From: Eledone cirrhosa
Taxonomy: Eukaryota
Reading direction: 5' to 3'
Assembly (NCBI GenBank): GCA_964016885.1
Contig: OZ024760.1
Location: forward strand, 29,140,001-29,204,000
Length of the DNA: 64,000 nt
Shown: one piece after another, positions 1 to 64,000 of the stretch
Numbering within the stretch: the first letter of the stretch is position 1
Layout of the letters: each line of letters begins with the position of its first letter
Notes under the pieces: model-generated
Database searches by the model: none
What the model saw: only the letters and a program-made list of their open reading frames with translations
What the model was told of the DNA's origin: nothing
Position numbers and translations under genes: made by a program

Positions 1-380
1 ATGGTGAATGATGGGGTCCATAATTTTGAGGACAGACGCATAGAGCACGAGAAGATCAAACGGGATGTGCATAAGCAATGCCCTGGAGTATCTCTCGAAA
101 CGATCGGTGTCTCCATTGAATTGAAGTGCCCTGAGTGTGGAAAAATTTGCTTGAGCAAATCTGGTCTCAGGAGCCACAGTTGCAGCCATGTTCAAAGAGA
201 ACCAGTGACCTATGATCTCCACGGTGCTGTGAGGGTTCACGGGCAACCTGATGTAGGACCTCAAGCCAGGGAGATCCAGGAGTACAAGTCTCTAGTAGGC
301 TTCAAAAGCCATATCCAAGCGTCCCACATCTGAATCTAACAAGCGATTGCAATACCCTTGGCAGAGTTTGCAGCCATCAT
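1..380 (+). mobile_element. RTE-clade LINE 3' end (ORF2 C-terminus with C2H2-like zinc finger)
   Basis: ORF 1-333 reads GVHNFEDRRIEHEKIKR...CPECGKICLSKSGLRSHSCSH, typical of RTE C-termini. It ends in a gcagccatcat tail shared with the elements at 10392 and 51163. Confidence 0.7.
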
Positions 381-415
381 ATATATATGTATATAAATAT
401 GTATATATATATATG

Positions 416-467
<52 letters not shown>

Positions 468-527
468 TTGGCTTTTAATATTCATATTCATAAAATCTGT
501 CAATATGTTTGTTGTATATATATATAT

Positions 528-720
528 ATCATCATCATCACCGTTTTACGTCCATGCTAGCATGGGTTAGACGAGTTGTCCTGTTGTGGGCAATGCTAGA
601 TCATCTGACCATGTCTTGCTCATACGGAACTGATTTGGGCTTTGTTTCTACAGCTGGATGCCTTTCCTAACGCCAACCTCATTTACAGTGAGTACTGGGT
701 GCTTTTTGTCGTGACACCTA
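528..720 (-). mobile_element. SINE family C fragment
   Basis: (CAT)n tail, catgctagcatgggttagacg and cagctggatgcctttcctaacgccaacc; inverted homologs at 44650-44835 and 55540-55700. Confidence 0.7.
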
Positions 721-1044
721 CATATATATATATGTGTGTGTGTGTATTTGTATGTATCTGTGTATGCATTTATGTATGTGTGTGTATATATGTGAGGTGT
801 CTTGCAATAACTCGAAAGAAGTTCTCCAATGTGCTACCAAAAATTTCTTACATAAAAAAAGGAGACATAAAGCTTGGTTTGAAGATTAGGAGCAAGAAAT
901 TCAGAGGCTTCAGCGGTGATATAAAAGGACTAAAAGATGAAATTAGAAAACTCAAGAACTGTAATTAATTTCAAGGAATCTACATAGATGTCTATCTATC
1001 TATCTAGTCAACCCATCCATCTATCTACCTATCTAGAAAGGTAT

Positions 1045-2255
1045 TTGCAGAGGAGAAGAATCATAGAGAACTCTATGCAACTCTCAATGCAGTATTGGCC
1101 CAAAGTCCAAAAATCTGGACCTTGTGTGATCAAAGAACAAACCTTCTTTCAACACTTGAAGACATTAACCCTTTAGCATTTACATTACTCTATATATACT
1201 ATTGTATTTTCACAGTAAAGGCTTTACCTCACATAATATCTCACATAACATTTACATTACTCTATATATACTATTGTATTTTCACAGTAAAGGCTTTACC
1301 TCACATAATATCTCGCATAACATTTACATTACTCTATATTTACTATTATATTTTCACAGTAAAGGCTTTACCTCACATAATATCTTACGTAACATTTACA
1401 TTACTCTATATATACTATTGTATTTTCACAGTAAAGGCTTTACCTCACATAATATCTCACATAACATTTACATTACTCTATATATACTATTGTATTTTCA
1501 CAGTAAAGGCTTTACCTCACATAATATCTCACATAACATTTACATTACTCTATATATACTATTGTATTTTCACAGTAAAGGCTTTACCTCACATAATATC
1601 TCACAACATTTACATTACTCTATATATACTATTATATTTTCACAGTAAAGGCTTTACCTCACATAATATCTCACGTAACATTTACATTACTCTATATATA
1701 CTATTGTATTTTCACAGTAAAGGCTTTACCTCACATAATATCTCACATAACATTTACATTACTCTATATATACTATATTTTCATGGTAAAGGCTTTACCT
1801 TACATAATTATCTCACAAAATATTGAATCTATGAGATTTTGAAAGTATTTATTTTGAGAACAATACCTTAACATCAGTTTGAGTGACCAGTTACAGCCAG
1901 TTTCAACAGAAAGAGGTAGAGAATTCTGGCCGGTTTTGGCCGGTTTGAACATTAAAGGGTTAAAGACAGATGGGAATCCAGGGAACTGACATCTGAGACT
2001 AAACTTTAAAGTTTATAACCAATGTGTGACTCCTCTCTTGTTTCATGGAAGTGAGACCTGGACACTCCATCGTTACCATATAAGACAGTTAAGCAACAGA
2101 GCAGCAATAGCACCTTATGTTTATTATCAACATCAAATAGGATCCCAAACAATGAGGTACTGCAATGTACAAAGACTCTCGGCATTGAAACTATCCTCAT
2201 AAGGAATAGACTGAGATGGGTTGGCCATGTCGTCCACATGGAAGATTGTAGACAT
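1045..2255 (+). mobile_element. Degenerate RTE LINE ORF2 remnant, interrupted by a TTAA MITE
   Basis: AEEKNHRELYATL...LLSTLEDI|KDRW is restored when 1169-1963 is removed. Downstream it reads KVYNQCVTPLLFHGSETWT and RIPNNEVL...IETILIRNRLRWVGHVVHMEDCR. Confidence 0.75.
1169..1959 (+). mobile_element. piggyBac-like MITE carrying ~9 copies of a 72-bp internal tandem repeat
   Basis: TTAA at 1165-1168 and 1960-1963; termini CCCTTTA...TAAAGGG; 72-bp unit tttacattactctatatatactattgtattttcacagtaaaggctttacctcacataatatctcacataaca. Confidence 0.85.
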
Positions 2256-2276
2256 TTTCATATATGTATATACATA

Positions 2277-2592
2277 TCATCATCATTTCATTTTACGTCC
2301 GCTTTTTCCCTGCTTGCAAGGGTGGGACGGGAACTGATTCTGGCTTGATTTCTACACCAACCTCATTTACAGTGAGTGCTGGGTGCTTTTTTGCCGTGGC
2401 ACCTCCACGTCCACTTTACAGTGGAATGATATAGACCCCAGTCCCTATCATCTCATTTCTACAGCTGAGTAAACTGGAGCAATGTGAAATAAAGTGTCTT
2501 GCTCAAGGAAACAACACATCGCCTGGTCTGAGAATTGAACTCACAATCTTTCGATTGCAAGGCCAATGCTCTAACCACTAAGCCATGTGCCT
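2277..2592 (-). mobile_element. tRNA-derived SINE family A (A/B boxes, CORE-like middle, GGATGCCCTTCC-type tail)
   Basis: Reverse complement has tggcttagtgg (A box), gagttcaattctc (B box) and ccttgagcaagacacttt; near-identical to copies at 28424, 29872, 40560 and 43094. Confidence 0.85.
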
Positions 2593-2614
2593 ATATATAT
2601 ATATATATATATAT

Positions 2615-2770
2615 GGAGGCACATGGCTTAGTGGTTAGAGCACTCACTGTAAATGAGGTTGGTGTTAGGAAGGGGATCCAGCTGTAGAAATCAAGCCAGA
2701 ATCAGTTCCTGTCCTACCCTTGCTAGTAGGGAAAAGCGGACGTAAAATGAAATGATGAAAATGATGATGC
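2615..2770 (+). mobile_element. SINE family A, internally deleted, back-to-back with the previous copy
   Basis: Head ggaggcacatggcttagtggttagagca is joined directly to ctcactgtaaatgagg through an AGCA microhomology. Confidence 0.8.
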
Positions 2771-2806
2771 TACATATATATATGCATATATATATATATA
2801 TATATA

Positions 2807-3107
2807 CTAGCATTAAAGCCCGGCGTTGCTCGGGGTCAGTAAGTTACCAAAGTTAGGTTGCACCATCCATTTTATGGCAGCACTTTTTTGTCTGCCAGGC
2901 ACTGCGTGAATGAATTGCAGACCTGGACTGCCGAAGCAGGAGCTGATATGGGTTCCATATCATAAAGATTTATCGCTATTTTATTTTTGTTGTTGAATAA
3001 ATTTATCTGTTGCTTTTGAATAATTGTTGTTCGTATGAAATGTAATAAGTTCTCTTCGTTGTCATTGAAGTAAATAAATGTTTGACCATTCCACACTCAA
3101 AAACAAA

Positions 3108-3166
<59 letters not shown>

Positions 3167-3513
3167 CTTCATTTCTTTCTCTCTTCTTTCTCTCTTCTTT
3201 CTTCGGCGTTCCTGAAGGAAGTTTGTAAGTTTAAGCGTATATAAGAGAAAGTTGCAGCATGTATGTAGTTTTATCGAATTTTAAGGAGAGTAGAGAGAGG
3301 TAATCAGATTGTATTAGAGGGGTAAAGCGTCATGTATTTAGTTTTATCGATTATTTCCGTAATTGTGGGTGAGTTTGAAAGATACAAATAGTCGTTGACC
3401 TAAGTTAGACCATTTACAACATTCTTACAGACTTTAAGTCGAATCGGTTTGAAATTGTGCATGGAACATGCACACACACACAACAACAACAACAATTTGC
3501 CTTTTATAGATAA

Positions 3514-3516
<3 letters not shown>
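2807..3516 (-). mobile_element. Non-autonomous Helitron-like element
   Basis: Minus strand ends with hairpin cccgagcaacgccggg followed ~8 nt later by CTAG (2807-2810); 5' TC start at 3510 or 3516 followed by microsatellite; sits in a (TA)n tract. Confidence 0.65.
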
Positions 3517-3579
<63 letters not shown>

Positions 3580-3699
3580 ATAAACATATGTATAGAAAAC
3601 AGCAAGCAGAATTTAAAAATTGAATTAGCTGTTATTGTAGCTTTGACTAAATAAAATAATATTAATAATTTGGTATATAACCTTACTGAACACATACAC

Positions 3700-3750
<51 letters not shown>

Positions 3751-4124
3751 GTTTGTATATATACAATATATATATTTATATATATATACTTAGATACACA
3801 TACACATATATATATATATATACATACATACATATATATATATATATACACACACACACATATATATACACACATAGATACACAATTGCATGCATGTAAA
3901 CAAAACAAACACATGACACACACAATACACAACACACAACACAATACACACTCTCACACACACCACACACTCTCACACACACCACACAACACACCACACA
4001 ACACTGATTGTAACTTTTCTATATCACTGTCACTTCTCTTCTTTCATTAATTACTTAACTTCCTGCGTGTCAACAAGTTAACGAGCCGTATTATACGAAT
4101 GTCAGTTAATTACAGCTTCGCTGG

Positions 4125-4155
<31 letters not shown>

Positions 4156-4306
4156 ATTTTACAGTAACGAGGATAATTAATAATGAAGTCCTATAGATTC
4201 TTAATTTATCTCGTTCTGCCATGACAGAAAGCTGGGTGCTGTCTTTTATATATTGACATTTCTTTGGCTACTTTTGTGTGTGTCTGTATGGCTGTGTATG
4301 TGTAGT

Positions 4307-4352
<46 letters not shown>

Positions 4353-4558
4353 TGTATTACTGTGTGTGTGTGTCTGTATGGCTGTGTGTGGTTGTATGTG
4401 TGTGTGTGTCTGTATCGCTGTGTGTGTATGTGTGGATATATATTTGCATGCATGTATATATATGTGTGTTTGCATGTACATATGCATATATGTATGTGGA
4501 AAATGGATGTTAAATGATGATGATGTGTTTGTGTGTGTATATATTTATATATGTATAC

Positions 4559-4593
<35 letters not shown>

Positions 4594-5162
4594 TGTATAC
4601 ATATATATATATATATGTATGCAAGCATAGAAAAGTGGATGTAAAGTAATAATGATGATGTATGTATATATAAACATGTACACACACATATATATATATG
4701 AATGTATGTATAGTATATTTGGCAATATACTGTACCAATGCTAATATATATATCATCACATCATCATCATTGTATGTCTGTTTGTGTTGGAGTGGTAGTG
4801 TTGGAGTGTCATGAATGGAAGGGAGTGACCATTACAGTTAAACCACAACACAACAAACTCTGTAAATAAGACCAACAGAAATCAATTATTTCAACATAAA
4901 ATCAAGATTTCTATAAATGAAAAGATTAAGAGCACATTAAGACATTCAGTGAACTGTAGTAAATATATGAGAAATTCTGATAAATCAATTTAGATTTTTT
5001 CTCATTAAAATTTAATGTATTCTAATTTTAGCAGGCTAAAGATGTTTTTCTGTTTTTCATTTTTTTTTTTTTTTTGCAATATTTAAAAGAAATATGTCTG
5101 CTCTATCTATAGCCTCGTTAAGGTGGAGGTTATCCTGGTTTCATGGATGGATTATTATCATC

Positions 5163-5470
5163 ATTATCCGGCAGCCTCAGCCGAAATCCACTCAACAATT
5201 GATCTCCATGTGGGTCTGTCGTTCATTGCCGTTGCCAAATACTGGATTTCAATACCAGAATCTCTGGAGATGACATCGAGATAGGAGAGCTTGTGCCCCC
5301 TGTTATTAGTGACTGCTTGTGGTTTCCTGAGCACTAATGGAGACACAGCCTCATAGGTGGCATGGTGGCAGTGGCCAGCAAATCTTACTCTCCTTTAACG
5401 TACAAAATGGATGGTTGGATGGTCCCGTAACTCCTGTGAGGATCGTATGTGTGCCATAGTGACATACAAC
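5163..5470 (-). mobile_element. RTE LINE 3' fragment
   Basis: RRVRFAGHCHH...SPLVLRKPQ...GHKLSYLDVISRDSG...AMNDRPTWRSIV followed by a (TGA)n tail. Confidence 0.7.
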
Positions 5471-5736
5471 ATTTCTAGGGCATTTGTAAACCTGGCAGAG
5501 CCCACTTCCTCTCTAGGTCTGAAGACAGCAGATTTCTTCCACAGAAGAATAGAGAGAGTGAGAGAATGGAAGTGAGAAAGATATATAGAGAAAGAATTGA
5601 CCCCAGTAGCTGACTGGTACCTATTTTTACCAACCTTGAATGGATGAAAGGCAAAGTTGACCTCAGAGAGCTGGAACACATACCACAAAGCATTCTATCT
5701 GATGTTCCAAGGACTCCACCAATCCACCTCCTTTAC

Positions 5737-6762
5737 GTGGTGTTAAGCAACTAAAAATATAAGAGTTCTCCTGGATAGGATGCCAGTCCATCACAGGGTT
5801 AAAGTCTCTCCCAAGCCCTGAGACTCATCAGACCAGAGCTTATACCAGTTTATGTGGTGTTAAGTGACTGAGAGTATGACTCCCTCCTGGATAGGATGCC
5901 AGTCCATCACAGGGTTAAAGTCTCTCCCAAGCCCCGAGACTCATCAGACCAGAGCTTATACCAGTTTATGTGGTGTTAAGTGACTGAGAGTATGACTCCC
6001 TCCTGGATAGGATGCCAGTCCATCACAGGGTTAAAGTCTCTCCCAAGCCCTGAGACTCATCAGACCAGAGCTTATACCAGTTTATGTGGTGTTAAGTGAC
6101 TGAGAGTATGACTCCCTCCTGGATAGGATGCCAGTCCATCACAGGGTTAAAGTCTCTCCCAAGCCCTGAGACTCATCAGACCAGAGCTTATACCAGTTTA
6201 TGTGGTGTTAAGTGACTGAGAGTATGACTCCCTCCTGGATAGGATGCCAGTCCATCACAGGGTTAAAGTCTCTCCCAAGCCCTGAGACTCATCAGACCAG
6301 AGCTTATACCAGTTTATGTGGTGTTAAGTGACTGAGAGTATGACTCCCTCCTGGATAGGATGCCAGTCCATCACAGGGTTAAAGTCTCTCCCAAGCCCTG
6401 AGACTCATCAGACCAGAGCTTATACCAGTTTATGTGGTGTTAAGTGACTGAGAGTATGACTCCCTCCTGGATAGGATGCCAGTCCATCACAGGGTTAAAG
6501 TCTCTCCCAAGCCCCGAGACTCATCAGACCAGAGCTTATACCAGTTTATGTGGTGTTAAGTGACTGAGAGTATGACTCCCTCCTGGATAGGATGCCAGTC
6601 CATCACAGGGTTAAAGTCTCTCCCAAGCCCTGAGACTCATCAGACCAGAGCTTATACCAGTTTATGTGGTGTTAAGTGACTGAGAGTATGACTCCCTCCT
6701 GGATAGGATGCCAGTCCATCACAGAGTTAAAGTTTGTCTCAAACCCAGAGCTTATACCAGTT
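5737..6762. repeat. Highly homogeneous 116-bp tandem array (~9 copies) derived from a SINE-like segment
   Basis: Identical words recur at a 580 bp = 5x116 offset (5901/6481, 5821/6401). Unit contains ggataggatgccagtccatcacagg; a diverged two-copy relative lies at ~39905-40105. Confidence 0.9.
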
Positions 6763-7184
6763 TTATGCTCTAACAAATACTCCAACCCACTGCTGCTGAC
6801 TGGTATTGTACTTATTGACTTCTGAAAAGTTGAAAGTCAAAGTTGACCTTGTGTTATAATGATGGTGGTGGTGGTGGTGGTATTTTCCTATTTTGATGAT
6901 CTTGTTGATGATGATGATGCCTTCCTATATTGATGATGATGATACCTTTTTAGTATTATTGTTATTATGATGATGATGATGATGATGGAGGAGAATATAA
7001 AAAACAAAAAGAAAGCATGAGTAGGAAAAGGAAATGAAAACAGAAGAAAAGAGTCTTTCCTAATTAAGGGATGTTAATTAATTAGATTTCTGGGAACAAT
7101 CAATAATAATGAGAACAATACAATTAATTGCAATTGGATAAAAATATCTGTTTCTTTAAAGTAGAGAAGTTTTATAGGAAACAA

Positions 7185-7530
7185 TGGTTCCTGATTTAGG
7201 CACAAGGCCAGCAATTTTAGGGGAGGGGAGAGTCGGTTAAATCAACCCCAGTGTATTATTGGTACTTTATTTTATCAACCCCAGTGCATTACTGGTACTT
7301 TATTTCATCAACTCCAGAGTATTACTGGTACTTTATTTTATCGACCACAGTGCATTACTGGTACTTTATTTCATCAACCCCAGAGTATTACTGGTACTTT
7401 ATTTTATCGACCACAGTGCATTACTGGTACTTTATTTCATCAATCCCAGTGTATTACTGGTACTTTATTTTATCGACCCCGTAAGGATGAACGGCAAAGT
7501 TAATCTCGGTGGGATTTGAACTCAGAATGT
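7185..7530 (-). mobile_element. SINE family B copy with internal 33-bp segment amplified ~7x
   Basis: ccccagtgtattactggtactttattttatcga is repeated at 7246-7480 with alternating variants; it occurs once in other family B copies. Confidence 0.8.
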
Positions 7531-7551
7531 AACTCGATTATAGGAAATAAT

Positions 7552-7739
7552 TGTTTCTACTTTAGGCACAAGGCTAGCAATTACCCAGTGTATTACTGGT
7601 ACTTTATTTTATCGACCTCGTAAGGATGAAAGTCAAAGTCAACCTCGGCGGGATTTGAACTCGGATCGTAAAGGGACGTAACTATGCTGGAAAGCATGGC
7701 GTCCGACCCTCTACTGATACTGCCAATCCACCGCCCTTG
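7552..7739 (-). mobile_element. SINE family B, full length, with target-site duplication
   Basis: Reverse complement: gggcggtggattggcag head and gagttcaaatccc B box. Flanked by cgattataggaaataat (7535-7551) and cgatttataggaaataat (7740-7757). Confidence 0.85.
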
Positions 7740-7766
7740 CGATTTATAGGAAATAATGTTATAGAC

Positions 7767-8431
7767 CAGTCGTGGACCACCTGCAGTCTGTGAAGCTTTC
7801 TCAATGGCTCCCCCAAGTCACCCAAGTGAAATCTTTCTGATTCTTTTTACCCCAACTTTTCAGTCATAATTTATCTTTCTATCATTTTTACAATCAAGGC
7901 AAACAACATGTACGAATTCTGAAGAAACAAATCAAAACAACCTGAGTTACCGCCCTTGTTTTTAATGTGGGCACGATGTAAATTAGCGCTTGCAGCCCGC
8001 CTGATGATGAGCATTATCTCATGTGGCCCTCCTGGTGATGAGCCATATCTCTTGGGGCCCACCTGATGATGAGCCATATCTCATTGTGGCTCACCTGATG
8101 ATGAGCCATATCTCTTGGGGCCCTCCTGATGATGAGCCATATCTCATTGTGGCCCTCCTGATGATGAGTCATATATCTTGGGGCCCACCTGAGGATGAGC
8201 CATATATCTTGGGGCCCACCTGAGGATGAGCCATATCTCATCCGGCTCACCTGATGATGAGCCATATCTCTTGGGGCCCATCTGATGATGAGCCATATCT
8301 CATGGGGCCCATCTGATGATGAGCCATATCTCATGGGGCCCATCTGATGATGAGCCATATCTTATGTGGCCCACCTGATGATGAGCCATATCTCATGTGA
8401 CCCTTTTCTCAAGAAAAGTTGCCCATGCCTG
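7767..8431. mobile_element. hAT (Charlie-like) MITE with subterminal ~31-33 bp minisatellite
   Basis: Imperfect TIRs cagtcgtggaccac / gttgcccatgcctg; 8-bp TSD ttatagac / ttatagaa; about 12 copies of cctgatgatgagccatatctcttggggccca at 8000-8400. Confidence 0.65.
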
Positions 8432-8463
8432 TTATAGAATGTTGAATTAAACAAGATATATTT

Positions 8464-9102
8464 CTGAGGTCAACTTTGACCTTTTACTGAAGTCAACTTT
8501 GACCTTTACTGAAGTCAACTTTGACCTTTAACTGAAGTCAACTTTGCCCTTTTACTTAAGTCATCTTTGACCTTTTACTGAAGTCAACTTTGCCCTTTTA
8601 CTGAAGTCATCTTTGACCTTTTACTGAAGTCAACTTTGACCTTTTACTGAAGTCAACTTTGACCTTTACTGAAGTCAACTTTGACCTTTAACTGAAGTCA
8701 ACTTTGCCCTTTTACTTAAGTCATCTTTGACCTTTTACTGAAGTCAACTTTGACCTTTTACTGAAGTCAACTTTGACCTTTTACTGAAGTCAACTTTGAC
8801 CTTTTACTGAAGTCAACTTTGACCTTTTACTGAAGTCAACTTTGACCTTTACTGAAGTCAACTTTGCCCTTTTACTTAAGTCATCTTTGACCTTTTACTG
8901 AAGTCAACTTTGACCTTTTACTGAAGTCAACTTTGACCTTTTACTGAAGTCAACTTTGACCTTTACTGAAGTCAACTTTGACCTTTACTGAAGTCAACTT
9001 TGACCTTTAACTGAAGTCAACTTTGCCCTTTTACTGAAGTCATCTTTGACCTTTTATTGAAGTCAACTTTGACCTTTTACTGAAGTCAACTTTGACTTTT
9101 TA
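8464..9102. repeat. 23-bp minisatellite (~28 copies) with a 160-bp higher-order period
   Basis: Unit actgaagtcaactttgacctttt; variant tttacttaagtcatc recurs at 8551, 8711 and 8871. The unit resembles the SINE B segment gaggtcaactttgccttt. Confidence 0.9.
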
Positions 9103-9408
9103 TTCAGTGTTTTTGTTATTTTTCTTATTATTTTCATGTTAAATTTTAAGAAATATGAAAATCGAAGTGGTTACAGTTTACTCCCTCCCAAACCCTGTTT
9201 GGGGTGTTGGGAATCTTTGTACATCTCATGACTCCCAGAACAGGTTGCAGGCTCACCACCAGTTTTTACAGCAAGAGATGGAGACTGCAATATTTATTTC
9301 TGAGCAATTATTAAAAAAAAAAAAAGAAATTCATAAAATTATTATAATTTTTTTTTATTAAAATAAAATTTCTAAAAATAAACCCCATGTTGAATTATTT
9401 CTCACCAG

Positions 9409-9582
9409 GTTGCACAGCTGTCTAAATTTCGTGAAGGAGGAGGTCTCGGTATCAGCTTAGAAGGTACTGTGGACGTAGAAGATGGTGTTGAAATGAGGCC
9501 ACATCATTTTATCCGGTCAATACTTCCAGACGGTCCTGTTGGTGTTAATGGTCAGCTTATCAGTGGCGATGAGCTGCTTGAG
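9409..9582 (+). CDS. PATJ: Patj/MPDZ-family multi-PDZ protein, internal exon A (N-terminal part of a PDZ domain equivalent to Drosophila Patj PDZ3 / vertebrate MPDZ PDZ4)
   Basis: Acceptor ttatttctcaccag|GTT and donor GAG|gtaac; 174 bp = 58 codons, phase 0/0. Translates VAQLSKFREGGGLGISLEGTVDVEDGVEMRPHHFIRSILPDGPVGVNGQLISGDELLE, with a GLGI carboxylate loop and GDELLE motif recognised as Patj/MPDZ. Absent from the ORF track. Confidence 0.93.
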
Positions 9583-9631
9583 GTAACATTTTCACTTTCA
9601 TATTCTTAACTTCCAGCTAAATTTTCAACTC

Positions 9632-10392
9632 ATAATAATAATGAAATTATTGTGTACAGTGCTCAGGTGCACTACAACTCATCAAAGGTGCATGTATAGT
9701 ACATAGAATAATGTACAAATGTCAGGAAAGTGAACAGTGTACGAGTGATGATATATACACAGACACATGGATGCGTGTGTATGGAGGGGGAATATTAGGT
9801 GTAGTGTTGGCGAATTTCAGGAAGCATGGAGGTTTTAAAGGATGCAGTGTCTTGACAGCTAACAACTGATGCAGGCAGTTTGTTCCATGGAGGTTTTAAA
9901 GGATGCAGTGTTTCGACAGCTAACAACTGATGCAGGTAGTTTGTTACATGGAGGTTTTAAAGGATGCAGTGTCTCAACAGCTAATAACTGATGCAGGTAG
10001 TTTGTTCCATGGAGGTTTTAAAGGATGCAGTGTCTCGACAGCTAATAACTGATGCAGGTAGTTTGTTCCATGGAGGTTTTAAAGGATGCAGTGTCTCGAC
10101 AGCTAATAACTGATGCAGGTAGTTTGTTCCATGGAGGTTTTAAAGGATGCAGTGTCTCGACAGCTAATAACTGATGCAGGTAGTTTGTTCCATGGAGGTT
10201 TTAAAGGAGGCAGTGTCTTGACAACTAACAACTGATGCAGGTAGTTTGTTCCATGGAGGTTTTAAAGGATACAGTATCTCGACAGCTAACAACTGATGGA
10301 GGTAGTTTGTTCCATGGAGGTTTTAAAGGATACAGTATCTCGACAGCTAACAACTGATGGAGGTAGTTTGTTCCATGTTTCAACAACTCTGA
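9632..10392 (-). mobile_element. CR1/L2-type LINE 3' end with a 61-bp coding segment amplified ~9x
   Basis: Reverse complement matches the 3' end of the LINE at 23340-24520; the unit (9825-10376) encodes WNKLPASVVSCRDTASFKTSM. Confidence 0.88.
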
Positions 10393-10660
10393 GGGCATTC
10401 TTCTAGGAGGAGGCAACTCAGGAAACTGGGATAACTCCTACATAAAACCTGCTGCTCAGTAGTTACCGATGATGTTGATCTTTTCTTCTTGTTGGGTTAT
10501 AGCTACTGTTGCTCAGAGAGTGGGATTGGCTCAGTGCACAGTCTTTCTTCACTTTAAAAAATCTTCACACACAGGCATTGCACAATAGAATTAATTGATA
10601 ATTATCAATAATATTATATCGTGCAATGGCCATGCTCGATAACTAGGGGCAGCCATCATG
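10392..10660 (+). mobile_element. Non-autonomous RTE-related element (RTE-like 5' motif plus 3' tail)
   Basis: gggcattcttctaggaggaggcaactc...atggccatgctcgataactaggggcagccatcat; internal hairpin at 10576-10628; inverted copy at 51163-51510. Confidence 0.7.
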
Positions 10661-10912
10661 TAAGCATGTGTTTATATGTGAGTATGTATAAATGTTTGTG
10701 TGTATGTAGTGGTGAAGGGTAACAGCACAAACCAGTTAATGAAAGGTTCTCATGCTAACCTGTTTGTCCACTACTTCTCTACAACATACAGCAACCCCAG
10801 GCATATTCCCCCCACCATCACCCTCATGGTCCCAGCAGAGGACTGAATAGAGAAAGTGTTACCACAGCAGAAAGTGGGGGTGATATGTTGAAAGAGCCAT
10901 TCCAACTCACAG

Positions 10913-11751
10913 ACCTCACTCCTCTAGGTGTCCAATTCCACCCCAATAACAGTGGATAGTCAGGTAGGGTCTCATTCCTCTAGGTGACCAATTCCACCCC
11001 AATAACAGTGAGTAGTCAGGTGGGGCCTCACTCCTCTAGGTGACCAATTCCACCCCAATAATAGTGAGTAGTCAGGTGGGGCCTCACTCCTCTAGGTGAC
11101 CAATTCCACCCCAATAACAGTGAGTAGTCAGATGGGGCCTCATTCCTCTAGGTGACCAATTCCACCCCAATATCAGTGGGTAGTCAGGTAGGGCCTCATT
11201 CCTCTAGGTGACCAATTCCACCCCAATATCAGTGGGTAGTCAGATGGGGCCTCATTCCTCTAGGTGACCAATTCCACCCCAATATCAGTGGGTAGTCAGA
11301 TGGGGCCTCATTCCTCTAGGTCACCAATTCCACCCCAATATCAGTGGGTAGTCAGATGGGGCCTCATTCCTCTAGGTCACCAATTCCACCCCAATATCAG
11401 TGGGTAGTCAGGTGGGACCTCACTCCTCTAGGTGACCAATTCCACCCCAATATCAGTGGGTAGTCAGGTGGGGCCTCACTCCTCTAGGTCACTAATTCCA
11501 CCCCAATATCAGTGGGTAGTCAGATGGGGCCTCATTCCTCTAGGTCACCAATTCCATCCCAATATCAGTGGGTAGTCAGATGGGGCCTCATTCCTCTAGG
11601 TCACCAATTCCACCCCAATATCAGTGGGTAGTCAGGTGGGACCTCACTCCTCTAGGTGACCAATTCCACCCCAATATCAGTGGGTAGTCAGGTGGGGCCT
11701 CACTCCTCTAGGTCACTAATTCCACCCCAATATCAGTGGGTAGTCAGGTGG
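10913..11751. repeat. 56-bp tandem array (~15 copies)
   Basis: cctctagg recurs at 10921, 10977, 11033 and onward; unit cctcactcctctaggtgaccaattccaccccaatatcagtgggtagtcaggtgggg. Confidence 0.9.
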
Positions 11752-11929
11752 TTTGTGGACCAAGAACACCAGAAATCTCCACTGCTGTGGGTTTGAAAAG
11801 AAACTTGTTCACCTCACAACTAAAACTAAAACTACAACAACAACAACAGTAACTAGTGTAAGCTTCCTAAATATATTAATTACCTCAGTTATTTTAGATC
11901 AATGGGTGTACCACATGTTGTTATGTAAT

Positions 11930-13025
11930 GGTGATGGGGGGGTAGCAATGTAGTGGTAGGGTGGTGGTGGTGGTGATGGGGTAGTGGTAGGGTGTAGTGG
12001 TGGTGGTGGTGGTGGTGGTAAGGTGTGGTGGTGGTAGGGTGTAGTGGTGGTGGCGGTAGTGGTTGGTGGTGTTGGGTGTAGTGGTGGTGGAGGTAGGGTG
12101 TGGGGGTGGTAGGGTGTAGTGGTGGTGGTAGGGTGTAGTGGTGCTGGTGGAAGGGTGTAGTGGTGGTGGTGGTGGTAGGGTGTAGTGTGGAAGTGGTGGT
12201 GGTAGAGTGTAGTGGTGGAGGTGGTGGCGGAAGGGTGGAAGGAGGGTGTGGTGGTGGTCGTGGTGAGGGTAGGGGAAGGATGTTAGTGAACTTTACACAT
12301 GCCATAAACTCTCTCACACACACACACACACTCATACTCTCACAGACATGCAACACACACACACTGATACCAGCACACACACACACACCAACACACACAC
12401 ACACACACACTGATACCAACATACACACACACACACTGATACCAACATACACACACTATTACCAACACATACACTCATACTCTCACAGACATGCAACACA
12501 CACACACTACTACCACACACTACTACCACACACTACTACCACACACACTACTACCACACACACTACCCCACACACTACTACCACACTACCTCACACTACT
12601 ACCACACACACTACTACCACACACCCTACCCCACACACTACTACCACACACACTACCCCACACACTACTACCACACACAATACCCCACACACTACTACCA
12701 CACACTACTACCACACACACTACCCCACACACTACTACCACACACAATACCCCACACACTAACACACACTACTACAACACACTACCCCACACACTACTAC
12801 CACACACTACTACCACACATACTATGACCATACACTACTACCACACACACTACACCACACACACTACACCTCACACACTAGACCTCACACTACTACCACA
12901 CACACTACCATACGCTACTACTACACACACTACCCCACACACTACTACCATACACACTACCACCACACACTGCCATCATACACTACTACAACACACACTA
13001 CCACTACACACATACACTGCCATAC
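11930..13025. repeat. Low-complexity (GGT/AGT)-rich tract followed by a (CAC/TAC)-rich tract
   Basis: Direct reading; the two halves are compositionally complementary. Confidence 0.85.
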
Positions 13026-13192
13026 CATCTAAACTAACTTCTCTACGCCACTTATAGATTAACAAAAATCAATCAGATCAGCAAAGTTTTATCTATGTTT
13101 TATTTATTTATTATATAGATTTTTAGAATTATTAAACTTATTTGTTCTAAAATTATGAAACAGAAATAAGTATTACAATGTATCCTTGAAAA

Positions 13193-16100
13193 TAGTTACT
13201 ATGTTTAACCCCCTATTGTACTAAATATACTATAGTTACTATGTTTAATCCCCTATAGTACTAAATATACTATAGTTACTATCTTTAACCCCCTATTGTA
13301 CTAAATATACTATAGTTACTATGTTTAACCCCCTATTCTACTAAATATACTATAGTTACTATGTTTAGCCCCCTATTATACTAAATATACTATAGTTACT
13401 ATTAGCAACACCCTATTGTACTAAATATACTATACTTAATGTTTATCCCCATATTGTGTTAAATATACTATAGTTACAATATTTATCCCCCTATTCTACT
13501 AAATATACTATAGTTACTATGTTCAGCCCCCTATTCTACTAAATATACTATAGTTACTATGTTTAGTCTCCTATTTTACTAAATATACTAAAGTTACTCG
13601 TTTTAATCTCCTATTGTACTAAATATGCTATACTCACTATGTTTAGCGCCCTATTGTACTAAATATACTATAGTTACTATGTTTATCCCCCTATTGTATT
13701 AAATATACTATAGTTACTATATTTAGCCCTGTATAGTACTAAATATACTATAGTGACTATGTTTAACCCCCTATTGTACTAAATAACATATACTTACTAT
13801 GTTTAGCCTCCTATTGTACTAAATATACTATAGTTACTATGTGTAGGCCGCAATTGTACTAGATATACTATAGTTACTATGATTAGCCCCCTATTGTACT
13901 AAATAAACTATAGTTACTATGTTTAAGCCCCTATTGTACTAAATATACTATAGTTACTATGTTCAACCCCCTATTGTACTATATATACTATAGTACTATC
14001 TTTAACCCCCTATTTTACTAAATATACTATACTTACTATGTTTAGTCTCCTATTGTACTAAATATACTATAGTTACTATGTTTAGCCCCCTATTGAACTA
14101 AACATCTATAGTTACTCAGTTTAACCCACTATTGTACTAAATATACTATAGTTAATATGTTTAGCCCCCCTATTGTATTAAATATACTATAGTCTTTGTT
14201 TAGCCCCCTATTGTTCTAAATAGACTATAGTTACTCTCTTTAACCCCCTATTTTACTAAATATATTATAGTTACTATGTTTAACCCCCTATTGTACTAAA
14301 TATACTATAGTTACTATGTTTAGTCTTCTATTGTACTAAATATACTATAGTTACTATGCCTAGCCCCTATTGCGCTAAATATACTATAGTTAGTATGTCT
14401 AGCCCCCTATTGTACTAAATATACTATAGTTACTATGGTTAGTGTCCTATTTTACTAAATATTCCATAGTTACTATGTTTAGCCCCCTATTGTACTAAAT
14501 ATACTATAGTTACTATGTTTATTCCCATATTGTGTTAAATATACTATAGTTACAATGTTTAGCCCCCTATTCTACTAAATATACTATAGTTACTATATTC
14601 AACACCCTATTGTACTAAATATACTATAGTTACTATGTTTAGTCTCATATTTTACTAAATATACTATAGTTACTCTGTTTAGTCTCCTATTGTACTAAAT
14701 ATACTATACTTACTATGTTTCGCCCCCTATTGTACTAAATATACTATAGTCACTATTTAGCCCCCTATTGTTCTAAATATACTATAGTTACTATGTCGAG
14801 CCCCCTATTGTACTAAATATACTTTAGTTACTATGTTTAGCCCCCTATTGTACTAAATAATCTATAGTTACTCTGTTTAGTCTCCTATTGTACTAAATAT
14901 ACTATACTTACTATGTTAGCGTCCTATTGTACTAAATATACTATAGTCACTATGTTTAGCCCCCAATTGTTCTAAATATACTATAGTTACAAAGTCTAGC
15001 CCCCTATTGTACTAAATATGCTATATTTACTATGTTTAGCCCCCTATTGTACTAGATATACTATAGTTACGATGGTTAGGCCCCTGTTGTACTAAATATA
15101 CTATAGTTACTATGTCTAGCCCCCTATTGTACTAAATATACTATAGTTACTATGTTTAGTCTCCGATTGTACTGAATATACTATACTTACTATGTTTAGC
15201 CGCCTATTGTACTAAATATACTAAAGTCACAATGTTTAGCCCCCTATTGTTCTAAATATACTATAGTTACTATGTCTAGCCTCCTATTGTACTAAATATA
15301 CTATAATTACTAAGTTTAGCCCCGTATTGTATTAAATATACTATAGTCCCTGTTTAGCCCCCTATTGTTCTAAATAGACTATAGTTACTCTCCTTTAACC
15401 CCCTATTTTATTAAATATATTATAGTTACTATGTTTAACCCCCTATTGTACTAAATATACTATAGTTACTATGTTTAGTCTTCTATCGTACTAAATATAC
15501 TATAGTTACTATGTTTAGACCCCTATTGTACTAAATATGCTATAGTTACTACGTTTATCCCCATATTGTGTTAAATATACTATAGTTACTATGTTTAGTC
15601 TCCTATTGTACTAAATATACTATACTTACTATGTTTAGCCCCCTATTGTACTAAATATACTATAGTCCCTGTTTAGCCCCTATTGTTCTAAATAGACTAT
15701 AGTTACTATGTCAAGCCCACTATTGTACTAAATATACGATAGTTACTATGTTTAGCCCCCTATTGTACTAAATATACTATAGTTACTATGTTTAGCCCCC
15801 TATTGTATTAAATATACTATAGTTACTATGTTTAGCCCTGTATTGTACTAAATAAATTATAGTTACTATGTTAACCCCCTATTGTACTAAATAACCTATA
15901 CTTACTATGTTTAGCCCCCTATTGTACTAAATATGCTATAGTTACTATATTTAGTCTCCTATTTTACTAAATCTACTATAGTTACTATCTTTAGTCTCCT
16001 TTTGTACTAAATATACTATAGTTACTATGTTTAGGCCCCAATTGTACTAAATATACTATAGTTTCTATGTTTAGCCGCCTATTGTACTAAATATACTATA

Positions 16101-19100
16101 GTTACTATGTTTAGCCCCTATTGCACTAAATATACTATAGTTACTCTGTTTGTCTCCCATTGTACTAAATATACTATAGTTACTATATTTATTCCCAATT
16201 TGTGTTAAATATACTCTAGTTACAATGTTTAGCCCCCTATTCTACTAACTATACTATAGTTACTATTAGCAACACCCTATTGTACTAAATATACTATAGT
16301 CACTGTTTAGCCACCTATTGTTCTAAATATACTATAGTTACTATTTTTAGCCTCCTATTGTACTAAATATACTATAGTTACTATGATTAGCCCCCTATTG
16401 TACTAAATAAATTATAGTTACTATCTTTAAACCGCTATTTTACTAAATATACTATAGTTACTATGATTAGCCCCTATTGTACTAATTATACTATAGTTAC
16501 TATCTTTAAACCGCTATTTTACTAAATATACTATAGTTACTATGTTTAAGCCCTTTTTCTACTAAATATACTATAGTTACTATGTTTAACACCCTATTTT
16601 ACTAAATATACTATAGTTACTATATTTAGCCGCCTATTGTACTAAATATACTATAGTTAATATGTTTAGCACCATATTGTACTAAAGTTACTATGTTTAG
16701 TCTCCTATTTTACTACATATACTATAGTTACTCTGTTTAGTGTCCTATTGTATTAATATACTATACTTAATGTTTAGCTCGCTATTGTATTAAATATTCT
16801 ATAATTACTATGTCTAGCCGCCTATTGTACTAAATATACTATAGTTACTATGTTTAGCCCCCTATTGTACTAGATATACTATATTTACTATGTTTAACCA
16901 CGTATTGTACTAAATATACTATAGTTACTATGTTTAGTCTCCTATTGTACTACATATACTAAAGTTTCTATGTTTAGCTGCCTATTACACTAAATATACT
17001 ATAGTTACTATGTTTAGCCCCCTATTGTACTAAACATACTAGAGTTACTCTGTTTAACCCACTAGTGTACTAAATATACTATAGTTACTATGTTTAGCCC
17101 CTATTGCACTAAATATACTATAGTTACTCTGTCTCCTATTGTACTAAATATACTATAGTTACTATATTTATTCCCAATTTGTGTTAAATATACTATAGTT
17201 ACAATGTTTAGCCCCCTATTCTACTAACTATACTATAGTTACTATATTCAACACCCTATTGTACTAAATATACTATAGTTACTATGTTTAGTCTCCTATT
17301 GCACTAAATATACTATACTGACTATGTTTAGCCCCCTATTGTACTAAATATACTATAGTCACTGTTTAGCCACCTGTTGTTCTAATTAGACTATAGTTAC
17401 TATGTCTAGCCCCCTATTGTACTAAATATACTATAGTTACTATGTTTAACCCCCTATTGTACTATATATACTATAGTTACTATCTTTAACCCCCTATTTT
17501 ACTAAATATACTATACTTACTATGTTTAACCCTCTATTGTACTAAATATACTATAGTTACTATGTTTAGTCTCCTATTGTACTAAATATACTATAGTTAC
17601 TATGTTTAGTCTCCTATTGTACTAAATATAATATAGTTACTATGTTTAGGCCCCGATTGTACTAAATATACTATAGTTTCTATGTTTAGCCCCTATTGTG
17701 TTAAATATACTATAGTTACAATGTTTAGCCCCTATTGTACTAAATATACTACAGTTACTATGTTTAGCCCCCTATTGTACTAAAGTTACTATGTTTAGTC
17801 TCCTATTTTACTAAATATACTATAGTTCCTCTGTTTAGTCTCCTATTGTACTAAATATACTATACTTAATGTTTAGCTCGCTATTGTATTAAATATTCTA
17901 TACTTACTATGTTTAGCCCCCTATTGTACTAAATATAATATAGTTACTATGTTTAGGCTCCTATTGTACTAAATATACTATAGTTACTATGTTTAGTCTC
18001 CTATTGTACTAAATATACTATACTTACTATTTTTAGCCCCCTATTGTACTAAATATACTATAGTCACTATGTTTGTCCCCCTGTTGTTCTAAATAGACTA
18101 TAGTTACTATGTCTAGCCCCCTATCGTACTAAATATACTATTCTCACTATGTTTAGCCCCCTATTGTAATAAATATACTATAGTTACTATTTTTAGCCCC
18201 CTATTGTACTAAATATACTATAGTCACTATGTTTAGCCCCCTATTGTTCTAAATATACTATATTTACTATGTCTAGCCCCCTATTGTACTAAATATACTA
18301 TAGTTACTATGTTTAGCCCCTATTGTACTAAATATACTATAATTACTATGTTTAGGCCCCTATTGTATTAAATATACTATAGTTACTATGTTTAGCCCTG
18401 CATTTTACTAAATATATAATAGTAACCATGTTTAACCCCCTATTGTACTAAATAACCTAAACTTACTATGTTTAAGCCCCGATTGTACTAAATTTACTGA
18501 AGTAACTATCTTTACCCCCCCCCCTATTTTACTAAATATACTATGGTTACTATGTTTAACCCCCTATTGTATTAAATATACTATAGTTAGTATGTTTAGT
18601 CTCCTATTGTACTAAATATACTATAGTTACTATTTTTAGTCTCCTATTGTACTAAATATATTATAGTTACTATGTTTAGCCCCCGATTGTACTAAATATA
18701 CTATAGTTTCTATGTTTAGCCTCCTATTGTACTAAATATGCTCTAGTTACTATGTTTAGCCCCATATTGTATTAAATATACTATAGTTACAATGTTTAGC
18801 CCCTTATTGTACTAAATATACTATAGTTACTATGTTTAGCCCCCTATTGTACTAAATATAATATAGTTACTAGGTTTAGTCTCCTATTGTACTAAATATA
18901 CTATAGTTACTATGTTTAGTCTCCTATTGTACTAAATATACTATACTTAATGTTTAGCTCGCTATTGTATTAAATATTCTATAGTTACTATGTTTAGCCC
19001 CCTATTGTACTGAATATACTCTAGTTACTCTGTTTATGCTCCTATTGTACTAAATATACTATACTTACTATATTTATCCCCCTATTGTACCAAATATACT

Positions 19101-20382
19101 ATAGTCACTATTTTTGGCCCCCTGTTGTTCTAAATAGACTATAGTTACTCTGTTTAGCCCCCTATTGTACTAAATATACCATAGTTACTATGTTTAGCCG
19201 CATATTGTATTAAATACACTATAGTTACAATGTTTAGCCGCCTATTGTACTAAATATGCTATAGTTACTATGTTTAGCCCCCTATTGTACTAAATATAAT
19301 ATAGTTACTATGTTTAGTCTCCTATTGTACTAAATATACTATAGTTACTATGTTTAGTCTCCTATTGTACTATATGTACTATAGTTACTATGTTTAGTCT
19401 CCTATTGTACTGAATATACTATACTTACTATGTTTAGCTCCCTATTGTACTAAATATACTATAGTCACTATGTTTAGCTCCCTATTGTTCTAAATATACT
19501 ATAGTTACTATGTCTAGCCCCCTATTGTACTAAATATACTATCGTTACTATGTTTAGCCCCCTATTGTACTAAATATACTATAATTACTTTGTTTAGCCC
19601 CCTATTGTATTAAATATACTATAGTTACTATGTTTAGCCCCATATTGTACTAAAAAACGTATACTTACTATGTTTAAGCCCCGATTGTACTAAATATACT
19701 ATAGTTACTAGCATTACCCCTCTCCCTATTTTACTAAATATACTATAGTTACTATGTTAGTCTCCTATTTTACTAAATATACTATAGTTCCTATGTTTAG
19801 TCTCCTATTGTACTAAATATACTATAGTTACTATGTTTAGCCCCCTATTGTACTAAATATACTATAGTTACTATGTTTAGCCCCCTATTGTACTAAATAT
19901 ACTATAATTACTATGTTTAGCCCCCTATTGTACTAAATATACTATAGTAACTATGTTTAACCCCCTATTGTACTAAATAACGTATACTTACTATGTTTAA
20001 GCCCCGATTGTACTAAATATACTATAGTTACTATGTTTAGTCTCCTATTGTACTAAATATATTATAGTTACTATGTTTAGCCCCCGATTGTACTAAATAT
20101 ACTATAGTTTCTATGTTTAGCCGCCTATTGTACTAAATATACTCTAGTTACTATGTTTAGCCCCATATTGTATTAAATATACTATAGTTACAATGTTTAG
20201 CCCCTTATTGTACTAAATATACTATAGTTACAATGTTTAGCCCCTATTGTACTAAATATACTATAGTTACTATGTTTAGTCTCCTATTGTACTAAATATA
20301 CTATAGTTACTATGTTTAGTCTCCTATTGTACTAAATATACTATAGTTACTATCTTTAAATATACTATAGTTACTATGTTTA
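13193..20382. repeat. 7.2-kb satellite of 40-bp monomers (~180 copies)
   Basis: Consensus tagttactatgtttagccccctattgtactaaatatacta; diverged monomers with kb-scale repeated variant blocks. Confidence 0.97.
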
Positions 20383-20809
20383 TGAATTAAAGTATTAATA
20401 ACGTAGACAGGCACTACCTATGTCATTAACCTTTTCATTACCATATTTCTAATGAAAGACACTGTCATTAACCCTTTTGTTAATTAATTTTGAAAATGTC
20501 CATGAACGAACTTGTATTGATTTAGTAATATAAGTAACTTTCTCATTATTAAGCTGGTGTCTGGAACATAACTTCATAAAGGTTTTTATAATATGTTGGA
20601 AGGTAATAATTTAAATAGGAGCTGGTTTGGAGGTATCTTTCTTCTGAAAGAATTAGAATATATATATTAGTGTTGTTGTTGTTGTTGTTATTTAACCCAA
20701 AGTCAGACTTGATATAGTGGTGGTGGGGGGTGGTGGGGGTTATAGCTAGAACACTTGATCATAGGTCTTCTGATCCACACCTAACCTGGCGTTAAATAAC
20801 AGCAGCAAT

Positions 20810-20812
20810 ACT

Positions 20813-20851
<39 letters not shown>

Positions 20852-21027
20852 CACTACTATTATTATTACTACTACTATTACCACTACTACTATCGCCACT
20901 ACTACTACTACTATCCCTACTACTACTACTGCTACTATCGCTACTACTACTACTACTACAACTATTACCACTACTACTATCGCCACTACTACTACTACTA
21001 TCGCTACTACTACTACTGCTACTATCG

Positions 21028-21079
<52 letters not shown>

Positions 21080-21144
21080 TACTATTATTATCACTGCTAC
21101 TACTATTATTATTACTACTACTACTACCACTACTATTATTATCG

Positions 21145-21181
<37 letters not shown>

Positions 21182-21305
21182 TTCTATTAATATTATTACT
21201 ATTATTACTGCTGATACTACTACTACTACCACTACTATTGCAACTATCGCTACCACCACCATTACTATTGCTACTACCACTACCACCACCACCACCACCA
21301 CTACT
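20810..21305. repeat. (TAC/CAC/TAT)n trinucleotide low-complexity tract
   Basis: Direct reading; source of the poly-V ORF. Confidence 0.9.
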
Positions 21306-22009
21306 AATGCTAAAGGGTTAAACTTTATTATACGTATCTCTTACATTTCTGTTAACAATCCAAGGGAAATAACTTATGGCTTCAGTTACGGTGGCTAATT
21401 TTTTTTAAAATAACTATATGTTAGTTGTTATATGAGAGCGATGGCTTTAGCAGTACCTGTGGAGCGTCGGACACCCTGCTTCGCTGCATAGAGTTATGAC
21501 CCTTTACGTTCTGAGTTCTAATTACGCCAACGTCAGTTTTGTTTTTCATCCTTACGGGGTCGATAAAATAAAGTACCAGTAATACACTGGAGTTGATTTC
21601 ATCGAATATCTCTGCCCCCTGACAGTGTTGGCTTTGTGATTAAATCTGAAACTGTTATATTTGGGGAATAGATATTGACGGGATCGAAAAGATCTCTCAC
21701 CTGATTCGCTTACTGAGTATAGGTGAAACTTGTTGTATCGGACCAAGGAAACAATGTTTCTGTTAGTCTTTCTATTGCTGATGCTATCTGCATGTTGTAA
21801 CTCCTGGCAGAAAGAGTAACATGAAATAGTGTCTTGCTCGAGGATATAACACATCACCTGGTCCAGGAATCGAACTCACAAACTCACAATTGCGAATCTA
21901 ATTCCCTCACCACAAAGCCACACTCCTTCACTGTTATATTTTGGGGTGGCCATTTTACCAATAAAAACACACACACTACTAGTATTTCACTTTATTATTG
22001 TTAGTTATT

Positions 22010-22198
22010 GTTAGGGCGGTGGATTGGCAGTATCGGTAGAGGGTCGGATGCCATGCTTTCCAGCATAGTTACGTCCCTTTATGATCTGAGTTCAAATCCC
22101 GCCGAGGTTGACTTTGCCTTTCATCCTTACGGGGTCGATAAAATAAAGTACCAGTAATGCACTGGGTAATTGCTGGCCTTGTGCCTAAAGTAGAAACA
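22010..22198 (+). mobile_element. SINE family B, full length, 16-bp TSD
   Basis: attattgttagttatt at 21994-22009 and 22199-22214; B box gagttcaaatccc. Confidence 0.88.
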
Positions 22199-22564
22199 AT
22201 TATTGTTAGTTATTATTTATGTCAAAGCTCTTTCATCACACATCCTGTGACCTCCTCAATTACTATTTGTTCTTCTTCTCTGTCTCCTCCTCTTCTCTTT
22301 GGTTTTATTCCATTTACACCTTCTAAGAGAAACAATAAAATACATGTTTCAATACATGATTTCACATGAAGAATCTTGCAAAATAAATACATGAATATAT
22401 TTTCCTTATATCTCTTGTAATACATTTTTACGAATTTTGTTATTTTCATTCATGAAATTTGCAATTTCATTTCGATTAGGAAATCAATAAAAAAAAATTA
22501 TGTGACAAATGTTTCTGTTTAAATGGATGTTCAAAAGTATGTATGTATGTGTGTGTGTGTGTGC

Positions 22565-22620
<56 letters not shown>

Positions 22621-22899
22621 GTATGTATGTTCTGGTTTTATAATTTTATAAATATTTACCAATAGAGAGAGAATCGGTTTCTAACATAGACACAAGACTC
22701 TTTCATTGGAATTTACACATCAACTAGGTAGATATGTATGTCTGCATGTGTGTGCAGGTATGGATGTTATTGTATGTGTGGATGTGGATATTTTGAGTTA
22801 TATGTGTGCATGTGTATATGCTTTGTATTTGTATAGTTATTACATACAGAATTTTTGGAATGTTTTACATATTTTCACTGTTCCATTAATGGATTGTAC

Positions 22900-24935
22900 T
22901 TGTAATTTCGTAACTAGTTGTGTCCTTTCTGTTCCTGTGAAACCTATCTTCTCAAGATTTGTATTGAGGCAGTTACTAACATACCCCAGTAATCACAGGC
23001 ATAAATCTGAAGGCATAGTCAGGGTGGAGTATCTCCAGATTTCTTATTAGTTCTGCACAGATATTCTCCTTTTCACTAATCTTTGATATTATATTAGCAT
23101 CTGCTGGGCAGCTAATTTCCATCATTGTGCATGCCTTCTTTTCCCTGTAACATTTCATTATATCTGGTCTGTTATGCCTGCATTTTATTGGGGTTTTTAC
23201 TGGAACATTCCACCAGTACTCTTTCATATTATATATATGTATGTATGTCTTCTACATTGCTGTAGCTTTTAATGTGTTTATTATCTGGGCTATCTTTTCT
23301 ACGGATTGCATTGTACAGTGTTTTGGCCATTACATCATGCCACACAAAAGACTTATGGCGAAACTCTCTGCAATGGGTGTGAAAGATGATCTTTTTAACT
23401 GGTTGAAATCCTTCATTCTCAGCCGAAAAGAGTTAGTCCCGGTTCTAGGTCAGCATTCTTCACCATATGAGATGTCATCTGGTGTACCACAGGGATCTGT
23501 TCTTGGTCCCCTTTTGTTTGTTGCATACATTAATGACATAGATGCCAACTTAAAGAATGCCACAGTACTGAAATATGCAGATGACATCAAGCTGTACCTT
23601 AAAATCAAAAGGACAGATCCTGAAATCTATAACTCTTTCCTACAATCTGACCTGGACACAATGCAGCAATGGATCACAGACTGGCAACTGAAGCTGGCTG
23701 TGGACAAATGTACCACCATGCATTTTGGGAGGAAAAATCCAGCGTCCACATACTCCCCCCACGACACTGATATCAAGAAGTCCTCTTGTGAACGTGACCT
23801 GGGCATTACTGTCAGCAACGATTTACGTTGGACAAAGTACATCTCTAAAATTGTCAAGAAGGCCGAGGGTGTCTTGGCATTACTCAACAAGACCTTTGTT
23901 AGCCGCTCTCCAGCCATCTATTTAAAGCTGTATACAGTTATGGTACGACCACACTTGGAATTCGCATCATCAGTCTGGAACCCCTATCTTGCTCAGAACA
24001 TTGACCTCCTGGAAACTGTTCAGAGACGTGCAACCAAGCACATACCCTCCATCAGACGCCTACCATACTCTGAACGCCTTGCTTCCCGGGGCATGGATTC
24101 ATTGAAGCTCCGAAATCTGGCAATGGACTTGGTAAACACCCACAAAGTTATTAACCATCTCACCAACAACCCTGAGCACCTTTTTGATCTCCATGTGTCT
24201 AACACATGTGGACATGCCTACAAAGTCAGAAAACAGCACAGCTCCCATGACTTTTGGAAACATTTTTTCATGCTTAAAGTTGCTGAAGCATGGAACAAAC
24301 TGCCTGCGTCAGTTGTTAGCTGTCAAGACACTGCATCCTTTAAAACCCTCATGCTTCCCAAAATTCGACAAAACTACACCTTGTGTACCCCTTCCATACA
24401 CATGCACACACGTGTATATCATGACTCATGCACTGTTAATTTTCCTGACGTTTGTACATTACCCTATGTACTATAACATACACTTTTGATGAGCACTGTA
24501 CACAATATTTTCATTATTATTATATAATACTGCAATGACATCTTTGGACAGCTACTTATGACATGGGTGATATCCTCGATGTTAGTTCTGCAGAGTCTGC
24601 ACTTGTTATAACATCTAGGTGTTTTGCCTGCATCCCTATCTCTTTTGTGAACCAGGTATTTTGTGCTAATCTCCTGTTCCTGGATTGTAAAAGCGTAACC
24701 TTCAAAGTGGGAACCAATATAGCGGTTGTTGGTCCAAGATAGACTACTTTCCTTATCTATATTACTCTCACTCTGGAGCTTCCTGGCAACATATCCATGC
24801 ATGATTTTTTGCTGATAGGCATGCAGTTTTTCGTCCATGGATTCACTGCGATACTGCTGAGCGACATCCCTGGGTGTGAGTTTTTCATTATCACACAAGG
24901 AATATCTCACAAGGAGTTCCTTCCCAACTCTCACT
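22900..24935 (-). mobile_element. R4/Dong-like non-LTR retrotransposon 3' region (CCHC knuckle plus restriction-like endonuclease), split by a nested LINE
   Basis: IQEQEISTKY...KCRLCRTNIEDITHVISSCPKMSLQYY | HDVMAKTLYNAIRRKD...EYWWNVPVKTPIKCRHNRPDI...EISCPADANIISKISEKENI (PD-(D/E)xK motif). Confidence 0.8.
23340..24520 (+). mobile_element. 5'-truncated CR1/L2-type LINE; uninterrupted reverse transcriptase ORF fragment
   Basis: PHKRL...SGVPQGSVLGPLLF...YADDIKL...ERDLGI...VRPHLEFASSVWNP...LETVQRRATK...AWNKLP with an (ATT)n tail; 3' copies at 9632, 30870, 39680, 47240, 52645 and 55985. Confidence 0.92.
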
Positions 24936-25337
24936 GATAGCGAGGATGTGAGAGAGTGGGAGGTATAGAGAGGGAGTGAGAGAGTGGGAGGTATAGAGAG
25001 AGAGTGAGAGAGGGGGACTTATAGAGGGGGAGTGAGAGAGTGGAAGTTATAGAGAGGGAGTGAGAGAGTGGAAGTTATAGTGAGAGAGTAGGAGGTATAG
25101 AGAGGGTGTGAGAGAGTGGGAGAGATATAGAGAAAAGCACTCGACACCATTATTGCACTGGTATTATTATATCGATCTGGAGAGAATGACAGGTGAAGTT
25201 GACCTCTGTGGGATTTGAACTGAAAGACTATCGTAAAATATTCTGGCGTTCTAACGAGTCTAACCCTCTCCCCCTCACAGTAACACTGTCAGTGCATTAA
25301 CTTGAGAGTTATCTCCCTTAGACTTAGATGCCCATTA

Positions 25338-28128
25338 CACACACATACAGATACACTCAGACACACACACCGTGACACTCACACACATATACAGATACAC
25401 TCAGACACACACACCCTGACACTCACACACATATACAGATACACTCAGACACACACAAACTGACACTCACACACACACATATACAGATACACTCAGACAC
25501 ACACACCCTGACACTCACACACACACATATAAGGATACACTCAGACACACACACCCTGACACTCACACACATATATATATATATACAAATACACTCAAAC
25601 ACACACACCCTGACACTCACACACACACATATACAGATACACTCAGTCACACACACCCTGACACTCACACACACACACCCTGACACTCACACACACACAC
25701 CCTGACACTCACACACACACATATACAGATACATTCAGACACACACCTTGACACTCACACACATATACAGATATACTCAGACACACACATATACAGATAC
25801 ACTCAGACACACACCCTGACACTCACACACACACATATACAGATACACTCAGACACACACCCTGACACTCACACACACATATATACAGGTACACTCAGAC
25901 ACACACACCCTGACACTCACACACACACATACAGATACACTCAGACACACACCCTGACACTCACACACACATATATACAGATACACTCAGACACACACCC
26001 TGACACTCACACACACATATATACAGATACACTCAGACACACACCCTGACACTCACACACACATATATACAGATGCACTCACACACACATATATAGATAC
26101 ACTCAGACACACACACCCTGACACTCACACACACACATATACAGATACACTCAAGCACACACACCCTGACACTCACACAGACACATATACAGATACACTC
26201 AGACACACACACCCTGACACTCCCACACACACATATACAGATACACTCAGACACACACACACCCTGACACTCACACACACACATATACAGATACACTCAG
26301 ACACACACACACCCTGACACTCACACACACACACATACAGATACACTCAGAGACACACCCTGACACTCACACACACATATATACAGATACACTCAGACAC
26401 ACACCCTGACACTCACACACACATATATACAGATACACTCAGACACACACCCTGACACTCACACACACATATATAGATACACTCAGACACACACACCCTG
26501 ACACTCACACACACATATATACAGATACACTCAGACACACACACTCTGACACTCATACACACACATATACAGAGACACTCAGACACACCCTGACACTCAC
26601 TCACACACACACATATACAGATACACTCAGACACACACACCGTGACACTCCCACACACACATATACAGATACACTCAGACACACACACACCCTGACACTC
26701 ACACACACACATATACAGATACACTCAGACACACACACACCCTGACACTCACACACACACATATACAGATACATTCACACAACATCCTGACACTCACACA
26801 CATATACAGATACATTCAGACACACACACACCCTGACACTCACACACATATACAAATACACTCAGACACACCCTGACACTCACTCACACACTCACATATA
26901 CAGATACACTCAGACACACACACACACACATATACACATACACTCAGACACACAGCCTGACACTCATACACACACTTATACAGATACATTCAGACACACA
27001 CCTTGACACTCACACACACACACACATATACAGATACACTCAGACACACACCCTGACACTCACACACACATATACAGATACACTCAGACACACACATATA
27101 CAGATACACTCAGACACACACCCTGACACTCACACACACACATATACAGATACACTCAGACACACACTCTGTCACACACACACACACCCTGACACTCACA
27201 CTCACACACACACACATATACATATACACTCAGACACACACACACCCTGACACTCACACACACACACATACAGATACTATCAGACACACACCCTGACACT
27301 CACACACCCACATATACAGATACACTCAGACACACACCCTGGCATTCACACACACATATATACAGTTACACTCAGACACACACCCTGTCACACACATATA
27401 TACAGATACACTCAGACACACACCATGACACTCACACACACATATATAGATACACTCAGTCACACACACCCTGACATCACACACACATATATACAGATAC
27501 ACTCAGACACACACCCTGACACTCACACACACATATACAGATACAATCAGACACACACTCTGACACACACACACACACATATACAGATACACTCAGACAC
27601 ACACCCTGACACTCACACACACACATACAGATACACTCAGACACATACTCCCTGACACTCACACACATATATATACAGATACACTCAGACAGACACACAC
27701 CCTGACACACACGCATATACAGATACACTCAGACACACCCTGACACTCACATACAGATACACTCAGACACACACACACACATATACAGATACACTCAGAC
27801 ACACACCCTGGCACTCACTCACACACACACATATACAGATACACTCAGACACACACCCTGACATTCTCAGCCACACAAATACAGATACACTCAGACACCC
27901 TCACACTGACACTCACCCACACACATATACAGATACACTCAGACACACACCCTGACACTCACACACACACATATACAGACATACAGACACACACCCTGAC
28001 ACTCACACACACACAGATACAGATACATTCAGACACACACCCTGACACTCACACATATACAGATACACTCAGACACACACACACCCTGACACTCACACAC
28101 ACACATATATAGACATACTCAGACACAG
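25338..28128. repeat. 2.8-kb CA-rich minisatellite with a variable ~40-46 bp unit
   Basis: Fixed anchors tatacagatacactcaga and ccctgacactc separated by variable (CA)n runs. Confidence 0.92.
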
Positions 28129-28423
28129 TAGTAAGTCTTACTAACACCCACTGAACTGTAAATAATCAATTATCTCAGTTGACTGATTTTGTTGGTTTTA
28201 TTTGTAGAATTGTTGTTTTTATTTTCATATTTTATATATCATCATCATCATCATCATTTTACGTGGGCTTCTCCCTGCTTGCAAGGGTGGGACGGGAACA
28301 GATTCTGGCTTGATTTCTACAGCTGGATGCCCTTCCTAACACCAACCTCATTTACAGTGTGGGCTGTATATGAAATATTAGTTTAACAATGATAACAAAG
28401 ACAAGGCAAGTTATTTTACACAT

Positions 28424-28775
28424 GGAGGCACATGGCTTAGTGGTTAGAGCATTGGCCTTGCAATCGAAAGGTTGTGAGTTCAATTCTCAGACCGGGTGAT
28501 GTGTTGTTTCCTTGAGCAAGGCACTTTATTTCACATTGCTCCAGTTTACTCAGCTGTAGAAATGAGATGATAGGGACTGGGGTCCATATCATTCCACTGC
28601 AAAGTGGTCGTAGAGGTGCCACGGCAAAAAAGCACCCAGCACTCACTGTAAATGAGGTTGGTGGTAGGAAGGGCATCCAGCTGTAGAAATCAAGCCAGAA
28701 TCAGTTCCCGTCCCACCCTTGCAAGCAGGGAAAAAGTGGACGTAAAATGAAATGATGATGATGATGATGATGATT
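28424..28775 (+). mobile_element. SINE family A, full length
   Basis: A box tggcttagtgg, B box gagttcaattctc, (GAT)n tail; an inverted 3' fragment lies just upstream at 28239-28362. Confidence 0.88.
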
Positions 28776-29094
28776 TCATTGTTTTACGATCGTTTCAGAG
28801 GGTTGATCCTATTGACATATTGATATATTGACTGATCTATAGCAGTTACAGAACTGTATACTATCAGACATAATATATGGATTCGATCATACTGTTTTGT
28901 CAAACCGGTGTGGACTGGGTGGTTTTTGTCATGACACCTACATGACCACTTTATAGTGTGGGCTGGGTGTTTTTTGTTGTGACAACTATATAATATGTAG
29001 ATCCTGAGTGAAATCGGGAGGAACCACCATTAAAAAAGTACGCAATACATTAGTAGAGTGTAAACGTCATTATTTAATATAGAAATATAGAAAT

Positions 29095-29283
29095 GTCTGT
29101 GAATTGGCAGTATCGGGAGACGGTCGGACGCCATGTTTTGCAGCAAAGAGTTACGTCCCTTTATGGTCTGAGTTCAAATCCCGTCGAGGTTAACTTTGCC
29201 TTTCATCCTTACGGGGTCGATAAAATAAAGTACCAGTAATACACTGGGTAATTGCTGGCCTTGTGCCAAAAGTAGAAACAATT
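29095..29283 (+). mobile_element. SINE family B inserted into a palindrome arm, 18-bp TSD
   Basis: attatttaatatagaaat at 29069-29086 and 29281-29298. Confidence 0.8.
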
Positions 29284-29397
29284 ATTTAATATAGAAATGG
29301 CTTCTACAGGACTAGAACTGTTTCATTTGTATGGATGAGAATTTCTTACAAATAAAACTGTTCTAGTCCTGTAGAAGCCATTTCTATATTAAATAAT
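29281..29397. repeat. Palindrome with 38-bp perfect arms (same family as 50642-50768); probable Penelope-like remnant
   Basis: 29281-29318 is the reverse complement of 29360-29397, and inner pairing continues imperfectly. Confidence 0.8.
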
Positions 29398-29871
29398 GAT
29401 ATACATGCACATATATATCCTCTTTTACCTGTTCCAGCCATCCAATATATATATATCAGCATCATGTTTTCGTCTGCTTTTCCATGCTTTCGTGGGTTGG
29501 ACAGGTCCTACTCTCCTTTTGTCGTGTCCCTTCGTCATCTCCTCTGCCAGTCTTAGCAATTTGAGGCCCGCTCTCACAACCTCTACCCAAGTCTTTCTTG
29601 GTCATCCTCTACTGTGGCTTTCTTCCACTGAGATTTCCTGGCATTTCTTCACCTATCAGCCATTGTCCATGTGTATCACATGTCGATACCAACACAGACT
29701 TCTCTCATACCCACCACCTTGGATTCCCTTGAAACCCATCTTCTCTCTCAGCTCGGCCAAGATCTGCCATTCTCTCACATTTATATTGCACATCCTACGA
29801 AACATGGCTGCTTCATTTCTCTACTATCCACGCATGTCCTCTGCAGTCACTGAGTATATATATATATATAT

Positions 29872-30201
29872 CATTCATCATCATTATCATTTTACGTCCG
29901 CTTTTCCCTGCTTGCAAGGGTGGGATGGGAACTGATTCTGGCTTGATTTCTACAGCTGGATGCCCTTCCTAACACCAACCTCATTTACAGTGAGCGCTGG
30001 GTGCTTTTTTGCCACGACCACTTTACAGTGGAATGATAGAGACCCTAGTCCCTATCATCTCATTTCTACAGCTGAGTAAACTGGAGCAATGTGAAATAAA
30101 GTGTCTTGCTCAAGGAAACAACACATCACCCGGTCTGAGAATTGAACTCACAACCTTTCGATTGCAAGACCAATGCTCTAACCACTAAGCCATGTGCCTC
30201 C
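29872..30201 (-). mobile_element. SINE family A, near full length
   Basis: Reverse complement of 28424-28775 with a small internal deletion. Confidence 0.88.
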
Positions 30202-30212
30202 ATTATATATAT

Positions 30213-30346
30213 ATATTTATTAAAATAACAAATTAAAGTTTAAGCAACGAATCGCTGCTTTCACTCTTAACGGGATCTTCTGAAACCGTTAAGGGTGAAA
30301 GCAGCGATTCTTTGCTTAAACTTTAATCTGTTATTTTAATAAATAT
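30213..30346. repeat. Palindrome with ~61-bp arms; probable Penelope-like remnant
   Basis: Arms 30213-30273 and 30286-30346 with 3 mismatches; the downstream tail recurs at 33640-33780 and inverted at ~42440-42505. Confidence 0.8.
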
Positions 30347-30429
30347 TTGCTCTACGGTTCTTATATATTTGATATATATTTATCCTTATCGAGCCCTCTT
30401 TGGATTCTAGTCTTCACATTTATTATTAT

Positions 30430-30469
<40 letters not shown>

Positions 30470-30472
<3 letters not shown>

Positions 30473-30815
30473 AAGGTGCATGGCTTAGTAGTTAGAGCAT
30501 CAGGCTTACAATCGTGAATTTGATTCTCAGACCAGGCTTGTGTTCTTGAGCAAGACACTTTATTTCACATTGCTCCAGTTCACTCAGCTGTAGAAATGAA
30601 TTGTGACATCACTGGTGCCAAGCTGTATCAGCCATTGCCTTTCCTTTGGACATCATCAGTGGTGTGGAGGGGGGAGACCGGTATATATATGGGGGACTGC
30701 TGGTCTTCCACAAACAACCTTGCCCAAACTTGTGCCTCGGACAGTGGGGGGGGGGGGGGCTTTCAAAGTGTAAAACCATGGTCATTTGTGAAGAAAGGGG
30801 GTCTTTAGCCTTTCC
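30470..30815 (+). mobile_element. SINE sharing the family A head and core but with a different 3' tail
   Basis: tggcttagtagttagagc...ttgagcaagacactttatttcacattgctccagt then an unrelated tail; a tail fragment also lies at ~38225-38345. Confidence 0.75.
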
Positions 30816-31140
30816 ACTTTATATATATATTTACACAGACACACATACAAATATACCTGTGGGTATGCCTACAAACTACCTGCATCAGTTGTTAGCTGTT
30901 GAGACACTGCATCCTTTAAAACCTCCATGCTTCCCGAGATTCGCCAACACTACACCTGATATTCCCTCTCCATACACACACAGGCATGTATATCATGACT
31001 CATACACTGTTCATTTTCCTGACATTTGTACATTATTCTATGTACTATACATGCACCTTTGATGAGTTGTAGTGCACCTGAACACTGTACACAATAATTT
31101 CATTATTATTATTGATATTATTGATTTAGAAACACAAGTA

Positions 31141-31207
<67 letters not shown>

Positions 31208-31259
31208 TTAAAATATTTTAGCTTGTTGTCTCTGAGTGTATATAAGTGTTTGTGTATAA

Positions 31260-31303
<44 letters not shown>

Positions 31304-31337
31304 ATGTACACACACACACACACACACACTCACACAT

Positions 31338-31395
<58 letters not shown>

Positions 31396-31680
31396 GTACA
31401 CACACACACACCAACTTGCTTCCACTCCTAAAGGATTATCTTCACTCTAGTTATTGGTGATGGCCTGCTTAAGCTTATTGGATTTTTTTTTATCAAGATG
31501 TGAATGTCTGTGGTAGCTTGTCTGTCTGTGTGCACATTTATATATATATATATATATGTATATATGTACATGTGTGTGTGTGTATGTGCGTATTTATATA
31601 TATATATATACACACACACATATATATATATATCATCATCATCATCGTTTAATGTCCATCTTCCACGCTTGCATGGGTTT

Positions 31681-31799
<119 letters not shown>

Positions 31800-31886
31800 T
31801 ATATACATATATATATATGTATATATATACATATATATATATGCATATATATATATATACATATATATATATACATATATATATAC

Positions 31887-31919
<33 letters not shown>

Positions 31920-31996
31920 CATACATATATACATATATATATATACATATATATATATATACATATATATATACATATATACATATATATATATAC

Positions 31997-32027
<31 letters not shown>

Positions 32028-32064
32028 CATATATATATACATATATATATACATATATATATAC

Positions 32065-32198
<134 letters not shown>

Positions 32199-32209
32199 AT
32201 ATATACATC

Positions 32210-32243
<34 letters not shown>

Positions 32244-32278
32244 CGTATACATATATAAATATATGCACACACACGCAC

Positions 32279-32306
<28 letters not shown>

Positions 32307-32309
<3 letters not shown>

Positions 32310-32467
32310 GGAAAAAGTATGACCCCGACGGCAGAGCTCAAGCCGTTTCGACGGCTATTTCTGGACTATATTAGAATTTTTAGCTCCAGGCTAAAAATTA
32401 TAATTTAGTCCAGAAATAGCCGTCGAAACGGCTTGAGCTCTGCCGTCGGGGTCATACTTTTTCCTAT
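32307..32467. repeat. Palindrome with 62-bp perfect arms and a self-complementary centre
   Basis: 32307-32368 is the reverse complement of 32406-32467; half copies at ~33875-33990 and ~63444-63507; diverged relative at 35195-35391. Confidence 0.88.
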
Positions 32468-32544
32468 TTCCCACTCTACTACTCTAAGTATTGAGTACTC
32501 TGGTGTGTTATGGTCCATCTGGTTCCTTACCACAATTCCTTTGT

Positions 32545-32591
<47 letters not shown>

Positions 32592-32616
32592 GTATACATA
32601 TACATATATAAATATA

Positions 32617-32676
<60 letters not shown>

Positions 32677-32767
32677 CACACGCACATGCATGTGTATATA
32701 TATATATACACGCACATGCATGTGCGTGTGTATATATATATATATATATACAAACACATGCATGTGC

Positions 32768-32844
<77 letters not shown>

Positions 32845-32903
32845 CATAGATTTATATATGTATATACATGCATGTGTGTATATATATATATACACACACA
32901 TGC

Positions 32904-32945
<42 letters not shown>

Positions 32946-33423
32946 ATGACAATTCCTCCCCCTCATTCCTCTACTCCCACCTCCCTCACTAACATTACTT
33001 ACTACCAATAACCCAATACATTGCCAGAAGCTTTTTTTTTTATTGTTTAGTTTATATTTTGTTGTTGTTTTTGTTACATAGTTTAATTATGCCACTAGAT
33101 TTTGTAGGGTTTTCTATGTTCATTGCTCCTACTATATATACATATATATTTTATCTACTATATATACATACATACATATTTTATCTACTATTTATATATT
33201 TTTCTAACCCTGGATCTACTTATGGTTGTCAACAAAGGTTTGAAATGAAATTTTAACCTCTTTTAACAGCAGAACATTAACAAAATATTATACACACACC
33301 CACATATATACACACACACACACACACCCATATATATACACACACACATATATATATACACACACACACCCATATATATATACACACACACACCCATATA
33401 TATATATACACACACACGCACAC

Positions 33424-33455
<32 letters not shown>

Positions 33456-33515
33456 CCATATATATATATATACACACACACACCCATATATATATATATA
33501 TACACACACACATCC

Positions 33516-33547
<32 letters not shown>

Positions 33548-33613
33548 CCATATATATATACACACACACACACATATATATATACACACACACACTCATT
33601 TATTCATATATGT

Positions 33614-33647
<34 letters not shown>

Positions 33648-33828
33648 TAACAGATTAAAGTTTAAGCAAAGAATCACTGCTTTCACCCTTAACGTGTTCT
33701 TATATATTTGATATATATTTATCCTTATCGAGCCCTCTTTGGATTTTAGTCTCCACATTTATTATTATTACTATATATATATATTCATTTATGTTATATA
33801 TGTATATGTACACATTTATTCTTATATG

Positions 33829-33875
<47 letters not shown>

Positions 33876-34008
33876 GAAGGAGTTGTGGTAAGGAACCAGA
33901 TGGACCGTAACCCATCAGAGTACTCAATACAGAAATAGCCGTCGAAACGGCTTGAACTCTGCTATTGGGGTCACACATTTTCCTATATATATATATATTT
34001 ATTACACT

Positions 34009-34074
<66 letters not shown>

Positions 34075-34493
34075 ATAAATATAAACATATACATATAATA
34101 AATATATATATATATATATATTCATATATATACATAATATATACATTTATAATGTTCTGTATATTTTGAATCCAGGATTTCTAGATAATTCTAGTAAAGT
34201 TAGGCTCAGGTTTTTAATGTAATACTTTAATTTAAGGTGTAGATTATATCCACATATATGTTGGTATATATACATACATACATATATACACAAACACACA
34301 CATATATACATCATATCATCATCATCATCGTTTTTACTTACATTTTTCTATGCTGGCATGTGTTGGATGGGTCCTATATATATATATATATATATGCACA
34401 TACACACACACATAGAGAGTACATACATATATAGATTAACACACATACAAATTATATATATAAATGAAAAATATTTACATGCTAATATAAATA

Positions 34494-34590
34494 CATGGTG
34501 TCCCAAAAATGTATACGCACTTTGATTACCTAAAGAGGCAATATTTATTAGAATGCACAGCCTTTGTATATACATTTTGGGGACACTCTG
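34494..34590. mobile_element. Tc1/mariner-type mini-MITE (longer variant of 57592-57669)
   Basis: TA|catggtgtcccaaaaatgtatac...gtatatacattttggggacactctg. Confidence 0.65.
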
Positions 34591-34651
<61 letters not shown>

Positions 34652-34671
34652 GATATTTACAATATGCTAAG

Positions 34672-34710
<39 letters not shown>

Positions 34711-35921
34711 CATGTTGCTACATATCTCTAATTTTCATTGTTCAACTTGGATCTTTTATAAATGTTTTTTTATAAAGTTTTTTTAAGTGTTATATATTCA
34801 TTAAGAGTTCTTTCTTTTTCATTATCCTTAGGACTAAAATCTAATTAACCGTTGTTTGTTGGGAGTTTTGTAGGGAGGAGTTTCAGGGGTATTGGAAGTT
34901 CTGTGTAATTTTAAATTGAAAATGTTTAAGTGTTATACAAAGAAAGAAAATGTTGTCTATTTATCTATTGTTTGCTTCTATGTTTTAATTAATTAGTTTC
35001 TTCATTAAGCTATATGTTAATCAGGATTTAATCAATTAATTAACACGAAGTATAAAAAGGTCTCTACTGTATATGCTGAACATACACACATGTATACATA
35101 TATACACTTACATATGTCTAGAATACATATCTGCATGTAAGCATGGAAAGTAGATGATGATGATGATCTGTGTGTCTGTGTGTACACAAATAGGATGTGG
35201 TAAAAACCAGCTAGACCATTTCTCACCAGAGTACTTGATAGTTGGGGTAATAGAGTGGATAATATGAAAAGATTCAGGATCCCTTGAGGATTTCAGCTAG
35301 ATTCCCGCCACTCAAATACCAATGCTTTAGTTTGGATCTAGCTGCCGAAATAGCTGAAGCTCAGCCGTTGGGGTCCTGAATCTTTTCATATCTATATATA
35401 TATGTGTATGTGTATCGACAGTCAGTCAATTGACTTTTATCAAATTATACTGAGGAAACAATGTTTCCATTGGTCTTTCCAATTGCTAATAATATCTATC
35501 GGTCGCAACTCCAGGTAGAAGGAGCAACGTGAAATAAAGTGTCTTGCTCGAGGACATAACGTATTGCCTGGTCCAGGAATTAAGCTCACAACCTCACACT
35601 TGTGAATCTCATTCTCTTACCACTCATCTTACGGTAAACATTGATGCAATTCACTTAATGTTGCTGTCTGATGAGACCATGTGAATGGTCAAATAAAATC
35701 AAGTGGCTACAATTGACATTGAAATATGTATCACAGATCTATTAACAAAGACTTCTTTAACATCTACAACTTCACATGTTGTTCATTCTAAATATATAGA
35801 TAGATAGATAGTAATAATAAGCATGGATGAGGTATCAAATTTTCATTACATTTATTGAGGCGTCATGCGTGTTTCTCGATTGATTAGCTCAAGTTTCGAT
35901 CTTTATCGATCAGGTTCGTAG

Positions 35922-38215
35922 GTTCCCACAATAGTAACTTGTGTATAACTTCCTCTACTGTGTCTCCCATGAGTTCCCACAATAGTAACTTGTGTATAAC
36001 TTACTCTACTGTGTCTCCCATAAGATAGTTTCCACAATAGTAACTTGTGTATAACTTCCTCTACTGTGTCTCCCATAAGTTCCCACAGTAGTAACTTGTG
36101 TATAACTTCCTCTACCGTGTCTCCCCTCAGTTTCCACAACAGTAACTTGTGTTTAACTCCCTCTACTGTGTCTCCCATAAGATAGTTTCCACAACAGTAA
36201 CTTGTGTATAACTTCCTCTACTGTGTCTCCCCTCAGTTCCCACAGTAGTAACTTGTGTATAACTTACTCTACTGTGTCTCCCATAAGATAGTTTCCACAA
36301 CAGTAACTTGTGTATAACTTCCTCTACTGTGTCTCCCCTCAATTCCCACAATAGTAACTTGTGTATAACTTACTCTACTCTGTCTCCCATAAGATAGTTT
36401 CCACAACAGTAACTTGTGTATAACTTTCTCTACTGTGTCTACCCTCAATTCCCACAATAGTAACTTGTGTATAATTTACTCTACTGTGTCTCCCATAAGA
36501 TAGTTTCCACAACAGTAACTTGTGTATAACTTCCTCTACTATGTCTTCCCTCAGTTCCCACAATAGTAACTTGTGTATAACTTACTCTACTGTGTCTCCC
36601 ATAAGATAGTTTCCACAACTTGTGCATAACTTCCTCTATTGTGTCTCCCCTCAGTTCCCACAATAGTAACTTGTGTATAACTTACGCTACTGTGTCTCCC
36701 ATAAGATAGTTTCCACAACAGTAACTTGTGTATAACTTCCTCTACTGTGTCTCCCATAAGATAGTTTCCACAACAGTAAGTTGTGTTTAACTCCCTCTAC
36801 TGTGTCTCCCCTCAGTTCCCACAATAGTAATTTGTGTATAACTTACTCTACTCTGTCTCCCATAAGATAGTTTCCACAACAGTAACTTGTGTATAACTTC
36901 CTCTACTATGTCTTCCCTCAGTTCCCACAATAGTAACTTGTGTATAACTTACTCTACTGTGTCTCCCATAAGATAGTTTCCACAACTTGTGTATAACTTC
37001 CTCTACTGTGTCTCCCCTCAGTTCCCACAATAGTAACTTGTGTATAACTTACTCTACTGTGTCTCCCATAAGATAGTTTCCACAACTTGTGCATAACTTC
37101 CTCTATTGTGTCGCCCCTCAGTTCCCACAATAGTAACTTGTGTATAACTTACGCTACTGTGTCTCCCATAAGATAGTTTCCACAACAGTAACTTGTGTAT
37201 AACTTCCTCTACTGTGTCTCCCATAAGATAGTTTCCACAACAGTAACTTGTGTTTAACTCCCTCTACTGTGTCTCCCCTCAGTTCCCACAATAGTAATTT
37301 GTGTATAACTTACTCTACTCTGTCTCCCATAAGATAGTTTCCACAACAGTAACGTGTGTTTAACTCCCTCTACTGTGTCTCCCCTCAGTTCCCACAATAG
37401 TAGCTTGTGTATAACTTACTCTACTCTGTCTCCCATAAGATAGTTTCCACAACAGTAACTTGTGTATAACTTCCTCTACTGTGTCTCCCATAAGATAGTT
37501 TCCACAACAGTAACTTGTGTTTAACTTCCTCTACTGTGTCTCCCCTCAGTTCCCACAATAGTAATTTGTGTATAACTTACTCTACTGTGTCTCCCATAAG
37601 ATAGTTTCCACAACTTGTGTATAACTCCCTCTACTGTGTCTCCCCTCAGTTCCCACAATAGTAACTTGTGTATAACTTACGCTACTGTGTCTCCCATAAG
37701 ATAGTTTCCACAACAGTAACTTGTGTATAACTTCCTCTACTGTGTCTCCCATAAGATAGTTTCCACAACAGTAACTTGTGTTTAACCCCCTCTACTGTGT
37801 CTCCCCTCAGTTCCCACAATAGTAACTTGTGTATAACTTACTCTACTGTGTCTCCCATAAGATAGTTTCCACAACAGTAAGTTGTGTTTAACTTCCTCTA
37901 CTGTGTCTCCCCTCAGTTCCCACAGTAGTAACTTGTGTATAACTTACTCTACTGCGTCTCCCATAAGATAGTTTCCACAACAGTAATTTGTGTATAACTT
38001 CCTCTACTGTGTCTCCCCTCAGTTCCCACAATAGTAACTTGTGTATAACTTACTCTACTGTGTCTCCCGTGACTTGGTTCCCACAACAGTAACTTGTGTA
38101 TAACCACCTCTACTGTGTCTCCCCTGAGTTCCCACAACAGTAACTTGTGTATAACTCCCTGCTTACTTCTCCAGCAATGTCCTACCAATCGTAACAGTCT
38201 TTGAGCAACTGTAGT
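35922..38215 (-). repeat. 2.2-kb satellite (alternating ~50/56-bp units, 106-bp dimer) derived from RTE ORF2 coding sequence
   Basis: ORF starts recur every 106 bp (36163, 36269, 36375, 36481). The right edge reads TVAQRLLRLVGHCWRSKQGVIHKLLLWE...WEPSHGRHSR, homologous to the RTE at 46866-47225. Confidence 0.88.
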
Positions 38216-38924
38216 TGTTATCATAACTGGTATGTATGGGTGACTGCTGGTCTTCCACAACACCCTTGCCCAGATTTGTGCCTCGGAGGGAACTTTCTAG
38301 AATCAAATCTCATGGTCATTCATGACCGAAAGGGATCTCTATCCCCTTTAGATACATATATAACAGTATTTATTATGTATGTCATCATCATCAGATATTT
38401 CTGATTTAGGCACAAGGACAACAAATATGGGGGGGACGGGAAACTTGATTGAATCAACCCCAGTGTATTACTGGTACTTTATATTATCGACCCATCCCTA
38501 AGGATGAAAGGCAAAGATAACCTCAGTGGGATTTGAACTCACCATCAAATAATGATGATGATGTTGATGACATATATACATACATGTATGTATGTATACA
38601 TACAATCATACATACACCCATCCATATGTACATACATGCAGGCATACATACATAAGTACATATGTACATATGTACATAGGCACATTCATACATACGTACG
38701 TACGCACATTCATACATACATTGATTAGTACAATCATACAGCCATTCCTATGTACATACATAGATACATACGTACATACACAATTTGCAAAACATTCTTG
38801 CGATTCAAGGGATGACAATTTCTTTTCTTTTACAACCTTGCCACCAGGAAGGTGGCCGGTCAAAAATATACTCGAAATTAAGAGAAAGAGAGAACATACA
38901 TATGTATATATATGTACATACATA

Positions 38925-39240
38925 CATGATGATGTGGGCTGGTGTTCCTGTTGATCCAATCAATGGAACAGCCTGCTCGTGAAATTAACGTGCAAGTGGC
39001 TGACATTCCACAGACATGAGTGCCCTTAACGCAGTTCTCAGGGAGATTCAGCCTGACACAGAATGTGACAAGGATGGACCTTCTAATTACAGGTACAACT
39101 CATTTTTGCCAGCTCAGTAGACACTGGAGCAATGTGAAATAAAGAGTCTTGCTCAAGGACACAGCTTGCTGCTGGGAATTGAACTCACAACCTTACAATT
39201 GTGAACTGAATACCTTTACTACAAAGTTATGTACCTTCAC
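38925..39240 (-). mobile_element. SINE with family-A-like head and core and a third tail type
   Basis: actggagcaatgtgaaataaagagtcttgctcaagga...ggaattgaactcacaacc with a distinct 3' region (gaaattaacgtgcaagtggctg). Confidence 0.72.
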
Positions 39241-40495
39241 ATATATACATATGTACATACACGCATACTACATACCTATATACATATGTACATACACGCA
39301 TACAACATACCTATATACATATGTACATACACGCATAGCTACATACCTATATACATATGTACATACACGCATTCATGCATTCATACATACATACATGCAT
39401 ATATACACACATACATACATTCATACATATGCACATACATATGTACATACGTACATATATACATACATACATTTGTACATGCATGCATACATACGTATAC
39501 ACTTACATGCATGCATATATACATATATACATATACACACATACACTTACCTACATTATACATAAATACACCCCCTCCCCCCAGACATACACAGAGAGTC
39601 TAGTATATATTTGTATTGATGTATTATAGGTTTCAATACCAGATTCTAATCTGTTTAATATAAGCCTGAGGGAGATTGCAATTCACTTCTCTCATTATTC
39701 ACTGCGTTGTTTGTTAGTTTTGTTTTTGTTCTTTAAATAATAATAATGAAAATAATTGTGTACAGTGCTCAGGTGCACTACAACTCATCAAAGGAGCATG
39801 TATAGTACATAGAGTAATGTACAAATGTCAGGAAAGTGAATAGTGTATGAGTCATGATATACACACACCACACGCCATTATATAAACACTATTATATACA
39901 CACAGATTTATGTGGTGTTAAGCGACTAAGAGTACAAGACCCCCCCCCCCCCTGGATAGGACACCAGTCCACCACAGGTTAAAATCTTCCCCCAAACCCA
40001 GACAGTCATTAGGCTATAGTTTACTACAGTTTTATGTGATGTTAAACAAGTAGAGTACAAGACTCCCTCCTGGATGGGATGCCAGTCCATCACAGGTTTA
40101 ACCTCCACCTGTCGATGGTACACACTTTCTCCTGAGTAAATTGAAACATCACGAAATGAAGTGACTTGCTGAAGATGATAACGTGTTACATCATCATCAT
40201 CATCATTTTAACATCTACTTTCCTGCTAGCAAGAGTTGATCTGTAAATCAAACCAATTCTTTTATGATAATGTACCCCACATTCTAACCACTTAGCCACA
40301 TGTTTCCATATCAATAGAACTGATCAATAACTATTGATGGTATTGATACCAGTGGTTATGATCATATTTCATGTCTCATGTTTGTGAAATAGATATGGTA
40401 GGAAAATATGGAAATGGAAACTTTATAAATAGATGAATGTTTTCTCATTTGGTGACACATGTATGTGCCTGTGTGTCTGTGCATGTGTGTACATA

Positions 40496-40539
<44 letters not shown>

Positions 40540-40559
40540 CCTCTCTCTCTCTTTATATA

Positions 40560-40941
40560 TCATCATCATCATTTTACGTCCGCTTTCCCTTGCTTGCAAG
40601 AGTGGGACGGGAACTGATTCTGGCTTGATTTCTACAGCTGGATGCCCTTCCTAACACCAACCTCATTTACAGTGAGTGCTGGGTGCTTTTTTTCCGTGGC
40701 CCCTCCACGTCCACTTTACAGTGAGTGCTGGGTGCTTTTTTGCTGTGGCACCTCCACGACCACTTTGCAGTGGAACGATAGGGACCCCAGTCCTATCATC
40801 TCATTTCTACAGCTGAGTAAACTGGAGCAATGTGAAATAAAGTGTCTTGCTCAAGGAAACACACATCAACTGGTCCAAGAATTGAACTCACAACCTTTCG
40901 ATTGCACGGCCAATGCTCTAACCACTAAGCCATGTGCCTCC
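40560..40941 (-). mobile_element. SINE family A with an internal ~53-bp duplication
   Basis: tttacagtgagtgctgggtgctttttt..gtggc.cctccacg is present twice (40666-40770). Confidence 0.85.
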
Positions 40942-41206
40942 AATATATATATAACTCAATACCAAGTACTCATTTCTCTCAGCTGTCAACCACATACAGA
41001 TATATGTATATTAGGGTGGCCCTTAGCAATAGGTAATTTCCCGAAACTTAAAATTTTGCTGCTCCCACATCGAAGAATAGGTGTTTGCCCTATACCTGCG
41101 CTCTGTCACCAGCTTTGCAAGTTGCCTTCCCCATTATATTTATTGTCACTTATCCTTCTAAGACCAAGAATAACTCTGAACAAGTTTTTAATTTAAGAGA
41201 AAATTA

Positions 41207-41957
41207 TCTATATATATAAAACAGAGGATGTCTGTCTGTGTCTGTTTCCCTAAAACTCGAGAAGTACCCAACCGTTTTTTTTTCAAACTTTACATATGTA
41301 ACCCGTATGGCCCCGGAAGTGTTTTGAGCAAAAAAAAATTTCAAATTATTCTGACCTAGGGATCGAATTAGTGAAGTGGCCAATGTCTGTACATAATGAG
41401 GGAGTGAGAGGGGAGAGAAAGAAACGGAGAGGCAAAGTGAAGAAGTGGCTCTCTAATCCTCCTCCCCATTCGTCACAGCGTTTTTCGATAGAGGGGAGAA
41501 ATGTGAACAAGTTACAGAGAGAAAGAGTGAGAGTAAAAGAAACAGACAGACTAAAAGAGGGGGATAGCGGGAGAGAGAGAGAGAGTGACAGACGCCGTCT
41601 TTTGAGAGTTGTATGCGTCAAAGATACATGACAGTGGAATAACTATTGGGTGTGTGTGTGCGTGCGTGTGTGTGTGAGTTTGTGTGCGTTTGCATGCGTG
41701 AGTGTGTATGTGTGCGTGAGTGATTATAAACTCTCTCACATGGTCTGATGGAATTAACCCTTTAGCATTTACATTACTCTATATATACTATATTATTTTC
41801 ATGGTAAAGGCTTTATCTCACATAATATAAAAATCTCATAGATTTAATATTATTTATTTTGAGAACAATACCTTAACCCTTTAGTATTAATGTGAGTGAG
41901 TTATAAAGAGAAAGAGTGAGAGTGAAAGAAACAGACAGACTAAAAGAGGGGCATAGT

Positions 41958-41994
<37 letters not shown>

Positions 41995-42371
41995 GCTGGA
42001 AGAGGGGAAGGAAAGCTATATGTCTTGCTGTCTGCATTACGATACATATATATATACACACACACACACACACTGACCGCGTCATAATGACGTAATGCAG
42101 ACAGTCAGACATACAGACAGATATTATAAGGGTGCCACATTATATCTATGTATCTATCTAAAAAAAAAGACTAAGAATTATAAAGAGAGATCGCTAAATC
42201 GCCTAATGCGGTCTCTAGGGCATTGAAAATTTGAAATATGTTTTGCTCAAAACACTCACAGGACCATAAGTATTACATGTGCAAAGTTTGAAAACAATCG
42301 GTTGGGTGGTTCTCAAGTTTTAGTGAGCTGACAGACAGACAGACAGACATTCTCTGTTTTAGATATATAGA
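41207..42371. mobile_element. Two inward-facing Helitron-like 5' ends forming ~140-bp inverted arms
   Basis: TCtatatatataaaacagaggatgtctgtctg...gtgttttgagcaaaa at 41207-41347 matches the reverse complement of 42226-42371. Confidence 0.6.
41758..41876 (+). mobile_element. piggyBac-like MITE left part with a single 72-bp-type unit
   Basis: TTAA|CCCTTTAGCATTTACATTAC as at 1169; cut at its internal TTAA, where another CCCTTTAG begins. Confidence 0.75.
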
Positions 42372-42754
42372 TATATATATAATTATATATTCGTGTACAG
42401 ATATTTTTGCATACACAATAACAAAATATAAATAACGTATTTATTTCACGAGGCTCAGTAAGGATAAATATATATCAAATATATAAGAACCCCAGAGCAA
42501 ATCCTGAATAACACCGGGCCATTCTGCTAATATAATATAAAAAACAAAAACTTCAAACTTTCACGGTCGATGAGGGTCGTTGGAACAAGATAGGGGGGGG
42601 GGGGGGAGCTAAACTTTCAGAAAGTTGAAAAATAAGGGCCACCCTAATGTACACACTGGCGCATGAAATGAAAACCAATTTGTGTGGGTTTAGATATGTA
42701 CATTAGTTATATGTGGCCCCTGGACCACCTGTGGTGAGTCTGGCTCTCATATAG

Positions 42755-42945
42755 TAATAACTGTTTCTATTTTTGGCACAAGGCCAGCAATTATCCAGTA
42801 CATTACTGGTACTTTAGTTTATCGACCCCGTAAGAATGAAAGGCAAAGTTAACCTCGGCAGGATTTAAACTCAGAATGGAAAGGGTCGTAACTCTATGCG
42901 TCAAAACATGGCGTCTGACCTACCAATACTGCCAATCCACCGCCA
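42755..42945 (-). mobile_element. SINE family B
   Basis: Matches 7552-7739; short flanking repeat agtaataac. Confidence 0.82.
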
Positions 42946-42962
42946 ATACAGTAATAACAGAG

Positions 42963-43430
<468 letters not shown>

Positions 43431-43741
43431 ATATATATATATATTCTCCTTACTATCCTTGCTTTCATATTTCTCCTTGTTCCCCTTTTCTCATTGTATT
43501 TTGTATATAAACAAGAACATAGATACAAGGAGAAAGGGAGAGCAAGGAGAAAAGGGGAGCAATGGGAAGGGAGAGGAAGGGGAGCAATGGGAAAAGGAGA
43601 GCAAGGATGACAGGAGAGCAAAGAGAGGAAGGAGAAAAGGAGAGGTTAAGGCAAATATTGGTCAAGTTATGCTGGAAGCAGACAAAGGTGAAGAAGAGGA
43701 AGAAGAAGAAAATCAACTGAAGAGGTAGATCCTGCACCAAG

Positions 43742-44561
43742 ATGACTTTTCTTCCTTTACAAACATCGAGTTTTTGTCTTTTGGTACAAAACCTTTCTAT
43801 CAACACCGGTTTCCTCGACAAAGACCCCTCAACAAGGAAGGATGATCCTGGTTACAAAAGTGGACTTGAAAAACTTGAGAAGACAGTTGTTGTGAATGAT
43901 GTTGCAGAAAAAGGTGTCAAACCCATTCAGGATTACAATAACATTCTCACAAAAGATGAAACTGAGAAACAATTTGTTTTACAGATCGTTACCGAAGACC
44001 GTAAAACACACCCAACTGCCACTAAATCCTCTCTTATGTAAAAATAATTGTTTCTACTTTAGGCACAAGGCCAGCAATTACCCAGTGCATTACTGGTACT
44101 TTATTTTATCAACCCCAATGTTCAATATTCAGTATCCACATTATGTTTTTGATTCTATAGAAATTATTGTTGTAAATAAAAATGTGTTTCTCTTATAGAA
44201 GTTGTGTGCTTTATTAAGAAAACCTAATATTTCTTAAGTTTTTCATGTTTTTTCAGTAATCTTTCAAATTAACTATTGACAAATTTGATTCAGAATGTTT
44301 TTAAACATTTGCTGGGGTTGCCTGGTTGTGTCCACATAAATTTTTCTAAGAAGAAAAAAGAAAATGGTCGAGATAGGGAACAGTATACCGCTTTTGAACA
44401 GAATTAATCGTTGCGTAAACTATGTTCCAACTTCAAGGTGTTTGAGGGTCGCCTAACAGTTGTCCGATTGAGCTGACATTTTGCAAACCTTGTGTTTTTG
44501 TTCATTGGAACAGGATTAGGGGGTGGGAGCAGCAAATTACCTATTGTTAAGGGCTATCCTA
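43742..44561 (+). mobile_element. hAT-superfamily (hATm-like) transposase C-terminal remnant plus right terminus
   Basis: FLDKDPSTRKDDPGY...VVVNDVAEKGVKPIQDYNNILTKDETEKQFVLQIVTEDRK (VVNDxAERGV-type motif); ends taagggctatccta, a decayed copy of the 41012 TIR. Subfamily name is from recall. Confidence 0.65.
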
Positions 44562-45167
44562 CTGCACATATAGACACATGTATATACACATGTATGTATA
44601 TATGAATGCATGTTTATCTGTATCTATTCATTCATGTATATTATGAGGTCATGTAGGTGTCACAACAGCCCACACTGTAAATGTGGTTGGCATTTGGAAG
44701 GGCATCCAGCTGTAGAAACCAAGCCAGAAACACTCCTATATGAGGAAGACATAGTCACCTGACATGACTTGCCTCTAATGGGACAACCCGTCTAACCCAT
44801 GCTAACATGGAAGATGGACGTTAAACGATGATTATTGTTAACCCCTCACTTAGCAAGGCTTAAATAAATAGATGTAGTTGTATCTGTATTTTGAAGTAGT
44901 CTATAAAATGGAAATGATTAATACTGTAAAGTAGATTAGATTGTCTATCTTTAGTCTTTTCAATGATGTTGTATTTTATATTTTATTTCCTCTTTAAATT
45001 ATATTTGGAACTATTTCATCAGCTGAACATTTTATCTATTCCTACCTTTTCTTGCCCCAAATTTTAATGTTGGCTGTCATTTAAAAGTGGGAATAAAATT
45101 CCAGCAAGCATAGTTGGTGTTATTTTTAACTTTATATATATGTGTGTGTATGCATATAAATATGTAC

Positions 45168-45237
<70 letters not shown>

Positions 45238-46000
45238 TACCTATGGCATTCACAGAATCATAAATATCTTCCACAATTTTTAATGGCTTTTTACATTGCA
45301 ATATATATGTTTTTAACACTAAATTATTAATAACAATATACCGTATTTGTCAGCCTATTGGATGCCCCTTCATATCAAACACTCCCTCTTTTTTTATTAT
45401 ATTTTATGTTATATTTTGACATTTATAGGCATTTTTATAGACTATGTCCAATATTCGCAGTTTCTCACTCTTCGCTGGTGCTCTAGGGGCAGGTTCGTCA
45501 CCCGCCACACCCCACAGACAAGCCCAGCAGGTGGCACTTCCATACCTGTAGAGTTTATCTCAAACTGCTGGCAAAGAACCTCAGTAGCACTGCCAGGCAC
45601 CAGGGATTTCTGGAAGTTATTCATGGGACCTGGACTGAAAGTCCTCTGGCTAGTTGATATTCATCGAGACCCCCAGAGTTTCCTCAAGAACAACGTCGCT
45701 TTAACCTGCCACTAATACTCAGTAATACATAAAGTATGCAGAATTGAGAATAGATGTGGAGAGAATGTGGAATATGAAAGCAAGAGTGGTACCAATTGTG
45801 AGAAACCTTGTTTGGTGTCATTCCCAACATTATGATATTGCAGGAAACAAGATTTTGGAGAACAGTAAATAAGGTGTGGAAAGTTCTGTCTATTTGAGGT
45901 TACATAACTTGTTAGGAAAGCAATTAAATGATCCAGTCTTAATGAGTTAATAATTATGATAGTAATAATAATCCTGCATTGTTCTTTCTGTTTTTTTTAG

Positions 46001-46384
46001 GTTAATGGTAAACGCCTGCTGGGCTTGAACCATAAAGAGGTTGTGAGTATTTTAAAAGAGTTGCCACAACATGTTCGGTTGGTTTGCGCTCGTCCAAAAA
46101 AAAGTAAATTAGAAAACTTCACCAACAAAGAAGAGGATGTCTTTCAAAGCCCTTCCCTTCTTAATTCTGGTGTGATCCCGAATTCACCATGTACAGACCG
46201 GCTTGTTAAAGCTAAATCGGAAGTTACATTATCAACGCAAGAATGGACTGCTGAGAAGAACCTTTTAAATCGATCACGATCCCTTGAGCCCTTAACGGGG
46301 CTTGCTATGTGGAGTAGTGAACCTGTGGTTATAGAATTGAAGAAACTTGACAAGGGTCTTGGATTTAGCATTCTTGATTATCAG
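46001..46384 (+). CDS. PATJ: Patj/MPDZ-family exon B (end of first PDZ, linker, start of next PDZ)
   Basis: Acceptor ttctttctgttttttttag|GTT and donor CAG|gtaagg; 384 bp = 128 codons. VNGKRLLGLNHKEVVSILKELPQHVRLVCAR...DRLVKAKSE...RSRSLEPLTGLAMWSSEPVVIELKKLDKGLGFSILDYQ continues exon A in frame (GDELLE|VNG). Confidence 0.95.
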
Positions 46385-46431
46385 GTAAGGATTTCTTTGG
46401 CCATTTCAGTTATCTGTGCTTTGTTGTGTTT

Positions 46432-46695
46432 CTTTTACTGGTTTCAGTCATTAGACTGTGGCCATGCTGGGGCAGTCTTTACTGGTTTCAGGTCATTAGA
46501 CTGTGGCCATGCTGGGGCAGTCTTTACTGGTTTCAGGTCATTAGACTGTGGCCATGCTGGGGCAGTCTTTACTGGTTTCAGTCAGACTGTGGCCGTGCTG
46601 AGGCAGTCTTTACTGGTTTCAGTCATTAGATTGTGGCCATGCTGGGGCAATGCTTTACCGGTTTCAGTCATTAGACTGTGGCCATGCTGGAGCAT
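46432..46695. repeat. ~45-bp tandem array (~6 copies) from a SINE-like tail, ~50 bp after the exon B donor
   Basis: Unit tttactggtttcagtcattagactgtggccatgctggggcagtc. Confidence 0.85.
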
Positions 46696-46865
46696 TGCTT
46701 GGACTTAATCAATCATATTGATCTCAATATTTATTGTTTTCAAACATGCTACTTATTTCATTGGTGTCTGTTTTGTTGAAACTCCAAAGTCACAAAAGAT
46801 AAATGAACTGTAAACGTAAACAAAAATATCAACACAAACATGCTAATTTGCATATATCTATCTAT

Positions 46866-47223
46866 CTAAGGCGGGTAAAATTCCCGAGATCCATGGACGA
46901 GTTCTCTCCAGCAGTCTCTGTCCCTCATTATCGCTGCCATGTCCTGCATCTCCAACAGACCAGTGTCTGTCCTTAGGGCATCAACATACGTTAACCTTGG
47001 TCTTCCTCTTCCAGTGTGTCCATGTAGGGGCTCCCAAAGGAGTACTGAGTGCAATGTCAACTCTGGATGTCGGTGAGCATGTCCAGCTAACCTCAGTCTC
47101 CTCTGCGTCACTTTTGAGCTGACTTTTGGGATGCTCCCATACAGCTCTGAGTTTTTCATCCTCAGTGTATACTGATTAATGTTCAGAGCCATCCTCAGCA
47201 TTCTCGTGTAGCACCCATCCACC

Positions 47224-47225
<2 letters not shown>
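46866..47225 (-). mobile_element. RTE LINE 3' end, stop-free ORF2 C-terminus
   Basis: DGCYTRMLRMALNI...QRRLRLAGHAHRHPE...LLWEPLHGHTGRGRPRLTYVDAL...MRDRDCWR. Confidence 0.85.
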
Positions 47226-47255
<30 letters not shown>

Positions 47256-47314
47256 GTAGTAATGTAGTAATCAAAATTATTGTTCAGTGCTCAGGTGGAC
47301 TACAGCTCATCGAA

Positions 47315-47354
<40 letters not shown>

Positions 47355-47467
47355 ATGCATATATATGAGCAAGACATGGTCACCTAACTTGGCATTGCCC
47401 ACAACAGGCCAACTCGTCTAACCCATGCTAACATGGAAAAATAAATAAATATATATATATATATATC

Positions 47468-47559
47468 ACCAGTCTGAGGAGCAGATCAATAATGGTGTCA
47501 GGTCCATAACTTCTATGGGTCACCTTGAGCCATTCCTCAGTGAAACACGTGTAACAGGT
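47468..47559 (+). ncRNA. Type I hammerhead ribozyme (Penelope-type, palindromic stem III), predicted cleavage after GUA at 47553
   Basis: Stem I accagt/acaggt (5 of 6 bp); core CTGAGGA 47474-47480; long interrupted stem II; GAAA 47542-47545; stem III ACACGTGT then A. Activity untested. Confidence 0.65.
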
Positions 47560-47613
47560 CAATACGCAATACATTTTTTCATATGTAAACGAAACTTCCT
47601 CGTTTTTTTATAT

Positions 47614-47655
<42 letters not shown>

Positions 47656-47673
47656 TGTATATATATATATATG

Positions 47674-47705
<32 letters not shown>

Positions 47706-47780
47706 CGTGACAAGTGGAGAGATGCTGAATAGGACCCATCCCACCCTTGCAAGCTGGGAAAAATGATGATGATGATGATG

Positions 47781-47816
<36 letters not shown>

Positions 47817-47882
47817 AATGAAGTAATTCCATCGGAAAAGTCCAGGAAAAAAGAGTGCTCTATGTAAGCAACAGAGCTTAAT

Positions 47883-48013
47883 TATTATTATTATGTAATA
47901 AACAACATAAGGCAATTATTCCATTTACCAGTGGTTTCTTAAAAGCAAAACCTTTTGCTTTTAAGAAACCACTGGTAAATGGAATAATTGCCTTATGTTG
48001 TTTATTACATAAT

Positions 48014-48020
<7 letters not shown>
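47883..48020. repeat. Perfect palindrome with 68-bp arms and a 2-nt spacer
   Basis: 47883-47950 is the reverse complement of 47953-48020; contains GAAACCACTGGTA (47965-47977). Confidence 0.9.
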
Positions 48021-48049
<29 letters not shown>

Positions 48050-48149
48050 GTATATATATACTTATATGTCCGTATATATATTTATATATGTATATATATA
48101 TATACGGACATATATATATATATATGTCCGTATATATATATATATGTCC

Positions 48150-48247
<98 letters not shown>

Positions 48248-48439
48248 ATATATATATTTATATATATATATATGTCCGTATATATATTTACTCCACTAAA
48301 CTGTTGAGTGCTTTATATCAGTTATAAAATTTTTTTAAGCTTGTTGAATCCCAACATATATATATCCCACTGCATATATATATATATATATATATATATC
48401 AGTATATACCATATATACCGTATATATGTCTGTATATGC

Positions 48440-48473
<34 letters not shown>

Positions 48474-48505
48474 ATAAATACATTATATTCTTCGTTGTAA
48501 CACAG

Positions 48506-48748
48506 GACCCTGTAAACCCTGCTGAGACAGTAATTGTGATCAAAAGTCTTGTCCCAGGTGGCGTTGCTCAGCAGGATGGGCGGTTGTTACCAGGTGACAG
48601 GTTAGTGTTTGTTAACGATGTCAATTTGGAGCACGCTACATTGGATGATGCTGTACAGGCTCTGAAAGGTGCTCCCAGAGGCACAGTTGTCATTGGAGTT
48701 GCCAAACCTCTACCATTAACAGCTAATATACCCCAGTCAGATCAAGAC
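48506..48748 (+). CDS. PATJ: Patj/MPDZ-family exon C (remainder of second PDZ, equivalent to MPDZ PDZ5)
   Basis: Acceptor ttcttcgttgtaacacag|GAC and donor GAC|gtgagt; 243 bp = 81 codons. DPVNPAETVIVIKSLVPGGVAQQDGRLLPGDRLVFVNDVNLEHATLDDAVQALKGAPRGTVVIGVAKPLP... joins exon B as ILDYQ|DP. Confidence 0.95.
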
Positions 48749-48849
48749 GTGAGTTGCCATTTCATTTCATTTTTATATTAATGGTTTGTTTTCACTTTAT
48801 GCTTTTTTTCTATAAATATATATGTATGTACGTATGTACGTATGAGTGA

Positions 48850-48895
<46 letters not shown>

Positions 48896-49163
48896 ATATT
48901 ATATCATCATGTATATATTATATATATATTATGTATATATTATATCATCATGTATATATTATATATATATTATGTATATATTATATATATATTATGTATA
49001 TATTATATCATCATGTATATACTATATATATATTATGTATATATTATAAATATATATATATGAGTATGTATATATATATTATATATATACATATATATAA
49101 GTGTATATATATCTATACATGTATAAATATATATATATATATATATATAATTATATATATATA

Positions 49164-49197
<34 letters not shown>

Positions 49198-49199
49198 AT

Positions 49200-49274
<75 letters not shown>

Positions 49275-49339
49275 TTCTGTTTGTTGTTTATAGCTTTCTT
49301 TACAAAGCTTTTTTCTCTTTCTGTCACTGACTGCGTGTT

Positions 49340-49381
49340 TTGCTCTCTCTCTCTCTCTCTTTTTCTCTGTTTCACTCTCCA

Positions 49382-49412
<31 letters not shown>

Positions 49413-50420
49413 TTCTCTGTCTCACTTTCCATCTCTCTCTCTCTTTCTGTCTCACTCTCCATCTCTCTCTCTCTTTCTGTCTCACTCTCCATCTCTCTCT
49501 CTCTCTCTTTCTCTCTCTTTCTCTGTCTCACTTTCTCTCTCTCTCTCTCTTTCTGTCTCACTCTCCATCTCTCTCTTTCTCTCTCTCTCACTCTCCATCT
49601 CTCTCTCTCTGTCTCACTCTCCATCTCTCTCTCTCTGTCTCACTCTCCATCTCTCTCTTTCTCTCTCTTTCTCTGTCTCACTCTCCATCTCTCTCTCTCT
49701 CTTTCTCTGTCTCACTCTCCTCTCTCTTTCTCTGTCTCACTCTCCTTCTCTCTCTTTCTCTGTCTCACTCTCCATCTCTCTCTCTCTGTTTCACTCTCCA
49801 TCTCTCTCTCTCTGTTTCACTCTCCATCTCTCTCTCTCTCTGTTTCTCTCTCCATCTTTCTCTCTCTCTCTTTCTCTCTCTTTCTCTGTCTCACTTTCCA
49901 TCTCTCTCTCCCTTTCTGTCTCACTCTCCATCTCTCTCTTTCTCTCTCTCTCACTCTCCATCTCTCTCTCTCTGTCTCACTCTCCATCTCTCTCTCTCTG
50001 TCTCACTCTCCATCTCTCTCTCTCTCTCTTTCTCTCTCTTTCTCTGTCTCACTTTCCATCTCTCTCTCTCTTTCTGTCTCACTCTCCATCTCTCTCTTTC
50101 TCTCTCTCTCACTCTCCATCTCTCTCTCTCTCTGTCTCACTCTCCATCTCTCTCTTTCTCTCTCTTTCTCTGTCTCACTCTCCATCTCTCTCTCTTTCTC
50201 TGTCTCACTCTCCTCTCTCTTTCTCTGTCTCACTCTCCTCTCTCTTTCTCTGTCTCACTCTCCTTCTCTCTCTTTCTCTGTCTCACTCTCCATCTCTCTC
50301 TCTCTCTCTCTTTCTCTCCATCTCTCTCTCTCCCTCTCTCCATCTCTCTCTCTCCCTCTCTCACATCTCTCTCTCCCTCTCTCACATCTCTCTCTCTCTC
50401 TCTCTCTCCATCTCTCTCTC
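49340..50420. repeat. ~1.1-kb polypyrimidine (CT)n-based minisatellite
   Basis: Anchor tgtctcactctccatc within variable (CT)n runs. Confidence 0.92.
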
Positions 50421-50581
50421 AATGAACCCATTTGATAAAATATATTGATTTACTACATTTAGCCATGTGCAATATATCAAAATATTAGGACATAGTGTAT
50501 ATATATATTTCATCTATTATATATATGTATATATATATATATATGTATATATAATATATACACACTTACACACCACAAACA

Positions 50582-50624
<43 letters not shown>

Positions 50625-50641
50625 CATATATATATAAACAA

Positions 50642-50768
50642 ATTTAATATAGAGATGGCTTTTACAGGACTAGAACCGTTTCATTCGAAGGAAATCATCA
50701 AAGCTTTCCTGATGATTTCCTTCGAATGAAACACTTCTAGTCGTGTAGAAGCCATTTCTATATTAAAT
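50642..50768. repeat. Palindrome with ~59-bp arms containing hammerhead core words
   Basis: Arms 50642-50700 and 50710-50768; CTGATGA 50709-50715, GAAAC 50728-50732, GTC 50740-50742; stem I is not well formed. Confidence 0.8.
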
Positions 50769-50851
50769 ATGTTGTATACACTCTACTAATGTATTGAGTA
50801 CCTTACTAACAGTGGTTACGCCGGTTGAACCTGGAACTCTCACTCACATAC

Positions 50852-50934
<83 letters not shown>

Positions 50935-50936
50935 TA

Positions 50937-51041
<105 letters not shown>

Positions 51042-51162
51042 TATTACAGTATGTAAATACGGAATGATGAATGGTAAAAGATAGAAAGGACACAAGGACC
51101 CTAAAATAACGGTTAGAATTCATATAGGCCTCTTTATAGTGACACACAGACATACATACATG

Positions 51163-51510
51163 ATGATGGCTGCCCCCTCGTTATCGAGTATGGCCATTGC
51201 ACGATATACCATTATTAATAATTATTAATTAATTCTATCGTGCAATGCCTGTGCGTGAAGATATTTTTTAAAGTGAGGAAAGACTGTGCACTGAGCCAAT
51301 CCCACTCTCTGAGAGACAGTAGCTATAACCCGAAAAGAAGAAAAGATCAACATCATCGGTAACTACTGAGCCGCAGGTTTTATATTGGAGTTATCCCAGT
51401 TTCCTGAGTTGCCTTCTCCTAGAAGAATGCCCTGACAAAGGCTAGGGGTCCTTCACTACCAGTTGTTTAACCGCGCGATTGGGTATCCAGCCCGACTATT
51501 TCTATGTCCC
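51163..51510 (-). mobile_element. Non-autonomous RTE-related element, longer inverted copy of 10392-10660
   Basis: Colinear reverse-complement match over ~270 bp. Confidence 0.75.
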
Positions 51511-52015
51511 CGCGCATATACATACACAAGCACCCATGTGCATATATACATATATACATATGTACATGTGTATATACATATTTACAACACTTTGGGATGG
51601 CCATTGACTTTTATGAGTTCTTCCACCCTTTGTCAGGTTTTGTTTTTGTCCTGCAGGATGTCCAAAATCACCCTCCTCACCAAGTAAACTGGGTGGGGTT
51701 GCCGGTTTAGTCGCCGACGACCCAACCATGCGACAGGTTGTACTGGGTTATATGTTACCAGTAGCACTCAAGAGTGACCCGACATATATACATACATACA
51801 TAGATACTCACACACAGAGATACATACTCACACACAGACATACACACACAGACATACATACCTACATACACACATACATACACACATACATACATACACA
51901 CATACATACACACACACACATACACACACAGACATACATACTTATATGCAGGCACACACCCAGACATATATGCAGGCATATATATGCATATATATGCAGA
52001 CATATATGCAGGCAT

Positions 52016-52046
<31 letters not shown>

Positions 52047-52491
52047 TACACATACTCGCACACTTGGCCACACATCCAGACATACATACTTATATGCATA
52101 CTTATATACAAAATATTGCAAACAGACACACAGACACTTACTCACAGAAACAAATACACATGCTCCCACACATGCACACACATAGAGAGACATACACTCA
52201 CATATCCTTATACACACACAGTGTCATGGGTCTTCATTGGCTCTCTTCAGCTAGCTTATTCTTGGCTCTGTGTGCTTGGCAAAATTATTTGCTTTCTTTA
52301 TTTGATGGCAGAGGTGTCTCTCATGCTTCTTGTACTGTTTCTTTACTATATTTCCAATGAAATACCTCGTTATTTAATTAACTAATGAAGTGTGGGGGAA
52401 ATATTTACTGAAATTATTATTTCACTACGATGGCGTTAGTAGCTTAACAAAATGTTCTGATATAAAATTATGTTGGAAAGTTTTGATTTAA

Positions 52492-53337
52492 CCCTTTAGC
52501 ATTTAAACTGGCCATATCCGGCTAGAATTCTCTCACCTCCTTCTGTTCAAACTGGCTATAACCAGCCACTCATACCGGTGTTAAGGTATTGTTCTCAAAA
52601 CAAATAATATCAAAATCTCATAAATTTGGTTTATATGAGATATTAAGAATAATAATAATAATGAAAATATTGTGTACAGTGCTCAGGTTCACTAAGTGTG
52701 AGGTAAAGCCTTTACCATGAAAATACAATAGTATATATAGAGTAATGTAAATGTTATGTGAGATATTATGTGAGGTAAAGACTTTACTGTAAAAATACAA
52801 TAGTATATATAGAGTAATGTAAATGTTATGTGAGATATTATGTGAGGTAAAGTCTTTACTGTGAAAATACAATAGTATATATAGAGTAATGTAAATGGTA
52901 TATGAGATATTATCTGAGGTAAAGTCTTTACTATGAAAATACAATAGTATATATAGAGTAATGTAAATGTTATGTGAGATATTATGTGAGGTAAAGCCTT
53001 TACCATGAGAATACAATAGTATATATATCGTAGTGTAAATGTTATGTGAGATATTATGTGAGGTAAAGTCTTTACTGTGAAAATACAATAGTATATATAG
53101 AGTAATGTAAATGGTATGTGAGATATTATCTGAGGTAAAGCCTTTACCATGAAAATACAATAGTATTTATAGAGTAATGTAAATGTTATGTGAGATATTA
53201 TGTGAGGTAAAGTCTTTACTGTGAAAATACAATAGTATATATAGAGTAATGTAAATGGTATGTGAGATATTATGTGAGGTAAAGCCTTTACTGTGAAAAT
53301 ACAATAGTATATATAGAGTAATGTAAATGCTAAAGGG
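52492..53337 (-). mobile_element. piggyBac-like MITE with ~9 x 72-bp repeats (inverted relative to 1169-1959) carrying a ~45-bp LINE tail insertion
   Basis: TTAA at 52488-52491 and 53338-53341; perfect 14-bp TIR ccctttagcattta; LINE tail taatgaaaatattgtgtacagtgctcag at ~52645-52693. Confidence 0.9.
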
Positions 53338-53924
53338 TTAAGTAGAAACTTTTTGAAAATATGTGGTTCTATTTCTATGAAACGGAACTAGTTATGGGCG
53401 GGTTGCTATGAGATGTGTTAAGGTCAAGAGACAAGAAAACAGGTGCTATGTGAGAATGTGGTCAGTTATCAACAAGCATCAAAGGTACTTGTTGCACTAG
53501 ATTTAAATGAGGGGTGAAGTGGAGGAAAACAGCGACAACATATTTTTTTTCTTAAGTGGCCTAAATAATCTCTCTGCCTTTAATTAGTCAAAGAGTTTGT
53601 ATGGTTCTGGCTATGCTAAAGTACTGCTTATAGAATGGTTTGTGTGTGTGCCTTTTACCTCTCTCACACAGTTCTCTTTGCTTTCAAACTTTATATTCCT
53701 AGCTTCCATGTCTTCACATTGCTCTTGGCATTTTTGGTGCTTCCATTTCTTTGGTGGTTTTTAGTTATTATTTGTTTCACATGAATTGTGTCTGGATAGA
53801 TTAAATATGGCTATTGTTTCAGTATTTAAACCTTTCATTGATTTTTTTTCAAATGATTTTTCAAATTAATCCACATTTTGAAAGACTTTAACAATAAAAC
53901 AAACTTTCTCTTCCTTAAATTGGT

Positions 53925-54008
53925 GATGTCCAAGTATCAGCTCCTCTATGATAGGATTTGTGGTTGAGCCTGTAGCGGTGGAGACTTCCTGTGTTCTTGG
54001 CCCCCTGA
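53925..54008 (+). mobile_element. Possible CRE/R2-group endonuclease fragment
   Basis: SKYQLLYDR / EPVAVETSCVLGP across a frameshift resembles the PxAVETxGxxG motif; the match is short. Confidence 0.35.
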
Positions 54009-54009
54009 T

Positions 54010-55700
54010 CATGTAGGGGTCATGACAAAAAGCACCCAGTACACACTGTAAAGTGGTTGTGTAGATGTCAACAAAAACACCCAGTCCAAACTGTAAAATG
54101 GTTGTGTAGGTGTCACAACAAAAGCACCCAGTCCACACTGTAAAATGGTTGTGTAGGTGTCACAACAAAAGCACCCAGTCCACACTGTAAAATGGTTGTG
54201 TAGGTGTCACAACAAAAGCACCCAGTCCACACTGTAAAATGGTTGTGTCGGTGTCACAACAAAAGCAACCAGTCCAGACTGTAAAATGGTTGTGTAGGTG
54301 TCACCACAAAAGCACCCAGTCCACACTGTAAAATGGTTGTGTAGGTGTCACAACAAAAGCACCCAGTCCACACTGTAAAATGGTTGTGTAGGTGTCACAA
54401 CAAAAGCACCCAGTCCACACTGTAAAATGGTTGTGTCGGTGTCACAACAAAAGCAACCAGTCCAGACTGTAAAATGGTTGTGTAGGTGTCACCACAAAAG
54501 CACCCAGTCCACACTGTAAAATGGTTGTGTACGTGTCACAACAAAAGCACCCAGTCCACACTGTAAAATGGTTGTGTAGGTGTCACCACAAAAGCACCCA
54601 GTCCACACTGTAAAATGGTTGTGTAGGTGTCACAACAAAAGCACCCAGTCCACACTGTAAAATGGTTGTGTAGGTGTCACAACAAAAGCACCCAGTCCAC
54701 ACTGTAAAGTGGTCATGTAGGTGTCACAACAAAAGCACCCAGTCCACACTGTAAAGTGGTTGTGTAGGTGTCAACAAAAGCACCCAGTCCACACTGTAAA
54801 GTGGTCATGTAGGTGTCACAACAAAAGCACCCAGTCCACACTGTAAAGTGGTCATGTAGGTGTCACAACAAAGGCACCCAGTCCACACTGTAAAGTGGTT
54901 GTGCAGGTGTCACAACAAAAGCACCCAGTACACACTGTAAAGTGGTTGTGTAGGTGTCACAACAAAAGCACCCAGTCCACACTGTAAAATGGTTGTGTAG
55001 GTGTCACAACAAAAGCACCCAGTCCACACTGTAAAGTGGTCATGTAGGTGTAACAACAAAAGCACCCAGTCAACACTGTAAAGTGGTTGTGTAGGTGTCA
55101 CAACAAAAGCACCCAGTCCACACTGTAAAGTGGTTGTGTAGGTGTCAACAAAAGCACCCAGTCCACACTGTAAAGTGGTCATGTAGGTGTCACAACAAAA
55201 GCACCCAGTCCACACTGTAAAGTGGTCATGTAGGTGTCACAACAAAGGCACCCAGTCCACACTGTAAAGTGGTTGTGTAGGTGTCACAACAAAAGCACCC
55301 AGTCAACACTGTAAAGTGGTTGTGTTGGTGTCACAACAAAAGCACCCAGTCCACGCTGTAAAGTGGACATGTAGGTGTCACCACAAAAGCACCCAGTCCA
55401 CACTGTAAATTGGTTGTGTTGGTGTCACAACAAAAGCACCCAGTCCACGCTGTAAAGTGGACATGTAGGTGTCACCACAAAAGCACCCAGTCCACACTGT
55501 AAAGTGGTCATGTAGGTGTCACAACAAAAGCACCCAGTCCACTCTGTAAAGTGGTTGGCATTTGAACGGCATCCAGCTGTAGAAATATAGCCAGAAATAG
55601 TTATGAGCAAGACATGGTTACATGATCTGACTTGTCTCTAATAGGACAACCTGACTAACCCATGCTAGTGTGGATAATGGACATTAACCAATGATGATGA
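54010..55700 (+). repeat. 47-bp tandem array (~33 copies) expanded inside a family C SINE, whose tail follows at 55550-55700
   Basis: Unit gtaggtgtcacaacaaaagcacccagtccacactgtaaaatggttgt; single or double copies at ~685-720, ~28910-28985 and ~44650-44690. Confidence 0.92.
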
Positions 55701-55789
55701 TGTGGGTGAGTGTACATATGTGTGTGTAGATGTATATATGTGTGTGTGTAGATGTACATGTGTGTGTGTGAGTGTATAATAATAATAAT

Positions 55790-55977
55790 TGTTTCTACTT
55801 TTGGCACAAGGCCAGCAAATTACCCAGAGCATTACTGGTACTTTATTTTATCGACCCCGTAAGGATGAAAGGCAAAGTTAACCTCGGCGGGATTCGAACT
55901 CAGAATGGCAAGGGCCGTAACTCTATACGTCAAAGCATGGCATCCGACCCTCTACCGATACTGCCAATCCACCGCCC
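55790..55977 (-). mobile_element. SINE family B, full length, 18-bp TSD
   Basis: gtgtataataataataat at 55772-55789 and 55978-55995. Confidence 0.88.
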
Positions 55978-56694
55978 GTGTATAATAATAATAATAATGA
56001 GAATTATTGTGTACAGTGCTCAGTCACTGCGTGTGTATATGTATAGATCTATACCAGAACGCACAGACACACACACAGAACACAGACACGGAACACAGAC
56101 ACACAGTCACACACACACACACACGGAACACAGACACACAGTCTCACACACACACACACAGAACAAACAAAGTAAACACACACCACACATACCACACACC
56201 ACGCACCACACCACACCACGCCACACACCACACACCACACCACACACCACATCACACACCACACCACTCCACCAATTGAGACTATATCAACTGGTATTTA
56301 TCAGACACTATTGTACTAACACAAACATTATAACTGTCTGTCTTTAATTATTAATTAATATTTAAATAATTAATTACTCCAAATGAATACCAATTACTGA
56401 CTCTTCTACAAACCATAGTAGTAGTAGTAGTGGTGGTAGTGGTGGTAGTAGTGGTAGTAGTAGTGGTGGTGGTGGTGGTGATGGTAGTTGTAGTAGTAAT
56501 GGTAGTAGTAGTGGTGGTGACGGTGGTAGTAGTAGTAGTAGTGGTGGTGGTGGTCGTAGTAGTAGTAGTGGTGGTGGTGGTGGTGGTAGTAGTGGTAGTA
56601 GTAGTAGCAGTGTTAGTGGTGGTAGAAGTGTTAGTGGTGGTAGTAGTAGTGGTAATGGTGGTAGTAGTAGTGTTAGTGGTAGTTGTGGTACAGC

Positions 56695-57385
56695 ATTATA
56701 GTACAGTATAGTATCTATAGTATAGAACAGTACTATAGTGCAGTGCAGCTTGTCGTACAGTCCTATAGTACAGTACAGCTTGTAGTACAGTACTATAGTA
56801 CAGTACAGCTTATAGTACAGTACTATAGTACAGTACAGCTTATAGTACAGTACAACTTATAGTACAGTCCTATAGTACAGTACAGCTTATAGTACAGTAC
56901 TATAGTACAGTACAGCTTATAGTACAGTACTATAGTACAGTACAGCTTATAGTACAGTACTATAGTACAGTACAACTTATAGTACAGTCCTATAGTACAG
57001 TACAGCTTATAGTACAGTCCTATAGTACAGTACAGCTTATAGTACAGTACTATAGTACAGTACAGCTTATAGTACAGTACTATAGTACAGTACAGCTTAT
57101 AGTACAACTTATAGTACAGTCCTATAGTACAGTACAGCTTATAGTACAGTATAGCTTATAGTACAGTACTATAGTACAGTACAGCTTATAGTACAGTATA
57201 GCTTATAGTACAGTACAGCTTATAGTACAGTATAGCTTATAGTACAGTACAGCTTATAGTACAGTCCTATAGTACAGTACAGCTTATAGTACAGTACAGC
57301 TTATAGTACAGTACAGCTTATAGTACAGTACAGCTTATAGTACAGTACTATAGTACAGTACAGCTTATAGTAGAGTACTATAGTG
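56695..57385. repeat. Minisatellite of 13/17-bp units (tatagtacagtac / tatagtacagtacagct)
   Basis: A 30-bp dimer period is visible as YYKLYCTIVL repeats. Confidence 0.9.
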
Positions 57386-57591
57386 TAGTTTAAAGTGCAG
57401 TATGGTATTGCAGGACTGGTTGTTAGTCACACCAGTTAATCATCAGTTGATAGATATCTACCTATGACATATATAATACTACCTCTCTCTATATATTACT
57501 ACCTCTCTCTACCTCTCTATATATATTACTGCCTCTCTCTATCTACCTCTCTCTCACTCTCTCTCTAATTAATTATTTATTTATTTATATA

Positions 57592-57669
57592 CAGGGTGTC
57601 CCCCCAAAATGTATACACTCTTCAAGAGCATTCTAATCAAAATGTGTATACATTTTTGGGCACACCCTG
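57592..57669. mobile_element. 78-bp Tc1/mariner-type mini-MITE
   Basis: TA|CAGGGTG...CACCCTG|TA with ~26-bp TIRs. Confidence 0.82.
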
Positions 57670-57719
57670 TATAAATATATATATATATCACTCACAACTC
57701 GTCCACCACCTTCCTTTTT

Positions 57720-60880
<3,161 letters not shown>

Positions 60881-60955
60881 TATAGAGTTAGTTATAAGAA
60901 GGTTTTGATTTCCAAACAAAAGTGTGTAAAATAATACTACATACATTGTGTCGAC

Positions 60956-60990
<35 letters not shown>

Positions 60991-61842
60991 TTATGTGTGG
61001 AGCTGGAAATAGTGAAGCAATTACTCTGGCAAGCCCCTCATCTTTCAGATATACTCGGCAAGTTATGTCTATAAATGTAACATAAGACACCACACTAGAG
61101 TAACTTTTGATAGTGTTGTCATTTTGAAATATTAGATATATTTATAGGCATATATTATAGCTATGTAGTTATATGGTATATATATATATATATATATATA
61201 TATTTACATGATATTATATTTGAATAATAATAATAATAATATATATATATATATATAAAACAAGGATAAATTGTTGCATGATAATGGTAAATATATATAG
61301 ATATGTTTAAAAATACATACATACACACTTACATACACACACACACACACACACACAGTTAGCTTGATAAGTAAATCTATTCCTATCCCTTGCAACACAC
61401 CTCACTCCATCCACCACATGCTGTCCATATAAAATTCACATTCGATTAACCCTTTTGTGACCATATTATTTCAATTAATTGAAGAATCTTGAGTGATTTA
61501 CTAATATTTTTATTTCATTACTTAGATTAAGAACTTAAAATATGTAAAGTCATGTTGGAAGATTTTAAAATGTGGTTTTATTTTCATAGAACCAGAGCTG
61601 GTTTTGGCCAAGCTGTTATCAAATGTTCCAAGGTGGTGGTGGTGGTTTGGGGAAGGGTGATGATTTTATAAGAAAACTTTCTCAATAGATCTCTCCCTCT
61701 ATATATATATACTTGTGCATTCAAAACATATTTGGTTGTGAAACCCTCATGGAATTCGCCCAACAAATCCCAAATATCCAGAGATCTCTTAGCTGTATTT
61801 TACAGTAAATTCCAACCACCCCTCATTTTAAAAAAACTTTAA

Positions 61843-62262
61843 CCCTTTTTCTGGTGATATTTCTAATGAAATCCATTGTATTTGTCTTGACAAAGAATTC
61901 AGAGTGATTTACTAAAATTATGATTTCCTTATTAAGATTGCTGTAACTTAACAAATGGTTCTTTATATAGAAATTAATTTTGGAAGATTTTAATTTAAAT
62001 TGGAAGGAACCATTTAAAATGGTTTGATTTGTTACAACATAAAACAGAGGTCAGTTTGGGGGTAGGTTGGTATCAAAAGGGTTAACCCTTTGTTACAACA
62101 TAAAACTGGGGTCAATTTTGGGTAGGCTGCTATCAAAAGGGTTAACCCTTTGTTACAACATAAAACTGGGGGTTAATTTGGGGTAGGCTGCTATCAAAAG
62201 GGTTAACTCTTTGTTACAACATAAAACTGGGATCAATTTAGGGTAGGTTGGTATCAAAAGGG
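61843..62262 (+). mobile_element. Second piggyBac-like MITE family member followed by three ~56-bp mini-copies
   Basis: TTAA|CCCTTTT at 61839 and AAAAGGG|TTAA at 62082, 62142, 62203 and 62263; relatives at ~20425-20640 and ~61446-61625. Confidence 0.75.
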
Positions 62263-63125
62263 TTAACTAATACTTACAACACATATTTCTAATGAAATAC
62301 ACTTATTTGGATTAATTAATTAATCAAGAATTTGGTGTGATTTATTAAAATTATTAACTATTTCATTATTAATAAAATACAAACACAAATATAATACACA
62401 AAAACATAAAGTAACATAGAGAAAAAAGGGAGACAATTCAGGACAATTGGTCCCACATCCCATCATCAGGGTTAACTAAACACTTTGAGGCAATACAATC
62501 ACAGCCCCTTCCTCACCCACAGTATAATCTTTACTGACTCCTGGCAGGTCTGTAGACACAGGGTTTCAAACCACTGCATTATATATTATACACCTTAGCA
62601 CATGTATATATATAGATATATATACATGTACTATACACCCTAGTTCATCTCTTCTTCTTTTTCTTCTTCTTTTTCTTCTTTTTCTTCTTTTTCTTCTTCT
62701 TCATCTCTTCTTTTTCATCTTCTTCTTCTCCTGTTTCTCCTTTTTCTTTTGCCTTTTTCTTCTTCTTCTTCTTCTTCTTCTTCTTCTTCTTCTTCTTCTT
62801 CTTCTTCCATTTCTATTATTATTATATATGTTTGTTCTATTGAATGCATGTTAAAATTACAAACTATATCTGCTTTCCATGTAAAATATTAAATGCTTAT
62901 GTATGAAATATTCTAAATTTTATTTAGTTTTTTTCTCTTAAACTTTTTTTTACCAAATATTTAGGGTATAAAACGATAGTGTAGAGTTACATTAACACAG
63001 ACATATATATATTTATTTACACACACATATATATACACACACACACATATTTATTACACACATATATATACACACACACACACATATATATATATTTATT
63101 TACACACATATATATACACACACAG

Positions 63126-63212
<87 letters not shown>

Positions 63213-63296
63213 TATATATAGAGAGATAGTCCAGAAATATACACACAGACACATATATATACATACATATATATATATACACACAGACACATATAT

Positions 63297-63353
<57 letters not shown>

Positions 63354-64000
63354 CACACAGATATATATACACACACATACACATATATATATATTTACAC
63401 ACATATACATACACACACACACACACATATATATATATAGAGATAGTCCAGAAATAGCCGTCGAAACAGCTTGGGCTCTGCCGTCGTCGGGGTCATACTT
63501 TTTCCTATATATATATAGATAGATACACAAACACACACACATATATATATATATTTACACACACATACACACACATATATATATATAGAGATATGAAATA
63601 AATTGCAACTTTTACCTTAAACTATTTCCTATAAACACAGTGTGTATATATTTAGCTCTAACTAAAATATAGGGAGAGTTGTTTAAGTTACTTTCCCTCT
63701 TTAGTTATCAACATTTTCATATTTTAGAAAGCAAACCTATTTTCACAATCAGCCTCAAAGATACAACATTTTGGTTTTTAAATATTTGTTCTACATTGGT
63801 TGAAAAACAAATGTAAATATTTCTAAAACAATGCTATATGTATAGCAGGGTATGTATATATATATATATATATATATAAATTGAAATTCTATAGTACGAT
63901 ATCTGTGTATATATATATATATATATATATAAGTTAAGGAAACACAAAACGAACAAATAAGATGATGCTATAACATAGAGTGAATTATTTTCACGCTATA

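Follow-up and report, generated by a model that had tools for sequence, protein, structure and literature searches.

Hammerhead ribozymes have already been described in Penelope-like elements (PLEs), in Hydra elements and as scattered intronic motifs (PMC8557442, PMC4209133, PMC7229834, PMC6155905, PMC6962438, bioRxiv 10.64898/2026.07.22.740005). Among the nearest described systems, the Hydra clade of PLEs (Craig et al. 2021, PMC8557442) is marked by the motifs DKT and RWK, a CxCX5C linker, CxxC/CxH and insertion into (TA)n; hammerheads are present, and an octopus member is listed. The minimal hammerheads of metazoan PLEs (Cervera and De la Pena 2014, PMC4209133) are of type I, have palindromic positions 15.2-16.2 and are built for action as dimers: according to that source a single minimal hammerhead shows no detectable cleavage, and dimers cleave at a low level, as PMC4209133 and PMC6765202 together suggest through the palindrome. 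As reported by Frangieh et al. (PMC11167929), a PLE hammerhead cleaved only in the presence of the element's protein and was dispensable for insertion in vitro. Very weak stems II, of one or two pairs, can suffice in natural hammerheads (PMC3088659), and the Selaginella PLE-X rows of file S2 of PMC8557442 contain long hammerhead loops. Two further systems carry type I hammerheads, namely the non-LTR retrozymes (PMC7229834; bioRxiv 10.64898/2026.07.22.740005), many of whose hammerhead copies are intronic (44% in X. tropicalis, bioRxiv 10.64898/2026.07.22.740005), and the retroelement-derived intronic hammerheads RECK, CTCL and DTNB of amniotes, which are conserved across species (PMC6155905).

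The motif considered here lies in an intron within the window, the whole 64-kb stretch of DNA that was analysed. It very probably represents a Penelope-like hammerhead, likely of the Hydra clade, carried by a 154-nt 5'-truncated copy in a PDZ gene and predicted to be catalytically silent. The relevant features, in window coordinates, are as follows.

46319-46384, + strand: 3' part of the upstream exon, encoding the first PDZ strands (2d92_A residues 17-36, E 0.0055)
46385-48505, + strand: host intron, 2,121 nt, GT..AG, phase 0, within the PDZ domain
47450-47465, no strand: (TA)n run at the 5' junction, likely target site
47466-47619, + strand: 3' end of a Penelope-like retroelement, likely Hydra clade, 5'-truncated, tail-less, 154 nt; 88-93% identity to the best-scoring dispersed copies; stops at the family's common short 3' end
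47468-47473, + strand: 5' strand of stem I, ACCAGT; the family's upstream extension is lost through the truncation
47474-47480, + strand: core C3-A9, CTGAGGA, intact
47481-47541, + strand: stem II domain, 61 nt; the family base helix GCAGA/TCTGC is damaged (A.A at pair 3, G.U at pair 1)
47534-47540, + strand: TCCTCAG, exact complement of the core, due to the minority base present at 47539 (TCCTCTG in the family)
47542-47545, + strand: core G12-A15.1, GAAA
47545-47552, + strand: palindromic helix III, ACACGTGT; family majority ACGCGCGT, both differences at CpG sites
47546-47551, + strand: CACGTG
47552-47553, + strand: TA
47551-47554, + strand: GUA triplet with predicted cut at 47553/47554, from the hammerhead consensus applied to the letters
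47554-47559, + strand: 3' strand of stem I, ACAGGT
47620-47706, no strand: (TA)n-rich run at the 3' junction
48506-48748, + strand: downstream exon, remainder of the PDZ domain (PF00595, E 2.3e-12; 2d92_A residues 37-102, E 1.7e-15)

The exon pieces flanking the intron match consecutive residues of the PDB chain 2d92_A, an InaD-like protein, which places the motif on the sense strand of the gene and bears out its earlier placement in the sense strand of a 2.1-kb intron. From its encoded sequence the host appears to be a Patj-type PDZ gene, either Patj or MPDZ. Just within the 5' end of the same intron there is a tandem array of units of about 44-45 nt (window 46435-46700).

All letters and coordinates of the first reading, which had proposed a complete type I core, a GUA cleavage triplet, a palindromic stem III and the internal anti-core TCCTCAG, proved correct letter by letter. 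The intronic copy presents the type I order CUGANGA ... GAAA ... UH, and its stem I retains five of six pairs, the exception being a single A.A. A descriptor of this arrangement has a single match in the 64-kb window; in block-wise dinucleotide shuffles any match arose in 5 of 200 cases and a match with a perfect palindrome in none of 200, the descriptor having been composed after the motif had been seen. Comparison with the Rfam hammerhead models, which the earlier note had recommended, gave no match at the motif, neither at the gathering score nor at E<=10. The 61-nt stem II is the likely cause of this miss, which weakens the database assignment and leaves the argument from descent untouched. 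The region also folds no better than its shuffled versions (z -0.65), and the core:anti-core hairpin comes out as its structure of lowest predicted energy.

The case for descent comes from the dispersed copies. A 110-nt query against the 3.0-Gb genome returned 1,555 first-look candidates, of which 40 were scored, with identities of 88-93% for the best; one 21-nt pattern has 624 exact matches, and an intact 27-nt 3' half is retained at 122 places. The motif thus belongs to an interspersed repeat, which answers the question of genome copy number that had been raised for it. The copies display the anatomy of a PLE, combining 5' truncation, inverted 5' copies (29 of 86) and an optional 3' tail. 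Two 3' ends recur, at +150-159 in 46 of the 86 copies and at +200-229 in 27, so that they lie about 68 nt apart, farther than the 30-40 bp described. At least four TA occur within 16 nt past the 3' end in 47 of the 86, and the intronic copy itself lies between TA runs, as expected of insertion into (TA)n by the Hydra clade. Among 91 copies (from 89 loci, among the first 100 of 153 matches) only three have their 5' end at most 2 nt from the cut site, and no peak is seen there. The 5' ends of 33 of the 91 gather just upstream of the motif, between -30 and +8 relative to 47466, and only 10 of the 91 reach further; this cluster falls in an AT-rich stretch that looks like the (TA)n target and, in an extended stem I, is the partner of the 3' arm.

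In longer copies a low-complexity 3' UTR lies upstream of the hammerhead, preceded by an endonuclease frame, and the three regions are collinear in L091, L103, L108, L165, L166 and L171. The frame contains the motifs WFNxPYS, CNCRxxxxC, YVYIG, CRLCLAE and MNCLH, thereby displaying the CxCX5C linker and the CxxC/CxH around the catalytic E and N (CNCRSRMEC, CRLCLAE and MNCLH in several copies). L161 contains, in opposite orientation to the UTR, a reverse transcriptase (RT) fragment that carries GGLYRDN and shows 76-81% DNA identity to the RT-thumb regions preceding the endonuclease in L098 and L162. The order of an RT followed by a C-terminal GIY-YIG-type endonuclease is hence recovered as pieces across overlapping decayed copies; none of the copies examined unites RT, endonuclease and hammerhead, and a search for a longer copy with the N-terminus of the family's RT found none. 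The RT pieces resemble Hydra-1_Obim in a by-eye comparison with published sequences. Taken with the motifs, this comparison makes it likely that the element is a PLE of the Hydra clade. The link to Penelope that had been suggested from the motif is supported by these endonuclease and RT remnants, the (TA)n targets and the inverted 5' copies.

A sister family, L139, has an unbroken frame of 861 aa with DKT, YRDD and LWR and 11,504 library relatives at E<=0.001; among its top 50 library matches DKT is present in 37 and RWK/RWR in 25. No RT or GIY-YIG family was matched by Pfam in the PLE-type open frames including L139, nor was an RT or GIY-YIG protein found in the PDB with the sister ORF, and a homolog search with the endonuclease piece gave nothing at E<=0.001. 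A search within 1.5-3.2 kb downstream of the closest sister ORFs found no hammerhead in 25 of the 31 loci. L159 was dropped as an RT-linked copy, being a chimera of two families with two CNC motifs, in which (L159:3388-5524) the RT and linker of the L139 family are fused to the endonuclease of the hammerhead's family. Searched with the endonuclease, the genome gave 45,184 first-look candidates.

The family shares with the Hydra-clade PLEs, as described in PMC8557442, a type I hammerhead near the 3' end, the C-terminal endonuclease with its CxCX5C linker and CxxC/CxH, (TA)n targets, a tail, and inverted 5'-truncated copies. It is distinguished by its 61-nt stem II domain, where the Hydra rows of file S2 have stems of 3-7 bp and loops of 3-10 nt, by a helix III that is an even 8-nt palindrome, by the decay of the intronic copy, by a 3' UTR of at least about 1.3 kb ahead of the motif, and by a motif sequence that differs from that of Hydra-1_Obim. 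With the metazoan minimal hammerheads of PMC4209133 it has in common the type I fold, the palindromic positions 15.2-16.2, the dimer-type design, G10.1-C11.1 in the family majority, a prevalence of single scattered copies and some opposite-strand pairs 100-700 bp apart. Unlike them, it has no extra base between A9 and a much longer stem II, and the intronic copy has G10.1-U11.1. The retrozymes resemble it in having a type I hammerhead in a repeat; they are head-to-tail tandem units, whereas none of the 86 copies has another hammerhead in direct orientation at a distance of up to about 1.4 kb, and the family is tied to RT/endonuclease remnants. An identity as a non-LTR retrozyme was rejected on the test of tandem units. 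The amniote hammerheads in RECK, CTCL and DTNB are likewise type I, intronic and retroelement-derived, but those are conserved across species, and the present motif has a damaged stem II and is a single, drifting member of a large repeat family.

No second copy of the family was found in the window or in 10 kb on either side of it (84 kb), and a partner may lie farther off in the same transcript. Two same-strand matches 2.3 kb apart in L296 were discarded as a pseudo-LTR pair, since they reflect a local duplication. In L151 a sister endonuclease ORF lies between direct repeats of another motif; the searched copies include no full-length family element.

Other hammerhead-like sequences are also present. 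In the same intron, window 47882-48018 is a long perfect inverted repeat in which the 3' half of a different hammerhead-bearing repeat occurs twice, head to head; the two halves are 89% identical to the L073 motif and both lack the CUGANGA half. A second hammerhead-like motif at window 35662-35739 (+ strand), with CTGATGA, a 46-nt stem II domain, TATGTA and an AUC site, belongs to another repeat (279 first-look candidates), in the family of which stem II is weak and a stretch of 6 nt is complementary to part of the core (shuffle P 0.058). The loci L001-L328 (1.37 Mb) contain 183 distinct hammerhead-like strings, forming 17 clusters of two or more, with mostly palindromic helices III and stem II domains of 11-95 nt. 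Beyond these, the window contains an open frame with an RVT_1 domain (23151-24476, + strand; E 2e-20), a LINE-type remnant, and two similar truncated tRNA-like matches that are likely SINE heads (30135-30192, - strand; 43103-43160, + strand).

The majority sequence of 86 distinct copies has a stem II base of five pairs, GCAGA/TCTGC, the pair G10.1-C11.1 and the palindrome ACGCGCGT. From this the intronic copy differs at 13 positions, six of them at CpG, and its non-CpG divergence of 7.4% equals the median of 33 copies that were found through other parts of the element, independently of the motif. Two of the differences are of special interest. The A at 47539 completes TCCTCAG and breaks the third pair of stem II; at the equivalent position the 624 pattern matches have T in 596, A in 18 and C or G in 10, and A recurs in two of the 85 other aligned copies. 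The T at 47541 is a CpG decay that turns G10.1-C11.1 into G-U. The base of stem II in the intronic copy is thereby reduced to G.U, C-G and A.A, and is out-competed in the prediction. About nine of the 18 carriers of the anti-core base (L329-L346) have a common subfamily marker, which the intronic copy lacks; the base has thus not arisen privately in every carrier. In about five of the 18, an A at core position 7 makes the complementarity imperfect. Changes at 47492 and 47533 lengthen the hairpin beside the clamp.

The conservation of the core in paralogous copies, a point raised in the earlier note, does not rise above background: the core bears 21 changes in 330 positions against 156 in 1,908 elsewhere (p=0.32), and thus no selection on the core is seen in the genomic copies. 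All 11 core bases are kept in 14 of the 33 unbiased copies, so that an intact core in the intronic copy is unremarkable. For each stem pair, 0-3 of 85 copies show compensatory changes, the exception being a CpG pair with 15 of 85; some of these copies had been selected for likeness to the intronic copy.

The folding was predicted by a nearest-neighbour model that ignores tertiary contacts and proteins. Of the 86 copies, 31 lack the core pattern and seven have a broken closing pair, leaving 48 to be scored. The intronic monomer is predicted to lie 15.8 kcal/mol from the active fold, with 93% of its core paired, and ranks 44th of 48, the best copies being predicted at 3-6 kcal/mol. The off fold that had been postulated for TCCTCAG is reproduced in the prediction with a pairing of 0.93, and if 47539 and 47541 are set to the majority the predicted monomer gap falls to 6.3 kcal/mol and the anti-core pairing to 0.11. 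About half of the core is still paired in the prediction for intact monomers, so that absolute fold values are not readable as activity. In modelled tandem dimers of 12 hand-picked copies, nine, all with the palindrome and an intact or near-intact stem II, are at 0.5-3.0 kcal/mol per site from the double hammerhead; the corresponding gap is 10.6 kcal/mol for the intronic copy, 12.9 for another anti-core copy and 4.9 for a non-palindromic copy. The family hence looks to be of the dimer type, and in these models dimerisation appears to give the intronic copy no rescue.

Given the above observations, the following history may be proposed. In the parent element two hammerheads would pair through ACGCGCGT, forming helix III, and then cut after GUA. 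The intronic copy would be a short product of reverse transcription, inserted into a (TA)n run and drifting thereafter. The T>A change at 47539 and the CpG decay at 47541 would have broken the base of stem II, and at the same time lengthened a partial complement of 5 nt into a clamp that covers 7 nt of the core. Splicing of the host pre-mRNA would then probably proceed with no cut at 47553/47554. The suggestion that the motif could cut this pre-mRNA co-transcriptionally finds no support in the models, in which it ranks near the bottom for the predicted active fold, nor in the lack of a partner in 84 kb or the unconserved core. As a counterpoint to the silent reading, 11 of 11 core bases and a perfect palindrome are retained.

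This counterpoint also underlies the most durable of the alternatives, according to which the copy has the same origin and cuts slowly, either as a monomer or in trans through its palindrome with another transcript, with no regulatory role. Besides the core, the GUA site, the palindrome and the five pairs of stem I, it can draw on the weak monomer activity of type I motifs in the axolotl (PMC7229834) and on the natural hammerheads that function with very short stems II (PMC3088659). Yet each core:anti-core pair is predicted at 0.77-0.96 when folded within 240 nt and at 0.45-0.88 when folded within 400 nt, the first pair of stem II reaching <=0.0002; for a minimal metazoan PLE hammerhead tested as a single motif, cleavage was not detectable in the experiments of PMC4209133, and no neighbouring copy lies within 84 kb. 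Slow cutting is hence unlikely.

That the motif is a domesticated, off-by-default switch of the Patj-like gene, held shut by the anti-core clamp and opened by a protein or by a second RNA pairing with the palindrome, the cut then altering splicing, is very improbable. Its intronic sense orientation, the intact core and palindrome, and the changes at 47492 and 47533 that extend the hairpin adjoining the clamp are compatible with such a device, and conserved intronic hammerheads are known in amniotes (PMC6155905). Those cases are, however, conserved across species; the divergence of the intronic copy looks neutral, and the change that makes the clamp also damages stem II, weakening the on state. 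A functional role of the anti-core base is further opposed by its presence in only 18 of 624 copies; moreover, in the 17 motif clusters of the genome, some of which may be merged or due to chance, anti-core pairing is enriched in none at P<0.05, the lowest shuffle P being 0.058. That short words of AT-rich DNA fell into this order by chance, with no hammerhead descent, would agree with the Rfam miss, the folding z of -0.65 and the near-absence of compensatory changes in 85 copies outside CpG sites, but deserves practically no credence given that the full pattern appears in 0 of 200 shuffles, that the family majority, which occupies the usual place of PLE hammerheads, surpasses the intronic copy in both stem II and palindrome, that unrelated motif clusters in the examined loci repeat the same architecture in other sequences, and that covariation is not expected among neutral copies of one parent.

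On the whole, the favoured interpretation remains that of a decayed Penelope-like hammerhead, predicted to be silent. A regulation of Patj splicing, if true, would be an instance of ribozyme domestication in an invertebrate-type genome, although the evidence points against it. That 5' ends do not accumulate at the cut site is consistent with uncut RNA being the template for insertion, as reported (PMC11167929). What appears to be new is a Penelope-like family with a hammerhead of unusually long stem II, which joins a published class; no prior description of this repeat family was found in the papers searched, although an earlier record may exist. As found, the locus has little significance beyond suggesting that neutral change can mimic a designed off-switch, and the family offers a handy test set in that natural copies with intact and with broken stems II coexist within it.
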